Below, one piece after another: positions 1 to 64,000 of a DNA stretch of 64,000 nucleotides. Source of the DNA: a virus (taxonomy: Duplodnaviria > Caudoviricetes); the IMG/VR virus record IMGVR_UViG_3300049988_000286, positions 416,001 through 480,000 of that record. One strand, given 5' to 3'. How positions within the stretch are numbered: the stretch's first letter is position 1; each line of letters starts with the position of its first letter. The position numbers were made by a program, and so were the translations under genes. Under the pieces are notes generated by a model. The model was not told where the DNA came from and made no database searches. It was given only the letters and a program-made list of their open reading frames with translations.

Positions 1-89
1 AGGCGAGCAGTAGTCGCCTTATCGATAATGGTCTGTTCCTCACTCGAAATCGGGAGACGAACACCAGACGTGATTTCAAAATAGCGCAT
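1..89 (-). CDS. Hypothetical late protein, partial (runs off window start; MRYFEITSGVRLPISSEEQTII...)
   Basis: ATG at 89 lies 4 nt after TAAATA (94-99, minus); frame is open to the window edge. Confidence 0.6.
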   Translation of the reverse strand, partial: MRYFEITSGVRLPISSEEQTIIDKATTAR

Positions 90-92
90 CGA

Positions 93-281
93 TTATTTAG
101 AGAGTTCGTGGAGTCGAGCGAAGCACTCTGCCAAGCATTCTATATCGTCTTCATCGATAAGACCATATTTCCCGTCCACGGAAATTCCCAACATATTGAG
201 CGGTCCGTTAGGATTCTTGATCATTCCTTCTTTACCGTTTTTCAGCTTGACGGTATCGCCGATCTGATAGCTCTCATCCAT
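93..281 (-). CDS. Small KOW/SH3-like hypothetical protein (start could be 425)
   Basis: ORF track 93..425; segment YQIGDTVKLKNGKEGMI is KOW-like. Confidence 0.5.
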   Translation of the reverse strand: MDESYQIGDTVKLKNGKEGMIKNPNGPLNMLGISVDGKYGLIDEDDIECLAECFARLHELSK

Positions 282-408
282 GGCTTCGCCACGATTCTTG
301 TACTTGCCGTTGCGGCTCCACTGATCGCGCTGATCCTCGCGTTCCTCTGTGGACTTCGCGCGCTTCGGTTTGAACGCCCCGTTGGTGCGAAGCTGATAGG
401 CGGCTAAA

Positions 409-552
409 TTACGCTTCTTCATCACTCTTCCTCAAGGTCAAACGATTGTTGAACACCGGTCGAGGTGTCTCGTCCTCGTGGATGCGCTCAACAATGGGGC
501 CAGAACGACGCCACAGCTTTGTTTTGCTCTTACAGGGGGGCAGCTTACTCAT
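409..552 (-). CDS. 47-aa hypothetical late protein (MSKLPPCKSK...)
   Basis: Manually translated; ATG 4 nt after TAAATA (557-562). Confidence 0.4.
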   Translation of the reverse strand: MSKLPPCKSKTKLWRRSGPIVERIHEDETPRPVFNNRLTLRKSDEEA

Positions 553-555
553 CGT

Positions 556-1404
556 CTATTTAGCGCGTTTGCGCACCTTCCCCAGAGGCTTTACCAATGG
601 GGCAATATCGGCGCTCGTTGTGGCGATCGGAGCAGCGTCACCGCCACCACCATCATCCTCTACAATCTTCTTGCCCGCCCATAGCCCTACCGCACCCCCG
701 GCGGCAAGCGCGGCCACCTTGGCGAGCGTAGACAAGCCGCGAGGTTGCGACCGCGTGGGTGAACCCGCCATGGAACCACATCCTTCACCAGTCTCGGGAT
801 CGCACACGTCGGCGAGTTCGAAATGGTGGTGCTTCGCCAGCGCGGATAGCTGACCAAAGACATCGCTCTGCATCGAGCGGGCACGCATCAACTGCAAGAG
901 CCGCGTTACCGAAAGCTGTTTCTCACGACGCGTCAATTTAGGCCAGTCGAGAACAAGGCGGCGAATCGCTTTCAACGACGTGTCCTTGATCCGAAACTGA
1001 TAGTCGATCATTGTAAAGAGACGACGCGCGGCGCTCTCTTGCGCGCTCGTGCCATGGGCGAGTGCATTCAACCATGAGCGCACCTTAGGCTCATCGAGGT
1101 AGAGGTCGTGAAGATGCTCCGCGCTCGCGTCAGGGAGGCGAAATTCGACGCCATCGGTGAGCAGTGCGTGCATGAGGAGGTAGAGATCGGTCGCGGTGCT
1201 TGACCACTGGTCAAAGTGACCGCCTCGAATTGTCTTGGCGGCATAGTCATGCGCCCACCGGTATGAGGTAGCCTCACCAGCGAGAATGCGAAGTGCAAGA
1301 AGATGCATGTAGGCGAGTTCCGATACCTGCTTCGAGGTGAAGCGACGGTATGCAGTTTTACTCGGCAGCATTTTGCTCTCTGCGAGACTGGTGATCACCT
1401 TCAT
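556..1404 (-). CDS. Hypothetical protein, probable virion/head protein
   Basis: 282-aa ORF coupled to the upstream gene; N-terminus MKVITSLAE resembles the capsid-targeting peptide. Confidence 0.7.
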   Translation of the reverse strand: MKVITSLAESKMLPSKTAYRRFTSKQVSELAYMHLLALRILAGEATSYRWAHDYAAKTIRGGHFDQWSSTATDLYLLMHALLTDGVEFRLPDASAEHLHDLYLDEPKVRSWLNALAHGTSAQESAARRLFTMIDYQFRIKDTSLKAIRRLVLDWPKLTRREKQLSVTRLLQLMRARSMQSDVFGQLSALAKHHHFELADVCDPETGEGCGSMAGSPTRSQPRGLSTLAKVAALAAGGAVGLWAGKKIVEDDGGGGDAAPIATTSADIAPLVKPLGKVRKRAK

Positions 1405-2615
1405 GCCGCCTCTCCCTCATCGGCAGCGGGCTGCCCACCAGCAAGTTTCTCCTTGCGCCGGAGGCCTTCGAACCGAAGGAGAACGAGCATGATTAGACCC
1501 GCCTTTTCAGGGTTTTTGAGAAAGCGGTTCAACTCGGGGGCGACTAGATTCGCGTCACCGCCTTTACGAACGAAATCATAGGCGGCGCGGTAGTAACGCT
1601 CCGGCCACCAATTGTTACCGTTCTGAACTTCCATCATCAAGGCGTGGAAGTTTGGATACGGTTGACGCACGGCAAACTGCATCGCGAGGGCAGTGACGGC
1701 ATTCATCGTCTCGACCTTCATTCGCGACTTGATATCATCCGGCTGGATTGTTTCTTTGTCTGCGGCAATATTCTTGAAATACTGATCGAGTTGAGCGGTA
1801 GCGAATAGAGGGGTCACTTGCGCGATCTGGCGCGCTACCACGGCGACATCGGCAATCTGTTTACGCTCGCTGGGCGGCTGAAGCGGTCCGGTGTTGCCCG
1901 GCTCCTTCGCACCACCATCCACCGCCGCGTCGCTCTCCGGTGCAGCACTGGTCTCTTGCCCATCCTGTGCGGCCATCTGCTGCTTGAGGAGGATTTTCGC
2001 GATACCGGTGAAGAGTTGCTGCATCTGCTCCTTCGAGAGCAGTCCGCCATGAGCGTAGTCGTGCAAGGGCTTCATCGACGGACGCTTGAGCGTCTGCGGT
2101 GCCTTCGCGCCAATGAAGTTCATCCACGAGGACACGTAAGCGGCAATGGCCTGATCCTGCTGCGCCTCCTTCGCGATCCCGTTCGCGAGTTCGCTCACCT
2201 TCGCGTCGAGTGTCTTCGGATTGACGAGTTTGCGAAATGCGTTGGCGATCGTCTTCTGCTTGTCATCAGCGGGACGGGGTGGCTTGTTCACCGTCTCGGC
2301 GGCGGTGCCATAGATGGCACGGAAGGCCTGATCCTCGTCCATGGTGATGCCGATCGAGGTGCGGAAGAATTCTACCACCCCGGATACCGTGGGTCGGGCT
2401 TGCTGTTGCGCGGCGAAATACTTCCACTCGTCCATGACCTCTCTCGCCGTTGCGGCAAGGTCATAGCGACCCGCTGCGGAATGGCTCCCGAGGTCGGCGA
2501 GCATGTCGTTGCCGAATTGCTTCAAGGCGTGCTTGGTGCGATCTTTGGCACTGCTGGCTACGCCCTTGAGGAAAGAGGCGATGTCCTCGTTGAGCATTTG
2601 TTCAAAGGTATCCAC
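1401..2615 (-). CDS. Probable head-internal protein (GTG start, MDTFEQMLNE)
   Basis: SD-like AAGGGGG before GTG at 2615, directly after the upstream stop; N-terminus resembles T4 IPIII MKTYQEFIAE. Confidence 0.65.
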   Translation of the reverse strand: MDTFEQMLNEDIASFLKGVASSAKDRTKHALKQFGNDMLADLGSHSAAGRYDLAATAREVMDEWKYFAAQQQARPTVSGVVEFFRTSIGITMDEDQAFRAIYGTAAETVNKPPRPADDKQKTIANAFRKLVNPKTLDAKVSELANGIAKEAQQDQAIAAYVSSWMNFIGAKAPQTLKRPSMKPLHDYAHGGLLSKEQMQQLFTGIAKILLKQQMAAQDGQETSAAPESDAAVDGGAKEPGNTGPLQPPSERKQIADVAVVARQIAQVTPLFATAQLDQYFKNIAADKETIQPDDIKSRMKVETMNAVTALAMQFAVRQPYPNFHALMMEVQNGNNWWPERYYRAAYDFVRKGGDANLVAPELNRFLKNPEKAGLIMLVLLRFEGLRRKEKLAGGQPAADEGEAA

Positions 2616-2616
2616 C

Positions 2617-2865
2617 TTAATCCCCCTTCTTCTTCGTGGCCTTGACGCCGCGCTTAAATTTTTCAGCATCACCGGTACGAATACCATTGATCAGACGCTT
2701 GCATAGATCGGTAGCCACCTCTTCGGGGTAACTCTCACGAAGCAGCTTCATGAGATTTACCACCGAGGCGATACATTGCTCCCCGCGATGCTCAATGAAC
2801 GCGCTCTTGTCCCGGATCGGTGAATGTGAAAGTTCGTCTAAAAGACTGGTGAATTTACGATCCAT
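2617..2865 (-). CDS. Hypothetical protein (82 aa)
   Basis: Tightly packed ORF in a late operon. Confidence 0.7.
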   Translation of the reverse strand: MDRKFTSLLDELSHSPIRDKSAFIEHRGEQCIASVVNLMKLLRESYPEEVATDLCKRLINGIRTGDAEKFKRGVKATKKKGD

Positions 2866-3124
2866 GGTTCTCGCTCATTTGACGCTTGATGTTCTCCAGC
2901 ATGGTAGCTGCCATTTCTAGACCTTGTTCGAACCCCAAGGAGTAATCACCCCCGGTGGGATCAAGATGGGATCGTAGCTTGAAAATGGCGTTGGTGAGCG
3001 CGGCCCCGACATCAAAGTCCTCTACCACCTCTTCGATAATGACAGGGGCGGGCTCCGCCTCTGCATCCTCCATGAGGTCGAGATAATGTCTGATAATCGA
3101 GTTGTAATCCACGCACACCACCAT
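2855..3124 (-). CDS. Hypothetical acidic protein (89 aa)
   Basis: ORF downstream of TAAATA at 3135-3140. Confidence 0.65.
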   Translation of the reverse strand: MVVCVDYNSIIRHYLDLMEDAEAEPAPVIIEEVVEDFDVGAALTNAIFKLRSHLDPTGGDYSLGFEQGLEMAATMLENIKRQMSENHGS

Positions 3125-3150
3125 GAAATTCTTCTATTTAGTCGTTTTGA

Positions 3151-4557
3151 TTAGGTGGGCTTCTTGAACTTGGCCAGCATGTCGTTGATGTCATTGCGAT
3201 GGTTGGCACCAGCCGTGGGCGGGGGAGCCGCCGTCTGCGCAGCGGAGTGTCCCGCCGCCGCTGATGCGCTATTATCAACGGGATCGCTGCTATCGTATTC
3301 CTCTTCTACGATGTCGGACAATCGCATACAGTTGAAGTCGTAGCCGAGATCAAGTTTCTGCCCCACGGCGGCAGCCGATCGGGTCTTCAAGAACTGGATT
3401 TGATAGCGCCCCTTTTCCCGCATCGTCAGCGAAGTAAAGATACCGAAGACGTTATCCGCCGTGTTGATCTTGGAAATACCACCCGCGATATGGCTGTGAT
3501 CAAACTCGGTTGCCTCTACTGACTGGCGATTAAGCTGCGACGCGGAGACCACCGGGATATCCCACTCACCCCCGATCGCGCGCATCTCTTCCGAGACATA
3601 CTTGTCCTTAGTGAACAAATTGGAGACATCGATCTTGGCATTGTTGGGGAACATCAGGTCGAGGTAGTCAATCACCACCGCGTCGGGGCGACGGCCCGTC
3701 TTGATCTGATACTCTTTTAGGTAAGCCTTGATCGCGTTCGCGTTCGTCCCTGCCTCCGGCATCTTCTTGACCATCAGGTCACCGGCTCGCTGGCCATTGA
3801 CGCCGCGCTGAACCTTCGCAACCTTGAGACAAACATCGCTCGCGTTGCGGAGCAACTCGCTCGTCTTGAACTGTGTCACCATCGCGTCAAGGCGATTATT
3901 TACCAAGTCTTCGGAAAGTTCGAGCGAGATATAGACGACGTTCATGCCCATCAGTGCCCAGTTGAGCGCGATGTTCTGCAAGAAGATCGACTTACCCGAG
4001 CCCGAGCCGCCCGCGAAAACATTAAGGGAGCCGCGTGTGAAACCACCACCAAGTCGGCGATCCATCGTGGTCCAGCCGGTCGAGACATAGTTGGAGCGAT
4101 CCTTCATCCGCTCCAATCGACCCTTCACATCATCGAAGTAGTTGGAGCCCAGATCGCTGATCAGGGAGATGGTCATCGCTTCCTTGATCATCCGCTCAAG
4201 GTCGCCGCCCTGTCCCTTCGCGAGGATATCAGGACCGGATAGAACGACGTTCTCGATTGCGCGGTGGCGACAGAAACCCTCCGTGGAATGGAGGAACCAG
4301 TCCACATGCTCGGCAGAGATGTCGGGGATCACCGCAACCTCAAAGCCGGTCATCGCCTTCACCTGCTGGGGCGAGGGGATGGCCTTGAACTGGTCGGTAT
4401 GTTCCTTGATCATTCGCACGACGGGGCGGAGATTGTCTGCGAAGTAGGCATCATCAATGATGTTCTGAACGCGGGTATAACTGGTCTGATCGCTCACCAT
4501 GAAGTTGATCAGCGTCGATTGAAAGTCACTTGTATTATATAGAGTAGTATCTTGCAA
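3151..4557 (-). CDS. Replicative DNA helicase, DnaB/T4 gp41-like
   Basis: Walker A GGSGSGKS, Walker B VVIDYLDL, SASQLNR and KTRS motifs; next to primase. Confidence 0.93.
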   Translation of the reverse strand: MQDTTLYNTSDFQSTLINFMVSDQTSYTRVQNIIDDAYFADNLRPVVRMIKEHTDQFKAIPSPQQVKAMTGFEVAVIPDISAEHVDWFLHSTEGFCRHRAIENVVLSGPDILAKGQGGDLERMIKEAMTISLISDLGSNYFDDVKGRLERMKDRSNYVSTGWTTMDRRLGGGFTRGSLNVFAGGSGSGKSIFLQNIALNWALMGMNVVYISLELSEDLVNNRLDAMVTQFKTSELLRNASDVCLKVAKVQRGVNGQRAGDLMVKKMPEAGTNANAIKAYLKEYQIKTGRRPDAVVIDYLDLMFPNNAKIDVSNLFTKDKYVSEEMRAIGGEWDIPVVSASQLNRQSVEATEFDHSHIAGGISKINTADNVFGIFTSLTMREKGRYQIQFLKTRSAAAVGQKLDLGYDFNCMRLSDIVEEEYDSSDPVDNSASAAAGHSAAQTAAPPPTAGANHRNDINDMLAKFKKPT

Positions 4558-4569
4558 AATAATAACCTC

Positions 4570-5637
4570 TCATATTAGCCATTTACGACGAACCTCGATC
4601 TCCAATCTACTCGCCGACGCAGTTTCGATAATAGAGCGCAGCGTATATAGACGCCCATATCTCTTTACCGCTTCCGCGCAGTCCTTGCAGTCTTCCTCCC
4701 ACCAGTTGTTCCCACCTCGCGACAAGCGCGGGAAGGCGACGTGCCATCCATGCTCAAGAGCAGAATCAATCAGGCGTTGGCCAGATTTATCCCGGTCGGG
4801 GATGACGATTACCGTCTTTCCCGAATCCTTGATCCATCTCGCCTGACGGGGAGATAGTTTAGCACCGAGAGGTGAAATACCATCGACCGCATCAGCGTCG
4901 AGGACACCTTCTGGCATGAGGAGGAAGCGACGATCACGGAGGTCCATTACTCGGTTGTTGTACAGGAAGTCGGTCGGAACCTGCGACATGTACTTGGGTT
5001 CAGCCTCGGTTGCTTCGTGGATGAAGCGCCCAGTCCACCCCACGACACTATCGCGGAAGTGGAACGGGATGATCATTCGCTGACGCCATTCCGGTTCGGG
5101 GGTCCACATCGCCTTGTCAGCGATGCCTTGACCACGATCGAGCGCGTATCCCACCACAGCGATGAAGTCGGGATCGTCACACCCGGCGTCCGCCCAATCC
5201 ATCAGGGGAAGGGTATCCGGCGGGAGCGACACCGGCGGGAAAGCCGGGGCAAAGGCGGCTTCCCCGCGATACTGGGGCTCCGTATTGCTGTCCTCGACTA
5301 CTCGCGACAACATGAAGGCTTTGTGATTTAGCCGACTGACCTCAAGGTCAGGCATACCCAATGCTCGCATGAAGTTCTTGAAGTTGTTCGAGAGAAGCTG
5401 GCCGGGCACATAGCGGCTCGCGAAGCCGCAGTTGAAGCATGAGATGCCCAACCCTTCGCTCGACCGCTTCGCGCCGCCACGATTCTTTTTGTCCATTGTC
5501 TCGCCACGAGTGACGCACATCGGACAGTTGAACTTGAGAAAGTCGGTGTTGGAGCGACGAGAACCCGTAGGCAGATAGGAGACAACTGCGTCCCAGACGA
5601 AATCGTCGTTGAGTAGTTTTGAGACGAAGGGGTTCAT
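4570..5637 (-). CDS. DNA primase, T4 gp61-like
   Basis: Zn finger CPMC...CFNC; TOPRIM motifs MPEGVLDA and PDRDKSG. Confidence 0.9.
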   Translation of the reverse strand: MNPFVSKLLNDDFVWDAVVSYLPTGSRRSNTDFLKFNCPMCVTRGETMDKKNRGGAKRSSEGLGISCFNCGFASRYVPGQLLSNNFKNFMRALGMPDLEVSRLNHKAFMLSRVVEDSNTEPQYRGEAAFAPAFPPVSLPPDTLPLMDWADAGCDDPDFIAVVGYALDRGQGIADKAMWTPEPEWRQRMIIPFHFRDSVVGWTGRFIHEATEAEPKYMSQVPTDFLYNNRVMDLRDRRFLLMPEGVLDADAVDGISPLGAKLSPRQARWIKDSGKTVIVIPDRDKSGQRLIDSALEHGWHVAFPRLSRGGNNWWEEDCKDCAEAVKRYGRLYTLRSIIETASASRLEIEVRRKWLI

Positions 5638-5669
5638 CTCATGACTATAGCGAGTCTAGTCGATTCGCT

Positions 5670-6434
5670 TCAATTTCTATAAACGAGTTTTTCCACCCCA
5701 TCGACATCAGTGAAGCGAAAGCGCACGTAGGTGTAATTACCATCAAAGTTCAACACGACGGGTCCGGTGCGCGTAGAGAGAGTTTCGCGCGCGACCTCGG
5801 CCCAATCCTGCGAGGTGGGCGTTGAGAGATCAAGGCTGGCCTCGACGATGATATCGCCGGTGTAGGCGAGCAGATGTGCCACCAATGTGTGATTACCAGA
5901 GGGATTGTCGGCACGTGCCGCGCCCGCGAGCGCACCGGTTTGTAGCTGCCCCGCCAAGGGGGTGAGGTCGTCCGCCATGATGATGATAGGCTCATCAGCG
6001 GGAGTGATGATCCCTTCCGAGACCTCGGCGATCCCCTTGGTCTCATAGTCGGTGTTGGTGTAAAGGAGGGCGGGCGTGTCGTTGGTGCTTGAGGAAACCG
6101 ACCACACGTAAATACCTAGTGTCAGTCCGATGGTGGAGGCGGCTGATAGGGTAAGGCGATAATGGCCGCGTGCGGCGTTGACGACAGCGAGGGGCTGCTC
6201 CACCAACGAATTACCCTTGCTGTCCCACAGGTGGAAGGTCAACACGCCATCGAGAACGACTGGCTGGCGGTCAATATCACGAAGGAGGAAGTCCAGATTA
6301 TTGGCAGCGCGACGGAAGATTTTGAAAGTCGAGCGATTGTAGGCAGAATGCGTGATCATCTTGGCTCCCGAATGCACGCCAGCGACGGTCAATTGTGCGA
6401 CTTGAGGGACCGAGTAGATACTAATGGCTGACAT
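5670..6434 (-). CDS. Late hypothetical protein, beta-rich, probably structural
   Basis: 254-aa ORF; ATG 5 nt after TAAATA (6440-6445). Confidence 0.7.
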   Translation of the reverse strand: MSAISIYSVPQVAQLTVAGVHSGAKMITHSAYNRSTFKIFRRAANNLDFLLRDIDRQPVVLDGVLTFHLWDSKGNSLVEQPLAVVNAARGHYRLTLSAASTIGLTLGIYVWSVSSSTNDTPALLYTNTDYETKGIAEVSEGIITPADEPIIIMADDLTPLAGQLQTGALAGAARADNPSGNHTLVAHLLAYTGDIIVEASLDLSTPTSQDWAEVARETLSTRTGPVVLNFDGNYTYVRFRFTDVDGVEKLVYRN

Positions 6435-6471
6435 ACGACTATTTAGCCGAAATCACCTTACTAAATAGCCT

Positions 6472-6867
6472 GTGACCACTTCACCACATCTTGACGCTCG
6501 TATGCTCGCCGTCCTTGAGAAATTCCCTTTCTTGAGCCTCGGCGTCATGCAGGACACCCCCTATCTGGGCATTGTGCAGAATTGCGACAACCAGTTCACG
6601 TCCATCTACATCCTCGATCTCATCCCGGATGAGAATGCGCGCCGCGTCTTCCTCGAACTCGGTGATCGTTGGTGGTGGGAGTCGAACCGCAAAATTCCGA
6701 TCAACGTCTTCATCAAGGATCAGCGCTTCAAGCAATTCCGCTCGGCACTGCGCATGTTCTCGACCAAGGATTGTGAGATCGTCGCTGGTCCGCGTGTTTC
6801 ACTCGCGGAGACGATGAACCGTCGTATCCGCAAGCGTCAGGTCACGCTTGTTCGCAAGATGGACTGA
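6472..6867 (+). CDS. Late hypothetical protein (131 aa)
   Basis: GTG 4 nt after TAAATA (6462-6467); divergent from the previous gene. Confidence 0.75.
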   Translation: MTTSPHLDARMLAVLEKFPFLSLGVMQDTPYLGIVQNCDNQFTSIYILDLIPDENARRVFLELGDRWWWESNRKIPINVFIKDQRFKQFRSALRMFSTKDCEIVAGPRVSLAETMNRRIRKRQVTLVRKMD

Positions 6868-7216
6868 CTATTAGAGCGCTGGCTGGGAACATGAGCGCAA
6901 CGAGGGTGAAGTCTTCTTTACTGACATGGAAGGCGACACTCCGCACTTTGTGCTCCCTTCGGAAGGTGCAATAGAACCCGAAGATACCGCGTAGATCGGC
7001 GCGCTCCCATCCCGAAGAGACTTCTATCTCATTCTCGATCATCCACTTGAGAACATCGAGGAACTCCCCAACTTCGCAATCGAAGGAGAACTCAACCCTC
7101 GATGGTAAAAGCGTCATGTCCGGTCCAGCGCAGTCGGAAAAGTGTAGCATCACCGGGTTCCTTGAAGAAGTATTCGATTCTGACGCCACCCTGTGCGGTG
7201 TAGTCATAGAGGTCAT
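6842..7216 (-). CDS. Hypothetical protein, possible member of the F-x3-D-x3-F-x-L family (true start probably internal)
   Basis: ORF track; C-terminal FHVSKEDFTLVALMF. Confidence 0.5.
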   Translation of the reverse strand: MTSMTTPHRVASESNTSSRNPVMLHFSDCAGPDMTLLPSRVEFSFDCEVGEFLDVLKWMIENEIEVSSGWERADLRGIFGFYCTFRREHKVRSVAFHVSKEDFTLVALMFPASALIVSPSCEQA

Positions 7217-7655
7217 GCTGTCCCTCGATATTATCCCTCACCCACTCCTTCAACGTGGAACTAATAAGCGCATCCCCGCTGCCCCGAATAAGAGTTTCTT
7301 TGACCGCCGTGAACGCTTGCCCAAACCGCATACAGTCGTCTGGGTTAAAGCTAGCGTAGTGTAGCGAACCACTGTCGTAGCTAGCAAAGATATCGTCTTG
7401 ACACATAGCCTCTACCCATGCCTCTAACCCCCTCCGGGACCAGAACGCTCTTTGGACCTGACTTTTCACTACCGACGATCGGGTCAAACTTTCTCCCCAC
7501 GGTGTTCCCGCTGCTGCGATGTGGGCAAAGCAATCGATGAATTGCACACTGTGATAGGGCATCCGGTGATCGATCATGCCGTGTATGCGCGTATCTTGCT
7601 CATGCTGGTGGTGCGTGGTTGAACGCGACTCTGGTAGGTAGATGATCTTGGCCAT
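7092..7655 (-). CDS. Hypothetical protein, F-x3-D-x3-F-x-L family
   Basis: C-terminal YFFKEPGDATLFRLRW. Confidence 0.6.
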   Translation of the reverse strand: MAKIIYLPESRSTTHHQHEQDTRIHGMIDHRMPYHSVQFIDCFAHIAAAGTPWGESLTRSSVVKSQVQRAFWSRRGLEAWVEAMCQDDIFASYDSGSLHYASFNPDDCMRFGQAFTAVKETLIRGSGDALISSTLKEWVRDNIEGQHDLYDYTAQGGVRIEYFFKEPGDATLFRLRWTGHDAFTIEG

Positions 7656-7656
7656 A

Positions 7657-8055
7657 TCAGGTCCGCGTAATGCTCATCAGAAAAAGAGCCGCATCAGTCG
7701 CATCCTCGAACGAGAAACGCAAGTGAAACCGGCTACCAGCGATGGTGGAGATCGACGTGAAGAAGATCGACCAACGCTGCACCGTATGCTCGGCGATCCA
7801 CGCCAGACATGCCGCCATAGTGCTCCTTATGTCACGCGGGAGCACAGAACCGATATCAGCGGTGTTGGGCCAGTCCGCCTTGGTGAACCGTTCGAACCTG
7901 CCTCCGGAGAGCGTTTGTTCGCCTATCCACAACGGGATCACCAGCGTGGCGACCTCTCGTAACGATTCCCGGATCGTCACCATGACATTGGTCGCAGACG
8001 GCTGATGCCACTCGTTAGATTGAGATGCCATCATCGTCCGCGAGGAGTGCCTCAA
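7657..8055 (-). CDS. Hypothetical protein, F-x3-D-x3-F-x-L family
   Basis: C-terminal FSFEDATDAALFLMS. Confidence 0.6.
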   Translation of the reverse strand: MRHSSRTMMASQSNEWHQPSATNVMVTIRESLREVATLVIPLWIGEQTLSGGRFERFTKADWPNTADIGSVLPRDIRSTMAACLAWIAEHTVQRWSIFFTSISTIAGSRFHLRFSFEDATDAALFLMSITRT

Positions 8056-8611
8056 CGATCAGGTTCATCTGCACGACGATCAGGGCCGCGTAGGAAAGAG
8101 CGTGCGCCTTCTTGAACTGATAGCCCTCTTCGATACCCGACGTGTTCCAGATCAATCGGTCGATCTCTGCGCGAGGACGGCCAAGAAGCTGTCGCTTTCC
8201 CGGTCGAATCAACGCCAGCACAACGGCGAGATCGATGATTGATTTTGGCCGGATAGCTTGAACGACATCGAAGTGCTTGTGGATGTGCGGAAGTTGTTCA
8301 ACCATCCCCGCCTCATCGAGCAATTCCCAAGGAGGCGTTCGTGCCAAAAGTTCATCGAGGTGCTCTTCATCCCTCACCGCCTGATAGACAGACTGATTGA
8401 GAAAATCTACCTTGAAGTAACCCCTATCCTCGGCTTCCTCATAATCGAACGCGCACAACTGATTGAGGGGATTGACCGGCACATCTTGGAAGTAGACGCC
8501 ACTTGGATGGCGCGAGGTTGCCCCGTGTTTGTTCGTCAAGGCTGCCGCGACGCAGTGTAGGTTCTGCAACGCAGCATCGCGGTTCGCGAAATCGATATCA
8601 ACGTCAAACAT
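8015..8611 (-). CDS. Minimal DNA polymerase III alpha (DnaE)-like catalytic core
   Basis: DVDIDF, RHPSGVY, YFKVDFL, ALIRPG and FKKAHALSYA are recognisable DnaE motifs within 198 aa. Confidence 0.85.
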   Translation of the reverse strand: MFDVDIDFANRDAALQNLHCVAAALTNKHGATSRHPSGVYFQDVPVNPLNQLCAFDYEEAEDRGYFKVDFLNQSVYQAVRDEEHLDELLARTPPWELLDEAGMVEQLPHIHKHFDVVQAIRPKSIIDLAVVLALIRPGKRQLLGRPRAEIDRLIWNTSGIEEGYQFKKAHALSYAALIVVQMNLIVEALLADDDGISI

Positions 8612-9081
8612 CAGACGATCTTGAACGATGGTGTAGCAACGGGCTCAACTACCGCTGGTAGCGGTCGATCATATTCGACATCATAGCTGCCCGAATAATC
8701 GAATGTCACATTGTTGTCATCGAAGCGGTTGATGCGAAAATGCTCAATCTCGGATTGTGTCCGCTGTTCGAGCACCAGCATAAAAGTCAGGAGGATGAAA
8801 TTCGTAGCCGAGACTTCTGCCTCGTCGGGGTTAACTCGATCCTCTACCGATAGGCGCGACAAGGCATTGAGGCCACGCGTGATCAGCACCCGGTAATGGT
8901 TGGGCGACAGTTCCGACCAGCGCGTGTAGCCGCGAAACTCGGCCAAGGTCTGGAGATTATCCAGCCGGGGATCGGGCTTGTCCCAGATGGCCATTACCTT
9001 GGCGATGTCGGAACGATCATAGGAGATCGTTGACTTCACGTTAGCGGCATAATCGTTTAGGATGACGGTGATCTTATTCAT
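8611..9081 (-). CDS. Hypothetical protein (156 aa)
   Basis: Translationally coupled ORF. Confidence 0.7.
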   Translation of the reverse strand: MNKITVILNDYAANVKSTISYDRSDIAKVMAIWDKPDPRLDNLQTLAEFRGYTRWSELSPNHYRVLITRGLNALSRLSVEDRVNPDEAEVSATNFILLTFMLVLEQRTQSEIEHFRINRFDDNNVTFDYSGSYDVEYDRPLPAVVEPVATPSFKIV

Positions 9082-9341
9082 CGTAGTCGCGCCTCAATCT
9101 TCTTGAGCGCGGCGGCGGTCCGCCGGGACTGTGCCTCCATGCGCTCGATCATGGCATCCCTTGTAGTCGCTTCTGCACGCAAGGCCAATATTTCTCGTTC
9201 AAGTTTAGCCACGTAGGACATCAGTGGTAAGTCCTGAACCACTCCAGTCGAATCTGTGATCTTCACATATCGACGATCTATCGAGACTGTCTTGGTGGTA
9301 TTTGCGCCGCGATACATACCACGACCGACTACATCATTCAT
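9078..9341 (-). CDS. Hypothetical coiled-coil protein (87 aa)
   Basis: Coupled ORF with 4-nt overlaps on both sides. Confidence 0.7.
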   Translation of the reverse strand: MNDVVGRGMYRGANTTKTVSIDRRYVKITDSTGVVQDLPLMSYVAKLEREILALRAEATTRDAMIERMEAQSRRTAAALKKIEARLR

Positions 9342-10045
9342 AATCCTTCACTTTCCAATGTTGATTGTATATCAGCGACCGCCTCCGTGTGACGAGAGAA
9401 CTTACCGTTCCAGAACCGCACGTTGATCGCTGGTTTGATCAAGGTCATCTGCTCATCCGTCAAGCGACCCAAGAGGGCTTGTCCGGTTGAGCAGTTAAGC
9501 ATCACCCACGGTGAGATACGACCAGAAATCAGCCACCTGACTGCCAAGCCCGGAGAAACCTCTCGGAAGAAGTCCTGCCACCGTGCCTTCTGACTAACCG
9601 CCCATTCTTCCATGAGGATGATCGAGCGTTCGAAAGCGCGGTCTGGGCTTTCCTTGGCGGTCAGGTTGGCGACGTATTTCTCATACTCGGCATCGCGGCA
9701 CCACCGGTCGATTGGAATGCCACTTCGCACCATATAATCGATATAGGATCGAGGATCGATCGCATCGATGTCGAGGATATACTTACCGAAGTCGAGGAAG
9801 GCATCGTAGAGCGTGCTTTGCATGAACTTGTCATGGGTTGGCGGGATACGGCCCCGATAGTGCACCTCGTGGAAGTGGACAAAGGCATGAAGGGCTAGAC
9901 GCGCCGCCTTGGTATCTTTTTCGAAGAAACGACGCTTCTGCCGACAGACATGCGCGGCGAAGGCTTTCTCACGCTTGAAGACCTTTGCACAGAATGTGCA
10001 AGTGAATTCAGTCGGCGAAGAGTTTGGTGACACGTTTGACTTCAT
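9338..10045 (-). CDS. Hypothetical protein with N-terminal C2H2-like zinc finger
   Basis: CTFCAKVFKREKAFAAHVC. Confidence 0.75.
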   Translation of the reverse strand: MKSNVSPNSSPTEFTCTFCAKVFKREKAFAAHVCRQKRRFFEKDTKAARLALHAFVHFHEVHYRGRIPPTHDKFMQSTLYDAFLDFGKYILDIDAIDPRSYIDYMVRSGIPIDRWCRDAEYEKYVANLTAKESPDRAFERSIILMEEWAVSQKARWQDFFREVSPGLAVRWLISGRISPWVMLNCSTGQALLGRLTDEQMTLIKPAINVRFWNGKFSRHTEAVADIQSTLESEGL

Positions 10046-10484
10046 CTGCTCCTAGGCCCGTCCCTGCGAGGAATTCTTTCAGATTAGAGCCATGGCGGAG
10101 GCGCTGCAATATTGTCGCCATACCAAGCTCGTCAGCATCGGGCCAGTATTGCTCAAGGAACTCCGTAAGGGCACGGCTGCTCTTTGATTTTGTGCCCGCG
10201 ATCCAGTCATGGCGGGTTCGCATCCCTAGCCCCACACTGGCGAGAAGTCGATATTGGAGGTCGGTGTAATCATAGAGGTCGTAGAGGTGGCGGTTTGCCC
10301 GCTCGTTCGTGGCGATCAGGTTCCAATCATCGAGGTCACCGCTCGCGCTACTGACGAACCTGACGACCACGGTGGGGTGGAAACCCTTCTGTTCCTCTGG
10401 CGTCAACCCGTCGTAATAGTTGAGATCGTGCTGATCGATCGCTGAAAGGGTTCTACCAATATCGAGTGCGTGTCTTTTAGCCAC
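10008..10484 (-). CDS. Hypothetical protein, possibly clamp-loader small subunit-like (gp62)
   Basis: ORF in the replication cluster (GTG start chosen); the function is only a weak resemblance. Confidence 0.45.
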   Translation of the reverse strand: MAKRHALDIGRTLSAIDQHDLNYYDGLTPEEQKGFHPTVVVRFVSSASGDLDDWNLIATNERANRHLYDLYDYTDLQYRLLASVGLGMRTRHDWIAGTKSKSSRALTEFLEQYWPDADELGMATILQRLRHGSNLKEFLAGTGLGADEVKRVTKLFAD

Positions 10485-10555
10485 TATTCCGCCATATCGT
10501 ATCGGCACCACTAAATATTGGTGCAGTTTCTGTGGTCTGTTCGACCTGCTCAAGG

Positions 10556-10584
10556 CGAGGCTACCCCGAGGGGTAGCCTCGTTT
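10556..10584. terminator. Intrinsic terminator-like hairpin
   Basis: CGAGGCTACCC-CGA-GGGTAGCCTCG followed by TTTT; intergenic. Confidence 0.6.
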
Positions 10585-10589
10585 TAAGC

Positions 10590-10934
10590 TTAGAGCGTGA
10601 TATTGCCCGGCGCAGCAGCGATGTCACCGGACTTGGTGCCCGCCGCGCGCTTCTTCTTGGGCTTTGGTGCCTCCTCGGTCAACATCTGCTTGCCGGTCGC
10701 AACCGGGGCCTCTTCGGTGACGGTCGCGTCGGCCTCCGGAGTGTCCGCCACGGGATCACCGGTCTCCATCAGGATTTGACGCTGACCCGGCTCGGGCACG
10801 GCAACAGCGGTGTCTAGGCGCTCGGTGATCTGCTCCAACAGGGTGAGGACACCCGACAGAGCGTGGTTGAGACGACCGCGCGTAAGATCAGAGCGGACGG
10901 TTTCCAAAAGGGTCTTCGTGGTTGTGTCAGTCAT
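10590..10934 (-). CDS. Hypothetical protein with low-complexity basic C-terminus
   Basis: 114-aa ORF with SD AAGGA. Confidence 0.65.
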   Translation of the reverse strand: MTDTTTKTLLETVRSDLTRGRLNHALSGVLTLLEQITERLDTAVAVPEPGQRQILMETGDPVADTPEADATVTEEAPVATGKQMLTEEAPKPKKKRAAGTKSGDIAAAPGNITL

Positions 10935-10943
10935 GGTGTTCCT

Positions 10944-11450
10944 TTAATGAATGATCTTGGTGATGTCTAAACAATCAGGCAGCTTGTTTGTATCCTTGAC
11001 AAACAACGCGCACAATGGCTCCCGCCCCATTGTAATCGGGACCGCCAAGATATGCCCGTTATCAAGCTTCGGTACCGACCATGACACATCCGGGAAGATG
11101 TTTTCAATTTCAATGTCGGGGAAACTTGGCATGTATCCCGAGATCGGATTGAAGCAAAATACCTGAAAGTCGCGGTCGTTGATGTGCTTGATGTCGATCA
11201 GTTCCATGCTGCCCATATTCTTGTCAGCAATGACCACCGACCAATCCAGCGGGACTTGGACATGGTAATTACCAATGCGCAAGTCCGCAGCGGGCCGAGT
11301 AAATTGATCAATGAAAACAACGGGAGGAAAGACAAAATCAACATCTTGCTGGTTGCTATAATCGAGGACGCAGTAGCGGAGGTCGTTCTCGATCAATTCT
11401 GGGAGGATGGCCAAATCCATCGTCTGGTTTTCGGTAGTGAGGATTCTCAT
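10944..11450 (-). CDS. Hypothetical protein downstream of UvsW
   Basis: 168-aa ORF with globular composition. Confidence 0.75.
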   Translation of the reverse strand: MRILTTENQTMDLAILPELIENDLRYCVLDYSNQQDVDFVFPPVVFIDQFTRPAADLRIGNYHVQVPLDWSVVIADKNMGSMELIDIKHINDRDFQVFCFNPISGYMPSFPDIEIENIFPDVSWSVPKLDNGHILAVPITMGREPLCALFVKDTNKLPDCLDITKIIH

Positions 11451-11477
11451 GCTCTACTTATCTTCAATCTCTATGTT

Positions 11478-12914
11478 TTATCGGTACTTTAATTTCTCTA
11501 CCTTAAACTGATAGTTGGCATCTTTGTAATATTCTTTTCGCTTCGTGAGATGACGCTTCGAGAACTTCGCCGTGGAGCAGATGTCATAGATATCGACGAA
11601 ATCCTTGTCCTTTGCTGTGCGGAGACCACGCCCGATCGACTGGATGACGCGAACGAACGACTTCCCCGGTTCAATCAGGATGAGGTTGAAGATGCGCGGG
11701 ATGTTAATACCCGTTGACGCAACACCGAAGGTGGCGACGAGCAACTGATTATCGGTATAGTTGATACCCGCGTATTCGGTAGCGCGCTTACTGGTTTTTA
11801 CCCCACCGTAGATGAACGGCACACCAAGTATTTCCTCGATCGCTTTGCCCAATTCAATACTGTTGACGAGCACCAGTGTGTTGCCCGTCTCGGCGATCTT
11901 GCGGCAATGCTCTGCGATCCATGCGACACGTTTACGGTCGGTGGCGAGATATTGCTTCTCGGCATCGTAGGTCGCGTAATCGACTTCATCGACGGTCTGC
12001 TGGATGTGGATATGACAGTTGGATAGGATACCCTTCTCCTGCAACTCGTCGGCGCGGATTTCACCTACCTTGGGACCAATCGAGCACAAGAGCGACAGGA
12101 ATTCGAAGTCATCCTTCGGGATCGTACCAGTCAATCCCCAGCGCAACGGGATGTGTGCCATCGGGCCGGTGAGCATTTCCTTCAACTCCGCGCCTTTGAT
12201 CGAATGAGCTTCATCGACCATCACGCACACACAACCATCGAGGATGCGAGCCAGCATTTCGGGATTGTTCTTCTTCAATGCAGAAAGGCTCTGCCATGTC
12301 GCGATCGTGTGTTTATGATCGGGTTCCTTGAAGTCACCGAAGTAGCGTCCGGTATCTAGGCCGATATTGATGTAATCCTTGCACGTCTGTAGCACGAGGT
12401 CTTTACCGGGAACGATCACTAGCGATCGTCCATAAGGTTCTATGGCTTTGGACAGACACCCGGTGATGATGGTCTTACCCGCCGATGTAGAGATGCTCTG
12501 CAACGACTGCGGGTTTTCAAGATAGCGGTTGATCGCTTCCACCTGATGCTCGCGCAACATGATGGGCTCGCCCTCCATCGGGTGACCTTCCGGCCACCGG
12601 GTAGCGGCGAGAAAGTCGAGCGTCATCTCCGGGAAGGTGAAGTTGAACTCTGGGCGACGATCGTCGATGTCGATGTCGTAACCCGCCTCCTCCACGATCG
12701 GGAAGATACGATCGAGGACGTTGAAGTATGACTGTCCCCCCACGGTCGCGAAGGCCACCTTGCCATCCCAGCGTCCCAATTTGAACTGCGGGGTGTGACG
12801 AGCGGTAGGAATGAGGAACTTCAGCTTCTCGACTATTTTCCGACGCGTCAGCGCGTCGAGACCGTCCCACTTAATATTAACCTGATCTAGTATGATGAGT
12901 TTGCAAGTTTCCAT
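11478..12914 (-). CDS. uvsW: UvsW-like superfamily 2 DNA helicase
   Basis: Q motif LREHQ, TSAGKT, DEAH, GLTGT and QSIGRGLR. Confidence 0.9.
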   Translation of the reverse strand: METCKLIILDQVNIKWDGLDALTRRKIVEKLKFLIPTARHTPQFKLGRWDGKVAFATVGGQSYFNVLDRIFPIVEEAGYDIDIDDRRPEFNFTFPEMTLDFLAATRWPEGHPMEGEPIMLREHQVEAINRYLENPQSLQSISTSAGKTIITGCLSKAIEPYGRSLVIVPGKDLVLQTCKDYINIGLDTGRYFGDFKEPDHKHTIATWQSLSALKKNNPEMLARILDGCVCVMVDEAHSIKGAELKEMLTGPMAHIPLRWGLTGTIPKDDFEFLSLLCSIGPKVGEIRADELQEKGILSNCHIHIQQTVDEVDYATYDAEKQYLATDRKRVAWIAEHCRKIAETGNTLVLVNSIELGKAIEEILGVPFIYGGVKTSKRATEYAGINYTDNQLLVATFGVASTGINIPRIFNLILIEPGKSFVRVIQSIGRGLRTAKDKDFVDIYDICSTAKFSKRHLTKRKEYYKDANYQFKVEKLKYR

Positions 12915-12950
12915 CCAAGGATCATAAATGATCCCGAGCCAGTTTGGCTA

Positions 12951-13628
12951 TTATGTATTATCGTTCAACAGTCGATCACGCAAAGACAATTGTGCGGCAC
13001 CTACCCTCATCAATCCAGCGAAGGTTCCCATCAGGGCAAAGCGCGCGAGACTATCTCGTTTGAGGTTGCGATCGGTCCGCATCGCTTTTACAACAGCGGG
13101 GAAGAGGATTGACGCCGCATGGTGGGGAGCCGATGTGCTCGCCATACCGGAAAGCCGAAAGGTGTATTGCCGCGACGAAGATGTGTAGATGATCATCCGG
13201 GGAAAGACGCGCCCCAGCCACTCGTAGCCGAGATCATCCGCCGTGATCTCCACAACAGCGACATGATCGCGCATTTCGAGCGCCTCTTTGGGCGAGAACT
13301 CCGACAGGCGGCGGGTGACGCTACTGTCGCCTCCGAGAAGCGGACAACCACCGTGAAGATCGAGGATTGGCGTATCGGGGAGAACATCCCTTACTGCTCG
13401 CGCCACAAGGTCGATTGCGTCGTCATGAGGGATCACGCAGCGGAAATCATGATCGAGGATGAACTGCCGCAACGATAGGGTATCGGCATCACCGCCTTGG
13501 AGACGATCACGAGCAGCGATCTCCTCGATGGGGGCTCGATCCACCTCGCACGACGTGGCGGGGAGGGCGGCTAGAAGTTTGCGCGCCCCGGATGGTGTTA
13601 GGGCGGGGAGGTAGAAGTCACGGTTCAC
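12951..13628 (-). CDS. Hypothetical protein (225 aa)
   Basis: Coupled ORF. Confidence 0.6.
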   Translation of the reverse strand: MNRDFYLPALTPSGARKLLAALPATSCEVDRAPIEEIAARDRLQGGDADTLSLRQFILDHDFRCVIPHDDAIDLVARAVRDVLPDTPILDLHGGCPLLGGDSSVTRRLSEFSPKEALEMRDHVAVVEITADDLGYEWLGRVFPRMIIYTSSSRQYTFRLSGMASTSAPHHAASILFPAVVKAMRTDRNLKRDSLARFALMGTFAGLMRVGAAQLSLRDRLLNDNT

Positions 13629-14245
13629 AGTCTCTCGGCTCCCATGATTTGTTGCAGGAAAGCCGCCAAGGTTTCGCTGTCCCGGATGTTCCCAACCAGC
13701 GCCCCCTCATGCATGACCATCTCGCTCACCGCCTTGCGCGAATCCAAGCACAACGCCAAAAAGCGCTCTAGATCATCATCGATCTCGAAGCCGAAGCGAC
13801 CAAGAAAGTCGATCAGGGGATCAAGGGTCAACTCCGTCACCGCCATGACGCAGACTTCGCCCCGGCGTTGTTGCCGAAGGGACGGGATGTAGAGGGTCAT
13901 GTCAGCGCTGGGAGAGTAAGATAGTGCCACAATATTGTCACCGAGGTAGCGTGCCTCGCTTCTCTTCTCTGTCCTGACTACCGGCTGGTTCTTCCACAAG
14001 CCTTGATCAATGGTGGCGCGAAAGGTCGTTAGATCGTAGGAGGGGCAAAGGATGTTTTGCCTTTGTGCGTTGGCGAGTTCGCGGTATTGGTTCAGCACCG
14101 TCTTGGCTTTGTAGCATTGCCGCGTCGTCAAGGGCTGATCGCGCGCTATCCGGAGATGGATGCTTTGAAAGAAATCACGCTCCTGTGCCGGTAGGTTGCG
14201 GAAACCTGACCGTGCCATGTCGTTGATAAGATCGTCGATGAACAT
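13625..14245 (-). CDS. Hypothetical protein
   Basis: ORF track 13625..14281; MFIDDLIND start chosen. Confidence 0.65.
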   Translation of the reverse strand: MFIDDLINDMARSGFRNLPAQERDFFQSIHLRIARDQPLTTRQCYKAKTVLNQYRELANAQRQNILCPSYDLTTFRATIDQGLWKNQPVVRTEKRSEARYLGDNIVALSYSPSADMTLYIPSLRQQRRGEVCVMAVTELTLDPLIDFLGRFGFEIDDDLERFLALCLDSRKAVSEMVMHEGALVGNIRDSETLAAFLQQIMGAERL

Positions 14246-14289
14246 TCCCGCACCATGCACGGGCGAGCAACCTCCTCGCATTATTTGAT

Positions 14290-14317
14290 TTGACTCTTCG
14301 CCATAGTTCGATATAGC
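14290..14317 (+). promoter_or_regulatory. Sigma70-like early promoter containing an ATAGTTCG box
   Basis: TTGACT-cttcgcc-ATAGTTCG-a-TATAGC upstream of the SD-led gene at 14337. Confidence 0.55.
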
Positions 14318-14336
14318 GACGGGGAGGAGCTAGACC

Positions 14337-14732
14337 ATGATCATGACCGACATCGAGTTTCAGGTAAATCGTCAGGCGATGGACAAAGCCGCGCGTGGCA
14401 TTTTGATGTCGAGCGATGCGCTCGATCTCCTCCAGCGGATCACCGATGCCGATCTCGCAACGGTGTTGCAGAACATTTCCGGCTACGCGACGTCGATCAA
14501 GGTCACGGAACTGGAATTTGTTTTCGCCACCGACCCCCGCCGACCGGGCACGGACAGCTTCTCGCTGCTAGGCGTCTTCTGCAATCCCGCCGCTGGCACC
14601 CGCTACGTGTCGTGGGAACGACAGCAGAGCCCCGACGTGCGGTTCCGCATCCTCCGGGTGTCGGGAAACCGTTTCGCGTCCTATACCGCCTACGAGAGCG
14701 TCAACGAGGCTAAGGCGGAGTCGGTCGATTGA
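14337..14732 (+). CDS. Hypothetical protein (131 aa)
   Basis: SD GGAGG; first gene of an early operon. Confidence 0.7.
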   Translation: MIMTDIEFQVNRQAMDKAARGILMSSDALDLLQRITDADLATVLQNISGYATSIKVTELEFVFATDPRRPGTDSFSLLGVFCNPAAGTRYVSWERQQSPDVRFRILRVSGNRFASYTAYESVNEAKAESVD

Positions 14733-15109
14733 GCGCGAGCGCGCGGGCGGATCGCGGGCGTCTTTGTTGGCTGTGTGGGAAGCCCGGAGGCACTGGGTTT
14801 CCTGCGAGTGTCCTATCATCGTTGGGCACAGGCGCTAGCGATCGTTCCTCACGACACGCACACGGTCCATGCGTCAGCAAGGCACAGCAACGCGCTGCCA
14901 TCGGCTCACCTCCCTCCCCGGCGATCGTGAAGGAGCCCTTTTGGAAAGAATCCCGTGAGGATTTGGCCCGCGAGATCGCCACAGACTGGGCCGAGCGTGA
15001 CAACGAGGCGGACAGCCACTGTGGTCCACGCGGGACTGAAACGGCGGATGACCACATGGAAGCTGCGCTCGCGTTCGTCGATCGCATCCGTGCACGAGGT
15101 GACTTCTGA
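14729..15109 (+). CDS. Hypothetical protein with Cys/His pairs (possible Zn binding)
   Basis: CWLC...HGPC; coupled ORF. Confidence 0.55.
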   Translation: MSASARADRGRLCWLCGKPGGTGFPASVLSSLGTGASDRSSRHAHGPCVSKAQQRAAIGSPPSPAIVKEPFWKESREDLAREIATDWAERDNEADSHCGPRGTETADDHMEAALAFVDRIRARGDF

Positions 15110-15339
15110 TGCTCAAGCCTAATCTTGCCGATCCCACGCCGGAGGATGTGCGTCAGTTCGTCGTCGCTGTCACGGGCCTCGCGCTCGAAGATTGGCGCGC
15201 GGGCTCGAAGCAATACGGTCGAACCGGCAAAGAGATCGTCCGCATGTGTGCGCGTGAATGGCGCATTCTTCATGTCAAGATGGCGAGTGAAATCTACAAC
15301 AAGACCATCTGGACGATGGAATCGGCAGGGAAGTATTAA
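15109..15339 (+). CDS. Hypothetical protein (76 aa)
   Basis: TGATG coupling. Confidence 0.6.
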   Translation: MLKPNLADPTPEDVRQFVVAVTGLALEDWRAGSKQYGRTGKEIVRMCAREWRILHVKMASEIYNKTIWTMESAGKY

Positions 15340-15341
15340 TC

Positions 15342-16073
15342 ATGGACCCCATCTACATCCCAGCCTTTGTCGATCGCGACATCGCCGATCAGGAGTTCAC
15401 GCGGCTGTGGGACACGCTCGATTGGGAGCGTCGCCCGGATGCACCGCGTCGCGAATACTGGCAGAACAACTACGGCGTCCCGTACACCTACGGTCGCGGC
15501 GCTGGTCTGCGCACCTACGAGGCGCGTCCGTGGGACGGCATGGTCGAGGCGTGGATGCAGCGCCTCAATACCGAGCATGGCTTCGCGCTCGACTGCTGCT
15601 TCATCAACGGTTACGAGACCAAGCGCGACTCGCTCGGCTGGCACGCTGATGACAGCCCGGAGATGCGTGTCGATCAGCCCGTTATCTCCTTGTCGCTGGG
15701 TGGCGAGCGCGACATCGAGGTCAGGGAGAATGCGACGGGCGAGACGCAGCGATTTCGGCTCGGTCACGGCAGCGTGTTCATCATGCCGCCGGGATTTCAG
15801 CAAACGCATCAGCACCGCATTCCCAAGGCGGGATACGATGTTCCGCCGCGCATCTCCCTTACCTACCGCGCGCTCGATCTCGCGGTCATCGCTCCCGCGC
15901 GTCTGGCGCTGTTGGGCTGGGACGTGAGCCCGGCCGTTCTCTATGACGAAGAGGGCGTCGAGGGTTGGCGTTGGGAGCGCGACGGTCGCGAGATCACCGA
16001 GATCGGGTCGCATGACGAGCCGCTGGTCGTCCCGGATGAACTCATGGAATTGTTGGAGAAATCGAATGGGTAA
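15342..16073 (+). CDS. AlkB-family 2OG-Fe(II) dioxygenase
   Basis: INGY, WHAD (HxD), SLSLG, HRIPK and RISLTYR motifs. Confidence 0.9.
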   Translation: MDPIYIPAFVDRDIADQEFTRLWDTLDWERRPDAPRREYWQNNYGVPYTYGRGAGLRTYEARPWDGMVEAWMQRLNTEHGFALDCCFINGYETKRDSLGWHADDSPEMRVDQPVISLSLGGERDIEVRENATGETQRFRLGHGSVFIMPPGFQQTHQHRIPKAGYDVPPRISLTYRALDLAVIAPARLALLGWDVSPAVLYDEEGVEGWRWERDGREITEIGSHDEPLVVPDELMELLEKSNG

Positions 16074-16461
16074 GACGATTTGGATCGACCGTGTGGCGCT
16101 CCCATCGAAGATGGGCTTCGGATTGGTATCTCGCCGCGACGACATCAAATACGACTACAGCGTCCATGCCGTCGAGGATGGTGAGGAGATCGGCGATGAT
16201 AACGTCGTTCAGACCTTCCCCGAGCAGTTGAGCGGCGGCTACGGCTACCACAGCGCGGAGGAGTTGGCGAAGCGCCTGTCCAAGCTCTGGGAAGCGCCGG
16301 TCAAGATGGCGTGGCTGGAAGGTCGCATCTGGTACCGGGTGTCCATGTTCATTCCGGTAGTGGCAGCATCGCGCGAGGAGGCGCAGGATATGGTCTATGA
16401 GGCCATGCGGACCAATGTCCTTTGCGAGCGGTCGCGCTTCCACACCGAGGAGGGGCGCTAA
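16066..16461 (+). CDS. Hypothetical protein
   Basis: Internal ATG (MGKTIW) overlapping the AlkB stop region. Confidence 0.6.
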   Translation: MGKTIWIDRVALPSKMGFGLVSRRDDIKYDYSVHAVEDGEEIGDDNVVQTFPEQLSGGYGYHSAEELAKRLSKLWEAPVKMAWLEGRIWYRVSMFIPVVAASREEAQDMVYEAMRTNVLCERSRFHTEEGR

Positions 16462-16625
16462 TGTTCGGCGTCATCCTCCGCACCGCAGCGGTCTTCGTTG
16501 TCGTCGCCACGCTGACGCTCCTCGCCGCCGCCGTGTTCCAGTTCGGCAACTTCGACATCATGGCTTGGGAGGCCAAGGATCGGCAAGTGCTGTTGGTCTT
16601 CCCCTTGATGGCGACGGTGCTATGA
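16461..16625 (+). CDS. Small two-helix membrane protein
   Basis: Hydrophobic 54-aa ORF, TAATG coupling. Confidence 0.55.
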   Translation: MFGVILRTAAVFVVVATLTLLAAAVFQFGNFDIMAWEAKDRQVLLVFPLMATVL

Positions 16626-16807
16626 CCGTCATGGTCATTCGCACGCTCGACGTTGATCGAGTGCGAGCGTTCCTTGAAGGCATGGGACTTGCCTTCGTGG
16701 AGGAGAAGCACGGTAGCGGGCCTGTCCACCATGCATGTCAGGTCGGCGACACTGTTCTGGAAATCTACCCCACGAAGAAGAACGAGAGCGTTCGTTTCAT
16801 CGAATAG
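16622..16807 (+). CDS. Glyoxalase/VOC-like small protein
   Basis: VIRTLDVDRVRAFLEGMGLAF...VLEIYP. Confidence 0.6.
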   Translation: MTVMVIRTLDVDRVRAFLEGMGLAFVEEKHGSGPVHHACQVGDTVLEIYPTKKNESVRFIE

Positions 16808-16841
16808 TGCAGCGGGTGTGAGGGGTAAGGTATCATCCCTC

Positions 16842-17372
16842 ATGCTTGTCGTAAATCTATTTGGCCCGCCATCGTCGGGCAAAACTACCGTGCAGTGTGA
16901 TGTCTTCCGCCGTTTGAAACAGGCGGGTGTGAATTGCGAAATGCTTCCAGAGGTGGCAAAGAAACTGACGTGGGAGCGTCGTTGGCCAACCCTGCGATGC
17001 CAGCCCTACATTTTCGGCAAGACGCTGCACGATATGCAGACGCTGCGTGAACAAGTAGATGTCTTGGTGCTCGACTCACCCTTGATGCTCTGCGCCGTCT
17101 ATAATTCGCTGCTCGAAGAGCCAGCGGGCCACTTTACCCCGATGGTTGCTGACGCTCACGCGCGCTTCACCAACGTCAACTACATGCTGCGACGGACCTT
17201 TGATTACGCCTCGGAGGGGCGGCGGCAGAACGAGGAGGAAGCAGAAAGGGTCGCACGGACGATCCGCACGACCCTTGATGAAACGGGTATCCGCTACCTC
17301 GATCTCGACAGCGACGATGAGACCGGCTGGGTGATCGCCGATCTGGTGTTGTCGCGCCTCAAGGTCGGTTGA
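16842..17372 (+). CDS. P-loop ATPase/kinase (NadR/AAA_28-like)
   Basis: NLFGPPSSGKTT; VLVLDSPL; GRRQNEEEA. Confidence 0.8.
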   Translation: MLVVNLFGPPSSGKTTVQCDVFRRLKQAGVNCEMLPEVAKKLTWERRWPTLRCQPYIFGKTLHDMQTLREQVDVLVLDSPLMLCAVYNSLLEEPAGHFTPMVADAHARFTNVNYMLRRTFDYASEGRRQNEEEAERVARTIRTTLDETGIRYLDLDSDDETGWVIADLVLSRLKVG

Positions 17373-17495
17373 GGAACGCCGACACCACGATTGCCACGAT
17401 GGCGGGGATGATGACGCTCCCCACCAGCCACTCGACGAAGGGCGTGTCGCTCAAGGCGAACAACAGACCCAACACCGCCACGACTCCGAGCAGCT

Positions 17496-17888
17496 TCACG
17501 TATCCGACTTCCACGGCGACTCGGCGGCGAGCGTGCGAAGATGCTGGGCCACGCCCTTGTCACCGTCGCCGAAGCGATCGAACCAGTCTGCAAGAGCGGC
17601 GATGTCAACGTATCCCGTGCGACCGTAGGCGGGCTCGTCATCGAAGCCGATCAGCGAGAGTTGACCTTCCTGATCACGGGCGATGATCGAAACATCCCCT
17701 GCTTCCGCGTCGTGTCGCCACCAGAGAATTTGGAGACCGTCGAGGGGATTGCCGCCCCTCGTATATTCCTCGTGAAAGGCGGTCATCGCGGTGACGATTG
17801 AGGGCGTGATCGGCACAGTGGCCCCGACCAGAGCCAGCAGTGCTGGATGGTCGGGACGAACCACCTGTGCGTCCATGCGGCTCCTCAC
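17496..17888 (-). CDS. Hypothetical protein (130 aa)
   Basis: Coupled ORF. Confidence 0.6.
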   Translation of the reverse strand: MRSRMDAQVVRPDHPALLALVGATVPITPSIVTAMTAFHEEYTRGGNPLDGLQILWWRHDAEAGDVSIIARDQEGQLSLIGFDDEPAYGRTGYVDIAALADWFDRFGDGDKGVAQHLRTLAAESPWKSDT

Positions 17889-18448
17889 GCCGCCTCGGCG
17901 GCGCGCCGCTCCGCGAGTTCCTCGGCCTCCTCGCGGCGCTTCTTGGCGACATCGAGGTAGTAGTTGTTGATCATGTCGTCGAGGACCGCCTTCTCCTCCT
18001 TCTTGAGGCGCGGACGGCGCAGCTTGCCGTCACGGACGATCTTCTCATCGGTGACATCGCCGAATTCGAGGGTGAAGAGGACGCGCTCGTCGTCGGTCAT
18101 CTTCTCCAGCAGGATGTAATCGACGAAGACGCCGTTGGCCGTGGTGTACTTGCGCACCTCGTAACGCGCGCCGTGATTGCGACCGCCCTTCGAGCAGATA
18201 TAACGCTCGCGCAGCCACTCCAGCACGCGGTCGATCGGCACCGCGCCGTCCTTCATGTAGAGCTTGATGGGATAGATGTACTTGTGGGGCTCGTCACGGA
18301 GGACGCGGCCGAAGTCCATGAGGACGGTATTGCCCTTGGGGCGGAGCGCGCGCAGCGCCGATTCGGTCGCATCGCGGCGGCGCTTGGCGACGGTACCAAG
18401 CGCGGGCTTGGGCTTGCGGGTGCGGGTCTGGGGGGCTGCGGTGGCCAT
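17885..18448 (-). CDS. Hypothetical protein (187 aa)
   Basis: SD GAGG; strong codon bias; DDERVLFTLEF resembles the family motif. Confidence 0.75.
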   Translation of the reverse strand: MATAAPQTRTRKPKPALGTVAKRRRDATESALRALRPKGNTVLMDFGRVLRDEPHKYIYPIKLYMKDGAVPIDRVLEWLRERYICSKGGRNHGARYEVRKYTTANGVFVDYILLEKMTDDERVLFTLEFGDVTDEKIVRDGKLRRPRLKKEEKAVLDDMINNYYLDVAKKRREEAEELAERRAAEAA

Positions 18449-18529
18449 CTGCGTGTTCCTCGTTGCACGGCAACAGCGCCGTTAAACGATCAACTAGCCG
18501 GGGAACTGCGCGGAGTCAAGCTTATTCGT

Positions 18530-18973
18530 TTAATCGAGCCGGTGCATGTTGATTGAGCATTCCTGCAAGATCACCGCCGCTTCGGCGAGGCTCTCCGCCC
18601 ACCGCTGGTTGAAATCCTCGTGGTAGAGCCACCAGACATCCGTGATGCCGCTACTCGCAATAGCGAGGGCACATGCCGAACAGGGATGGCGCGTCACGAA
18701 GAGATGGTACCCCTCGGTGGTATCGTCGCGATTGAAGGCAAGACAATTCATCTCCGCGTGCACGGTGCGCTTCAGCTTTTCAGCGCGGTTCGCGGGATCG
18801 TTGAGGAACACGGGATTGTCCGCCATGCGGCGAGGGAATCCGTTGAACCCCAGCGACGCTACCGTCTTGTCGGGACGGACGAGCACCGCCCCGACTTTGC
18901 TCGACGGGTCTTTGGACTTCCCCGCAGCGGCTTGTGCGATGTTGAGGAAGGTGCGCTGCCAATCAGGCGACAT
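18530..18973 (-). CDS. dCMP deaminase family protein
   Basis: SKDPSSKVGAV, GFNGFP, HAEMNCL, HPCSAC. Confidence 0.9.
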   Translation of the reverse strand: MSPDWQRTFLNIAQAAAGKSKDPSSKVGAVLVRPDKTVASLGFNGFPRRMADNPVFLNDPANRAEKLKRTVHAEMNCLAFNRDDTTEGYHLFVTRHPCSACALAIASSGITDVWWLYHEDFNQRWAESLAEAAVILQECSINMHRLD

Positions 18974-19093
18974 CCTCCAACTCCTGTTCGACCATTTGCT
19001 CGATGGCTTCCTGTTCGAGCCAAGATTGGATCATGAACCGTGTCTCTGGACAAGCCAAGGTCATGACTACTAGGTTGAAGAAACTGTCAATCA

Positions 19094-19570
19094 TCAGAAT
19101 GTTGCATCCTCTAGGCCCACGGCCTTCAATTTCGTAACGTTGCTCAACTGAAAGTGCATGACTTCCAGCCCCTTCGAGATACCGAGAAACTCGTTCCGGA
19201 CGCTCGCGACACGGTTACGGATGGAGCGAATAGCTTGAACTTCATCACTGACATCGGCGTAGTTCTTCGCCTGTGTATCCGAGAGCGCACGCTGATAGTG
19301 TTCTAGATACCAGATCACCTTCTGGCCTTTCACCCGGTTCTCGTAATTGGTCACATGTTCGAGCATGATCTCCAAATCGGTCATGCGTGAATAGTTCTCG
19401 GCGGTGATACCGGGCATCATCATGGCCACCTTGGTGATCAAGCCATCCGGGGGTGATAGAAAGGCCTTCGCATCTGGAACCATCGCCTCATAGTAGAGGC
19501 AAGCGTGCACCACGATGTCGAGTTGTTTCAGATCATCCGTCTCATCGAATACGCGGCGATACCAAAGCAT
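19094..19570 (-). CDS. uvsY: UvsY-like recombination mediator
   Basis: Helical protein with LEIMLEH...YLEHYQRALS...KGLE pattern, in an operon with UvsX. Confidence 0.7.
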   Translation of the reverse strand: MLWYRRVFDETDDLKQLDIVVHACLYYEAMVPDAKAFLSPPDGLITKVAMMMPGITAENYSRMTDLEIMLEHVTNYENRVKGQKVIWYLEHYQRALSDTQAKNYADVSDEVQAIRSIRNRVASVRNEFLGISKGLEVMHFQLSNVTKLKAVGLEDATF

Positions 19571-19813
19571 TTAGCGCTCGATCTCTTCTATCTCGTCGAT
19601 CTCTTCCTCTTCATCCTGCTCGGCTGAAACTTCGGCAAGCGCGCGGTCGAGATGAACGTCCTCACCCTCGGCGTCGTGGAGGAGATGGATGTCGTTGCCC
19701 TGTTCGAGCAAAACGCGGATCATCTGCGCGGCGGCATCCTGCCTGTCACCCATCGGGATGAACTCGTAAACTGCCTCCCAGAGGAGGTATAGGAATCGTG
19801 CTTCGTCGTTCAT
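19571..19813 (-). CDS. Hypothetical acidic protein
   Basis: MNDEARF start; lies between uvsX and uvsY. Confidence 0.65.
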   Translation of the reverse strand: MNDEARFLYLLWEAVYEFIPMGDRQDAAAQMIRVLLEQGNDIHLLHDAEGEDVHLDRALAEVSAEQDEEEEIDEIEEIER

Positions 19814-19870
19814 GATTGTTTTTCCAAGTTTGCTAATCAGATATACAGAGGTGCCGAGCACGCTCTCAAT

Positions 19871-19897
19871 AAAAAACGGGGAGGTCTTGCCTCCCCG
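19871..19897 (-). terminator. Intrinsic terminator after uvsX
   Basis: CGGGGAGG-caaga-CCTCCCCG followed by TTTTTT on the minus strand. Confidence 0.75.
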
Positions 19898-19903
19898 CCC
19901 CTT

Positions 19904-21019
19904 TTATTCCTCGTCCGAGATTGCGACGGCGACGGTATCGTCGTCGGGCTCATCACCCTCGCCACTGACGACAGCGGCAATCTCCGCGTTTTCCCAGTGA
20001 TGCCAATCCTCAATGATCTGATCGAGGATGCCCTTCGGGCGGAAATCCTTGCGCCATTCCTTGATGATCTCGCCCGTCTCTGGCGAGGTATAGGTCCAAC
20101 GCTGGCCATCCTTCTGGATCACGCCCTTTGCTACGAACAGATCGAACAGGCCCGAATAGGGGTTCATACCTTCCTGATAAGGGATGTCGATCTTGATCTT
20201 CTCGAAGGGTTTCGCGTAACGAGACTTGCGCACCACCGCAGTTGAGCGGATACCACGCACAACGCCGCCGACGAGCTTCTTGCCCTCGTCATCCTCTTTG
20301 AGGAGATATTTGTTCATCTGGACGATGACCGACGAAGCGAATTCGAGCATCTTGCCGCCGGGAATCTTATCCGGCTGATACTGATCCTGCGAGTCCATCA
20401 CGTGGTTGGTCGCGAGAAGTCCGATCGGCTCGCTGGCGATCTTGGCCATGGTGACGCGCAACATCGCGGTCATCTGCTTGGCCTTGATACCCATGTCGCC
20501 CTTCTGATCACCCTCCTCATACTGACGAATCTGGTTCGGCGTGATCAACATGCCGAGCGAATCGATGATGATCAGGATACGGGGACGATCCGCATAAGGC
20601 TTGCTTGAATGCTCCGCCTTGTAGGCATCGATGATCGTCGAAATGCCTTGCGACACATCGTCGATCGTAGCGCCGCTTACCTTCTCCATGAAGGAAACAT
20701 CGACACCGAGCGAGGTCATCCAGCTTTCATCGAGAGCGTTCTCGGTGTCGAAGACGAACGGGAACACATTCTGTGCCTGACAGCTTTTGACGATGTTCGC
20801 GGATGTGATGTACGACTTACCCGAGCCGGAGTCACCGGCGAACATAGTGAACTTCCCTTCAAGCGGCACACCACCTTTGAAGTCGCCACAGATCAGGTAG
20901 TTCAGTGCATAGCAGCCCGTGCTCAACCAAGTCGTAGGATCATTGAAGCCGGTAGACAGACCGGGGATCGACTTAGCGACGGACTTACGAAATTTTGATA
21001 GATCGATTGGTGTCTTCAT
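19904..21019 (-). CDS. uvsX: UvsX/RecA-like recombinase
   Basis: GDSGSGKS, DTENALD, IIIDSLG, GG...FASS, KSRYAKPF. Confidence 0.93.
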   Translation of the reverse strand: MKTPIDLSKFRKSVAKSIPGLSTGFNDPTTWLSTGCYALNYLICGDFKGGVPLEGKFTMFAGDSGSGKSYITSANIVKSCQAQNVFPFVFDTENALDESWMTSLGVDVSFMEKVSGATIDDVSQGISTIIDAYKAEHSSKPYADRPRILIIIDSLGMLITPNQIRQYEEGDQKGDMGIKAKQMTAMLRVTMAKIASEPIGLLATNHVMDSQDQYQPDKIPGGKMLEFASSVIVQMNKYLLKEDDEGKKLVGGVVRGIRSTAVVRKSRYAKPFEKIKIDIPYQEGMNPYSGLFDLFVAKGVIQKDGQRWTYTSPETGEIIKEWRKDFRPKGILDQIIEDWHHWENAEIAAVVSGEGDEPDDDTVAVAISDEE

Positions 21020-21039
21020 TACTCCACCTAGTTTAGAGA

Positions 21040-21071
21040 CAAAAACGGAGAGGAGGGTTAGTCCTCTCCGC
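21040..21071 (-). terminator. Intrinsic terminator after gp32
   Basis: CGGAGAGG-containing hairpin followed by TTTTT on the minus strand. Confidence 0.7.
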
Positions 21072-21095
21072 CAAGTTTAGGAGTTATCCGTCAGA

Positions 21096-22076
21096 TTACT
21101 CGGTCGGAGCGCGGCTGGTGCCGAGGCGGAGACGGTCGAGGACCGCCTTTGCGCCTTCCTTGCCGCCCGTGCCCGTGGTCAGCGCTGCCGCCGTGGCGAC
21201 CTGTGCCGTCGAGGCAGCCGCACTCGGGGCACCACCACCCGTGGCCGGAGCCTTCGTAGCGCCATTGCTGTCGCTGCGAGCGCCGTAGGGGCGGAAATAC
21301 TGGCCATACGACTCCATGTCGTAGGGGAGGCCGTCCATCGAATCCTTGAGCATCGACTTCAGAGCCTCGATCGCGTCAGCCGAAGGGACTGCACCGAGCG
21401 CGTCCTTGAGGTTGAAGAGACCGTGGGTGTCGATCGCCGAACGCTCTACCTCGTTGAGCGAGCGCGAGTTCATCGAGAACTTCGAAGACGAGTAGTTGGC
21501 CCACTCACCCTTCTGGGTCTTCTTGATGGTGAAATCGCGACCACCGTCATAGTCGGTCGGCATGTCGGCGAGATCGGGATCGAGCAGCGCCTCATACACG
21601 ATGTCGTAGATCGACTTGTTGATGACGAAGCGGCGGATCGGGTTCTCGGGGGCGTTCTCCTCCTGAAGGGGAGAGTTGGTCACGAGACCCTGAAAGATGA
21701 ACGAACGCTTCTTGTAATAGACGCGCGCCAAGTCCTTGGTCTCTTCCTTGTCCCACAGGTGCTTGGTAGCAGCGACGATCGGGCACTTCATGCCGAACAT
21801 GTCGATGCAGGGAACCGTAACGGTCACGTCCTTGTCGGTGGGGAAATCACCCCCGACGACACCCGAGAACGGAAGCTTGATGACTTCACGCTTGACCCAG
21901 AAATAGTCGTTGGTGGTATCGGCATCCGGGAGGAACCGGATCGTGGCGCTCTGGTTGGTGGGAATGTCCCAGAAGGGGTAGCTGGCGTTATCGCCGCCGG
22001 TGCCCTTGGAACGGGTCTGCTGGTCGCCCTTCGAGGCGGTTTCGCGCAGCTTTGCGCGCAGTGCTTCCATGCTCAT
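21096..22076 (-). CDS. Single-stranded DNA-binding protein, T4 gp32-like
   Basis: TIRFLP, Zn ligands C..(CP), KKRSFIFQG, DYDGGRDFTIKK motifs; MSMEALRAK start chosen. Confidence 0.88.
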   Translation of the reverse strand: MSMEALRAKLRETASKGDQQTRSKGTGGDNASYPFWDIPTNQSATIRFLPDADTTNDYFWVKREVIKLPFSGVVGGDFPTDKDVTVTVPCIDMFGMKCPIVAATKHLWDKEETKDLARVYYKKRSFIFQGLVTNSPLQEENAPENPIRRFVINKSIYDIVYEALLDPDLADMPTDYDGGRDFTIKKTQKGEWANYSSSKFSMNSRSLNEVERSAIDTHGLFNLKDALGAVPSADAIEALKSMLKDSMDGLPYDMESYGQYFRPYGARSDSNGATKAPATGGGAPSAAASTAQVATAAALTTGTGGKEGAKAVLDRLRLGTSRAPTE

Positions 22077-22237
22077 TCTATACTTGCCTTTTATATGCCT
22101 TTGGCTGGTGCCACAGGTCTTTGCCTTGATTTTGTTACTATGCCATGCGGGGTGGAGAAGGTTCAATTTCTTTTCCCAGCATTCTATTTATCTTCGCGAA
22201 CTTGATCCAAGGGGACTTTTATTCAAAACGCGCAAAT

Positions 22238-22274
22238 AAAAAGGGGCGGTAACCCAATAAGGATTACCACCCCG
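22238..22274 (-). terminator. Intrinsic terminator
   Basis: GGGGTGGTAATCC-ttatt-GGGTTACCGCCCC followed by TTTTT on the minus strand. Confidence 0.75.
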
Positions 22275-22297
22275 AAGGTCGGTCTGCGATATTTACT

Positions 22298-23692
22298 TTA
22301 GCGCATTGGACGCTGGTTTGTCTGACGGCTGCTGTGCGCGAGGCCTACGATGCGATCAACATCGGCTTCCGAGGTGTCACTGACTACCTCGTGGGCGAAA
22401 TCGTCCTCGGGATCGCTCGGGAGGAGCACGTCCTCGGTGGTGAGATCGTCTTCTGCCTCGATGATCGGCTCCTCTGTGGGAACCATGTCGTCAAGCGGCT
22501 CATCGGTCATCTCGTCGCTCTCCGGCACCTCGACGTTCCAGCCCGCATCGGTCATGGTCACGATCACGTCGCTGATTACCTCATCGGCGATCGTCGATGC
22601 ATCTTTCTCGTTCGGGTATTCGGTTCCGTCGAGAGCATCCTCGATCTCCTGACGGAGGTAGGAGACCAGTGATCCGCGCAGGGTCTCGAAGTCGAGCACG
22701 CGATCTTCGTCGGCCAGCGTGTCGTCGTTGTAGTTGAAGTCATCACCGGAATCGGTCAGGAACGCGTCTGCGGAGAAATTGTCACGCACCGTTGAGAGAG
22801 CGATGTCGGTCGCCTGATCGAAGTCTCCGGTGTGCTCGTAGCCGGGCTGATGCTGACGGCGCAGGAGGCGCTCGACACGCTCGTCCTCGAAGATCGCAAC
22901 ACTGGACAGGCTGTCGAACCAGCGCCCAAATCCACGCATGGATTCCGTCATGATCACGCCGCCCTCGTTGTAGGTTTCCCAGATGTCCTTGGGCGCGACC
23001 GTTTCCTCAACCGCAACGGCATCAGCCTTATATGCGAGTTCAACAGCGCGCTTGGCGACGTTCTTGAGCAGCTTGCTCTCCGAACCATGCGAGAGCGCAT
23101 CGGCGACGCGCGACAGCATGTTGGACATACCATCGGCGCGGACCTTGCTCACAAGGGCCATCAAACGACGCATCATCTCATCCGGGATACGCTCGTTCTC
23201 GACGGGAGGGGAAACGAGGTGAAGGTACTGCCCGTTCTTGAACGCTTCCCAGTCAGCGGCTTCAACGCTGCATCCCAGCGCAGGAAGCTCGATCATCGGG
23301 ATTTCCTTCTTCTCATTCAGTGTCGTCATCGTCTCATCTCCTGTGTGGTTCTCTTCGATCGCGTTGGGGGCCAAGTCCTTCGGTTTCAGCACGCGATCCT
23401 GCTGACGAACATTGAAGCGGACATTGAATTTGCTCACGGTGACACGCATGGTTGCGATCAATCCCGTGATGGTGCGAGCGCTCGTTCCCTTCGAAAGGAA
23501 CATCATCACCTTGCTGTTCTCGCCATCTTCATGGATCGACACCGTGATGTTGTTGGGCTGTGCGAAGAAACGTCGGGCTTCAGTAGGCTCATAGACCTGA
23601 TTACCGTCGAAGTCGAAGATGTCTACGGTGTAGTCATAGCTACGCAGAATCTTGAACACCTCGGTAGCAAGGATTGCGGGATTGAACATCAA
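22298..23692 (-). CDS. Acidic late protein, putative prohead core/scaffold-like
   Basis: 464 aa, very acidic C-terminus, TAAATA at 23717-23722; function inferred only. Confidence 0.55.
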   Translation of the reverse strand: MMFNPAILATEVFKILRSYDYTVDIFDFDGNQVYEPTEARRFFAQPNNITVSIHEDGENSKVMMFLSKGTSARTITGLIATMRVTVSKFNVRFNVRQQDRVLKPKDLAPNAIEENHTGDETMTTLNEKKEIPMIELPALGCSVEAADWEAFKNGQYLHLVSPPVENERIPDEMMRRLMALVSKVRADGMSNMLSRVADALSHGSESKLLKNVAKRAVELAYKADAVAVEETVAPKDIWETYNEGGVIMTESMRGFGRWFDSLSSVAIFEDERVERLLRRQHQPGYEHTGDFDQATDIALSTVRDNFSADAFLTDSGDDFNYNDDTLADEDRVLDFETLRGSLVSYLRQEIEDALDGTEYPNEKDASTIADEVISDVIVTMTDAGWNVEVPESDEMTDEPLDDMVPTEEPIIEAEDDLTTEDVLLPSDPEDDFAHEVVSDTSEADVDRIVGLAHSSRQTNQRPMR

Positions 23693-24522
23693 TGAGCCTC
23701 TTGTGATTTATCGGTGTATTTAGCCATTTCCGTCCAGAACAAATCGAACAGTTGCTTCAAGCGTGAAATTGCTCGGCGGCGATTACGCTCGTTCAGTTTG
23801 GACCAATGCTGCTTCACGACGGCATGATCACTCCATTGCGCGACATGCTTTGCCATATAGTCTCGGAAGTCGCGGGGCAGATCATCGAAAAACTCGATTG
23901 CGGCAGAGTCGCGCTTCAACCAGCGAAGACGATCAAGCAGTGGCTCGGCAAGATTGTGGAAGAAAGCGTTCGTCTCCAAGGCGTCATTATGGTACAGGGT
24001 CGCTTGTGCATCGCGGTGGAGGCGCAACTCGGCGTCATCCATCTTCGATGTGTCGGTCTTCTTCATGGCGACAATTGCCCGATTGGCGATCCCGGCTTTG
24101 TCCTTAAAGCGAGTGTAGTCGAGGATGTGTTGAAGTTCATGACGAAGTGTGGTGCGGACGTTGGTCGAGGTCACAGAGAAGGACAATGACTGGAGAGTTG
24201 AGCAATCCGCCTGAACAGTCACGACGTAGCGCGCCCTGCCGATTGGCGTTTGCAGCACGGCGGCGGTTCCACTGACATCAGGGTACTGGCTATCGATGAA
24301 GATGAGAAGGAAACTCTTGAGTATTGCAGGGACATCAAGAGCCTCACTCGCAATGCAATAATGGTCATTGCCATTGTACTCTGCGGTGGCGAGATGCTTG
24401 AGCGAACCGCCCGACTTTGACAATTTGAACAAGTAACTGGACAAAGCTTGGATGAACTCATTAGCGAGATCGCTTCGGCGAAGATCACTCGCGGCGTCTT
24501 CGTAGAGGTTGGTGAGGCGCAT
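23689..24522 (-). CDS. Putative head-internal protein with HExxH metallopeptidase motif
   Basis: MRLTNLYE N-terminus 4 nt after TAAATA; RHELQH motif. Confidence 0.7.
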   Translation of the reverse strand: MRLTNLYEDAASDLRRSDLANEFIQALSSYLFKLSKSGGSLKHLATAEYNGNDHYCIASEALDVPAILKSFLLIFIDSQYPDVSGTAAVLQTPIGRARYVVTVQADCSTLQSLSFSVTSTNVRTTLRHELQHILDYTRFKDKAGIANRAIVAMKKTDTSKMDDAELRLHRDAQATLYHNDALETNAFFHNLAEPLLDRLRWLKRDSAAIEFFDDLPRDFRDYMAKHVAQWSDHAVVKQHWSKLNERNRRRAISRLKQLFDLFWTEMAKYTDKSQEAH

Positions 24523-24575
24523 CCAATATTTAGGGTAAATACCCGGCATTGATCCGCGTCAGTAAAGGATTGTAT

Positions 24576-25115
24576 ATGAACGACTTTTCATCAATCCCTA
24601 CGCTTTCCGAGGTGCGTCTCCTCCCCGATACCCATGCCATGCTCGCCGAACGACAGCCGGTCTTCGATTTCACCCAAGACGGCAAAGATGCAGCAAAGCT
24701 GGCCGATCTTCTCACCGCCGCAATGCTGCGCTTCGGCGGAATCGGTCTTGCCGCCAACCAGATCGGTATTCCCACTCGCGCGTTCGCGATGATGATGCAC
24801 GATCGCCCGGTTGTCCTGTTCAACCCTGTTTTGCTTGAACTCGACGCAGAGACGGTATCGTTAGAGGAGGGCTGCTTGACCTTCCCTGATCTCTTCCTCA
24901 ACATCGCGCGGCCACGGGGTTGTCGCGTCATCTACCACGATCCCACTGGTCAACGCACCAACGATGTCCTTGACGGCTGGGATGCACGCGTCGCCATGCA
25001 TGAGATCGATCATCTTGATGGCGTGGTATTTACGAGCAAGGCCTCCCGCCTTCATCTCCAGATGCAACGAGAGCGTCTTCGCAAGGCGAAGAAGAAGGCT
25101 GCGCGTCGCAAATGA
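24576..25115 (+). CDS. def: Peptide deformylase
   Basis: GIGLAANQIG, EEGCLTFP and HEIDHLDG motifs. Confidence 0.93.
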   Translation: MNDFSSIPTLSEVRLLPDTHAMLAERQPVFDFTQDGKDAAKLADLLTAAMLRFGGIGLAANQIGIPTRAFAMMMHDRPVVLFNPVLLELDAETVSLEEGCLTFPDLFLNIARPRGCRVIYHDPTGQRTNDVLDGWDARVAMHEIDHLDGVVFTSKASRLHLQMQRERLRKAKKKAARRK

Positions 25116-25151
25116 ATTGACACGGTGAGTTCGCTCCAGTAGTGGATTGCG

Positions 25152-25352
25152 ATGGATGCAAGTGAACTCAACGATCGCATGGTCGAGATCGTCTCGGGGG
25201 AATTTTCGGGCTTCGTCGGCTTGGCCGAGGATCGCAACGAGCATGGCTGGATCGGCGTCGTGCTCGATGCCGTTGATCCCGAGGACGATCGCGTCGTATA
25301 TCCGGTCCTGCCGGAGGACGTGATCATCCGGCCTGACTTGGAAGGAAACTGA
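25152..25352 (+). CDS. Small SH3-like hypothetical protein
   Basis: 66-aa ORF, beta-rich pattern. Confidence 0.55.
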   Translation: MDASELNDRMVEIVSGEFSGFVGLAEDRNEHGWIGVVLDAVDPEDDRVVYPVLPEDVIIRPDLEGN

Positions 25353-25555
25353 AATGCCTTGGCCTTTGGTGCAGAGCGGTCCGAACAAGAACCAGCCTCG
25401 TTCGCGCAACGCAAAGACCGGTCGCATCCGGAAAAAGCACGTTTTCACAGCCCCGTCGCCGCCGCCGAGCGATCCCAAATCGTCCTGATTTTACGCTTGC
25501 CTCGCGGGATCGGGCGCGGCAATTAGGCCGCGTTATCAACGAATCAGGATCGAGC

Positions 25556-25711
25556 ATGGCACAGCGTGACGGGTGGTATTGGGTTCGTCTCAAGCCGCGT
25601 GAGTGGACGGTGGCGCGTTTCAGCAATGGCCTTTGGAACCACGGCAATAGATCGATTACCGCTTCGACGATCATCGATCTTGGACCCTATTATATGCCTT
25701 TAGCGGCCTGA
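25556..25711 (+). CDS. 51-aa hypothetical protein (MAQRDGWYWVRLK...)
   Basis: Manually translated; AGGA upstream. Confidence 0.5.
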   Translation: MAQRDGWYWVRLKPREWTVARFSNGLWNHGNRSITASTIIDLGPYYMPLAA

Positions 25712-25740
25712 CCCACGGGAGGGCGGGCGCTAAATACAGG

Positions 25741-26277
25741 ATGCGCCTTGCCCTCCTCGCCATTCTGCTACTCACGGGTTGCACCACCACTAGGGTGACT
25801 CTTCCCCAGCGTAGTGCCACCGAACAACTCCTCATCAGCGAAGCCGCCGAAGCTGCTGCTGTCGCGATCCACCTCAATCTCGGCTCTCGCAAAGCTTTCC
25901 TCGATACCACCAACTTCGAGGGGGTGGATGCCCGCTACGCCATGTCGGCGATCCGGGAATCCCTGCTACGGCAGGGTAATGCGATCGTTGACAACCGTGA
26001 CCTCGCCGATACCATCATTGAGGTGAGGGCAGGAGCGCTATCGATAGACAGTGCCACAAAGGTGCTCGGTATTCCGAGCGTCGATGTCCCTCGCTTCTTT
26101 ATCCCCGGCCTCAACATCGTTTCGCGCACCCGCAACACCGGCGTGGCCCGCTTCTCACTCTTTGCCTACGATCGCGCTACCGGGAAACTGGTAGCCTTGG
26201 TGGCACCGGTGACCGGTTACAGCCGCCGTGACACCAAATCGTTTGGGAGCGTCATCGCGTGGAGCGCGCAGCGGTGA
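25741..26277 (+). CDS. Late lipoprotein, host-like
   Basis: Signal peptide with lipobox LLTGC; ATG 4 nt after TAAATA. Confidence 0.8.
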   Translation: MRLALLAILLLTGCTTTRVTLPQRSATEQLLISEAAEAAAVAIHLNLGSRKAFLDTTNFEGVDARYAMSAIRESLLRQGNAIVDNRDLADTIIEVRAGALSIDSATKVLGIPSVDVPRFFIPGLNIVSRTRNTGVARFSLFAYDRATGKLVALVAPVTGYSRRDTKSFGSVIAWSAQR

Positions 26278-27095
26278 TGCGTGACCTCATCAATCTGATC
26301 GAGGGGGCGGGCGTCACCTACCGGGTTTCACAAGGACCAGACACCTACCGCTTCATTTACGATAATCATCCCAGCGTCTTCCATGACAAGAGGATCAAGT
26401 ACTTTGATCCCAAGGAGAGCGTGAGGGAGATTCACGTGATCGCAGAAATGGGTGATCTCGTAATCGGCATGGCGGGAATGCAAGTCAATCCGCATGATAC
26501 GGAGCAACTCTGGATTAAGTTCATTTCGGTCGATCCCGCCTATCAAGGGCGCGGCATCGGCAAGACTCTCCTGCGCCACATCTACCTCTATGCTGATGAG
26601 CATGGCTTCAAGATGGCACCGGGGAGTTTCTCACCGGAGGGAGAGCGTTTACGCCATCTTCATGATGAATGGGATAAGGAATTCCCACGCGTCGCCTATG
26701 ACCGTGACAAGAACGGTAACTACATGAACTCCAAGGGTCAGATCGTCCGCATGAACGAGGGTCATTCGTGGAGCCAGTGGGTGCGGCCCGGCGACGAGAT
26801 GGTCACCATCGATGTCGAGAAGGTCAGGGCATCATGGGCGCTCGACCGAGACTTCTATTTCGATGATGGTGACCACCCCAACGCGATCCGGGGACGGGTG
26901 TCTCGTTTCAACCAATGGCTGGAGCGCGGCGAAGCAATCGGCTTGCCTGAACTGTGCCTCAATCCATCCGGGGAGATTACCTTCATCAACGGTCGCCATC
27001 GGTTCGTGGCGCTGATGCAACGCGGCGTCGAGAGTCTCCCCGTCGCGGTTCCGGTAGATCAGGCTGACGAGTTTCGTCTGCGGTTCGGAAAATAG
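26277..27095 (+). CDS. GNAT acetyltransferase fused to ParB/Srx-like domain; capsid-targeting N-terminus
   Basis: ISVDPAYQGRGIGKTLL (acetyl-CoA motif A); FINGRHR; MRDLINLIE. Confidence 0.8.
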   Translation: MRDLINLIEGAGVTYRVSQGPDTYRFIYDNHPSVFHDKRIKYFDPKESVREIHVIAEMGDLVIGMAGMQVNPHDTEQLWIKFISVDPAYQGRGIGKTLLRHIYLYADEHGFKMAPGSFSPEGERLRHLHDEWDKEFPRVAYDRDKNGNYMNSKGQIVRMNEGHSWSQWVRPGDEMVTIDVEKVRASWALDRDFYFDDGDHPNAIRGRVSRFNQWLERGEAIGLPELCLNPSGEITFINGRHRFVALMQRGVESLPVAVPVDQADEFRLRFGK

Positions 27096-27123
27096 TTGTT
27101 GACACCCAAAAGCTCGTGTGAGA

Positions 27124-27129
27124 TAAATA
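27124..27129 (+). promoter_or_regulatory. Late promoter (TAAATA) of the His/Tyr leader and tRNA array
   Basis: Same motif and spacing as the other 18 leaderless late starts. Confidence 0.75.
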
Positions 27130-27134
27130 CTCCT

Positions 27135-27179
27135 ATGAACACGCAGAGCCATCACACCTATTATCATTACCACGCGTAA
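27135..27179 (+). CDS. His/Tyr-rich leader peptide MNTQSHHTYYHYHA
   Basis: ATG AAC ACG CAG AGC CAT CAC ACC TAT TAT CAT TAC CAC GCG TAA; 4 His + 3 Tyr; precedes tRNA-Tyr/His genes. Confidence 0.75.
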   Translation: MNTQSHHTYYHYHA

Positions 27180-27290
27180 GCGGGGTCGTGGTAACGCGTC
27201 CTCGTTTCGGGGACGATGAAGGTGTGAAAGAGCCAGCGTGGCACTCTCCCCATAGTTGAACCCGCGAAGACGCAGATGATTTGCGTATCA
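27152..27290 (+). promoter_or_regulatory. Attenuator-like structured leader RNA
   Basis: Perfect 8-bp helices 27167-27174/27187-27194 and 27152-27159/27220-27227; hairpin 27197-27215; alternative pairing 27170-27175/27237-27242. Confidence 0.6.
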
Positions 27291-27300
27291 TGTTGCTAGT

Positions 27301-27384
27301 GGGTCGGCTGGACACGAGTGAGTCCACCTGACTGTAAATCAGACGCTTTGGCTGTGAGGGTGCAAATTCCTTCCCGGCCCACCA
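27301..27384 (+). tRNA. tRNA-Tyr(GUA) with atypical D- and T-loops
   Basis: Acceptor GGGTCGG/CCGGCCC, A73, CCA; anticodon loop CT-GTA-AA; long variable arm; T-loop TGCAAAT. Confidence 0.85.
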
Positions 27385-27407
27385 AGCAACCAAAGAACAG
27401 TGATCAG

Positions 27408-27484
27408 GTGCGGCCGAGGCTGACTTGGATGAGGCGCGCGGTTGTGATCCGCGAGATAGTGAGTTCGAACCTCACCGGTCGCCC
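27408..27484 (+). tRNA. tRNA-His(GUG), CCA not encoded
   Basis: CGCGG-TT-GTG-AT-CCGCG; T arm GTGAG-TTCGAAC-CTCAC; G-1:C73. Confidence 0.85.
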
Positions 27485-27502
27485 CTGAACACTGTTCACC
27501 TT

Positions 27503-27596
27503 GGGAGGTGCCCCCGCTCGCCGGTTGTAACCCGGTGGTCTCTAATAAGGGTGGGAAGCATTGAGGCGATGGGTGCAATTCCTACACCTCCCACCA
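27503..27596 (+). tRNA. Atypical tRNA-Tyr(GUA)-like gene with truncated D arm and very long variable region
   Basis: Perfect acceptor GGGAGGT/ACCTCCC, A73, CCA; GCCGG-TT-GTA-AC-CCGGT; T-loop TGCAATT. Confidence 0.6.
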
Positions 27597-27599
27597 CGT

Positions 27600-27674
27600 G
27601 GCGTTGGTAGCTCAATGGTAGAGCGCTCGATTGTGGATCGAGATACGCGGGTTCGATCCCCGTCCTTCGCCCCA
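27600..27674 (+). tRNA. tRNA-His(GUG)
   Basis: Canonical D arm GCTC-AATGGTA-GAGC; CTCGA-TT-GTG-GA-TCGAG; TTCGATC; G-1:C73; CCA; two U-U pairs in the acceptor stem. Confidence 0.9.
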
Positions 27675-27702
27675 GACCTTCTAACAAGTCCCTAAATATG
27701 TC

Positions 27703-28080
27703 ATGCGCAACTTCATCGATATCGTCAACGAAACTGTTATGTCGGATTCCGACACCTACTATTATGTTGTTGGGAAGGTGCGCGACCTCTATACGATGAG
27801 GGCAACAATCGACGGCTATTGCGAAGATGGCGTGATCTACCTCGATCTTATTTCGGTAGACGATGCCGGTAACGGTGTCGGCACAGAGATGATGAAGGAA
27901 ATATGCTTCAACGCGGATGATCACCACATCGCCATAGAGCTTGAAGCGGGATCACACGGTCGAGGCAATATCAGTCAGAGAAAGCTGGAAGATTGGTATG
28001 GCCGGTTTGGTTTCAAGAAAACTGGCGCGGTCTCAAGCGAAGACCATCCCTATATGCGCAGAGAACCCTCTGCTACTTAA
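27703..28080 (+). CDS. GNAT acetyltransferase with capsid-targeting N-terminus
   Basis: LISVDDAGNGVGTEMM, LEDWYGRFGF; MRNFIDIVNE 4 nt after TAAATA. Confidence 0.8.
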   Translation: MRNFIDIVNETVMSDSDTYYYVVGKVRDLYTMRATIDGYCEDGVIYLDLISVDDAGNGVGTEMMKEICFNADDHHIAIELEAGSHGRGNISQRKLEDWYGRFGFKKTGAVSSEDHPYMRREPSAT

Positions 28081-28168
28081 ACATTACAACAACACAACAA
28101 GTTGTTGTTTTACATTCATGCAACTCTGATCTCTCCTGATAGTTATTACATCACATTAGGAGATAGTT

Positions 28169-28516
28169 ATGAAACGACTTGCACTTACCTTGGCCGCATT
28201 GGCTACCCTCGCCCCCGTCACTGCATCCGCGCAGCGCTACGACAATCGCTACGAGTTTCGCGGCTACGATCGCGGCGGCAATCCCGTCTACAGCTACCAC
28301 GATCGGCGATACAATCGGGACTGGCGAAATGATCGTCGTGACTACCGTAGAGATCGCCAGTGCCGTGACGGCACTACCGGAACGGTGATCGGCGCTATCG
28401 CGGGTGGACTATTGGGCAGAACCGTTGACACCCGTGGTGACCGAACGCTCGGTACGGTCGTCGGAGCCGGAGGTGGAGCCTTGGCGGGGCGGGCGCTGGA
28501 TCGTAATTGCCGATGA
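28169..28516 (+). CDS. Secreted glycine-zipper 2TM protein, sphingomonad-like
   Basis: Signal peptide, Arg/Tyr/Asp-rich middle, GTVIGAIAGGLLG...GTVVGAGGGALAG. Confidence 0.85.
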   Translation: MKRLALTLAALATLAPVTASAQRYDNRYEFRGYDRGGNPVYSYHDRRYNRDWRNDRRDYRRDRQCRDGTTGTVIGAIAGGLLGRTVDTRGDRTLGTVVGAGGGALAGRALDRNCR

Positions 28517-28793
28517 AGGATGGCGAATGCTCGCTGCGGATTAAGTAGATCGCCTCATCGGTTGAATTATATCCATGCCGAGGGGCGATCGTCATGCGTG
28601 AGATCGCGGATCGGTCAAAGCGGCTCGATGTCGAGGGCGAGATCGGCACAACTGGAATGGGTCAAGATCGCGACCGAAGTTGACCGCTCGTTGATTACTG
28701 CTTGCCCCTCTCCATGCTGCACAGGCTTTGCGCAGAAGGGGCAAACAGTGGCTGCGAGTGTCACCTCTTTGACTCGGTGGACGGTGAAGATGT

Positions 28794-29066
28794 TCAATGC
28801 GCGTCTCCCCAAGACGATCCAAATTCGCCGCAGTTGCGGTTGATTGAATCCATTACGCCATCTACCTCTGTCATGAAGTGTTCTTGATCGGTCTGGTCGA
28901 GACCACGATACATCCTTACATTTGCTGCAATAATAGCGCGACAGTTTTTCGGAAGACCGCTGCTGCCATAAATTGGTTTGCTGTTGTCCAGCAGTTCGGC
29001 GTCCGCTGAAACACATCCCGTCACGAGCAACACACCCATCAGCACACCCATCAGCATCTTCTTCAA
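28794..29066 (-). CDS. Small lipoprotein
   Basis: Lipobox LVTGC; SD GGAG. Confidence 0.65.
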   Translation of the reverse strand: MKKMLMGVLMGVLLVTGCVSADAELLDNSKPIYGSSGLPKNCRAIIAANVRMYRGLDQTDQEHFMTEVDGVMDSINRNCGEFGSSWGDAH

Positions 29067-29165
29067 GTCGGCATCTCCCTACGCGTTCTATCAACGAACT
29101 ATCACACAGGTACGACTCCTTGTCAAAGCGCCTTCGTGCTGGCACCACCGCGTGAGGAGACGCCG

Positions 29166-29423
29166 ATGACCCGATATCAATTTGAATGCTCGATGCCCGA
29201 GTTGGCCGATGGTCGCGAGATCGACATCGAGGACGGCGGTCAGGCCGTGATCTTCCATCCCACGCCGGAATTCGAACAGGGCGGTGACGGCTTTTTCCAC
29301 GTCCGGCTACAGAGTTGGGAAGACGGAGCCGCGAAACGCGAGGAATCGTTTGCAAAGGCGCACTCCTTGATGCGCGAGTTTTCGGGTCGTCGTCTCCGGG
29401 TCACTGTTGAAACCATTGACTGA
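29166..29423 (+). CDS. Hypothetical protein
   Basis: SD GAGGAG before MTRYQF. Confidence 0.65.
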   Translation: MTRYQFECSMPELADGREIDIEDGGQAVIFHPTPEFEQGGDGFFHVRLQSWEDGAAKREESFAKAHSLMREFSGRRLRVTVETID

Positions 29424-29509
29424 TCATCATAAGAAAGAGGCTCGCTTCAACCTCGTCATCATGGTAGCGAGCTTGATCTTCTCTGCACTGGCGCTTGGAA
29501 TGTGGTTCT

Positions 29510-29794
29510 ATGATTGATGGCATCGTTATCGCCGACCGAGTTCTAGCCGGGTCGGTGAAGGTCTGGCTCGACGAGGAATGCCAGCGCTGCTACGAACACG
29601 TAGATTGCGATTACGATGATCTCGACAGGCTCATCTTGCGGCTCACCGATCAGCGGCTGGGTCACAATGTAGCGGTCGATGTCCTTGATCTCGATAACGA
29701 CGATCGAGGCGTTTACGGCATCGTTTTGATCGAGGCCGCGCCGATAATCATGAATGAAGTGCTGGGGAAGCTGAATGCAAACAATGAAGGTTGA
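29510..29794 (+). CDS. Hypothetical acidic protein
   Basis: ORF track; internal ATG chosen. Confidence 0.55.
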   Translation: MIDGIVIADRVLAGSVKVWLDEECQRCYEHVDCDYDDLDRLILRLTDQRLGHNVAVDVLDLDNDDRGVYGIVLIEAAPIIMNEVLGKLNANNEG

Positions 29795-30029
29795 GCGCCT
29801 CGGCGAGGTGCGAGTCACCGCGCGGAGAGGCGATGGAAGTGAGTTCAGCTTCATGACCGCGACGCCTGATCGCTACATGGCTCCGGAACCGTTTAATCGT
29901 CGAGCGTGGCTACTGGAGCGTGAACAGCGCTACCTTCGCCTCCTAGACAACGATCTTACGAACGGCGCTCGGGCGCGTCTGGTCGAGGCTCTCGAATGGA
30001 TCAGGAGTGAACTTGCTTCGCGCCATTGA
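29775..30029 (+). CDS. Hypothetical protein (84 aa)
   Basis: Overlapping ORF in an operon. Confidence 0.55.
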   Translation: MQTMKVERLGEVRVTARRGDGSEFSFMTATPDRYMAPEPFNRRAWLLEREQRYLRLLDNDLTNGARARLVEALEWIRSELASRH

Positions 30030-30510
30030 GGCTATCCGGCTGGTGGGTTTCCGGCTCGGATTGTGGCGTGGTTTTCACGGACCCACGCTGCCGTGGAACC
30101 TACAAGAGCGCGTCTCTACCCTCTTCATCATCTGGCGCGATAGTCGGTTTGAGCGTCCCGTGCCCGCCGCTCGCGCCTTCTTCCTCCGCCATGGGATCGA
30201 GGTTCGTTTCAGTCATAAAGCGAAGGCGCGCCTTGCTCGCAAGCGCGATGTCACGGCCTACCAAGCCTTCGTCGATGCTGCCAAGAAAACCTTCCAGATC
30301 GACGATCATCTCCTCCCGATCTTCATCGATTGGTGCCGTGAGAATGAGTGTGAGATAGCTGTCCAGACGCCGGACCAGTATCACCCCCAGCATCGACCGT
30401 GGTCCAAAGTCACAGCGCTGGGTCAGGATAGTTTCACCCTGATCATGCTCGGTTGTGACATCTCGCCTAACCGATACACGGATGAAGCAACAATAAGGCG
30501 CGTCCACTAA
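30007..30510 (+). CDS. Hypothetical protein (167 aa)
   Basis: SD AGGAG before GTG. Confidence 0.6.
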   Translation: MNLLRAIEAIRLVGFRLGLWRGFHGPTLPWNLQERVSTLFIIWRDSRFERPVPAARAFFLRHGIEVRFSHKAKARLARKRDVTAYQAFVDAAKKTFQIDDHLLPIFIDWCRENECEIAVQTPDQYHPQHRPWSKVTALGQDSFTLIMLGCDISPNRYTDEATIRRVH

Positions 30511-30552
30511 ACCCGTGATAGGGTCATGTCTCCTCACTACTAGGAGATTATT

Positions 30553-30882
30553 ATGTCAATCGATCAAGATACACGCTTTTTCGCCGGAGCATCTTCACGC
30601 AGCTTTAGCGACGCTTCTGGTCCGAAGGCAAGCCGTGAGGACACCCCCGGCTTCGTCAACGCCTCGGATCACCAGTTCACCGACATTTCATCGGAGGCCG
30701 AACGTGTCTACAATTTCGGGCAGAAGGGTTTCGTCCGCATCAATCGTCCGCTGCAACTCGCGGTGAGCGACTCGGGTGGCCACCGTATTTTCTCCGCCGA
30801 TGGCCGCTCCCACTACATTCCCGCTGGCTGGATCGAGATCACATGGACGACGCGACCGGGTTCTCCGCACTTCGTTAAGTGA
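30553..30882 (+). CDS. Hypothetical protein (109 aa)
   Basis: SD AGGAG. Confidence 0.7.
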   Translation: MSIDQDTRFFAGASSRSFSDASGPKASREDTPGFVNASDHQFTDISSEAERVYNFGQKGFVRINRPLQLAVSDSGGHRIFSADGRSHYIPAGWIEITWTTRPGSPHFVK

Positions 30883-30940
30883 CGGGGTATTGACGGGGTG
30901 GTGGTGCGCGCCTATCTCGCCGCCTCCACCCTTTAAGGAG

Positions 30941-31342
30941 ATGGCTGCTATGCATCCTGTCGATGCCACAAGTCCGAAATGGCGGATCGCCAACAATTCG
31001 ATCCGCATCCTGTACACGCACCCAACGACCCATTGGTCCTTGGCCTCCATGACCTACGACGACATCCCGGATCGTATCGGGATACGTTGGAACGGCGATG
31101 TTACCGATCGTGGCGATCTCGGTTACCCGAGCGCTCGCGGCAATGGTGCGTGGTTCATCCTTCCCGATCCCCTTGACGGTCTCGTCCGCGCCATGATCCC
31201 GATCTGGAACGGCAACCATGGTGGGGTCGACGTTGCCCCACCCGCGTCGGCATTCGAGAAGATCATGGAAGGGATGCAGGACGCCATCGCACACGCGGGT
31301 GGTGATCACACCCGAGGCCGCATCGCCAATCAGAGCGCGTAA
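30941..31342 (+). CDS. Hypothetical phage protein (IGIRWNG...GYPSARG...WFILP)
   Basis: SD AAGGAG before the MAAMHP start. Confidence 0.65.
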   Translation: MAAMHPVDATSPKWRIANNSIRILYTHPTTHWSLASMTYDDIPDRIGIRWNGDVTDRGDLGYPSARGNGAWFILPDPLDGLVRAMIPIWNGNHGGVDVAPPASAFEKIMEGMQDAIAHAGGDHTRGRIANQSA

Positions 31343-32067
31343 ATCGAACCCTTCGCCGTGTTGATCAGCGTGGCGAAGATTTCGTTCAACTCCTGTTCGA
31401 ATTCTTCCACAATGCGGTGCTCGTCGATGTGGTTCAGTCGAACCGCTCCGCGAAGCATGTATTGAGCGAAGCATTCCGGCAGGAGTTCGAATTGCGAGTT
31501 GAGCGTGCCGTCTCGGCAAGACTTGGACGTGCCGATCATACACGCCAGCGATTTTGGATTCTCATCCCAGAACACACCACCGAGACGTGATAGCGTGCGC
31601 GCTAGAGCCGCGCTCGCTTCCCCGGACAACCTGTATGCCCCACTCGACACCGCGTTGTGGAACGGTCCTGAACGGCCATTCTGGAAGGCGTGATACATGC
31701 GGTGGGCGATGATCCAACCCGTGAGTGGTTTGCGGGCGCTGCCTTCGTTCTGGGTGAAGATCACGCCGATGTTTTGGGGCTTCGGCTCGATCATTCCTTC
31801 AAGGAACGACAGAGAGGCGAGGACACCCTGCCGACCGTCATAGTCGCCCCCAATCGCGATCGAGAGCGCCGACGTGGGATCGATCTTGAGATCGACGAGG
31901 TAGAGGTTGACATCGCAGACGCTGGACTGCCATAGCCGATGAATCTTCTCCAAGGCTTTTTTGTTCTGCACCAAGCGAACATCATCGGGACGAAACGACG
32001 AATCGCCGCCCATGTCCGAGAGTGGCGTGATGGAGAGAGGCATCTCGACGAGTTCGTGGTAGCGCAT
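31330..32067 (-). CDS. Putative head-internal protein
   Basis: MRYHELVE 4 nt after TAAATA (32072-32077). Confidence 0.7.
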   Translation of the reverse strand: MRYHELVEMPLSITPLSDMGGDSSFRPDDVRLVQNKKALEKIHRLWQSSVCDVNLYLVDLKIDPTSALSIAIGGDYDGRQGVLASLSFLEGMIEPKPQNIGVIFTQNEGSARKPLTGWIIAHRMYHAFQNGRSGPFHNAVSSGAYRLSGEASAALARTLSRLGGVFWDENPKSLACMIGTSKSCRDGTLNSQFELLPECFAQYMLRGAVRLNHIDEHRIVEEFEQELNEIFATLINTAKGSIYAL

Positions 32068-32074
32068 CCAGTAT

Positions 32075-32602
32075 TTAGGTGAAGCGAAACTTCGTTTTGA
32101 CCAGCATCTCGACGCTGGGGTCACGGAAGCGGAAGGTTATGCTTCCTCCGGGCAACGACTCGATCTCATAATCGCGCTTGATTCGGTCACCCATTTCGAA
32201 GAGGAAGTCTTGGATTTCTGCACGCTTCTCATCTGGGAAGATCAGCGCTTCACTCTTCGGCTTATCGAGCCTCGCCTCAACGGCTTGTAGATCAGCGGCG
32301 TGGACGAAGCAGAGTTTAACCTCATACCAGTTGCATGACTGGATGTAGACATCACCCTGACAGGTCTCGCGCAGCATAGCGAGAAAGTCATCGCGGTGCC
32401 AAAAGGCCTTCCGCATTTGTTCTGATTTGATACGCAGTATGGCGACCTCGCTACCCGCTCCGTCAATCTCATGGAAGAAATTGGCGAAATCGGCGAAGCC
32501 CGCCATCGGATCGTGGACTTCTTCGAGCGACGAGGCACCGCGATCTGTCCAGCACATCTGGCTGATCTCGATCTGATAGGCGACGAAGTGAATTTGCATC
32601 AC
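32075..32602 (-). CDS. Hypothetical protein with two F-x3-D-x3-F-x-L-like modules
   Basis: 175-aa ORF preceded by an ATAGTTCG box. Confidence 0.6.
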   Translation of the reverse strand: MMQIHFVAYQIEISQMCWTDRGASSLEEVHDPMAGFADFANFFHEIDGAGSEVAILRIKSEQMRKAFWHRDDFLAMLRETCQGDVYIQSCNWYEVKLCFVHAADLQAVEARLDKPKSEALIFPDEKRAEIQDFLFEMGDRIKRDYEIESLPGGSITFRFRDPSVEMLVKTKFRFT

Positions 32603-32621
32603 CGCCCTATAGGCGAACTAT

Positions 32622-33155
32622 CTACGCCGTGCCAGCGAAATCACATGCGTGGAAGGATTGTCGCTCGAAGACGATCATCTTCTCACCCTGCTGCACGCTT
32701 CGATGTAGCGCAGGACCGATGCTAACCTCTGCTCCCGTCCCGTTCCGATACACGAATTTGCGCAAGCGTCGCGCCGGTGGAAGCGTCATCGTGTGGTAGG
32801 TAGCACCTCGCCGACTATCTCCGAGCCGCTTCGCGATACGCTTCCAAGCGGCATTGTGGCCATCTGCGCGCAGGGAGGGTTTAGCAAAAGCGATGAGGTG
32901 GGCTACCTCGTGGGGAAGGATGCTCTTCGTCATCATCTCCCAATCGCGCAACAGGGCTTCACGGTTGAACCTTAACGAATATGTATAACCCAAGTCTTCA
33001 TGAGGTCGCTGCGCCGCCTCTCCGGCCTTCTGGCCCCGGAGATCGAACGATACAGTGATCCTCCCTAAATCAACTCCGTATAGTTCCTCTGCGCGTCTCA
33101 CGCATTCGTTAACCAGTTTCCTGAACTCTGTTTGTGGCCGTAGGCGGTGCTGCAT
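32622..33155 (-). CDS. SprT-like zinc metalloprotease
   Basis: HEVAH...DGHNAAWK; upstream TTGAAA-N17-TATAAT 6 nt before the ATG. Confidence 0.85.
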   Translation of the reverse strand: MQHRLRPQTEFRKLVNECVRRAEELYGVDLGRITVSFDLRGQKAGEAAQRPHEDLGYTYSLRFNREALLRDWEMMTKSILPHEVAHLIAFAKPSLRADGHNAAWKRIAKRLGDSRRGATYHTMTLPPARRLRKFVYRNGTGAEVSIGPALHRSVQQGEKMIVFERQSFHACDFAGTA

Positions 33156-33367
33156 ACGAGCATTATAGGGAATCCCTCTGCCAGTTTCAAATTACCTCGG
33201 ATTTGGCAGTGAGAGGTCGGGGTGCGAGGGTTGCCCCGGCAGGGGTGGGCGACCCGTTGGTGCACGCTTCATCGGACGTGCTCTCATCGGTGGCGCGCCC
33301 GCAACGGGAAACCATATCTGGAAGCCAATTGTCGCCGCCAAAGGGGAACATGCAGCAACAAAGAAAC

Positions 33368-33387
33368 AAAGGCCCAAGAGGGCCTTT
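33368..33387. terminator. Bidirectional terminator-like hairpin
   Basis: AAAGGCCC-aaga-GGGCCTTT. Confidence 0.6.
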
Positions 33388-33390
33388 GCT

Positions 33391-33876
33391 TTAGTCACGG
33401 GGGAGTTCATCCGGGCAGCCCGGCGGCGGCACGTCTGTGGGCTGCGGCTGGGGGTAGGGCTGCGGGAAACCCTGTGGGGGGTAATAGGGCGGATGGTAGG
33501 GGTAGGGCTGCTGATACTGCGGCATTGGCGCTGGCGTGGGCTCTGGCGCGGCGGGAGCCACCACTTCGGCAATCGTCTCACCATCGCCGCCACTGGCCTC
33601 GAAGCCATCCTTCGAAACGCGGATCGAGCGGCGGTTGATCGCGAACCCGAGTGTGACGAGCACAACCAGTGATCCAGTCAGCGACAGGAGCAAAGCCTCG
33701 CCTAGAATCTTGATACGCTCGGGCGCGGTCTCGATCGGCCAACCGCCGCGCCACATCACCCAACAAAGGGCACCGGCGAAGACGGTCATTGCGACCGAGC
33801 CAAAGATGCTGGCGATCAACGCAACGGCGGCGCGCCATTCGCGATGTGGGTTCTCTGGGAGCTTGGGAAACTTCAT
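33391..33876 (-). CDS. Late membrane protein (2 TM) with Pro/Tyr/Gln-rich tail; holin-like candidate
   Basis: Two hydrophobic helices; ATG 5 nt after TAAATA. Confidence 0.6.
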   Translation of the reverse strand: MKFPKLPENPHREWRAAVALIASIFGSVAMTVFAGALCWVMWRGGWPIETAPERIKILGEALLLSLTGSLVVLVTLGFAINRRSIRVSKDGFEASGGDGETIAEVVAPAAPEPTPAPMPQYQQPYPYHPPYYPPQGFPQPYPQPQPTDVPPPGCPDELPRD

Positions 33877-33911
33877 ACCCCTATTTAGGGGCAGGATGAG
33901 TTCCCGTGTCG

Positions 33912-34214
33912 TTAGCCGATCACGGTCATCAGGGGGCGGCGGGTGCTACCGTTGCCCGACTGGCCAAGCGCCATTGGCTTACCTCCCGTGACGCTGATCT
34001 CCGCACGCTGGTAGCGATCCTGCGCTGCCTTTGGAATAGCTCGGTCGAGCATGTCGCGCAGACCCTCGATGCTCTCCTTGCCGCCAAGCCGGATAGTGCT
34101 CTCGTTGCTACCGCTTCGAACGATCAGACTCGCGCCACCGCGATCGTCGATGTCGATGGACAACGATGTGTCCCACGGCAGACTGCCCGTGAGTGTGATC
34201 GTCTCTTCAATCAT
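33912..34214 (-). CDS. Hypothetical protein
   Basis: SD GGAGG before MIEETITL. Confidence 0.6.
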   Translation of the reverse strand: MIEETITLTGSLPWDTSLSIDIDDRGGASLIVRSGSNESTIRLGGKESIEGLRDMLDRAIPKAAQDRYQRAEISVTGGKPMALGQSGNGSTRRPLMTVIG

Positions 34215-34512
34215 TGGATATCTCCTCCGAGTCAGCGATGTCCCGGTCGGGCTGCTTCTCGCCCCCGATAACGCGCCATTGGATACTCTCCAAGCCCCGA
34301 TCCTCAATCTTCTCTGCGGCGCGGGTCAAGGCAGCGGCGAGGGCGAGCATGGTGGCGGAATTGAAACCGAGGTGAAGCGTCGCGATGCTGTCCCCGGTGC
34401 GGATTTGCAATTCAGAATACAGGGCAGAGCCGTTGCTCGCTTGATTGGTGATCACCGAGTAGGTGGAGCCCCAAGGGGCATAGTCGTGGCGGTAGAATTG
34501 TTCTTCAATCAT
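34207..34512 (-). CDS. Hypothetical protein (101 aa)
   Basis: TAATG coupling. Confidence 0.65.
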   Translation of the reverse strand: MIEEQFYRHDYAPWGSTYSVITNQASNGSALYSELQIRTGDSIATLHLGFNSATMLALAAALTRAAEKIEDRGLESIQWRVIGGEKQPDRDIADSEEISND

Positions 34513-35882
34513 TAAAGAGATATAGGATGATCTTCAAAACCTTCAAGTACCCAAGCGGTTCTACTATTAACATAAGGGTCTACACCAGTGATGACTTGCT
34601 GTGACATCCTCATCTTCTTCGGGAGATCAGTATAGATACTGACCGGTGGGCGTGCGTGATACAGTTCCTTCTTCATCTCGTAGGTGGGCATGAAGAAACG
34701 CTGTGTTCCACGCGCGCGCATCTTGCGAATGAAGTCGAGCAGCATGGCTTCGCTCAACCCTTTCAGCTTCTGATTGACCTCCGGCTCCATGATCTTCGGC
34801 AGATCGGTTTGCACCTCATCGATCCAGCAATCGCGTCCGAAGAGCGTGAAACGCACCCAGCCCAGAGCAACGACGGTATAACGTTCATCGCCTCCACCAA
34901 GCGACAGACCAGCCTTTGGTGGTTTGGGTGCGGCGGGTGGCTTGGGGTGGTTGCTCGCATAGTGGTAATTGACCAGCGCTTTGCAATCGGGGATCGAGAG
35001 ATCAAGGCCGTCTTTGATTGCTTCCACCGGGAGACCGAAGACACAGGCGATGTTCTTACGATCAAGGAAGATACGCTGATCGTCCTGACCATCCATCTTC
35101 CATTCGACGATGTAGTTGCGCGCCGATTTAACCACTCGCTCGATCGTCGTGGTCTCACTCGGGTTAGCTCGCAGATCATCGATTGAGATGTCTCGACCCC
35201 CGAGTTGTTTCACCAACGCGGAGAAGAATGGAGTGTTGCCCCAGCGCTGCTGCTTCAATTCCTTGACCGAGATGCTCTCGCGATCGTTGGTTTCGAACCA
35301 GCGCATCAGGGCGAGTTGATCTTGGTTCAAGCCCGCGAGCGATTTGCGTTCGCCCTGACGAGGAAGGCGGTGCCCGCGTGAGAACTCGCGGCGACGGTCC
35401 TCGTTCTGCTTATCGAACAGCGTTTGAAGAGTGGTGTCGAAGTTGGAGAGTTGGCGCAAAACATGGATGTTGCCGGGAAACTCCTCAAACGCCTCACGCT
35501 GCAACTCGACGGGGATACGATCGAACATCTCACACGTCTGACGAATATTACGCTTCATCGCGATTGCGACAACATCGAACGGGATCGGGCGCTTGACCTT
35601 GTACAGGACAGTCGGTCCGAATTTTTCAACTGCGAGTCGGAGACAAGTATCGCTAGGCTCCGGCAGGTATTCCAAAGCGGAAGCCCAGTTCTCACACGCG
35701 TATTCCTGTGCTTCCTCGTGGGGGTTCTTGATCGCTCGGATCAGCGCCACATTGCGACCGAGAGCAATCATCTGCACTTGCCTCGACGGCGCTTCCATAT
35801 GACGAATATTGAAGGGATCGGCGTAAATGAGCGCGAGTTGCTCCGCCGTTGATTCTGACTGCTCGAAGATGGTTGAACGCAT
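34512..35882 (-). CDS. Late protein with N-terminal helical repeats; putative head-internal protein
   Basis: MRSTIFE 4 nt after TAAATA; repeated Q-x-x-A...I..I.NP units. Confidence 0.7.
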   Translation of the reverse strand: MRSTIFEQSESTAEQLALIYADPFNIRHMEAPSRQVQMIALGRNVALIRAIKNPHEEAQEYACENWASALEYLPEPSDTCLRLAVEKFGPTVLYKVKRPIPFDVVAIAMKRNIRQTCEMFDRIPVELQREAFEEFPGNIHVLRQLSNFDTTLQTLFDKQNEDRRREFSRGHRLPRQGERKSLAGLNQDQLALMRWFETNDRESISVKELKQQRWGNTPFFSALVKQLGGRDISIDDLRANPSETTTIERVVKSARNYIVEWKMDGQDDQRIFLDRKNIACVFGLPVEAIKDGLDLSIPDCKALVNYHYASNHPKPPAAPKPPKAGLSLGGGDERYTVVALGWVRFTLFGRDCWIDEVQTDLPKIMEPEVNQKLKGLSEAMLLDFIRKMRARGTQRFFMPTYEMKKELYHARPPVSIYTDLPKKMRMSQQVITGVDPYVNSRTAWVLEGFEDHPISL

Positions 35883-35885
35883 CCC

Positions 35886-36236
35886 CTATTTAGGGGCGGG
35901 CTCGAAATGCAGCTTGCGGCCACGCCGCGACAGGTAGCCGACTACCTTACCGGGAAGACGGGAATCCGAGTAGGAGTCGCAGTTGGGACCGAATTCGAAA
36001 ACCGCAGAGGGCGCGGCCTCTGTGATATCACGGAAGTCACCCGCAATCGCGTAGCAGACATTGGGAAGGGCCAAGCGAGCATTCTCGGCGTGATGATGCA
36101 TCAGCGCTACCCGGCGGCGATAGACTCCGCTCTCGTTCCAGAACGAGTTCTTATACGCGTAGGCGAAACGACCAATGGTGCGGCCAGCGACGACTTTGGT
36201 CTGCGACCGCAAGGTGTAGGTGTAGACGCCCATCAT
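35886..36236 (-). CDS. Hypothetical protein
   Basis: SD AAGGAG before MMGVYTY. Confidence 0.65.
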   Translation of the reverse strand: MMGVYTYTLRSQTKVVAGRTIGRFAYAYKNSFWNESGVYRRRVALMHHHAENARLALPNVCYAIAGDFRDITEAAPSAVFEFGPNCDSYSDSRLPGKVVGYLSRRGRKLHFEPAPK

Positions 36237-36242
36237 TGTTCT

Positions 36243-36284
36243 CCTTGACGCACCTCCTACCCTCAATAGTTCGGTGCGTCAAGG
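36243..36284. repeat. 12-bp perfect inverted repeat enclosing an ATAGTTCG box
   Basis: CCTTGACGCACC (36243-36254) / GGTGCGTCAAGG (36273-36284). Confidence 0.8.
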
Positions 36285-36292
36285 ATAATTGT

Positions 36293-36694
36293 TTATTCCC
36301 AGCCCGCCTTGCGGAGGAATTTGTTGATCGCAGCGTCGTCGGCGTACTCCCAGCTATCCACCGAGGTTACGAAGCTGTCGTGCTGGAAACCCTTATGGTT
36401 TATCAGGCAGGCGTCACCATCATTGTCCACCTCGATGACCAACCCCACCTTGTCTCCTGTTTCGATGAGGGTACCGACGCGGATTTCACCCTCGCCTCCG
36501 GGAATGCTGTCGGCATCGAGGACGAGCGCCATCAGGGCCTTCACCGCTCCGGTCTGGCAGCCGAAGTCAGCCTCACCGATGATCCGCGCGGCCTCCGCTA
36601 CCTTCGGGGGCAGGGTCTCACCCGCGATCCCGTCACGGGCACTGCGGGTCCGATCCCGAATCTTCTCCGGATCGATCAGGTCGCGTAACTTCAT
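36293..36694 (-). CDS. Hypothetical protein with C-terminal KOW-like segment
   Basis: SD GGAGG before MKLRDLIDPE. Confidence 0.6.
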   Translation of the reverse strand: MKLRDLIDPEKIRDRTRSARDGIAGETLPPKVAEAARIIGEADFGCQTGAVKALMALVLDADSIPGGEGEIRVGTLIETGDKVGLVIEVDNDGDACLINHKGFQHDSFVTSVDSWEYADDAAINKFLRKAGWE

Positions 36695-36889
36695 CACTTT
36701 CCTCCATCTCTCGCTCGATAACGATTTTGTCGTGCTGACGCTGACGGCGAGCGTGCTCACGCTTCGCCTCGCCGCGCTGCGCCGACGAGTACATCTCGTC
36801 GGTTTGTGCGGTATCTACCTGTTTGTCAGGTCGGAAGTAGTTGCTTGGGCTTCCCATGCCGCGAGGGGTAACGCGACGCGGTGGGGGCG

Positions 36890-37159
36890 TCAATCGGATC
36901 GAGTCAGATCGAAGATGGAGACCTTCGGGGCAGCGCGATCCTCTTCCACCATTTGGGTATGATGGGTCGGCTCGCCGAACAGTTTCTGGTTCAGCTTCTC
37001 GAAATTCTCGACACTGGCCTTGGCGCGCTTGAAGGCAGGATCATCGCTGCAACCCCGCATCGCATCCATGAACGACGAACGGTCCGCCACCGCATAGGAG
37101 AGCGCGGAGCGGATGATGTTGAGATCATTGGCGGTGATGGTGGGCTTACGATGCGCCAT
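36890..37159 (-). CDS. Hypothetical protein (89 aa)
   Basis: ORF track. Confidence 0.6.
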   Translation of the reverse strand: MAHRKPTITANDLNIIRSALSYAVADRSSFMDAMRGCSDDPAFKRAKASVENFEKLNQKLFGEPTHHTQMVEEDRAAPKVSIFDLTRSD

Positions 37160-37316
37160 GGATCATTCCACCCATGTAGAGTATAAGTGCCCCGCCGATT
37201 ATATTGGCAAGACCGATTAGTTCTCGTCGAGAAGCCCGCGTCTCCGCTGGGTTGGTGGAAAGATACCATCCCGAAAACAGGATGACTGCCGCACACAGAC
37301 TAATCACTAATGACAT
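37146..37316 (-). CDS. 56-aa two-TM membrane protein (MSLVISLCAAVIL...)
   Basis: Manually translated; downstream of a TTGACT-N17-TACACC promoter. Confidence 0.5.
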   Translation of the reverse strand: MSLVISLCAAVILFSGWYLSTNPAETRASRRELIGLANIIGGALILYMGGMIHGAS

Positions 37317-37375
37317 GTCTTCTTCCCTTCACTCTTGGTGTAGGGGATAGTTCGATGACAGTCAAGATAAATGAA

Positions 37376-37460
37376 TGGTCCCCCGGACGAGAATCGAACT
37401 CGCTGATGCTTTCGCAAACAGGCGTGAGAAACCTGCGTCCTGCCATTAGACTTCCGGGGG
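37376..37460 (-). tRNA. tRNA-Glu(CUC) with long variable arm
   Basis: Acceptor CCCCCGG/CCGGGGG, A73, CCA; CAGGT-TT-CTC-AC-GCCTG; V arm TGC-GAAA-GCA; TTCGATT. Confidence 0.88.
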
Positions 37461-37461
37461 A

Positions 37462-37545
37462 TGGCCGCGCTGACGGGAATCGAACCCGCTTCTGCTTTCG
37501 CAACAGGAGTGAAAGTCCTGCGTCCGCCCATTAGACTTCAGCGCG
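37462..37545 (-). tRNA. tRNA-Glu(UUC) with long variable arm
   Basis: Acceptor CGCGCTG/CAGCGCG, G73, CCA; CAGGA-CT-TTC-AC-TCCTG; V arm TGC-GAAA-GCA; TTCGATT. Confidence 0.88.
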
Positions 37546-37577
37546 ATAGGCTGGTCTGGATGGATCATTAACGGGGG

Positions 37578-37628
37578 AGAAACAGAACCAAAATCACCCG
37601 CGCCGTCGAGGCGCGTGAAAGCGCACTC
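37578..37628 (-). promoter_or_regulatory. Terminator/antiterminator-like switch upstream of the tRNA-Glu pair
   Basis: Hairpin CGCGCC-tcgac-GGCGCG (37599-37615) with U-rich tail; competing GAG+GCGC helix (37608-37628). Confidence 0.5.
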
Positions 37629-37674
37629 AACCGATCGAGCGTTCGCGTTCCATGAGGGTGTAGGTCGTGTTCAT
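37627..37674 (-). CDS. Leader peptide MNTTYTLMERERSIG
   Basis: ATG 5 nt after TAAATA (37680-37685); two GAA codons; same ATG AAC ACG start as the His/Tyr leader. Confidence 0.6.
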   Translation of the reverse strand: MNTTYTLMERERSIG

Positions 37675-37718
37675 GTTTTTATTTATGCCTGAACGGCATC
37701 CGGGCGTCAACATCTTTT

Positions 37719-38051
37719 TTGACCTTCGTGCAATCACGCTGCTACCCTCACGTGATGACGCGTTCGAAACTCGCAGCCCGTTCACGCGATGACTGGCGCT
37801 GCCACACCCTGTCGGTCGAATCGCTGTTCGATGTCCCTAAAGTTAAATGGCTCGTCCGGTTCAACTCCGCCTTCGACAGCGATCAACCCCAGACGTGGCT
37901 CGTTGATTCCGTCGCATACGAGAAAGGAGAGGAAGTGGCGGCTTGGCTCATCGATAGTTGCGACGGAGACTTCGCCATATTGCGTTATCGCGGCCACGTC
38001 ATATTCGAGCGAGAGGATGATGCTCGCCTCTGCTACCTGACCTTTGCTTAG
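37719..38051 (+). CDS. Hypothetical protein, F-x3-D-x3-F-x-L family
   Basis: VIFEREDDARLCYLTF; start uncertain. Confidence 0.6.
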   Translation: MTFVQSRCYPHVMTRSKLAARSRDDWRCHTLSVESLFDVPKVKWLVRFNSAFDSDQPQTWLVDSVAYEKGEEVAAWLIDSCDGDFAILRYRGHVIFEREDDARLCYLTFA

Positions 38052-38359
38052 ATTGCGTACTGGTTCGCGGCGGCGACGAGTTCATCGTGCTCCGCTTCTG
38101 CGGCTTTGTCCGACCACGGCTTGTAGGTGCCGCTCCCATAGCTGCTGTGGATGCGGGGGAAGGGCTGTCCCGAACGCAGCGCCTGACCGGCTTGCCAGAG
38201 CATCACTGCATCCGGGCCAGTGAAACGCTCATCAACCGAGTCCCACTTGGGGTCGTAGTCGGGGCGGATTCCAGCATGGCGCTCGATGAAGGAATCGATA
38301 CGATCGGCGAGATCGGGGTCGGTATGTGCTTCGGTGATCATGTCGATATAGTCGCGCAT
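38048..38359 (-). CDS. Putative head-internal protein
   Basis: MRDYIDMITE 5 nt after TAAATA. Confidence 0.7.
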   Translation of the reverse strand: MRDYIDMITEAHTDPDLADRIDSFIERHAGIRPDYDPKWDSVDERFTGPDAVMLWQAGQALRSGQPFPRIHSSYGSGTYKPWSDKAAEAEHDELVAAANQYAI

Positions 38360-38413
38360 ATGATTATTTAGCGCAAGGCTTGACACCTTACCGAACTATG
38401 CTAACTGACCGGC

Positions 38414-38650
38414 ATGAAGATCAACATCATTCGCCTCATCCGTCGTATCGATCCCACCGAGGGTCTGTTCATGAACCGGTGGACGGCCAGTGATGCACGA
38501 CTGATCGACCTCATGGTCAAGCTGGGTCTCGTCCAGTGGATGAGTGACAGTACAAACTATAATCCCCGATGGCCGCGCGCAAGACAGCATGGGATGCGCC
38601 TCACACTCACGCATCGCGGCACTCTCCTGCATCGCCGGTATGCGCGATGA
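38414..38650 (+). CDS. Small winged-helix-like hypothetical protein
   Basis: 78 aa; follows a TTGACA promoter with a CGAACTAT box. Confidence 0.55.
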   Translation: MKINIIRLIRRIDPTEGLFMNRWTASDARLIDLMVKLGLVQWMSDSTNYNPRWPRARQHGMRLTLTHRGTLLHRRYAR

Positions 38651-38886
38651 TCAAGATTCTTCCCAACACCCTCATCGGCAAGACGCGCTACAAGGCTCGG
38701 CTGCGCCTGTATGACGCGCCCGCGCTACGCGGTCTCTTCGGCGACCCTTACTACCAGCGGCGGCTTGAACTCCGCGAGATGGTGCTCGATCTGGTCAAGC
38801 ATCCGATCCGCGACGAAGGCTCCACCATCTATTTCACGAACAAACAGGATGCCCGCCTCGTGGAGACGATGCTCTTACTGTCCTAG
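38647..38886 (+). CDS. Hypothetical protein, F-x3-D-x3-F-x-L family
   Basis: IYFTNKQDARLV; ATGA coupling. Confidence 0.6.
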   Translation: MIKILPNTLIGKTRYKARLRLYDAPALRGLFGDPYYQRRLELREMVLDLVKHPIRDEGSTIYFTNKQDARLVETMLLLS

Positions 38887-40221
38887 ACCGTACATCTGTG
38901 CGAAACGCTGTCCTAGTCCGTACATCTGCGCGAAACGCTGCGCATTCGCCGTCCCGGCCTCGCTGAACATAGGCTCGCCGTTCGAGCCCATCTCGGCGAA
39001 GAGGTTGTTGCACAACTCGCGCGCCACCGGCACGCCCGCCGCTGCGATCATCAACCGAACCAGCATCGCGATCTCCGCACTGTAATCGAGCCTTACTGGC
39101 GTGTCGTAGATGTCGGCGAGGAGACGATCGTCGCTCATCGAGTTCATGATCAATCGACGAATGTCATGAGCGACTTGTCGCTTGCCCACTTCGTCCCACT
39201 TCATCTTTGGCAGCATCGCTTCGATCACGCCCGCATAGCGGGGCAGCCTCTGATTATCTGGAACGACGAGGCGAACCAATTTATGTTCACCGCCGTTGTT
39301 CGATATTTCGATTTGGACATACATGCTGGCGCGATCTCCGGCGAGACGCTCGATGAGCCATGACATCCTACCGGGCTTGATGTAACGCCCGTATTGCTTC
39401 GCTGCTTTAATGAGATCGCGTGGTTGATTGATCTCTATATCAAGAACGTCGGTGCGCGGATTGTTCAGACGATCGACGACGCGAATCACGCGCGTCGAGA
39501 AGAACACCGCCTGAATGGGCTCATTGCTGTGGATGATCCCCATACCCTCGTCCACCACGGCGGTGACTCCGATACGGAGCAGAAGGTTGGTCCACACCGC
39601 CGCTGCACCAGACTCGTGGTTGGCCATGTGGCAGATGTTCAACACATCGGCGGGACCGAAGCCTTTGGCGTCACCCTCCCGGCGAAGATGCACGATGATG
39701 TGGGCGACTAGGCGGGAGAACGCCCACCAGATGCCCGCAGGGCTCTTCTGATAGGCATTCTCTGCCGCGTAGGTGAAGACCTTGCTCCAAATGAGTTCCT
39801 TCACCCGTTCGCGCGGCAGCGGCTTGTTGTCGCCATCAAGGAGCGGGAAGCGATCAAGGAGGAAATCCCCCACGGCCTCGTTCAGCTTCTGGAACCTCGC
39901 TACCGAGTCGCCGCGCAGGAACACCGCTCCAATCTCGTTGACGAGTTTTATGACGGAAATATAGGGGGCCTGTCCCGCGAACGGCACGGTATCACCCTCG
40001 ATCTGTTCTTCCATCAACCCAATCGGATAGGCGTAGATGCCGATCGGCGTATCAAAGGTCGAGCGAGGGTTGACCCCGATCTTGTCCAGCTTGGTGAAGC
40101 TGGCGAACCACCATCCCGGCTTCTTCGCGTACGTGAGGAGTTCCTCGATCGAGGCGCTGTTACGCGCGTGGGTATTGAGGTCGGGGTTGCGTCGTGCTTC
40201 GACGAGATTGTGGTAGCGCAT
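38875..40221 (-). CDS. Putative head-internal protein, paralog of 43812..44981
   Basis: MRYHNLVEARRNP 4 nt after TAAATA; shared motifs TPIGIYAYP and GIIHSNE-x2-QAVF. Confidence 0.75.
   Translation of the reverse strand: MRYHNLVEARRNPDLNTHARNSASIEELLTYAKKPGWWFASFTKLDKIGVNPRSTFDTPIGIYAYPIGLMEEQIEGDTVPFAGQAPYISVIKLVNEIGAVFLRGDSVARFQKLNEAVGDFLLDRFPLLDGDNKPLPRERVKELIWSKVFTYAAENAYQKSPAGIWWAFSRLVAHIIVHLRREGDAKGFGPADVLNICHMANHESGAAAVWTNLLLRIGVTAVVDEGMGIIHSNEPIQAVFFSTRVIRVVDRLNNPRTDVLDIEINQPRDLIKAAKQYGRYIKPGRMSWLIERLAGDRASMYVQIEISNNGGEHKLVRLVVPDNQRLPRYAGVIEAMLPKMKWDEVGKRQVAHDIRRLIMNSMSDDRLLADIYDTPVRLDYSAEIAMLVRLMIAAAGVPVARELCNNLFAEMGSNGEPMFSEAGTANAQRFAQMYGLGQRFAQMYGLGQ
38881..38940. repeat. 30-nt tandem duplication (28/30 identical)
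   Basis: tcctagaccgtacatctgtgcgaaacgctg / tcctagtccgtacatctgcgcgaaacgctg; encodes QRFAQMYGLG twice. Confidence 0.9.
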
Positions 40222-40224
40222 CGG

Positions 40225-41247
40225 TTATTTAGAGCGCCGTGGTTTGCCCGTGTAGCGATCGTAATCGACCTGATCGATCGCCTCATTACCGGCTTTGGTG
40301 ATCTTCGCTCTTGCATATTGCTGATCATCCGGGATGCAATAGAGACCGTCGTCTTTGCCACGGTTGACTACTCGGCACCAACGACGGACGAAGGTTTCGA
40401 ACCTGTCCTCCTTCGTTCCGTAGAGTTCATGTGGGAGCAAGATGAAGTCACCGTTCTCGTTCTCGTACCGCACGATGTTGAGGCGGGCTACCGGCTTCTC
40501 GATGTTGGTATCGGAATCGCGGATCAGGTAGGCGATCAGCGACTGTCCTTGCGCGTAGCGGGCGACATACCGCCGTTCCTTACCGTCCGTGAGGCTTGTG
40601 CAGCTTGTCCATCCCCGACCGGTGCTCATACCCGCTATGTCATAGGGATGACGCGAGATCACCACCGTGTAGGGCTCGGTTTTCTTAGTGAGGTCGCGGG
40701 TAGGATCGGTCTCGTAGGCGCGTTTCACCACGAGGAATTGATCCAGCATCTGGGTCATCGTGTGCACGGGGTCGGCGAGAAAGCTGTCGATCTCTGCCGC
40801 ATCCCTGACATACCGGCGATACTGCGCCTCGATGCGGTTCAGGACTTTACCGATCCGGACTTCGCGATCGAGAACAGTGACGACGCCGCGCCTGTATTGC
40901 GCGCGCATCTCCGCGATGCGCTCTTCTCTATCTTCACCAAAGAGAACGAGTGTGCACTCCTCGTTCCAACAAAGGGGCTTGATGTCGTCGAAGCCGATGT
41001 CGTGGAAGACGCCTTTATTGTTCGGAGAGAATTGGCGAATCTGCTCGTAGACGCGCTCCATGACATCGAAGTGAACGTCCCCGAGCGCGTTCTCGCGGAT
41101 GATCGGGAAGTAAAGGCGATCCGGGCTCTTGCGCACGAACTTCTTGTTAGCGGCGAAGAGATCGTCGTAGGGGCGCGGCCCCGCCGCCTTCATGATCGGG
41201 CGGGCGAGGCTCAACGGAACGGCTTCGAATAGGTCGCGGATCAGCAT
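40225..41247 (-). CDS. Putative head-internal protein
   Basis: MLIRDLFE 4 nt after TAAATA; ISRHPYDIAGMSTGRGWTSC. Confidence 0.75.
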   Translation of the reverse strand: MLIRDLFEAVPLSLARPIMKAAGPRPYDDLFAANKKFVRKSPDRLYFPIIRENALGDVHFDVMERVYEQIRQFSPNNKGVFHDIGFDDIKPLCWNEECTLVLFGEDREERIAEMRAQYRRGVVTVLDREVRIGKVLNRIEAQYRRYVRDAAEIDSFLADPVHTMTQMLDQFLVVKRAYETDPTRDLTKKTEPYTVVISRHPYDIAGMSTGRGWTSCTSLTDGKERRYVARYAQGQSLIAYLIRDSDTNIEKPVARLNIVRYENENGDFILLPHELYGTKEDRFETFVRRWCRVVNRGKDDGLYCIPDDQQYARAKITKAGNEAIDQVDYDRYTGKPRRSK

Positions 41248-41254
41248 CCACTAT

Positions 41255-41530
41255 TTATCGGAGCATCGGGTACTCCAAGAGGAACAGCGTCTGCCAGTGA
41301 TCGGTCTTAAAGAGGGAAGCACCGATCTCGTACTCGATCCGGTACCGGCGCTCTATCTCCGCCCTCGCTACGTTGGGCTCGATCTCACCAAGGCTTCCAT
41401 AATATGGCTTCCACGCACGGTTCGTGGCATCCTTGATCAGGGTATTGAGATCAACCATGGCTGCGCGTTGCGCATACCTTCGACGATCGATCACGCTTGC
41501 GCGCTGGTAGCTTCGGTTACGATGGCGCAT
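41255..41530 (-). CDS. Hypothetical protein (91 aa)
   Basis: TGATG coupling. Confidence 0.5.
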   Translation of the reverse strand: MRHRNRSYQRASVIDRRRYAQRAAMVDLNTLIKDATNRAWKPYYGSLGEIEPNVARAEIERRYRIEYEIGASLFKTDHWQTLFLLEYPMLR

Positions 41531-42246
41531 CAGGCGTTCCGCTTCAGGAGGTCGAGCACCTTGTCGCGCAGCGCAATCGCTTCCTCTTCGCTGGCACGGT
41601 AGACGTTGATGGCGTTACCGTGGTCGCCGATGTCGATGCCCGAGGTGAAAAAATCATCGCCTTTGTTACGGTAGGTGTCGCCGGGCTTGAAGGCGGCGGC
41701 GCGCACCTCCTTGTCACTGCGATCTTGAGCGATGTGAGCGTGGGTTTGCGCGGCGATCCCCAAGTCGGTCAGCCAGACGCGTGCCGCACTGGAATCCTCG
41801 TAGAAGGTGCCATCGACGAAGTTGGCATCGACGAGTTTCCAGAGCGCCGCCTTGTTCATCTTGAACGCTGCCGGGGCATCGGTGAATTCGAGCAGAAGAG
41901 TGCGCGCCGTCTTGGAAAGCTTCTGGAGCGCGGCGTGCATCTTGGAGCGGTCATCGCCCTTCTGGCGACGAGTGCGCGAGTCCGCATACTTGATCGAATA
42001 GCACGCCGCGTAGAAGGAGCGAAGCTTCTTGCTGCCGGTAGTGCCCCGGCCGTGCGGGTAGCGCTGCATAAAGTCCTCGACGATCGCCGAGAGATACTCG
42101 CGCGCCAGCTTGGGTCGCGTCGCGTGATGGATCAGCATCCCGGCGACGAACACCTCGTAGTTGGGATCAATGCCCTTGGCCTCTTCAGCGATCTGGAGAC
42201 GCGCCATCGTGGCGTTGGGGATCGGCATTCCGGTGAAGTTGTGCAT
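41530..42246 (-). CDS. Hypothetical early protein (238 aa)
   Basis: SD AAGGAG; upstream TTGACT-N17-TAGATA. Confidence 0.7.
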   Translation of the reverse strand: MHNFTGMPIPNATMARLQIAEEAKGIDPNYEVFVAGMLIHHATRPKLAREYLSAIVEDFMQRYPHGRGTTGSKKLRSFYAACYSIKYADSRTRRQKGDDRSKMHAALQKLSKTARTLLLEFTDAPAAFKMNKAALWKLVDANFVDGTFYEDSSAARVWLTDLGIAAQTHAHIAQDRSDKEVRAAAFKPGDTYRNKGDDFFTSGIDIGDHGNAINVYRASEEEAIALRDKVLDLLKRNA

Positions 42247-42309
42247 CGCGTTGCTCCTTACCGAACTATCTACGGCTAATCGTTTAGCGAGTCAAGCGCT
42301 AAATACCGC

Positions 42310-43809
42310 ATGGTTTCCTCCCTCAATGGTCCGACGAAGATCGGTGATCCGCTGGTCGCTGGTGTAAACGTCCGCCGCGTCTTCGATGCTCGCGTCAACG
42401 CCTACATCGCAACCGCGACTACCTCGCTGACGGTAGACTACACGCTGGCGCTCATCACTTTCTCGAAACGGATTGATGCGTTCGCATCATCGATCAAGGG
42501 GTTGTGGTTCTACAATTCGCCCGAGACAGCATTGTCGCTGCGAAACTTCATGAATCCCATGGGCACACAGAGCACGATGGTGGCCAGCGGCGCAACGCAC
42601 GATCCGGGTTATGGTTGGCGCATCACTGCTGCGCGCGGCTATGTCCGCACGCCTACCGGAATGACGGCACTCACCCGCACCACTGCGCAACCCTCACTGG
42701 ATTGGACCCCCACCGGTAACACCCTCGGAGGGGTGGAAGATGGGTCCGGACCCGACACCTACGATTACGCCTATCCGGTTGGGAGCCAAGGAACGAACTT
42801 TCGCGTCGTCAAGCAGGATAATCGCCCCACGGGATCGACCAGTTTCATGAACCGAGCCACTTATGCATCGCAGTCCTACACTCCCGCGCGGACAAACCAT
42901 ATAACCATGTCGGGTAAGCTGGGTGATATTAGCGCCATCTATGCTATCAATGGTCGCGTCGGCCTAGTAGGCAATAACGTCAACGGAACGCTCTCGTTCA
43001 CTAACGTCGCTGTGGGCGTCGGAGCGGTTTCTGCACAGTTCGATACCTCAATCGGTGCTCGCCATCCCATCTTCTACGTCGGCACAGAGTTGACGATTGC
43101 TCAAGTCACCACTCTTCATGCCGCCGTTGATGAATACCTACTCGCAACTCGGCCGGGATGGCAGACTACTGTTGGAATCACCGGCAATCAAACCACTGAC
43201 AACATGGCGCGCACCATTACCGTGTCATCGATTTACGATCAGACCAATAACAGCAGCAACATCACACAAGGTGGTGTACTCCGATCGAGGCGCGTTGGCT
43301 CTTACTACGATGACGGGGAAGGAAACTCATACTATGAATCCAATGATGGTCAACCTAATCGACAGGTAAACACCAGCCCATATCCCTTCGCGAGAGAGCG
43401 ATTTTGGGAAGCGAAGGTTCTCACCAATACGAACCGTTGGGCAGTCGTCATGTATGGTGTTGATTACTCGGGTTCTAATTATCTCATGGTATTGTTTAGT
43501 ACCAATAATAAAATCGAGATTTACTCGAATGTAAACGGCAATAGCACTCTCCTTGGCACCTTCTCGATTACCTCTATCCTCAATAAGGTCATTCGCATCT
43601 GGGTGGCGGCTGATGTACTCTACGTCCGTAATGTGACTGACAACACCATGTTGGTGAACGGCCAGACTCTGCCTTCGGCGGCAGCATATTTGAGCAATAA
43701 TCAATCCCCGTATGTGATCTTTTATCCCGTCATTCCCAATGGCGTGCAGGTGGATGAGTACCACCCTTGGTTAGATGATCTTCGTCTCGGTGATGGAACA
43801 GGAGTCTAA
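42310..43809 (+). CDS. Late beta-rich protein, probable tail fibre/virion surface lectin-like protein
   Basis: 499 aa, Thr/Asn/Gly/Ser-rich; ATG 4 nt after TAAATA. Confidence 0.65.
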   Translation: MVSSLNGPTKIGDPLVAGVNVRRVFDARVNAYIATATTSLTVDYTLALITFSKRIDAFASSIKGLWFYNSPETALSLRNFMNPMGTQSTMVASGATHDPGYGWRITAARGYVRTPTGMTALTRTTAQPSLDWTPTGNTLGGVEDGSGPDTYDYAYPVGSQGTNFRVVKQDNRPTGSTSFMNRATYASQSYTPARTNHITMSGKLGDISAIYAINGRVGLVGNNVNGTLSFTNVAVGVGAVSAQFDTSIGARHPIFYVGTELTIAQVTTLHAAVDEYLLATRPGWQTTVGITGNQTTDNMARTITVSSIYDQTNNSSNITQGGVLRSRRVGSYYDDGEGNSYYESNDGQPNRQVNTSPYPFARERFWEAKVLTNTNRWAVVMYGVDYSGSNYLMVLFSTNNKIEIYSNVNGNSTLLGTFSITSILNKVIRIWVAADVLYVRNVTDNTMLVNGQTLPSAAAYLSNNQSPYVIFYPVIPNGVQVDEYHPWLDDLRLGDGTGV

Positions 43810-43811
43810 CC

Positions 43812-44981
43812 ATGCGTGCTATTCAGATCATAGAAGCAAGAAGCAATCCCGCGCTCAACATCGGCGGAAAGATCGGATCGACCTTCTCGGACATCTCGGA
43901 TTTCTACGACGATGACACCTACGTGTCCCTGACCGCTTTGCCCAAGCTAGGCTTCAATCCCCTGTCCTCATACTCGACGCCACTTGGCGTCTATGCCTAC
44001 CCGCTTGGCGATAAAACCATCCAAGATCAGCTTGAAACCGAGACCCTGCCGTTCGCGGGTAAGCAGCCTTACATCAATGTGTTGCGCGCGCAAGTCGATG
44101 TGGTCGATCTGCGCTGGGACTTCAAGTATTTCGCCTATTTGTCCGACCTCTACGACGCATATCTGTTGAAGCACCTTCGCATCAACCTTCCCAGCGATGC
44201 CAACTTGGAGAAGGATCGCAAGAAGGTCATCAACGATATCCGCGTCACGGCAGAGGATAGTGCCAAGATCAAATCCGCCGGGGGAATGTGGTGGAACCAT
44301 GGCCGTGTTGCCGCCTTGCTGCTCACACGCCAGCGCAGTCCATCATACCTCTTCCCCGACGAAATCGACGACATTGTAAGGAATCAAACCCACATACCGG
44401 GTAGCCACGCTATGTGGACGAAGATCATGCTCGCGATCGGGGTCAAGGCAGTAGTGGATCATGGCCGGGGAATTATCCACAGCAATGAACGCACCCAAGC
44501 TGTGTTCCTGTCCCCCGATGCTTTCAAAATCCTGACCCGTGTCAGCAATCCACACAACGACGCCAATAAGACCTTGGTGGTCAAGACCGCGTATGACTTC
44601 TCGCGCTTGCTTGCACGGACGAATTATTCCATTAATTGCCGAGTAGTGTCGAAGCTCTTCCTTAATGCCGTCATGGGCTGGGCGTATCGGGATCACGTCT
44701 CTTTCTATCGGGACAATAAGTATGACACTATCCTTGTCCAGATGGAACAGGGTCAGCAAACCGATGTATTGGGATGGGCGCGTGTCATGAAGAAATCATT
44801 TGCGCGCATGACCCACTTCGACCTCAATCGGTTCGCGCGTTTGCTCATGTCCACCTTCCCCGACACCGAAGACGATCCGCATGGCAAGCTCTACGCTGCG
44901 GTCATGCGCGCGATGATCCCCGCTGATCTCCTCGCTGAAGTCAGGGACAAAGCCGCGATGGAGTCGTTCGATAGCTACTAG
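43812..44981 (+). CDS. Putative head-internal protein, paralog of 38875..40221
   Basis: MRAIQIIEARSNP; TPLGVYAYP, PFAG, GIIHSNERTQAVF. Confidence 0.75.
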   Translation: MRAIQIIEARSNPALNIGGKIGSTFSDISDFYDDDTYVSLTALPKLGFNPLSSYSTPLGVYAYPLGDKTIQDQLETETLPFAGKQPYINVLRAQVDVVDLRWDFKYFAYLSDLYDAYLLKHLRINLPSDANLEKDRKKVINDIRVTAEDSAKIKSAGGMWWNHGRVAALLLTRQRSPSYLFPDEIDDIVRNQTHIPGSHAMWTKIMLAIGVKAVVDHGRGIIHSNERTQAVFLSPDAFKILTRVSNPHNDANKTLVVKTAYDFSRLLARTNYSINCRVVSKLFLNAVMGWAYRDHVSFYRDNKYDTILVQMEQGQQTDVLGWARVMKKSFARMTHFDLNRFARLLMSTFPDTEDDPHGKLYAAVMRAMIPADLLAEVRDKAAMESFDSY

Positions 44982-45361
44982 AGCCCGATGAGGAAGAGGA
45001 CGCGATCTTCATCCCGGTCGAAGTCAATGTGGAACTCCGTTTTGCGGTCGTAGTCCGACCCGTGCAAGACATACACCGTGCCTAGCGCATAATCGAGAGA
45101 GACGCGGACTCGTTCCCATTCCTCTTGGGTAAGTCTGATGTGGTTACGCGCAACAACTTTCGATGCATCGTATTCTGTCCAGAGGTGCCAGAGTATTCCG
45201 AGACCCACGGTAAGGATCGCTCCAATGGTTCCGGAAACAATGATTGACATGGCTCCGTATCGGGGAGTCAGGATTACGCTCGCTACCATAACGGAAAAGC
45301 TGATCAGGCCCACGATACAGACGAATGGTCCTTTGCCGCGCGGATAGACGCGCACCTTCAT
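44978..45361 (-). CDS. 2-TM protein with F-x3-D-x3-F-x-L C-terminal domain (tandem copy 3)
   Basis: Two hydrophobic helices; IDFDRDEDRVLFLIGL. Confidence 0.7.
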   Translation of the reverse strand: MKVRVYPRGKGPFVCIVGLISFSVMVASVILTPRYGAMSIIVSGTIGAILTVGLGILWHLWTEYDASKVVARNHIRLTQEEWERVRVSLDYALGTVYVLHGSDYDRKTEFHIDFDRDEDRVLFLIGL

Positions 45362-45741
45362 CGATTGAGGAGGAACATGACTCGATCGTGGTCATGTTTG
45401 AACTCGACCCGGCATCGCTGCACCCCGATCTCGTCACGAACATCTGTGTTGGTGAAGTCGCGCCAACGATGCCCCCGCCCCGGCACGGCGGCAAGAGCCT
45501 CCCACTCCGTCTCATCGATCGCGATCAGATCGTCTCGCGCCAACATTCTCGCCAGATCGCGGGCACACCAAGAGCGCCAGACGAGCAGTGTCGAGAATAC
45601 CAACACCGCGATCGAGATCGCGCCGAACATGAACCATCCGACACTCGGTGCATGGGTGAACACGACGCCGAAGGCAGTCACACCAGCGGCGAGGCTCACC
45701 CCCATCAACCATCCGCGACGCGGGTAGCGGATCGCCGTCAT
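45358..45741 (-). CDS. 2-TM protein with F-x3-D-x3-F-x-L C-terminal domain (tandem copy 2)
   Basis: VEFKHDHDRVMFLLNR. Confidence 0.7.
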   Translation of the reverse strand: MTAIRYPRRGWLMGVSLAAGVTAFGVVFTHAPSVGWFMFGAISIAVLVFSTLLVWRSWCARDLARMLARDDLIAIDETEWEALAAVPGRGHRWRDFTNTDVRDEIGVQRCRVEFKHDHDRVMFLLNR

Positions 45742-46265
45742 CGGTTGAGAATGAACATGACCCGCTCATGCTCGTCGTCGAAGGTCAGGTAGCCGGTTCG
45801 CCACCCGATACCATCGAGGTGAAGTTGTCCATCAATGGTGCGGGCATCCACGAGGTCGAGAACCCCGCCGGGCTGCGTGTGCTCCACTGTGGCGAGTTCA
45901 CTTTGTGTCAGCAGAACAGCTTGAGCAGAACGTTCCAGCCGATCTCGCGTGTCCAGCATCTTTTCAACTGCCGAGCGGACATGAACGACGGCCACGACAA
46001 CCACAGTGACGGGGATCGTGATTGCGCTCAAGGCGTAGAGGATACTACCGAAGATGATCGCAATCGCGATCCCCACCCCAGCCGCGATCCACAACGAGGG
46101 AATGATGCCCCGGCGGAACACTGCTTGCTCGATCGATTCGATGGTACCGTGATCGACTACCCGCAGCGACCCGAGCTTACCCCTGCGGTACATTTCGACG
46201 AGCGACATGAGCGACTCGCGTCCCATTACCGTATCACCCGTCCAACCCTCATCGCTTGCGACCAT
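45738..46265 (-). CDS. 2-TM protein with F-x3-D-x3-F-x-L C-terminal domain (tandem copy 1)
   Basis: SD AGGAGG; LTFDDEHERVMFILNR. Confidence 0.7.
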   Translation of the reverse strand: MVASDEGWTGDTVMGRESLMSLVEMYRRGKLGSLRVVDHGTIESIEQAVFRRGIIPSLWIAAGVGIAIAIIFGSILYALSAITIPVTVVVVAVVHVRSAVEKMLDTRDRLERSAQAVLLTQSELATVEHTQPGGVLDLVDARTIDGQLHLDGIGWRTGYLTFDDEHERVMFILNR

Positions 46266-46353
46266 AGCATCCTCCTGTCGCGCATGTAGCGAACTATTCC
46301 ACGTCAAGCAAGACTAGATTGACAAACTCAATAGTTCGCTATATTACGCGAGT

Positions 46354-46704
46354 ATGAAAATCCTCACCCCTCTGTTCGCCCTGTCGCTGATCGCCTGTGC
46401 CAACCACACGATCGATCCCCGCTACCGGGATGCCAAGATTACGATCGGTAATGAGGTGGCGCTCTTCTACGCCAATGTCGTGAACGGTTCACCATCGGGT
46501 CACGCCGTGATGCGCTCGCGATTGGTCAACTACGCCGCCCTCGCAAAGGCCTTCGACGACGATCAGGGCGTTAGGATTGCCGAACGCCTTGAGGCCGCGA
46601 TCGGAGAAACCCAGAAGCTAGACTGCTCACGGATAACCGATGCACGGTGCGTCGAACTCCGCGATGCCGCCGCCCCCTACTTGACTGACGACGCCCTTAA
46701 TTGA
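46354..46704 (+). CDS. Small lipoprotein
   Basis: Lipobox LIAC after a hydrophobic signal. Confidence 0.7.
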   Translation: MKILTPLFALSLIACANHTIDPRYRDAKITIGNEVALFYANVVNGSPSGHAVMRSRLVNYAALAKAFDDDQGVRIAERLEAAIGETQKLDCSRITDARCVELRDAAAPYLTDDALN

Positions 46705-46716
46705 TCTAAATAATCG

Positions 46717-46959
46717 ATGAGAAACTTCATCGACATCATCGAGGGTGCAAATGCGCCGCGTCAGGCACAAGAAATCTACGCCAGCATGTCAATGTTGGCG
46801 CGTTATAGGCTGCACGAATTGCTCCCCTACACCGCAGACAAAGCAGCGCGCGAAGCTGCCGCGATCGACTATATCGCTGCTCACCTTGACGAATACACCA
46901 AACCACCAGTCGAGGATACGCGCGATATCGCCGATGGCGGCATTCATCGCCTCTACTAG
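46717..46959 (+). CDS. Small putative head-internal protein
   Basis: MRNFIDIIE 4 nt after TAAATA. Confidence 0.7.
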   Translation: MRNFIDIIEGANAPRQAQEIYASMSMLARYRLHELLPYTADKAAREAAAIDYIAAHLDEYTKPPVEDTRDIADGGIHRLY

Positions 46960-47507
46960 AGCACTTCACTACATTCGAGGAGGAACGGCGTCGGGTCGAG
47001 AAGGCTCTGCGGACGATCACCATCGAGGCTCCACTCGAACGCGTCGCGAGTGCCGTGCCGATGAAGTTCAAGGTGGAGCATCGTCATCGGACGCCCCTTG
47101 TCCTTTTTCAACACGGGAACCACCCTACCAAGAACCGATCCTGCGGCGACGGAATCGCCCTCCCAGAAATCCAGTGCTGGCTCGATCTCACCGTAAAGAA
47201 CCACTCCGCTATCCCCGGCGACGAGGATTGCCTTGGTGTCGTGCCACCACGGCGACGGCGGCACTGCGCTCTCTCCCGTGAAGGCGATCACCGCCACAAC
47301 GAGACCATCCTCTACCGCCGTGACAAGCGTTCCCTCCGGGCAGTAAAGGTCTACACCCTCATGGACGTGATTGGCTCTCCGGAACCCGAACGCACCGGGG
47401 TGCTGATCCCCCACAGGCACGCCGGTAACGCCTTCCGGGAGGGTGAGGAAGTCCTCGCTGCCCCGGCTCTCTACCAGCACGCGCGGTAGTGGTGGCAGCC
47501 AGATCAT
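46956..47507 (-). CDS. M23-family metallopeptidase
   Basis: HEGVDL (HxxxD) and HLE (HxH-like) motifs; PTPFL end. Confidence 0.8.
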   Translation of the reverse strand: MIWLPPLPRVLVESRGSEDFLTLPEGVTGVPVGDQHPGAFGFRRANHVHEGVDLYCPEGTLVTAVEDGLVVAVIAFTGESAVPPSPWWHDTKAILVAGDSGVVLYGEIEPALDFWEGDSVAAGSVLGRVVPVLKKDKGRPMTMLHLELHRHGTRDAFEWSLDGDRPQSLLDPTPFLLECSEVL

Positions 47508-48076
47508 GCCGGGCGGCTCCCCGGCTTGATGGCGGGCACATCACGGAGATGATCCGGCACATCATCAGCGGAGAATGTCCGCGCCTCCACTTGTAAGAGC
47601 GATCGATAGCGGACGCCGATGTCAGCGGTTCCGAGAGAGCGGTCGATGATCGATGCCCCCATGCGGACGCACCCTCCCGCGCGCTCGATCGCGGCGATTG
47701 CCTCGCGGGACGATAGCCCCGTCGTGATCACGTCCTCTACCATCAGGACCAAGGCACCCGGCTCGATCTCAAACCGTCGCAGAGCGAAGGTTCGATCGGG
47801 CATTCTCTCTACGAACATATGGGGGATGTCGAGTTCGCGGGCGAGATGCTGGCCGATGATCAGTCCGCCCATTGCTGGGGAGACGATGGCATCGAAACGC
47901 TCCCCTGCGAGCATCACGGCCATCCTGCGGGCGAGTTCATCGGCAACGCGCGGATGCTGCAATGCTCTCGCGCATTGCACGTAGGTGTCGGAATGAAGGC
48001 CTGACGAAAGGAGAAAATGCCCCGACAGAATTGCTCCGTGTCGGGACAACAGCCCCAAGGGGTGCTCCTCCATCAC
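47504..48076 (-). CDS. pyrE: Orotate phosphoribosyltransferase
   Basis: GHFLLSSGLHS, SPAMGG, PRPP motif VEDVITTGLS. Confidence 0.92.
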   Translation of the reverse strand: MMEEHPLGLLSRHGAILSGHFLLSSGLHSDTYVQCARALQHPRVADELARRMAVMLAGERFDAIVSPAMGGLIIGQHLARELDIPHMFVERMPDRTFALRRFEIEPGALVLMVEDVITTGLSSREAIAAIERAGGCVRMGASIIDRSLGTADIGVRYRSLLQVEARTFSADDVPDHLRDVPAIKPGSRPA

Positions 48077-48957
48077 GCGAGAACCACGCCGGGCTTCACC
48101 TTGTCGGAGATCGTTGGGATCACACCCTTGCGAAGCATCTTCTGCTTGGATTCATCGCCGACGAGCCAGCGGTTCCAAGCCCGCACGAACAACTCGATCT
48201 TGTCCATCTCGGAGAGGTCATCGGACATCATCAGCTTGTCGCGAAGCTGATAGATCGCCGAAGAGGCGGAGAGATTCGCGCCGGTGCGGAAGGCTTCCAT
48301 GAAGGTCTTGGCGTCGAGGGGACGCTTGGAGGACAGGATGTAGAACACCAGCCCGACGACGCTGCCTTTCGCCATGTTCTTCAGCCGGTGGCGCGAGTTA
48401 TCGGTCCACGTCGCGATCTCGCGGATCAGAGCATCCTCTTTCACCCGATCGATCTGCTCCATCGTGCTGATCTGGGCGCGGCGACCAAGGTTGCCGTCGC
48501 GCTCCCACGCGATGACCGATCGCGCGATGGCGGCGGCGGTGTTGCTGTTCGCCACACCCTGAAAGGCGAGGTGATCGCCCGCACCCTTCGCCGTACCGGT
48601 GTCGATCGTGTAGCGACTGTCGCGCTCGACACCGACCACGAGCATGGTCTCGAAGCCAACCCCGGCGGCGATGCACGCGTGGAGGCGATGCTGACCGTCG
48701 TTGAGGAGGCCTTCGCGCGAGACGATGATCGCCTCACCGTTGAAGCGGAAGCGTCCTGCGCGCATGTCCGCCTCGTACTGGGCTGATTTGGTGGGCCGGA
48801 TGTTCCGGTTCTGCTCGTTGCGCGATAGGAGAACGGCAGCGCGCTCCGGTGTGATGACGAACCGCTCTGAAACGATTCCCTGCTGGGCGGCGCGGAGAAG
48901 TGCGTTGAACCACTTCAGGGCATCCGCAGTAATTTCGAGGCTGGGTTTGATCTTCAT
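48073..48957 (-). CDS. ParB-like N-terminal domain protein
   Basis: NRNIR...FNGEAII...LLNDGQHRLHA; MKIKPS start chosen. Confidence 0.75.
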   Translation of the reverse strand: MKIKPSLEITADALKWFNALLRAAQQGIVSERFVITPERAAVLLSRNEQNRNIRPTKSAQYEADMRAGRFRFNGEAIIVSREGLLNDGQHRLHACIAAGVGFETMLVVGVERDSRYTIDTGTAKGAGDHLAFQGVANSNTAAAIARSVIAWERDGNLGRRAQISTMEQIDRVKEDALIREIATWTDNSRHRLKNMAKGSVVGLVFYILSSKRPLDAKTFMEAFRTGANLSASSAIYQLRDKLMMSDDLSEMDKIELFVRAWNRWLVGDESKQKMLRKGVIPTISDKVKPGVVLA

Positions 48958-49030
48958 GTTGTGCTCCACCTGCGGACTTGCCGCGAACTCGCCCTCTCTC
49001 GCGTGTCGCGAAAAGGAAAGCAACGAGAAT

Positions 49031-49402
49031 TTATGCCCGGTCGCGATACTCGTTGATAATCGTTTCCAACTCTGCAAGCCTACCTTGATCGCGCGCAGCG
49101 ACGAGGAAGGCCTTTCCGGCTTCGATGTTCGAGAGATGGCCCGCGACACTGATCCCCAGACGCCGTGCGGCATCCATCTTCTCCGAGACGCGGAGTTGGA
49201 AGAAGGCGTAGACGAGATGACGCGAGAGCGCGGGGATGTTGTCCGCTACAGCGACGCTAGGATAGCTTTGCTCACACCATCGGTTGCGTGCTTCCTGAAC
49301 GATGCGGCGATCTTCATCGTCGAGGTCAATGTCGTATTTGGCTCGCAGACCATCTACGACATCGAGCACGCTCCCGAGCGTCTCCAACTCCGCGCCGGTC
49401 AC
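49031..49402 (-). CDS. Hypothetical protein (123 aa)
   Basis: Coupled ORF. Confidence 0.6.
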   Translation of the reverse strand: MTGAELETLGSVLDVVDGLRAKYDIDLDDEDRRIVQEARNRWCEQSYPSVAVADNIPALSRHLVYAFFQLRVSEKMDAARRLGISVAGHLSNIEAGKAFLVAARDQGRLAELETIINEYRDRA

Positions 49403-49875
49403 CCCGGTGTCTTCTCGGTAAGTCCGAGGAATTCCGAGACATCAGCCCCCATGGTGAAGTAGAGGCCCGACATCGAGGATTGGACCACCGTTCCGCGACG
49501 CACCGGAAAGACCTCCGCCTTGATCCCCCGCTCATCGAACAACTCCTCTGCGTGTTCGATCTTGAACAGGAGACCGCGCGATTCGACGCGATCCTCCTCT
49601 GGCCCAAACCTCCGTAGCTTCACTGTGTTGTGCTTCTTCCCCTCAAGGCCTCCGCGATCCTTCTCATCGTTCCAGTAGCCACGCTCGCGCATAACGTCGT
49701 CGGGAACGATCGTTCCTTCGGAGAGGTAGATCACCGGCTCATTGACGGACCAGCGAAAGGAGCCGTCATCGAGGCGGTTGGCCACCACCTGATGCTCCAC
49801 CCCCGCCAGTGATACGACGGACAGGCTGATACCTAGAGGGCGCACGGCAGTCACCGTGGTGATGATAGCGGTCAT
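49399..49875 (-). CDS. Stand-alone tRNA-binding OB-like domain resembling the N-terminus of DRB0094-type RNA ligases
   Basis: QVV...VIY...VP...VKLRRF...ESRGLLF...GADVSEFLG pattern. Confidence 0.55.
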   Translation of the reverse strand: MTAIITTVTAVRPLGISLSVVSLAGVEHQVVANRLDDGSFRWSVNEPVIYLSEGTIVPDDVMRERGYWNDEKDRGGLEGKKHNTVKLRRFGPEEDRVESRGLLFKIEHAEELFDERGIKAEVFPVRRGTVVQSSMSGLYFTMGADVSEFLGLTEKTPG

Positions 49876-50087
49876 TCTTGTTCCCTTACTTTGATCGAAA
49901 CGCTATTCAGATCGGGCGCGGAGCCGAAGTCGCCGTATCTGGCACCCTCGTCACTGACATCCCAGACGAAATCATGACGGTCTACGTCAACGCCGAACCG
50001 CTGCGCGATTTGCTCGATCAACAAGTCAGTGACATCATCTTTCGAGAAGGTGTAAGTGGTCTCTTTCGCGACCTTTACGTCAACCAT
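49872..50087 (-). CDS. Hypothetical protein (71 aa)
   Basis: SD AAGG; coupled ORF. Confidence 0.6.
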   Translation of the reverse strand: MVDVKVAKETTYTFSKDDVTDLLIEQIAQRFGVDVDRHDFVWDVSDEGARYGDFGSAPDLNSVSIKVREQE

Positions 50088-50252
50088 ATCATCACCTTAT
50101 GTTCGGGACATCCCTGACGGCTTTCTGGATTTGTGCCATCGCGGACGAGAACTCACCCTCCCAGAGACGGCCAGCCTCGACATCGAGCGCCAGCTTCTCC
50201 GCCAAGGCGGCGATGACGCGCAGATTGACCGACGCGAGGCGGCTCTCTGGTG

Positions 50253-50411
50253 TCATCGCTCACCCTGCTTGGCGATCTGTTCGAGCGCCTCCGCTTGCCT
50301 TGCTGCGATCGACAGTGCCATGACCTTCTCCCTCCCCGAGGGGCCGAGCGCTTCATAGGCCGTCCCATAAAGGGAGAGCGCCATTAGGTCGAGGGCAGCC
50401 GACGACATCAT
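50253..50411 (-). CDS. Small hypothetical protein (52 aa)
   Basis: ATGA overlap with the upstream stop. Confidence 0.4.
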   Translation of the reverse strand: MMSSAALDLMALSLYGTAYEALGPSGREKVMALSIAARQAEALEQIAKQGER

Positions 50412-50875
50412 TGCTCCGCGTCTCGGGACTGATAGGAGTCGATCACCTCCTTGTTGCGGTACCGCACGCCCTTGATCATGTTCTCGGAGACGTTCCGCTT
50501 GAACTCCTGCGTGAGCGTGGCGGCGATCACCGAGAGGGTCTTCCGCTCCGCCGACAACTCGATCACCCGCTTGGTGAACGAAGTCGAGTGATAGCCCGCG
50601 AATGAACTCGGGCTGCACTTGGAGGCATCGATCTTCTTCAAGACCGCGAAGGCTTCCTCTGGCACCTTGTCTGTTTTGCGCCAGTGCTGCAACGAGGACA
50701 GGGAATAGTCACTGTTCTCGGTGAAATTTGTCTGGGCGCGACGAGGCGACCCGAGATGCTCGGTCAACTCCGCGATAAAATCCGCCCATGGGCGGGTCTG
50801 TCCTTTGGCCATTTCTTCAATCCAACTCCGTGCCGACACGATCACCAAGACCCTTTTCTCGGCAATGTCAAGCAC
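50408..50875 (-). CDS. Putative HTH DNA-binding protein, paralog of the C-half of 55759..56550
   Basis: AATLTQEFKRNVSENMIK versus AAVILTDEFERIFTDNMIK. Confidence 0.55.
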   Translation of the reverse strand: MLDIAEKRVLVIVSARSWIEEMAKGQTRPWADFIAELTEHLGSPRRAQTNFTENSDYSLSSLQHWRKTDKVPEEAFAVLKKIDASKCSPSSFAGYHSTSFTKRVIELSAERKTLSVIAATLTQEFKRNVSENMIKGVRYRNKEVIDSYQSRDAEQ

Positions 50876-50885
50876 GAACTTTGAA

Positions 50886-51815
50886 CTATGTGGATGACCG
50901 CTGCATCTTTTTCCAGTCGCTCTCCCACATTACGATCACCCGGTACCCCGCTTCCTCAAGCAGCCGCTGCTTCTCTAACGTGGACGCGTAATGGTGGCCA
51001 AACGTCTTCCCCGTTTTCAAATTTACCGCTTCCGGCGAATAGAGCGCAGGGTTCCCGTGCCAGTAATCTCCATGGTACTCATAGATGGTGTTGGTGACCG
51101 GATCGAATCCATCGACACGATACCCCGTTCTCATCCCTTCAATAGGGAGGTAAACTTGCCGGTAAATGTCACCATCCGGCAGTCCTACACTATCTAGGTA
51201 GGCTCTTTCGCCTTTGGAGATATGCTTCGAGCACTGCGGACAACCGGTGCGCTTACGCAGATGGGCGACAGCGATTTGACTGAACATTCCATGATCGGGG
51301 CAGACTACTTGGATGTGAGCAGTCATCGTAGTATAACTTTCCCTGACATAGGTATAGCGACCAGAGTGCACATCGGAAGCCTCTCGGATAAAGTCATCGA
51401 CGGGGAGCGTAGCAGTTCCTCCACACCGCGAGCATCCCTGACGAAGGTTAACATGGCCGCTCGGTCGTTGCTCAAACGGGCCGTGCAGCGCACAAATTAT
51501 CGTCATCTTCTTGAGCGCAGTGGAGTAGGATGCCCGATCATATTGATAGCGTTCACCATGAACCTTCCGGGCATCTTCAACAAAGTCATCGAAGGACTTA
51601 CGACATCTCGTTCCTGTATCGGCAAAAGAACATAATCGGCAGCCTTTACCGGATAAATGGTCGCTGGGCCGTTGCTTAAATGTACCATGGATCGAGCATG
51701 TAATACTTACCGGAATACTATTCCTGAAATACGAAACAGAGTTGTATCCGTAGCGTTCTCCGTGCACTCTCCGAGCAGCATCAATAAATTGAGGTGTAGT
51801 CTTCCTAGCAGTCAT
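50886..51815 (-). mobile_element. Free-standing homing endonuclease-like gene (three Zn-ribbon repeats plus PD-(D/E)xK/Vsr-like nuclease)
   Basis: Repeated C-x2-HG-x-F-x-Q...H...GC-x2-C; RVDGF...IYEYHGDYWHG; visibly lower GC; divergent from terL. Confidence 0.8.
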
Positions 51816-51828
51816 ACCTTAATATTAG

Positions 51829-53448
<1,620 letters not shown>

Positions 53449-53682
53449 TCAATCCAGCATCGTCCGAAAACCAAAGAGCCGGAACAGCACTTCATCATCG
53501 GCGCGAATTTTGAAGCGATACCACAACTTCGCCCCACTGACGTATCGCGTCCAGCCGAGTCTGCTGTTTATCCATGTGCCCTGCACCTGCCAGATGAAGG
53601 GGATACCCTGATAGCGACAACCGGCGAATAGTCGGTAAAAGTCAGGATAACCCATCTCGACTACGAGTCGGACCGTGCGCAT
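53449..53682 (-). CDS. Small protein, F-x3-D-x3-F-x-L family
   Basis: FKIRADDEVLFRLF. Confidence 0.55.
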   Translation of the reverse strand: MRTVRLVVEMGYPDFYRLFAGCRYQGIPFIWQVQGTWINSRLGWTRYVSGAKLWYRFKIRADDEVLFRLFGFRTMLD

Positions 53683-53984
53683 TCGATTTCCTTGATTTGA
53701 ACTTTGACAAACATCGCATCGAGGTCACGCATGATGAGGCGGCGGCGCGGTCGTTTATTGGGGAACATCCGTCTTCGCGAGTAGTAGGCGGGACCACGGA
53801 ACAACGGCTTGGTGATCTTCCCGTAACCGGTCACGTAAGGAAATGTCGAGCACAAGAGCGGGATACCGACTTGCCTCGCCCATGCCATGAGGGTGCATAA
53901 CTCCCGCAGGGAGAGCTTACGCTCCAAAGTGCGGTTACGCCCTCGCTGCCATTCTCGCCCTTTACGCGACCCTGACATACTCAT
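53661..53984 (-). CDS. Small protein, related family (start uncertain)
   Basis: W-x-R-x-x-GIP and LIMRDLDAMFVK shared with neighbours. Confidence 0.45.
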   Translation of the reverse strand: MSMSGSRKGREWQRGRNRTLERKLSLRELCTLMAWARQVGIPLLCSTFPYVTGYGKITKPLFRGPAYYSRRRMFPNKRPRRRLIMRDLDAMFVKVQIKEIECARSDS

Positions 53985-54222
53985 CCCCGAGGAACAACAG
54001 GGTAATAGCCATATCGCAAGGCCTCACCATGAAACGTCGATGACGACGGCGCGTCTGATCTGCCATCAATTCATACCTCGAACCTCGGTACACTCGTCGA
54101 TAACCGCGCGCAAAACCCAACCCGGCAATCTGGACACAAGGGACTCCATTGGCTCGACACCAGCGCTTGAATTCATTCACGCGTGAGCACGACTGATTGG
54201 CGAAGAAGTGCGCGTGAGGCAT
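53962..54222 (-). CDS. Small protein, related family (start uncertain)
   Basis: WCRANGVP and FMVRPCDMAITLL. Confidence 0.5.
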   Translation of the reverse strand: MPHAHFFANQSCSRVNEFKRWCRANGVPCVQIAGLGFARGYRRVYRGSRYELMADQTRRRHRRFMVRPCDMAITLLFLGDEYVRVA

Positions 54223-54235
54223 ACCCCGCTATAGT

Positions 54236-54481
54236 TCACAGCATGAGGCGAAACAAGGCTTCATCTTGGGGCCGAACGAGGAAGACCATGGGAGTCGTCA
54301 CGGGACACGGCGGTCCCGAGGCCCGCTCCACCCGTCTAGTCGATACAATGAAGCGCAAAGGCGCTGACATCTCTGCACCCGCGTAGGCGCGACCGCAGTA
54401 CACCACGGGGATACCAGATTGGCGAGCCACTGTCATGGCTGCGACTAGGCGGTTGTAGATGGTGTGGACAACGATACGCAT
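54236..54481 (-). CDS. Small protein, F-x3-D-x3-F-x-L family
   Basis: ARQSGIP; FLVRPQDEALFRLML; SD AAGGA. Confidence 0.6.
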   Translation of the reverse strand: MRIVVHTIYNRLVAAMTVARQSGIPVVYCGRAYAGAEMSAPLRFIVSTRRVERASGPPCPVTTPMVFLVRPQDEALFRLML

Positions 54482-54489
54482 GGCGATCC

Positions 54490-55050
54490 TTTGAAGTCGA
54501 GCGCATAGCGCTCTCCTGATTTGCCTTCAAGCCCTCACTAGCGTTCGGTCTTTCGACAAATCACAAACCTTAACTCATATTCCCATAGATAGAGACGATA
54601 CTCTTTATCCCCTCCAAGACCAACTCATCACTGGGATGCGCGCACATGGGCGCGAACGCTGACCTTGGAGGGGGAAGAAGAATTGAAAACACATTCCCAT
54701 GAGTATCAACGGATTAGCTCGCGCCCTCGGCGTCTATAGCGTGGCTGGTGGTCACCCGAGACCCAGCACTGGCGCGCTCTCCCAGACCCTTTCGGGTCTT
54801 GACGGTTATCTTGAAAGAAGCTCATCTGGGACGCCGCCTATTACCTTGACGCCCAGACGCGGAGGGGTGTCAGCAGGACATGGCCCTCCTCTTTTCGGTG
54901 TCTCTTGCTACCCGCTGTGCGCGGAACCGGCAACACCTACCCGGTCGGCTATCCTGCCCTACATCTTCCCGGAACACGGCGACTACGGCCACCTGCAAAG
55001 TCCATCGAATGTCTATTCAATCGGGCACACGGCCCTTGGATAAATTTGAG
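54490..55050 (-). ncRNA. Candidate large structured non-coding RNA or long 5' leader
   Basis: No credible ORF; nested helices such as the 10-bp 54609-54618/54664-54673 and a GAAA-capped 54784-54799; upstream TTGACA (55079-55084) and TACAAC (55055-55060). Confidence 0.5.
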
Positions 55051-55080
55051 TCCTGTTGTAGAATCCGGCTTCGAGTCGTG

Positions 55081-55350
55081 TCAATTTCGGAATTCAACTA
55101 CAGAGTAATTTATCCCAAATAATACCCGATCCTCTTCTGACGTGAAGATAAACCAAATATGGGGAGCGTGATCTTCCACCAAGGGAGCGCTGGTAAGGTT
55201 AGCCTCGCACCATAGGAGAACTTCATCACGGAGCCACCACCGACTATCGAGCGGTGTAACATTTAGATCGCCGTCGAACAGATCAGCTTTCAACAGCCTG
55301 ATGGTGTCCGCGACGCATGGGACGAGAAAGAAATTAGCACTGCATTCCAA
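55081..55350 (-). CDS. Small protein, F-x3-D-x3-F-x-L family
   Basis: WCEANL...FIFTSEEDRVLFGINY. Confidence 0.65.
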   Translation of the reverse strand: MECSANFFLVPCVADTIRLLKADLFDGDLNVTPLDSRWWLRDEVLLWCEANLTSAPLVEDHAPHIWFIFTSEEDRVLFGINYSVVEFRN

Positions 55351-55762
55351 GGCTCAACGCTCCGGAGAAACGCGGCGGAACACCATCGGCGAGATATTGC
55401 CGGATACGCGCCGCAGCCTGTGCGGCGGTTGGTTCGATGTTCGCCCAGCCACCATCGAAGAGGTAGGAGAACGACACGCCCTCGACTCCGAACACATCGT
55501 TGGCGTACTGGTCCCAGCATTCGGTGCCACGCGGCACCGGGACACCGGCAGCGGGTCCATGGCCGAGCGCGCACGCTACCGTGCCGCAGCCCATCTCCGC
55601 GACCCTATCCGCAACCTTGAGTTCATCCCTCTCCATCAGCGTTTCCTGCGCCGGGCTGTGGAAGTACGTCTCCATGTCGAAGTGGAGGTAGTTGCTCGGA
55701 AGCGCTTCGAGATGGCTCGCCAGCATGGCGAGGTTGTCGGCATGGCGTGGCTCGATCATCAT
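55334..55762 (-). CDS. Hypothetical protein (GCGTVACALGHG motif)
   Basis: 142-aa coupled ORF. Confidence 0.7.
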   Translation of the reverse strand: MMIEPRHADNLAMLASHLEALPSNYLHFDMETYFHSPAQETLMERDELKVADRVAEMGCGTVACALGHGPAAGVPVPRGTECWDQYANDVFGVEGVSFSYLFDGGWANIEPTAAQAAARIRQYLADGVPPRFSGALSLGMQC

Positions 55763-56550
55763 TGCTTCCTGCTCTGGCCGATCTCTGGGCCAAACGCCGG
55801 ATTGGTGAACACGCCGGTGCGTGCCCGCGAATCCAGCTTGGTCCGCTTGATCATGTTGTCGGTGAAGATGCGCTCGAATTCATCGGTGAGGATCACCGCT
55901 GCTTCCTTCTCGGTCTTACCCTCGTCGATCAGCGCGCGCAAGCGGCGAACCTCCGGCAACGACCACTTCTCCTTGTGGCGCTTCGGTGGCGGCGCGGGCT
56001 GCAATTCCGCAATGGCGGTGACGTAATCGGCATCAACCCAACCCCGCAATCGGAAGAATTGGATGCGCGACCGTGGTAGGCCGGTCTGATCTTCGAACAC
56101 CGCTTGCCAACGGTGATACGCCCCGGTGCGGGTGGAGACAAGCGCCGCCCACTCCGTGTAGGGCATCGATCCGTCTTCCTGCACCTTGATTTTCTTCGAC
56201 GACGCCGCTGCCATGTTCTTGTTCTTGGTCAGCAGCGTGGCGATCTCGGCGGTCAATCGAGCAACATCGCGTTCGAGATCGACGATCTCCTGCTTCTGCT
56301 GCTCGACCGTTGCGGTGAGGGTGATGTTCTCCTCGGTGAGACGCATCTTCTCCGCCCGCGCCTCCGAGAAGGTCTGGAAGGGCTGTGGCGTAGCCGAACG
56401 CGCGGGGACGATCGAGCGAATATACTCCGCCATCCCCCCTGCGCTATCGGCGGCACGGCGGATCGCCACAAGGGCGTTCTCGCGCTCGCCCGGATTGGTG
56501 GTTTCCCGCAATGCCATTTCCAGCATTGCCACAGCCCTCGTGTTCATCAT
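55759..56550 (-). CDS. Coiled-coil protein with C-terminal HTH/Myb-like domain
   Basis: TTNPGERENA N-terminus, heptad region, KWSLPEVRRL...GKTEKEAA. Confidence 0.65.
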   Translation of the reverse strand: MMNTRAVAMLEMALRETTNPGERENALVAIRRAADSAGGMAEYIRSIVPARSATPQPFQTFSEARAEKMRLTEENITLTATVEQQKQEIVDLERDVARLTAEIATLLTKNKNMAAASSKKIKVQEDGSMPYTEWAALVSTRTGAYHRWQAVFEDQTGLPRSRIQFFRLRGWVDADYVTAIAELQPAPPPKRHKEKWSLPEVRRLRALIDEGKTEKEAAVILTDEFERIFTDNMIKRTKLDSRARTGVFTNPAFGPEIGQSRKQ

Positions 56551-57125
56551 TCGGCTGCCGCAGCCTCCGACGCCGACGCACCGGCATCATTGGCATTCAT
56601 CGGGAGGCGCAGAAGCGCATCGCTGCTCACGCCGCGCATCTCGCGAATCAGGGCGATCGATTCGCGCATCTCGGCATTCATGTCGCGGAGGCCGATGAGT
56701 TCGGTCAACTGCGCGGTGTGCTCGGTGGCGAGGTGGGCGAACGGCCCCATCAACTCACCCATGCCCTCGTCGAAGGTGATGTTGCCACTGGTCATGTGGA
56801 TGAACATCTTGAACATGTGGGTGGCGTCGGCGTGGAACGCGGACGGAATGGTGCCCAGAATGCGCTGAAGAGCAGCGCCGCCGGTAGGAACGTTGTTCGC
56901 GGTCAGGACGCCGCGCTCGGTGCGCTTCGTCGCCCAAGCGGGCATCTTGCCCCGCATTGGACCCTTGATCAGACCCTTCCGGACCAGCTTGCGGCCATCG
57001 GGATTGTCGAGCAGAAATGCATTGAGCCGAATGGCGCTCGTGTTGAGCAGCTTGGCATACTGGGAGACATTGCCACCCGGAAGCGCTTCGATGAAGGCTG
57101 CGAGATGCTTGTTCGTCAGATTCAT
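56547..57125 (-). CDS. Hypothetical protein
   Basis: SD GAGG before MNLTNKH. Confidence 0.65.
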   Translation of the reverse strand: MNLTNKHLAAFIEALPGGNVSQYAKLLNTSAIRLNAFLLDNPDGRKLVRKGLIKGPMRGKMPAWATKRTERGVLTANNVPTGGAALQRILGTIPSAFHADATHMFKMFIHMTSGNITFDEGMGELMGPFAHLATEHTAQLTELIGLRDMNAEMRESIALIREMRGVSSDALLRLPMNANDAGASASEAAAAE

Positions 57126-57298
57126 TATCGGGTTCCTCGAATAGCCGCCCGTAGACGGCGACGCCATTCGAAATCGCAAATCAACCCCAAGGTGTCAACG
57201 GCCTTCCCACGCACCAAGCAACAAATATGATAAAAGGGGCGGGGGACAATCTATCCCCCACCCCCAGCGGTAGTTCGGTAATGTGTTTTTGACCTTCG

Positions 57299-58045
57299 TT
57301 AGATCAGACCCGCTTGCGCCTTCTGCTGGTCGTTCAACCAAAGTCCTCGGGCATCCAGTTCTGCTAGTGCGCGCTGCTGCTGCTCTCCGCGCTCGTGAAT
57401 CGCCTGAATGATTACTGCATAGTTGGGAAGATCATCCATGCCGTTATCGATTTCCTCATCGAGAAGTTTACCATGGTTGAGGCCATGGGCGTGAGCCTCG
57501 GCGGTGTTGCGATCAGGGTAGTAGTCCAAAATCGCATCCTCGGCATCGACGACGACGAAACGCGTTGCCGCTTCGTCGCTCACCTCGTGCCAGCCGTTGC
57601 CGGGACCGTCGTTCTCCGCCACACCCACGACGGTATGGGGGGTCAACTCGGCATCGATGTCGGCGGCGACCATCTGGTGGTCGATATCGATATCCGCGTC
57701 GGTGATCTCTTCCTCATCAACCATGGCGTGCGACACACCCTTGAACCCCATTGCGGGATGGTCGGTAAAGATGTTTCCGGTAGGGGGCACGTTATCGGGT
57801 GAGGGCGCTGTTGCGGGCTCGATGGTCTTGAGTGACCAATCGGGCTGGTGACCACTGTCAAATCCGGCAGCGATCAACTCCGCGATATGGAACATCGCCG
57901 ATTCGTCTTCGAGCACGCGCGGATCGGCGTTCAGCTTCCAGTATGGGGCAAAGCCCTCATGCTCGCCCGCGCGGACTGCGTTGATGATGGTGGTGTGGAG
58001 CGAATCGTCCTTGATCGCTTCCATGATGGTGATGAAGTGGCGCAT
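57299..58045 (-). CDS. Acidic putative head-internal protein
   Basis: MRHFITIME; TAAATA at 58072-58077 plus SD GAGGG. Confidence 0.7.
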   Translation of the reverse strand: MRHFITIMEAIKDDSLHTTIINAVRAGEHEGFAPYWKLNADPRVLEDESAMFHIAELIAAGFDSGHQPDWSLKTIEPATAPSPDNVPPTGNIFTDHPAMGFKGVSHAMVDEEEITDADIDIDHQMVAADIDAELTPHTVVGVAENDGPGNGWHEVSDEAATRFVVVDAEDAILDYYPDRNTAEAHAHGLNHGKLLDEEIDNGMDDLPNYAVIIQAIHERGEQQQRALAELDARGLWLNDQQKAQAGLI

Positions 58046-58117
58046 GTACCCTCGCGTGCAAAATCTCCCTCTATTTAGTTTATTGCACACGGGATCGCCG
58101 CCCCGCTACCATCGGGT

Positions 58118-58927
58118 ATGGATATCACGATCGACAATATGCGCGCCATGGGGATGCGACCTAAGTGGTTCGGCCTCGGCTTCATCCAAATGAAGGCCAA
58201 CGCCAACACGCGATTTCATTTTTGGCACCCCGACCTCCCTGCTGACGATGACCATTACGCCGATGAGTGGCACGATCATCGCTACGATTTCACCTCCACG
58301 GTGATGCGCGGCAGCCTTGTGACCCAAATCGCCACGGTGGTGCCGATTGCGGGCGGCAGGACGGCGCAATACCACGTTTGTTGTCAGACAGGCCAACTCG
58401 CCCTCGACGGCACCGTTGATGCCACGCCATCGACTACCTTCACCACCCCGGCGGGAAATAACTATTTTCTCCACCGCGATGTTTTTCACCGCGTGCGACC
58501 CGGCGGTGATGGCCGTGTGGCGACCTTGCAGGAGCGCTACAATGAAGTGAAGGCTACCGCGCGCGTCGTCCGTGCGATGGGGCGGGAATCCGCCAACCCG
58601 TTCGATAGTCATATTCCGGAGGAGCGCTTGTGGGAGGTGATCCGCGACATCTGGGACGAGCCTCTCGCCACGGTGGACAATCCGGGTTATCACCTTTCAC
58701 CTATCCCTTGCGGCGTCCTCGGTGAGGCCTCGAAGGTGTTGGAGGAAGCCTTGGAGTTGGTCGATGCCGAGCGTCAGGATGCGCGCATCATGGAATTGGT
58801 AGAGTTGAGCGATCTCCTCGGGGCGGTTCGCGCCTTCATGGACCGCCGCCATCCCGGATACTCGATCGACGATCTCAAGGTTTTCTCCGACATCACCCGC
58901 CGCGCGTTTGAGAATGGCCATCGATGA
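58118..58927 (+). CDS. Cupin-like domain fused to MazG-like NTP pyrophosphatase domain
   Basis: FHFWHP...HDHRYDFTS...FHRV; KVLEEALEL...ELSDLLGAV. Confidence 0.65.
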   Translation: MDITIDNMRAMGMRPKWFGLGFIQMKANANTRFHFWHPDLPADDDHYADEWHDHRYDFTSTVMRGSLVTQIATVVPIAGGRTAQYHVCCQTGQLALDGTVDATPSTTFTTPAGNNYFLHRDVFHRVRPGGDGRVATLQERYNEVKATARVVRAMGRESANPFDSHIPEERLWEVIRDIWDEPLATVDNPGYHLSPIPCGVLGEASKVLEEALELVDAERQDARIMELVELSDLLGAVRAFMDRRHPGYSIDDLKVFSDITRRAFENGHR

Positions 58928-59436
58928 ACATCGACTACCGCATCATCGCTGACGCGATCGACCACTACCGCGCAGTCGGTTACCGACAGGTAGAGGTTCC
59001 GTGGATGGTCGATCGCGCGGTAGTGGCTCAAACATTTCTTGGTCGCGGCTTTGGGGTTGATGATGGGCGCGTGCTGGTGGGATCGGCTGAACAGGGCTTT
59101 ATCGCTTCACCCCATCGGGGTAAATTGATGGCGTGTTCGCCGTGTTTCCGTCCTGACACGATTGATGAGTTTCATCAGGAGCAATTCGTCAAACTTGAAC
59201 TTTACAACGACGTGGAGACCAGTGACGCTGATCTTCAATCCATGATCCGCGAAGCACGGTCATTTTTCGCCCGGCATGGCGAGGCCAAGATCGAGGAGAC
59301 TGTCGAGGGTTGGGACATCACCATCGCGGGTATCGAGGTTGGTAGTTATGGACGCCGCCGCCACGATGATACGACTTGGCTATATGGAACCGGTGTGGCT
59401 TTACCCAGATTGAGTATCGCACAGCTTTGGTTATAA
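58924..59436 (+). CDS. Stand-alone class II aminoacyl-tRNA-synthetase-like catalytic domain
   Basis: Motif 1 Y-x2-VEVP, motif 2 FRPD...H...FVKLE, IEVGS, motif 3 GTGVALPRL; no anticodon domain. Confidence 0.7.
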   Translation: MNIDYRIIADAIDHYRAVGYRQVEVPWMVDRAVVAQTFLGRGFGVDDGRVLVGSAEQGFIASPHRGKLMACSPCFRPDTIDEFHQEQFVKLELYNDVETSDADLQSMIREARSFFARHGEAKIEETVEGWDITIAGIEVGSYGRRRHDDTTWLYGTGVALPRLSIAQLWL

Positions 59437-59492
59437 CGACATAAGTTCATCCTCCAGCCGATAAATATCGGATAGATCGGAGGAGGAGTAAC

Positions 59493-60122
59493 ATGGCTGG
59501 TGGGTACGTTTTTCTTGAGGAACGCTATGGAAACTCACCCCCTTATCGATCGTGTTATTGGTCTGATGACGGCACTGTCAACGGTGTCTTGACGCGAGCC
59601 AACCACGTAGATGGTGGCGCTGGCGGAACCGATCCCGCACTCCTTCAAGCGATTCGCGACCGGCTCCCGGATGATCTAGGGGCACAAGCCGCAGCGGAAA
59701 GCCTCTCGGTGGTCTTCGCCACCGACGCTACGAATGTCTCGCGTTCCGACGTGCAGACGCTGGCGACAACGATGCATAATGATCTTTCCGCCATTGTGGC
59801 CAAGATTGACACTGCGCCCATCCCGGCAGGAACTGCTGTGATCGGCTATGTGAAGCAGCGTGGCTCCAGCGATTATGCAACCGGACAGGTGACTGTTGGA
59901 GCAACTCCGGTAATGATCGTAGCAGCGCGACCAACGCGTTCCAAGTTGGTATTGAGTCCCACGACTGCGGCGGCGTTCTATGTCGGTGGCCCCGGTGTCT
60001 CATCAACAACGGGAATGTTTATCGGTTCTGGTGGCACGGTGAACATGGAGACGGCCGCAGCCGTTTATGCCGTAGCCGCGTCGAGTTCATTCACTCTGTC
60101 ATATGTCGAATACTGGGCATGA
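59493..60122 (+). CDS. Late hypothetical protein, probably structural
   Basis: TAAATA at 59462-59467 and SD GGAGGAG; beta-rich C-terminus. Confidence 0.7.
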   Translation: MAGGYVFLEERYGNSPPYRSCYWSDDGTVNGVLTRANHVDGGAGGTDPALLQAIRDRLPDDLGAQAAAESLSVVFATDATNVSRSDVQTLATTMHNDLSAIVAKIDTAPIPAGTAVIGYVKQRGSSDYATGQVTVGATPVMIVAARPTRSKLVLSPTTAAAFYVGGPGVSSTTGMFIGSGGTVNMETAAAVYAVAASSSFTLSYVEYWA

Positions 60123-60658
60123 GTGACATAAGCTATTCGACAAACATGGCGGCTTTGGTCAGCCAGACTGCTGCGATCGTTGGTGCACAATCAATGACCA
60201 AGTTCGTCGCCGATGGTGAAACGATAACGCTAGCTGATTTGATGGCGCGCTTTCCCGCAAGCGCTTTGTATAGGGGTTGGTACGCCCATGTCTCCGACCT
60301 TTACGGTAGTCTCGACGAGGTGTTGCGCTGCCGCTTCGACGGATTATTCTATCGCTGGGTGCCGCAGCGTGACCAGTACATTCAGAACTCGCCGATAGCG
60401 AGTGGCACGATTGCCCTCACGCCGATGTTCATGGCACCGATTGTCAACCTTACCGCGAATCCGACCAGTAACATCATGGTGGTTCCGTCCTCGCAATACG
60501 CCTACCTTGGCCAGACCTTCCGTGTTAATCAGCTTGGTGTCTTGGGTGTTTTTGGTATTAGCATCAGCGGTTTGCTCGGAGGGGGCACTGTTCCTCTGTT
60601 GAGCGGAAGCAGTAAGCTGATGGTTTTCGACGTGGGTGGATGGCGAGTTATCGCCTGA
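60119..60658 (+). CDS. Late hypothetical protein, probably structural
   Basis: ATGA coupling to the previous gene. Confidence 0.7.
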   Translation: MSDISYSTNMAALVSQTAAIVGAQSMTKFVADGETITLADLMARFPASALYRGWYAHVSDLYGSLDEVLRCRFDGLFYRWVPQRDQYIQNSPIASGTIALTPMFMAPIVNLTANPTSNIMVVPSSQYAYLGQTFRVNQLGVLGVFGISISGLLGGGTVPLLSGSSKLMVFDVGGWRVIA

Positions 60659-61337
60659 AGTGGCTATAGCCCTTGACTAGCCCGACGCGGAACTCGGTCA
60701 CTGCTACGCTTTTATCAAACTGCCCGGTCAACCGATCGGGGAAATCTGCTACCTGCCATGCGGCATGATCCCATGGTTGCACCGAGCGTGCCGGTGCTCC
60801 CTTCCATGCGCCACCGCCAGATGAACTGATTTTGCTCTTCGGCCAATAGGTCTCTGGATCGAGCCCAGCGATGAAGTCGGCACTCGCCCTCTGCGCGTCT
60901 TCGTACTCGGAAAACGGTCCAAGTGTCGTGGAGGTCTTCTCGTCATCTGCCGTCCACCAACTGACTTCCGCATGTAGGACCGATTCGCGACGGGGATAGA
61001 TCGTCACCGGGATGTTCTTGCCACCACGCCGCATCACCATGGCGGTTCGGTGTCGGCCTTCGTGGCCCAGAACAGCCCCGGATGGAAAGGCGACGTTGAG
61101 GAAAGGCATTTCGAAACGCCCAAAGCCTTCATCGCGTCCACGCTCATCCCGGTATTGATCCGCATCGAGGGGGAAAGGGCGGGCAAGGATATCTGCGAGG
61201 ACTTCGGGGGTGGAGGTCAACCGTAGGAAATCCATGGGAGCCATTGTGATGATGAAGGCCCCGTAGCTACCACGAACGCGACCCATGGTGTTGCGCACTA
61301 GCGGGAGATTGCTTTCAAGTAAATCACAGAGCAGCAT
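60648..61337 (-). CDS. ParB/Srx-like protein with capsid-targeting N-terminus
   Basis: MLLCDLLE 4 nt after TAAATA; PFL...VLGHEGRHR. Confidence 0.7.
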   Translation of the reverse strand: MLLCDLLESNLPLVRNTMGRVRGSYGAFIITMAPMDFLRLTSTPEVLADILARPFPLDADQYRDERGRDEGFGRFEMPFLNVAFPSGAVLGHEGRHRTAMVMRRGGKNIPVTIYPRRESVLHAEVSWWTADDEKTSTTLGPFSEYEDAQRASADFIAGLDPETYWPKSKISSSGGGAWKGAPARSVQPWDHAAWQVADFPDRLTGQFDKSVAVTEFRVGLVKGYSHFRR

Positions 61338-61384
61338 GGTGTATTTAGATTGACGCCTCGGTGTAGTTCGCGTATCGCCAAGGT

Positions 61385-61549
61385 ATGAACCTTTTCGTCT
61401 CCCTCGTTCTCGCGCTCGCAACCCTCGGCGCGGGCATCATCCTCTCCGTCACGGTGCCACGCTGGTTCGAGCACCGTCATCGCTCGGCGGTGATGATCAC
61501 CATCTGGTTGATCTCGCTGGTGACGGCTGTTGGGCTGATCTTCGCGTGA
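61385..61549 (+). CDS. 54-aa two-TM membrane protein
   Basis: Manually translated (MNLFVSLVLAL...); its TGA overlaps the TyrRS GTG. Confidence 0.55.
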   Translation: MNLFVSLVLALATLGAGIILSVTVPRWFEHRHRSAVMITIWLISLVTAVGLIFA

Positions 61550-62736
61550 ACATTCTCGAACGCCTTCGTGAGCGCGGCCTTTTCAAGGACGCGACCTTCA
61601 CTGCTGCGCCGGAGGTGACCACCGCGTATGTGGGCTTCGACCTCACCGCGCCGTCGCTCCACGTCGGTTCGCTCATCCCCCTGATGGCGATGCGCTGGCT
61701 CGCGATGTCAGGGCACCGGGTCTTCGCACTACTCGGGGAGGCGACGACGCGGATCGGCGATCCCTCGGGTAAGGACGAGACGCGCCGAATGCTCGGTGAG
61801 GATGAGATCGAGCGCAATCGTCAAGGCATCGAGGCGGTCATTCGCCGCATCGTCCCAGACGCGACGATCGTCTCCAACGGCGACTGGTTCAACGGCGTCG
61901 ATCCATCCTTCATGTCGTTCCTCGTCGATTATGGTCCGCACTTCACGGTCAATCGCATGATGGCCATGGATTCGGTGAAGCGTCGGCTCGATCGGCACCA
62001 ACCCCTGACCTTCCTCGAATTCAGCTACTCGCTCTTACAGGCCGTGGACTTTCGAGAGATGCATCTGCGCCACGGCGTTGATCTCCAGATCGGTGGATCG
62101 GACCAGTGGGGCAACATCGTCTCCGGTGTGGAGGTAGTGCGTCGCCGCGACGGGAAGGAGGTCATGGGTCTCACCACGCCGCTGCTCCTCGATCGCGAGG
62201 GCAACAAAATGGGTAAGTCACAGGGTCGCCCGGTCTGGCTCGACGCAGAGATGACACCGGTCTTCGACTTCTTCCAGTTCTGGCGCAACTGCGCGGATGA
62301 GGATGTAGAGCGCTTCTACCTGATGTTCACCACCGTGGCGAAAGTGTCCATCGACGCGATGGTGCGCAGCCGCGTCGCGCCCCTCGATATCAATCGTGTA
62401 AAGAAGGCCTTGGCGTTCGACATCACCGAAGTGGTGCATGGCCGGGAAGCAGCGCGCGCCGCACTCGCCCATGCGGAAGCGGTCTTCGAGCGCGGTGATA
62501 CCACCAAACTCACACCGTCGATGACCCTGACGGCCCCGCGATCTCTCGTGGAGGTCATGGTGGCGCTCGGACTCGCGGAGTCGAAGTCGGCGGCTCGGCG
62601 GCTCATCGCCGGTAACGCCGTGTCTCTCGATGGTGAAAAGATCAGTCAAGATCGCCTGATTGATCACGATGTCGTAATTCGTGCTGGTAAGAAGGCACCC
62701 TTGATGGTAGAGTTCGCTCCGGAGACAAATCAATGA
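61546..62736 (+). CDS. tyrS: Tyrosyl-tRNA synthetase
   Basis: GFDLTAPSLHVGS (HIGH), IGDPSGK, GGSDQWGNI, KMGKS, C-terminal S4 domain. Confidence 0.95.
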   Translation: MNILERLRERGLFKDATFTAAPEVTTAYVGFDLTAPSLHVGSLIPLMAMRWLAMSGHRVFALLGEATTRIGDPSGKDETRRMLGEDEIERNRQGIEAVIRRIVPDATIVSNGDWFNGVDPSFMSFLVDYGPHFTVNRMMAMDSVKRRLDRHQPLTFLEFSYSLLQAVDFREMHLRHGVDLQIGGSDQWGNIVSGVEVVRRRDGKEVMGLTTPLLLDREGNKMGKSQGRPVWLDAEMTPVFDFFQFWRNCADEDVERFYLMFTTVAKVSIDAMVRSRVAPLDINRVKKALAFDITEVVHGREAARAALAHAEAVFERGDTTKLTPSMTLTAPRSLVEVMVALGLAESKSAARRLIAGNAVSLDGEKISQDRLIDHDVVIRAGKKAPLMVEFAPETNQ

Positions 62737-63455
62737 TCACCCATCTACTGCTCGCCGCTGCTTCGCTGATCGGCCTTGACTATAGCGCGACGCTCAAGGG
62801 CACCGCCCTCGATCCGGCGCGGCGATCAACCGGCGTGGCGCGTGAAGTCTTCGTCTCGACCCTCAACGGTCCGCAGAAGCCGGGCGTCGAGGTGGAAATC
62901 CGAGGACGCAAGCTAGTGGTGTTCGAGACCTGCATGGCGAACTTCTGTCCCTTCTCCCACAGCGTCATTGCGATCGATCCAGAGACGCACGCCCTCTACG
63001 CGGCATCGTTCACCGACGAGGGCAAACAGGTAGTGGTGGGCAATCCCGAGATCGAGCAACTGATCGGTCGGGCGTGCGATGAAGTCGAATGCGACTTCGA
63101 GAAGGTCATCGCGACTGCCCAGCCGGTTCGGGGCGAGACGCTTCCCGATAGTGCTGCCGCCGATGAGGGGGCATCCTGCACCGCTGTGCGCGCCAGTGAC
63201 GGCGGCAAACTGCTCGTCACGTCGGGGAATGCGCTGATGCGGTGGAAGGGCGTGATGCGCCGCCTTCGCGAGCCCGGTATCGGCGGACCCACGCTTTATA
63301 GCGAGGATCAGGGTTCGCCGATCGTCGTGACCCTCAAGCCTCGACCCGGCGCAGTCAAGATGCTGGAAGAGGGTTCGGTCAGGCCGATGACCCTTTCGGT
63401 GTTGGACAACAACGCCGTGACGAGCGTCGATGTTCTGCTGCGATGCGAGGCCTGA
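62733..63455 (+). CDS. Secreted Cys-containing hypothetical protein
   Basis: N-terminal signal peptide; paired Cys. Confidence 0.65.
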   Translation: MITHLLLAAASLIGLDYSATLKGTALDPARRSTGVAREVFVSTLNGPQKPGVEVEIRGRKLVVFETCMANFCPFSHSVIAIDPETHALYAASFTDEGKQVVVGNPEIEQLIGRACDEVECDFEKVIATAQPVRGETLPDSAAADEGASCTAVRASDGGKLLVTSGNALMRWKGVMRRLREPGIGGPTLYSEDQGSPIVVTLKPRPGAVKMLEEGSVRPMTLSVLDNNAVTSVDVLLRCEA

Positions 63456-63730
63456 CAGTGGGCCGCTGGGGCACCCGTGATGGACGCCTACATACGATCG
63501 AGTGGCAGAGCGATGTTGTGATCGAGCAAGGGCTGCGCGTCGGCCGCAACTTCCACAACGGCGAGGACTCCTATCGCTACCGGGAGTTGCCGCGCGGAGG
63601 GGTGGAACTCGTTATCCGCTATCGGACCTTCGGGATCGAGGACGTGCGCACCATGCGGGACCGTCGCCAAGCTGGTAAGTACGCCTCCACGCTGTGGCTG
63701 CGAGAGTACAACAAGAGGATCGAGGCATGA
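63443..63730 (+). CDS. Hypothetical protein (95 aa)
   Basis: Overlapping ORF in the operon. Confidence 0.55.
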   Translation: MRGLTVGRWGTRDGRLHTIEWQSDVVIEQGLRVGRNFHNGEDSYRYRELPRGGVELVIRYRTFGIEDVRTMRDRRQAGKYASTLWLREYNKRIEA

Positions 63731-63996
63731 AGATTACCGAGCCGAGTGCCAAGCGTCGCACAATCCCGCTCAAGCGTCTCTGGCGTATGTGCAGGGACGA
63801 GGAAGCGCTCGCCACGATCGCTTATAGGCATCGCCTCGATGAGGTGCATGAGTGCTGCCGCCGCCGCAATCTCCTCATGGATGCGATCTTCCATCATCCG
63901 GACAACATCTACAGCAGAGGCGCGATCTCGTCGCGGATCATCCACGGGCTGTCGGGGCACGAGGATCGTCTCAAGGACGAGTTCCCCGCATCGTGA
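63727..63996 (+). CDS. Hypothetical protein (MKITEPS...)
   Basis: ATGA coupling; SD GAGG. Confidence 0.55.
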   Translation: MKITEPSAKRRTIPLKRLWRMCRDEEALATIAYRHRLDEVHECCRRRNLLMDAIFHHPDNIYSRGAISSRIIHGLSGHEDRLKDEFPAS

Positions 63997-64000
63997 TCAA

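What the first reader, a model, noticed from the sequence alone, without database searches (positions are those of the whole stretch)
37376..37545. Two tRNA-Glu genes carrying a class II-type long variable arm
Both tRNAs have Glu-like D arms (GUCU...GAC) and Glu anticodons, but each has a 14-15-nt extra arm with an identical UGC-GAAA-GCA stem-loop. Established: bacterial tRNA-Glu has a short variable loop; long arms mark Ser, Leu, Tyr and Sec tRNAs, and SerRS recognises the long arm while ignoring the anticodon. The UUC copy has G73 (as in tRNA-Ser) and the CUC copy has A73. Inference: the arm either shields them from host anticodon nucleases or toxins, or redirects charging and causes Glu-to-Ser/Leu misreading.
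Basis: partly seen in the sequence, partly recalled or inferred. Interest (0 to 1): 0.68.

Follow-up and report, generated by a model that had tools for sequence, protein, structure and literature searches.

The report
Phage glutamate tRNAs with extra arm
A 500-kb phage makes its only two glutamate tRNAs with an extra hairpin arm that textbooks reserve for leucine, serine and tyrosine tRNAs; the arm is real and kept by selection, recurs in unrelated giant phages but not in bacteria, and probably still allows glutamate loading while changing the tRNA's shape.

Summary
Window 37545-37462 and 37460-37376 (minus strand) are two tandem tRNA-Glu genes (UUC with G73, CUC with A73). Both encode CCA, and each has a 14-15 nt variable region holding the same UGC-GAAA-GCA hairpin. 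The body is Glu/Gln-type, not Ser/Leu/Tyr-type.

They are the only Glu decoders in a 499,572-bp virus record that has no GluRS. Glu codons make up 6.2% of its codons.

The arm is selected. I found about 23 distinct long-armed tRNA-Glu in other phage or metagenome contigs (24-57% GC). Stem sequences differ but stay complementary (41/42 pairs against 21 in shuffles). None turned up in 596 Gb of cellular genomes.

The arm is part of a wider, uneven phage trait: Asn 36%, Thr(UGU) 23%, Glu(UUC) 8%, Ala 0/81, Phe 0/74.

Best reading: these are working glutamate tRNAs whose arm alters the tRNA body seen by tRNA-targeting host nucleases or toxins. That function is inferred, not shown. Ser/Leu mischarging is unlikely.

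I found no paper describing this. The scan's earlier notes report long-armed class-I phage tRNAs on other DNA (162 notes in at least 148 genomes).

The parts
37462..37545 (-). tRNA-Glu(UUC), 84 nt with encoded CCA, G73, C1-G72, A8
   Evidence: ARAGORN; Rfam tRNA 51.0 bits; cloverleaf plus extra hairpin as MFE; parse
37490..37503 (-). 14-nt variable region of the UUC copy; hairpin UGC-GAAA-GCA at 37502-37493
   Evidence: the helix covaries in homologues
37511..37513 (-). anticodon UUC within loop CUUUCAC, which is the loop I recall for E. coli tRNA-Glu (from memory, not checked here)
37461..37461 (-). single-base spacer between the CCA of the first tRNA and base 1 of the second
37376..37460 (-). 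tRNA-Glu(CUC), 85 nt with encoded CCA, A73, C1-G72, A8
   Evidence: ARAGORN; Rfam tRNA 47.3 bits; fold z -2.4; parse
37404..37418 (-). 15-nt variable region of the CUC copy; hairpin UGC-GAAA-GCA at 37416-37407
37426..37428 (-). anticodon CUC within loop UUCUCAC

Best explanation
Both genes are genuine elongator tRNAs that read GAA/GAG, and they are most likely loaded with glutamate by the host GluRS. Each is a Glu/Gln-type class-I body into which a short, stable hairpin (3-4 bp plus a GAAA cap) has been inserted between positions 44/45 and 46-48. The hairpin is kept by selection. It belongs to a phage-specific tRNA design in which chosen isoacceptors carry a class-II-like arm. The most likely role of the arm is steric. 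It leaves the anticodon loop, acceptor end and T arm unchanged, so decoding should continue. [quoted passage not shown] Shown: the genes, the fold, covariation of the arm, restriction to phages, the Glx body, the absence of a phage GluRS, and the uneven spread over isoacceptors. Inferred: glutamate charging by the host enzyme, and the anti-nuclease role.
For: The tRNAs are real and well formed. The D-arm nearest neighbours among 512 phage tRNAs are Glu and Gln, not Ser or Leu. U11-A24 and U13-G22, major E. coli GluRS determinants (PMC9976931), are present. They are the sole Glu decoders of the genome, while GAA+GAG make up 6.2% of codons in 246 long ORFs. Conserved catalytic Glu residues of the phage SerRS align with Glu in solved SerRS structures. 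There is no GluRS/GlnRS domain in this phage or in five other phages carrying long-armed tRNA-Glu. A class IIa synthetase domain occurs only in this phage. The arm is selected: 14 distinct homologues have ten different stems, with 41 of 42 loop-proximal cells paired, against a shuffle mean of 21 and a maximum of 35 in 10,000 shuffles. Seven more with other arms were found without any constraint on the Glu gene. It is phage-specific: the same pattern gives 6 real loci in IMG/VR and no Glx-bodied hit in 596 Gb of cellular genomes. The spread is uneven: Asn 36%, Thr UGU 23%, Cys 20%, Lys UUU 10%, Glu UUC 8%, but Ala 0/81 and Phe 0/74. AlaRS reads essentially only G3-U70 (PMC7373986), so synthetase tolerance alone does not explain the gap. 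By pattern count, Asn has at least 114 loci, Lys 78, Asp 9 and Glu 6. AriB targets Lys UUU, Thr UGU and Asn GUU, cuts at 40|41, and its second monomer is predicted to touch the D loop (PMC12409363); the inserted arm lies between those two contact points on the tRNA. The phage also encodes a CCA-adding-type nucleotidyltransferase and two RNA-ligase-domain proteins.
Against: In E. coli the A46 triple and the absence of nucleotide 47 are major GluRS determinants, so a 14-15 nt variable region should hurt charging if the host enzyme behaves like E. coli's. The tRNAs also have C1-G72 rather than G1-C72 and A8 rather than U8. No bacterial defence nuclease specific for tRNA-Glu turned up in my literature searches. 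Most characterised anticodon nucleases read mainly the anticodon stem-loop, which here is host-like. The AriB correlation is post hoc and comes from loci chosen because they hold a long-armed tRNA. Expression and charging are untested, and no sigma-70-like promoter was found next to the genes.
Confidence: 0.45

Rival explanations
1. Tolerated insertion without a function of its own. The variable region is the one place where a tRNA accepts extra bases. Redundant phage tRNA genes pick up small insertions, and selection only keeps them as compact stable hairpins so that folding is not disturbed.
For: GAAA is simply the commonest cap of variable arms in these phages: 20/91 class II arms and 9/41 long class-I arms. 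Arm length and sequence vary widely, from 13 to 22 nt. In G001 and G002 a normal-length tRNA-Glu(UUC) sits in the same genome, so one copy could drift. Host tRNA-Glu is available anyway.
Against: The trait is strongly uneven across isoacceptors, with none in Ala (0/81) or Phe (0/74). It is absent from cellular genomes, which also carry redundant tRNA genes. In this phage and in G003 the long-armed copies are the only Glu tRNAs. The arm is invariant in a clade of at least 9 contigs whose tRNA differs elsewhere, and the hairpin is identical in the two window paralogues although 3 of 7 acceptor pairs differ.
Confidence: 0.25
2. Self-mark or handle for a phage factor. The arm lets a phage-encoded protein (a modification, processing or repair enzyme, or a phage nuclease that destroys host tRNAs) tell phage tRNAs from host tRNAs.
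For: The trait is phage-specific. The phage has a large translation toolkit: 40 or more tRNAs, tmRNA, SerRS, a CCA-adding-type enzyme and RNA-ligase domains. GNRA loops are classic docking elements (established knowledge).
Against: Only 9 of 32 class-I tRNAs in this genome carry the arm, 1 of 26 in G002 and 2 of 20 in G003, so it does not mark the phage set as a whole. Arm sequences and lengths are not uniform. The carrier phages differ greatly in base composition (24-57% GC), and I identified no shared candidate protein. The ten neighbouring ORFs have no Pfam hit.
Confidence: 0.15
3. Identity switch. The arm recruits SerRS, LeuRS or TyrRS (host or phage), so that Glu codons are partly read as Ser, Leu or Tyr.
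For: SerRS reads the size of the long arm and ignores the anticodon (PMC9976931). The UUC copy has G73 and G2-C71, and the CUC copy has A73 as tRNA-Leu does. This phage encodes a full SerRS with its arm-binding coiled coil. Nematode nev-tRNAs show such misacylation in vitro (PMC3333845).
Against: The body is Glx-type with a 4-bp D stem and a 7-nt D loop. C1-G72 replaces the G1-C72 that is conserved in bacterial tRNA-Ser. The arm has 3-4 bp and 2-3 unpaired 3' bases, against 5 bp and a flush base in the phage's own three tRNA-Ser. The features of the phage's own tRNA-Leu (U8, G9, Leu-type D loop) are missing. Four other phages with long-armed tRNA-Glu have no class IIa synthetase of their own. 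These are the only Glu decoders for 6.2% of codons.
Confidence: 0.05
4. Not used in translation: a decoy or bait for a host protein, a substrate for a Glu-tRNA-dependent enzyme, or decaying genes.
For: The long variable region and A8 disturb the core that E. coli GluRS reads. I recall from memory (Randau et al. 2004, not checked here) that glutamyl-tRNA reductase reads the same core.
Against: Both have perfect 7-bp acceptor stems, encoded CCA, a canonical T loop, a canonical anticodon loop with U33 and A37, and high covariance-model scores. Position 15 and the last variable base covary across the family: G15 with C in 4 of 4, A15 with A or U. No other Glu tRNA exists in the genome.
Confidence: 0.1

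Closest known systems
Canonical bacterial tRNA-Glu (class I), with E. coli tRNA-Glu as reference
   Same: Anticodons UUC/CUC with A37. The loop CUUUCAC is, from memory, the E. coli tRNA-Glu loop. D stem GUCU/GGAC with U11-A24 and U13-G22, 7/5 acceptor/T branch, canonical T loop.
   Different: The variable region is 14-15 nt with a hairpin, instead of 4 nt lacking residue 47. C1-G72 replaces G1-C72, and A8 replaces U8.
Bacterial class II tRNAs (Leu, Ser, Tyr), including this phage's own copies
   Same: A stem-loop in the variable region, often GNRA-capped. Its length (14-15 nt) falls within the range of the phage's tRNA-Leu (13-17 nt).
   Different: The anticodon is not Leu, Ser or Tyr, and the D arm is Glx-type, not class II type. 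It lacks G1-C72 and U8-G9. The arm is shorter than in the phage's tRNA-Ser (16 nt, 5 bp).
Nematode nev-tRNAs (PMC3333845, PMC4300185)
   Same: A long variable arm combined with an anticodon for an amino acid whose tRNAs normally have a short arm.
   Different: nev-tRNAs are class II (Leu-like) bodies with a changed anticodon and are leucylated in vitro. Here a class-I Glu body has gained an arm. The organisms also differ: eukaryotic nuclei versus phages.
allo-tRNAs (Mukai et al. 2017, PMC5389517)
   Same: Non-canonical bacterial and phage tRNAs with a long arm and non-Ser anticodons, found in metagenomes.
   Different: allo-tRNAs have 8/4 or 9/3 acceptor/T branches, a Sec-like D arm and Ser identity elements. 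The window tRNAs are 7/5 with a Glx body.
Phage tRNA variants that resist defence nucleases (T5 tRNA-Lys/Thr/Asn against PARIS AriB, PMC11464382 and PMC12409363; anticodon-loop variants, PMC10264068)
   Same: Phage copies of tRNAs that keep decoding but differ from host tRNAs in ways proposed or shown to escape cleavage.
   Different: The known escapes are point substitutions in the anticodon stem-loop or D loop. T5 tRNAs are of normal length. Here the anticodon loop is host-like and the change is a whole added arm. Resistance is not demonstrated.

Membership tests
tRNA (Rfam RF00005) | Covariance-model score above the gathering threshold, with all four arms | tested here: met
   51.0 and 47.3 bits against 29, model positions 1-71; ARAGORN; MFE cloverleaf
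tRNA-Glu (E. coli identity set, PMC9976931) | Anticodon U/C34-U35-C36 and A37 | tested here: met
   Loops CUUUCAC and UUCUCAC
tRNA-Glu (E. coli identity set, PMC9976931) | U11-A24 and U13-G22 in a 4-bp D stem | tested here: met
   D stem GUCU/GGAC in both
tRNA-Glu (E. coli identity set, PMC9976931) | Short variable loop: A46 triple and no residue 47 | tested here: not met
   Variable region of 14 and 15 nt with a hairpin. An A is available 3' of the hairpin, but the triple cannot be tested.
tRNA-Glu (E. coli identity set, PMC9976931) | G1-C72 and U2-A71 (weak determinants) | tested here: not met
   C1-G72 with G2-C71 or C2-G71
tRNA-Glu | Aminoacylation with glutamate by GluRS | not testable with these tools
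   Needs an in vitro charging assay. No phage GluRS was found.
Class II tRNA-Ser | Long arm of Ser-type size plus G1-C72, G2-C71 and a class II D arm | tested here: not met
   3-4 bp arm against 5 bp in the phage tRNA-Ser; C1-G72; Glx-type D arm
Class II tRNA-Leu | A73 plus a Leu-type D loop/core (features of the phage's own tRNA-Leu: U8, G9, GCGAAAUUGGUAGCACGC-type D arm) | tested here: not met
   Only the CUC copy has A73. Both have A8 A9 and a 7-nt D loop.
nev-tRNA | Class II (Leu-like) body carrying a non-Leu/Ser anticodon | tested here: not met
   The body's nearest neighbours are Glu/Gln. A true example of that design with UUC was seen elsewhere (L164, L177).
allo-tRNA | 8/4 or 9/3 acceptor/T branch | tested here: not met
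   7-bp acceptor and 5-bp T stem
Intron-containing tRNA | Insert at 37/38 or a bulge-helix-bulge or group I intron | tested here: not met
   The insert lies in the variable region and is 10 nt of plain hairpin. By contrast, the archaeal hits L168 and L169 do have anticodon-loop introns.

The most novel reading that the evidence does not exclude
The extra arm is an evolved counter-defence structure. [quoted passage not shown] This would be a general, structural mode of immune evasion distinct from the known point mutations in the anticodon loop. It would imply an undiscovered host nuclease or toxin aimed at tRNA-Glu.
Probability: 0.35. Interest if true: 0.85.

Novelty: new variant of a known kind. 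Interest (0 to 1): 0.7.

Why it matters
Textbooks state that in bacteria only Leu, Ser, Tyr and Sec tRNAs carry a long variable arm. For tRNA-Glu in particular, a short variable loop is a major recognition element for E. coli GluRS. Here a class-I glutamate tRNA with a selected extra arm is the sole Glu decoder of a 500-kb phage, and the design recurs across unrelated large phages. If these tRNAs are charged and used, the accepted identity rules for GluRS need qualifying. It would also show that the tRNA core tolerates far more remodelling than assumed, which is useful for engineering orthogonal or tagged tRNAs. If the arm blocks tRNA-cutting defences, it is a new class of phage counter-defence and a pointer to unknown nucleases. 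Long-armed tRNAs would then become genomic markers of which host tRNAs are under attack.

Tried and rejected
1. Close relatives of the window DNA. blastn of the tRNA pair against 50,697 phage records and against E. coli genomes found nothing. A neighbouring 456-aa protein has no relative in IMG/VR. Conservation in near kin therefore could not be examined.

2. Gene context. Ten flanking ORFs have no Pfam match, and no sigma-70-like promoter lies nearby.

3. A private GluRS/tRNA pair. Rejected: PF00749 is absent from this phage and from five others.

4. Dependence on a phage SerRS. Rejected: a class IIa synthetase is present only in this phage.

5. An arm that copies the cognate anticodon, as earlier notes propose for Ile(UAU) and suppressor tRNAs. 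Rejected for Glu: the loops are GAAA, GUGA, GUAA and similar, and none shows UUC or CUC in an anticodon-like loop.

6. GAAA as a Glu-specific signal. Rejected: it is the commonest cap in all variable arms of these phages.

7. A hidden normal tRNA-Glu in the genome. Infernal and a hairpin scan found none; the candidate at 27176 is not a tRNA.

8. An intron reading. Rejected (see membership test).

9. A cultured phage with a long-armed tRNA-Glu. T5 and Burkholderia phage FLC9 have normal ones.

10. A leader-peptide attenuator upstream. The fold is not better than shuffles (z -1.1), so I left it as a side note.

11. The MAFFT alignment of the family misplaced the arms. I counted pairs from a loop-anchored parse instead.

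Full report
**What is there.** The window is bases 416001-480000 of a single 499,572-bp virus record. The record has 57% GC and CheckV completeness of 100. ARAGORN finds 41 tRNA genes and a tmRNA in it, and Infernal adds a few more.

On the minus strand of the window, ARAGORN calls tRNA-Glu(UUC) at 37545-37462 and tRNA-Glu(CUC) at 37460-37376. Rfam's tRNA model scores them 51.0 and 47.3 bits against a threshold of 29, and places an 11-13 nt insertion in the variable region. Each folds on its own into a cloverleaf plus a fifth hairpin as the minimum-energy structure.

The anatomy is as follows:
- 7-bp acceptor stems, both starting C1-G72.
- A8 A9.
- A 4-bp D stem GUCU/GGAC with a 7-nt loop.
- Anticodon loops CUUUCAC and UUCUCAC.
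- Variable regions of 14 and 15 nt, each holding the same UGC-GAAA-GCA hairpin.
- Canonical T arms.
- G73 and A73, with CCA encoded in both.

One base separates the two genes.

**What kind of tRNA body.** The nearest neighbours are Glu and Gln tRNAs, including the phage's own normal-length tRNA-Gln(UUG). No Ser or Leu tRNA ranks near.

The phage's own class II tRNAs look different. Its three tRNA-Ser have G1-C72, G2-C71, U8-G9 and a 16-nt arm with 5 bp. Its tRNA-Leu have A73, U8-G9 and the typical long D loop. So this is a class-I Glx body that has gained a hairpin, not a class II body with a changed anticodon.

The opposite design does exist. A Leu-like body with anticodon UUC turned up in Gemmatimonadota assemblies and soil contigs. 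It is a different molecule.

**Are they used as Glu tRNAs?** They are the only Glu decoders in the genome. Infernal's extra hits read Ile, Val, Ala and Tyr anticodons, and a scan for Glu-type anticodon hairpins found no further tRNA.

GAA and GAG together make up 6.2% of codons in 246 long ORFs, and GAG is 65% of the two. In the phage's own SerRS, the conserved Glu residues of the catalytic motifs align with Glu in solved bacterial SerRS structures. The phage therefore writes Glu with these codons in the ordinary way.

The genome has no GluRS/GlnRS catalytic domain, and neither do five other phage records that carry long-armed tRNA-Glu. If the tRNAs are charged with Glu, the host enzyme must do it.

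According to the identity review PMC9976931, the major E. coli determinants are:
- U34, U35, C36 and A37.
- U11-A24.
- The U13-G22:A46 triple.
- The absence of residue 47.

The window tRNAs keep the anticodon-loop and D-stem elements. They violate the short-loop rule and the weak G1-C72 determinant. In Helicobacter pylori the D stem and loop hold no major GluRS determinants (PMC2777447), so the E. coli rule is not universal. Charging remains an inference.

**Is the arm selected?** Pattern scans that fixed only the Glu anticodon loop and the T loop recovered long-armed, Glx-bodied tRNA-Glu on IMG/VR contigs of 40-429 kb and on metagenome contigs. Fourteen distinct sequences carry a GNRA-capped hairpin with ten different stems. 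Examples are GUC/GAC, UUGC/GCAA, ACAUU/AAUGU, GUUG/CAAC, UUCC/GGAA and AGA/UCU.

In the three pairs next to the loop, 41 of 42 cells are Watson-Crick or G-U. Re-pairing the 5' and 3' halves among sequences gives a mean of 21 and at most 35 in 10,000 trials.

Seven more long-armed tRNA-Glu(UUC) were found in the flanks of loci fetched for other isotypes, so nothing was demanded of the Glu gene itself. Their arms have 2-7 bp and varied loops.

Within one clade of at least 9 contigs, the tRNA varies in the anticodon stem, D loop and T stem while the arm is invariant. The two window paralogues differ in 3 of 7 acceptor pairs yet share the hairpin exactly.

Position 15 covaries with the last variable base: G15 with C in 4 of 4, A15 with A or U. 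This suggests the Levitt-type tertiary contact is kept.

**Where it occurs.** The same pattern gave no Glx-bodied hit in one genome for each of 185,579 prokaryotic species (596 Gb). It returned chance matches, two archaeal intron-bearing tRNA-Glu and the Leu-like form.

I compared four complete or near-complete carrier genomes:

| Genome | GC | Long-armed class-I tRNAs | Which |
|---|---|---|---|
| This phage | 57% | 9 of 32 | fMet-like, Arg, Asn x2, Cys, Gln, Ile UAU, Glu x2 |
| G001 | 40% | 8 of 35 | several |
| G002 | 28% | 1 of 26 | Glu only |
| G003 | 24% | 2 of 20 | Glu and His |

A normal tRNA-Glu(UUC) coexists in G001 and G002. None does in this phage or in G003.

**How the trait is spread.** It holds 78 with Lys(UUU), 9 with Asp(GUC) and 6 with Glu(UUC).

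I then pooled 1,655 unique class-I tRNAs from these loci, leaving out of each locus the isotype that fetched it. The share with a long arm is:

| Isoacceptor | Share with long arm |
|---|---|
| Asn | 36% |
| Thr UGU | 23% |
| Cys | 20% |
| Ile UAU | 20% |
| Met | 13% |
| Lys UUU | 10% |
| Trp | 10% |
| Glu UUC | 8% |
| Ala | 0 of 81 |
| Phe | 0 of 74 |
| Glu CUC | 0 of 22 |

The window's CUC copy is therefore the only long-armed tRNA-Glu(CUC) I saw. The sample is conditional on loci that hold at least one such tRNA, and related phages are not independent. These are rough figures.

**Mechanism.** The spread argues against pure drift. AlaRS reads essentially only G3-U70 (PMC7373986) and should tolerate any arm, yet no long-armed tRNA-Ala appears.

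The isoacceptors most often armed include the three biologically relevant targets of the PARIS nuclease AriB: Lys UUU, Thr UGU and Asn GUU. AriB cuts between 40 and 41 in the anticodon stem. Its second monomer is predicted to contact the D loop, and other parts of the tRNA body also matter (PMC12409363). The inserted arm emerges three bases after that cut site, between the two contact areas, so a steric clash is plausible.

It is established structural knowledge that class I synthetases such as GluRS approach from the acceptor minor-groove and D-arm side, with the variable region facing solvent. I did not model this.

The phage also carries a CCA-adding-type nucleotidyltransferase and two RNA-ligase-domain proteins, which fits a conflict over tRNA integrity.

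My best explanation is therefore a working Glu tRNA with a structural disguise. I put this at roughly 45%. It is limited by three things: no known nuclease aimed at tRNA-Glu, a host-like anticodon loop, and no experimental data.

The rivals are:
- A tolerated insertion with no function of its own (25%).
- A handle for a phage factor (15%).
- A non-translational or decoy role (10%).
- Ser/Leu mischarging (5%).

**A further oddity.** Both tRNAs have A8 instead of the near-universal U8. Among phage tRNA-Glu in my sample, A8 occurs in 8 of 16 long-armed sequences and in 1 of 30 normal ones. It comes together with A15 and an A at the last variable position. This points to a remodelled core in one subfamily (window x2, L030, L118, L218). 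By established knowledge, A8 would also remove the s4U8 modification site.

**Literature and earlier notes.** Nine full-text searches found no paper describing long variable arms on class-I tRNAs of phages. The paper on phage tRNAs evading nucleases does not mention variable arms. The nearest precedents are nev-tRNAs (PMC3333845) and allo-tRNAs (PMC5389517), and both differ in body type.

The scan's own earlier notes report the same kind of thing on other DNA: 162 notes in at least 148 genomes, plus several on this genome. They are unchecked AI notes. I used them as leads only, notably the pointer to the AriB paper, and re-derived what I cite.

**Verdict.** The tRNAs most likely still carry glutamate. 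The purpose of the arm is unproven, with escape from tRNA-targeting host factors the leading idea. It is a new variant of a known kind of molecule and appears to be unpublished.

Noticed in passing
L164:3118-3205 (+), L177:3182-3269 (-); also L193, L194, L217, L225, L238, L242: An 88-nt tRNA with a Leu-like class II body (D arm GGCGAAACCGGUAAACGC, 15-nt arm GGGC-GAAA-GCCC), anticodon UUC, C73 and no encoded CCA. It sits on Gemmatimonadota MAG contigs and soil metagenome contigs. This is the reverse design (class II body with a Glu anticodon), comparable to nev-tRNAs.
   Followed up: no
window 37599-37687 (-): Upstream of the tRNA pair on the same strand lie three elements. The first is a CATAAATAAAAA motif (37687-37676). 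The second is a 15-codon ORF at 37674-37627 (MNTTYTLMERERSIG, with two GAA codons). The third is a G+C-rich hairpin with a U run (37615-37599). It could be a small gene with its terminator, or a leader controlling read-through into the tRNAs. The fold is not better than shuffles (z -1.1).
   Followed up: partly
window 37538 and 37453 (position 8 of each tRNA); L030, L118, L218, L222: A8 replaces the near-universal U8 in both tRNAs. Among phage tRNA-Glu, A8 is found in 8/16 long-armed and 1/30 normal sequences. It co-occurs with A15 and an A as the last variable base.
   Followed up: partly
None was seen for Ala (0/81) or Phe (0/74). The top classes overlap the targets of PARIS AriB.
   Followed up: partly
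G000:C1:25982-26054, 29033-29105, 403056-403126: Infernal-only tRNA hits (Val GAC, Ala GGC, Ile GAU) that ARAGORN misses. The two at 25982 and 29033 have an unusual T loop (GGCAGAA instead of UUCGAAU), and the third (403056) also lacks the UUCGA motif.
   Followed up: no
G000:C1:98857-99225 (-), 324268-324723 (-), 5859-6305 (+): The phage encodes a CCA-adding/poly(A) polymerase-family nucleotidyltransferase (PF01743, 111 bits) and two RNA-ligase-domain proteins (PF09414). It has no RtcB.
   Followed up: no
L126:3871-3964, L161:1611-1704: 94-nt ARAGORN 'tRNA-Glu' calls with two UUUC-containing hairpins in the anticodon region. They may be intron-bearing or mis-called. I excluded them from the family.
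   Followed up: no
G000:C1:102238-102314 and 106351-106425: Two tRNAs with anticodon CUA (amber suppressor type) in a genome where TAG ends 36 of 246 long ORFs.
   Followed up: no

Follow-up and report, generated by a model that had tools for sequence, protein, structure and literature searches.

A probable stand-alone gene for a large structured RNA, with four paralogs in a 500-kb phage and relatives in Sphingomonadaceae islands

The window, i.e., the whole stretch of 64,000 nucleotides analyzed here, covers positions 416001-480000 of a virus record that is 499,572 bp long and rated as complete by CheckV. Between two minus-strand ORFs of 89 aa (ending at 55081) and 81 aa (starting at 54481), the interval 54482-55080 is the largest gap of the window, the next one measuring 273 nt on a crude ORF map in which a 114-aa ORF was set aside; the initial annotation had likewise described it as the longest non-coding stretch, and the sequences it named were all found at the positions it gave. 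The large terminase gene is located 1 kb to the left, on the opposite strand. The 81-aa ORF is the first of four tandem minus-strand genes (53449-54481; 81, 86, 107, and 77 aa) sharing a G(I/V)P motif and without a convincing Pfam family; the 81- and 77-aa products are 29% identical (E = 0.002), and faint matches to the 107-aa protein occur near genome position 126.2-126.6 kb. Further to the right, a 142-aa protein is encoded at 55334-55762 (minus strand), with a paralog of 41% identity at genome positions 61237-61650, and a variant of its gene skipping 70 nt (55588-55659) occurs in the DNA run X4.

It is very probable that positions 54495-55050 of the minus strand constitute a real, stand-alone gene for a structured non-coding RNA of about 550 nt that belongs to a new family. 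A profile search revealed exactly four copies in the phage genome, 72-75% identical to each other, the nhmmer match at this locus spanning 54506-55104. The copy in the window (copy A) is thus one of four old paralogs in the 500-kb phage, and the family, uncatalogued so far, comprises 17 members, namely phage copies A-D and 13 relatives, which come from metagenomes, from large phages related to this one, and from Sphingomonadaceae islands with integrases and restriction systems. The features of copy A are listed below from the 5' to the 3' end.

55079-55084 (minus strand), -35 box TTGACA, kept in 4/4 phage copies
55056-55061 (minus strand), -10 box CTACAA, 17 nt after the -35 box, with transcription predicted to start near 55050
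54495-55050 (minus strand), whole RNA gene, about 550 nt, both ends predicted from the promoter and the conserved terminal hairpin
55023-55035 (minus strand), 5' hairpin GGGC-N5-GCCC, recognized by eye; GGGC/GCCC becomes GGUC/GACC or GGC/GCC in relatives
54961-55012 (minus strand), 5' domain, an interrupted long stem with the invariant strands AUGGACUUUG and GCCGUGUUCCGGG; some RNAalifold pairs are compensatory (AU/GC/GU, CG/UA)
54927-54944 (minus strand), hairpin CCGG/CCGG following the invariant UAGCCGACCGGG; one CG-to-UA change, otherwise nearly invariant
54911-54924 (minus strand), optional hairpin CCGC-N-GCGG; CCGC/GCGG becomes CCAC/GUGG, and the hairpin is wholly missing in copy D and in L035
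54861-54889 (minus strand), core helices 1 and 2, GGAGGG/CCCUCC with inner UGUC/GACA; 100% of cells pair and 8/10 pairs changed on both sides (17 sequences)
54823-54859 (minus strand), core helix 3, a 13-bp hairpin including TCTGGG/CCCAGA; 11/13 pairs changed on both sides
54801-54810 (minus strand), invariant strand GAUAACCGUC; AACCGU is invariant in 11 sequences, and RNAalifold draws a weak 3-bp helix of its ends, without covariation
54784-54799 (minus strand), core helix 4, GNRA-capped AGACCC-GAAA-GGGUCU; 6/6 pairs changed on both sides
54720-54776 (minus strand), core helices 5-7; 95-97% of cells pair and 10/15 pairs changed on both sides
54690-54703 (minus strand), twin element 1, CUC + AUGGGAAU + GUG; the same 8-mer occurs again at 54576-54589
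54609-54674 (minus strand), long 3' hairpin with a C-run/G-run base in all members and a variable tip, followed by the conserved AUAAAG; 26-95 nt overall
54576-54589 (minus strand), twin element 2, UCU + AUGGGAAU + AUG, 18-22 nt after the hairpin in 15/17 members
54499-54517 (minus strand), terminal hairpin AGGAGAGCGC-UAU-GCGCUC, the likely 3' end, with no U tract

The description of the interval as ORF-free fails if taken literally, as three ORFs on the plus strand (114, 80, and 67 aa) and one on the minus strand (42 aa) are present inside, but it stands in the sense of non-coding, the 114-aa frame occurring in no other copy. This ORF (54699-55043, plus strand) runs antisense to the RNA, and annotation pipelines are likely to mis-call it as a gene. 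Were it a true gene, with the repeats as its paralogs, its extension over the best-conserved portion of the repeat would find an explanation; nevertheless, copies B, C, and D have no ORF of at least 60 aa on its strand, the indels between copies are not multiples of three and shift its frame, and the substitutions in the repeat are compensatory within helices. Since the ORF is missing elsewhere and the indels break the frame, the conservation is not that of a protein-coding sequence, and this reading, to which we assign practically no probability, is already refuted by the missing ORF in the other copies.

As for the promoter of its own that the initial annotation had attributed to the RNA, TTGACA followed after 18 nt by TACAAC is indeed present, the reading preferred here being CTACAA after 17 nt, which is kept in the four copies. 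Alphaproteobacterial promoters have the consensus CTTGAC-N17-CTATAT, which TTGACA-N17-CTACAA fits. The motif TTGACNCGANTCG has only four sites in the 500-kb genome, all at RNA copies, and the promoter-like combination TTGACNCGANTCG...GATTCTA, common to the four copies, has no further occurrence in the genome; in phage-type members the -10 region is kept as TTCTAYACA or TTCTACAAC. The spacer (55062-55078, minus strand), with the near-palindrome CGACTCG, is conserved in the four copies more strictly than the RNA itself, and it could be an operator. Regarding expression, two exact 151-nt contigs in one phyllosphere (leaf) metatranscriptome fall on 54804-55080, against zero on the flanking 2.3 kb, and one of the metatranscriptome contigs extends 30 nt upstream of the predicted start; with a depth of 2-3 in one library, and DNA carry-over possible, these contigs are only a hint of expression. 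The RNA runs X14-X16 contained almost none of the words of the region, and mapping of X14 onto the stretch gave zero. In runs X2 and X4, pieces of the RNA showed 0-2 differences vs. 5-6% in the flanks, a figure made unreliable by cross-mapping between paralogs.

The relatives were recovered by different routes. Blastn with the region found no counterpart in the phage collection, and three pattern scans of the viral contig collection returned nothing, or four chance matches within coding regions. A pattern of two invariant blocks led to two alphaproteobacterial genomes, one of them labelled Sphingomonadaceae, and genome searches around those two added G258, G280, and G435, for a total of five bacterial carriers (Sphingomonadaceae or alphaproteobacterial). 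Three further members were obtained from a metagenome scan, and five more, in related large phages, through a protein encoded divergently beside copy C; one of these related phages is a 509-kb contig in an NCBI assembly. The RNA is rare, since 3/401 genomes of the order matched in the DNA search and 3/151 of the family with the covariance model; L037 and L038 were false short matches from the DNA search of the 401 genomes and were discarded. Homolog collection and a covariation check had been proposed at the outset: the former yielded the 13 relatives, and the latter revealed strong covariation.

The folding energy of the single sequence is little informative by comparison, as the minimum energy scored z = -2.06 for the minus strand and -1.42 for the plus strand against dinucleotide shuffles, so that the comparison with shuffled controls suggested by the initial annotation favored the RNA only marginally. 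On the four copies together RNAalifold gave -106 kcal/mol for the minus strand vs. -68 for the plus strand, and for 11 full-length members, aligned simply with MAFFT, it predicted 73 pairs, 43 of them with compensatory changes. For the 179-nt core a covariance model was built and pairs were counted, on alignments fitted to that model; the unfitted MAFFT alignment yields the same helices. With 11 sequences, 94.8% of cells pair and 31/44 pairs change on both sides, values that 0/500 shuffles reach on any measure, and pairing drops to 32-51% when the partner is slid by 1-3 columns. With 17 sequences the corresponding figures are 94.0% and 35/44, with slid controls at 34-50%. Conserved G-U pairs are found on the minus strand only (e.g., one UG in 15/17 sequences), and the strand of the RNA is therefore fixed as minus. 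Compensatory changes thus uphold one shared secondary structure in phage copies A-D and in the 13 relatives.

The helices recognized in the initial annotation correspond to the long 3' hairpin, the terminal hairpin and, within the core, helices 1, 3, 4, 5, and 6; all are real and supported by the family, except that the CGCGC/GCGCG tip is variable and the outer TTGAAG/CTTCAA was seen in this copy only. Helices 5-7 consist of a closing helix, a hairpin with the invariant GGGUCNCGGGYGACCACC and a small GC hairpin, CGCGCC/GGCGCG (54720-25/54771-76) surrounding GCTGG/CCAGC. Besides this block, the unpaired strands AUGGACUUUG, GCCGUGUUCCGGG, UAGCCGACCGGG, and GAUAACCGU are invariant or nearly so, and the near-invariant unpaired strands are alike in phage and island copies. 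Support for the 5' domain is weaker than that for the core, but real; a covariance model of this domain kept only 7 pairs, as diverged members misalign, and a nine-sequence alignment was used instead.

The gene probably ends with the terminal hairpin, here formed by GAGCGC/GCGCTC at 54499-54513. With the general form AGGAGAGC-loop-GCUCUCC, this hairpin closes most members of the family and recurs in the same place in D, L045, L054, L057, L059, L060, L062, L030, and L031, its stems covarying by eye. Being devoid of a U tract, it may allow read-through into the gene at 54481. The initial annotation had offered a long regulatory leader for four tandem paralogs as one possibility, and a cis-acting 5' leader (riboswitch or attenuator) controlling the four small paralogous genes at 53449-54481 would agree with the end of the RNA about 15 nt ahead of the start codon at 54481, with the absence of a U-tract terminator between the two, and with the orientation of the next gene, the same as that of the RNA in copies A and B. 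In copies C and D, instead, the next genes converge on the RNA, the downstream proteins are unrelated at every phage copy and in the bacterial loci, and most members end in the conserved terminal hairpin. The four small genes, weak paralogs of each other, are near no other RNA copy, and no one kind of gene lies directly downstream on the same strand across members. As the downstream genes differ or converge at the other copies, the leader reading is rejected, and we hold it for highly improbable.

The 3' module differs from the rest of the molecule in its variability. The base of the long hairpin, CCCCTCCAAG/CTTGGAGGGG in copy A (54609-18/54664-73), changes from CCCCUCC/GGAGGGG to CCCCCCGC/GCGGGGGG in relatives. 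Within any one RNA the two twin elements match exactly over 7-14 nt, whereas from one RNA to another they differ, a pattern found in 17/17 members with 15 versions: the other three phage copies carry AAGGAAAG, AGGAUGAUG, and AUAGGAAUGAU, while relatives carry GUGUGAA, AAGUGAUGAAA, GUUGCAG, and others. In every member the first element is preceded by ACUC and the second by AUCU, and because these prefixes stay distinct plain gene conversion fails as an explanation of the twin identity. No complement of the twin elements was detected within the RNA (with up to 1 mismatch) or in the carrier genomes, and the 14-mer of L036 and the 11-mer of copy D do not occur in the carrier genomes beyond their own two sites. 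The distance between twins, counted by hand, is a multiple of three in only 6/12 members. Several members adopt a rod as their fold of lowest energy, and an arrangement in which twin hairpins swap strands to form a rod was considered and rejected, the pairing between twin and upstream strand being no better within than between members (4.88 vs. 4.56 bp, p = 0.09). Template jumping by a reverse transcriptase and an RNA-guided resolvase were likewise discarded, neither gene being present in the phage.

Matched repeats on both sides of a hairpin also raise the question of whether the locus acts as DNA, with its hairpins functioning in an origin of replication, at a site of packaging or recombination, or as parts of a non-autonomous mobile element, in which case the direct repeats around the long hairpin would represent a target-site duplication or crossover sites. 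The four copies are indeed scattered over the genome, the bacterial ones adjoin resolvases or integrases, the long hairpin has inverted-repeat ends with direct repeats on both sides, and copy A is 1 kb from the terminase gene. Against such an element stand the promoter of the RNA and the compensatory changes, which extend over seven or more nested helices, G-U pairs being confined to one strand. Moreover, the twin elements are identical in each RNA despite the divergence of the family, an identity that a one-off duplication would not give, the phage is without resolvase and reverse transcriptase, and in two DNA runs no joint across the repeats, i.e., no excised form of the hairpin, was observed. 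A DNA-level role is hence judged very unlikely.

No more probable is a protein-titrating sponge of the CsrB/RsmZ type, in which the twin elements would be GGA hairpin loops for a CsrA-like dimer. The CsrA SELEX site is RUACARGGAUGU, and most twin elements read A(N)GGAUG, near that site; the placement of a pair of sites at the base of a hairpin would be appropriate for a dimer, and short hairpin-like GGA motifs are also what CsrB and RsmZ display. Those RNAs have many motifs, whereas this one has two only, with GGA missing in L035, L044, L050, L057, and L059, and its carriers lack CsrA, the Pfam family PF02599 being absent from the phage and from G001, G002, G258, and G280, with control genomes positive. 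A single shared protein would furthermore leave the differences between the sites of paralogs in one phage unexplained, and the family does not conform to the sponge class.

Comparison with catalogued families gave no assignment. The Rfam check envisaged by the initial annotation was run without a family match: cmscan of the whole window with Rfam 15 at gathering score returned tRNAs only, scanning the four copies at E up to 10 returned zero overlapping matches, and no description of this RNA family was found in the literature. GOLLD RNAs measure about 800 nt, are larger than this RNA and are often located beside tRNA genes, whereas 0/4 phage copies stand beside tRNAs. The resemblance to ROOL and GOLLD proposed initially holds for size and kind of carrier and does not extend to membership, the two covariance models of Rfam 15 being unmatched. 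ROOL has approximately the same size as this RNA (about 550-580 nt; Weinberg et al. 2017, PMC5737381; cryo-EM in PMC12286853), and GOLLD is also a large ornate RNA of phages and prophages with its own promoter (PMC5737381, PMC12286853). ROOL further shares many helices, conserved unpaired strands, carriage by phages and prophages, and a stand-alone gene, but the host group, here Sphingomonadaceae and their large phages, and the helix plan are different. Guide-type RNAs, such as the IS110 bridge RNA and the omega RNA of TnpB/IscB (including HEARO), are similar in combining a constant scaffold with short variable address segments and in being carried by mobile DNA; they adjoin their own enzyme gene, while no protein gene is common to the copies here, and they are not known to have two mutually identical address elements, whereas the twin elements are identical. 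No Rfam match to HEARO/omega RNA was obtained, and the neighbors of the four phage copies are without IscB/TnpB domains; the only TnpB lies near L044, at a distance of 1.5 kb and on the opposite strand.

The large phage ncRNA with its own promoter that had been put forward at first is borne out by four paralogs, a shared promoter, minus-strand covariation and the lack of an Rfam family. Its architecture comprises a constant part, made of the 5' domain and the seven-helix core, and a 3' module in which a hairpin of variable tip lies between the twin elements. Host RNA polymerase of the sigma-70 type would start at TTGACA-N17-CTACAA, and the transcript would end at the conserved hairpin just ahead of the ribosome-binding site of the next gene. 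The RNA might then work in trans for the mobile element, its constant core forming a compact body that either contacts a conserved component of the host or packs onto itself, while the matched twin elements would provide each paralog with an address by which it recognizes its own kind or a partner bearing two similar sites. The constant core, the invariant single strands, the occurrence of copies in both phage and islands, and the restriction to one host family suggest such a compact fold; twin elements that are matched yet copy-specific, together with the four paralogs having been kept for so long, suggest a specificity code. Our best guess, tentative and of low confidence, is that the RNA is a scaffold acting in trans, constant in its core and with an address particular to each copy.

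Doubtful, and clearly less probable than the general scaffold, is the more specific proposal of a modular programmable RNA of mobile elements, with no linked protein gene, in which the twin address sets the partner of each paralog, either RNAs of its own kind or targets for which it guides. If this were true, an own-kind partner would imply orthogonal self-assembly of four RNA particles per infected cell, whereas a nucleic-acid partner with two like sites would make the twins a pair of guides, or direct repeats for template jumping by the host polymerase. Large, intricately folded RNAs are rare in bacteria and phages, and, to our knowledge, every such class so far (RNase P, group I/II introns, tmRNA, OLE, ROOL, GOLLD, raiA) has opened up new biochemistry or revealed unexpected assemblies made of RNA only. 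In the present family the covariation is unusually clear, the carriers are mobile elements of one host family only, and the twin elements provide a concrete experimental handle on specificity. The four diverged copies in a giant phage argue for a job in infection over housekeeping.

The genetic surroundings of the RNA vary among its carriers, and no protein is common to all loci. The bacterial copies reside in islands with tyrosine integrases or small resolvases, which also encode type I and type ISP restriction systems and Fic, Dcm, Schlafen/AlbA_2, GIY-YIG, and T5orf172 proteins. The neighbors of the phage copies are all hypothetical proteins, and a Pfam search with 20 of them gave none above curated cut-offs except a marginal DUF1153 (24.8 bits vs. 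23.5). The protein divergent beside copy C (L052:5309-6082, plus strand; genome 257309-258079) is 257 aa long, has 35 database homologs and looks membrane-anchored from its predicted sequence; one homolog has a GAF domain (PF01590), and Pfam finds none in the phage protein. The RNA adjoins the gene for this protein in L044, L057, L058, L059, and L060, is near it in L054 and L062, and is absent in L061, a pairing that may reflect synteny of the phage clade or a functional link. In L062 an inserted HNH endonuclease gene (2608-2991, minus strand) separates the RNA from the GAF-like gene, and a DnaJ gene occurs a few kb from the RNA/GAF locus in L054, L057, L059, L060, L061, L062, and L044, accompanied in L044 by ClpB.

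Two Sphingomonadaceae islands (L039:8550-11002 and L040:9346-12161) have in common a module composed of a resolvase, a hypothetical gene, the divergent RNA and a gene of 144-149 aa that is 81% identical between the islands, the module lying on the margin of a type I restriction locus that includes a YgjP-like peptidase and RhuM. Beside the G258 copy, an ORF (L041:9078-9464, minus strand) encodes a long HLR peptide repeat, derived from a tandem DNA repeat that adjoins the RNA gene.
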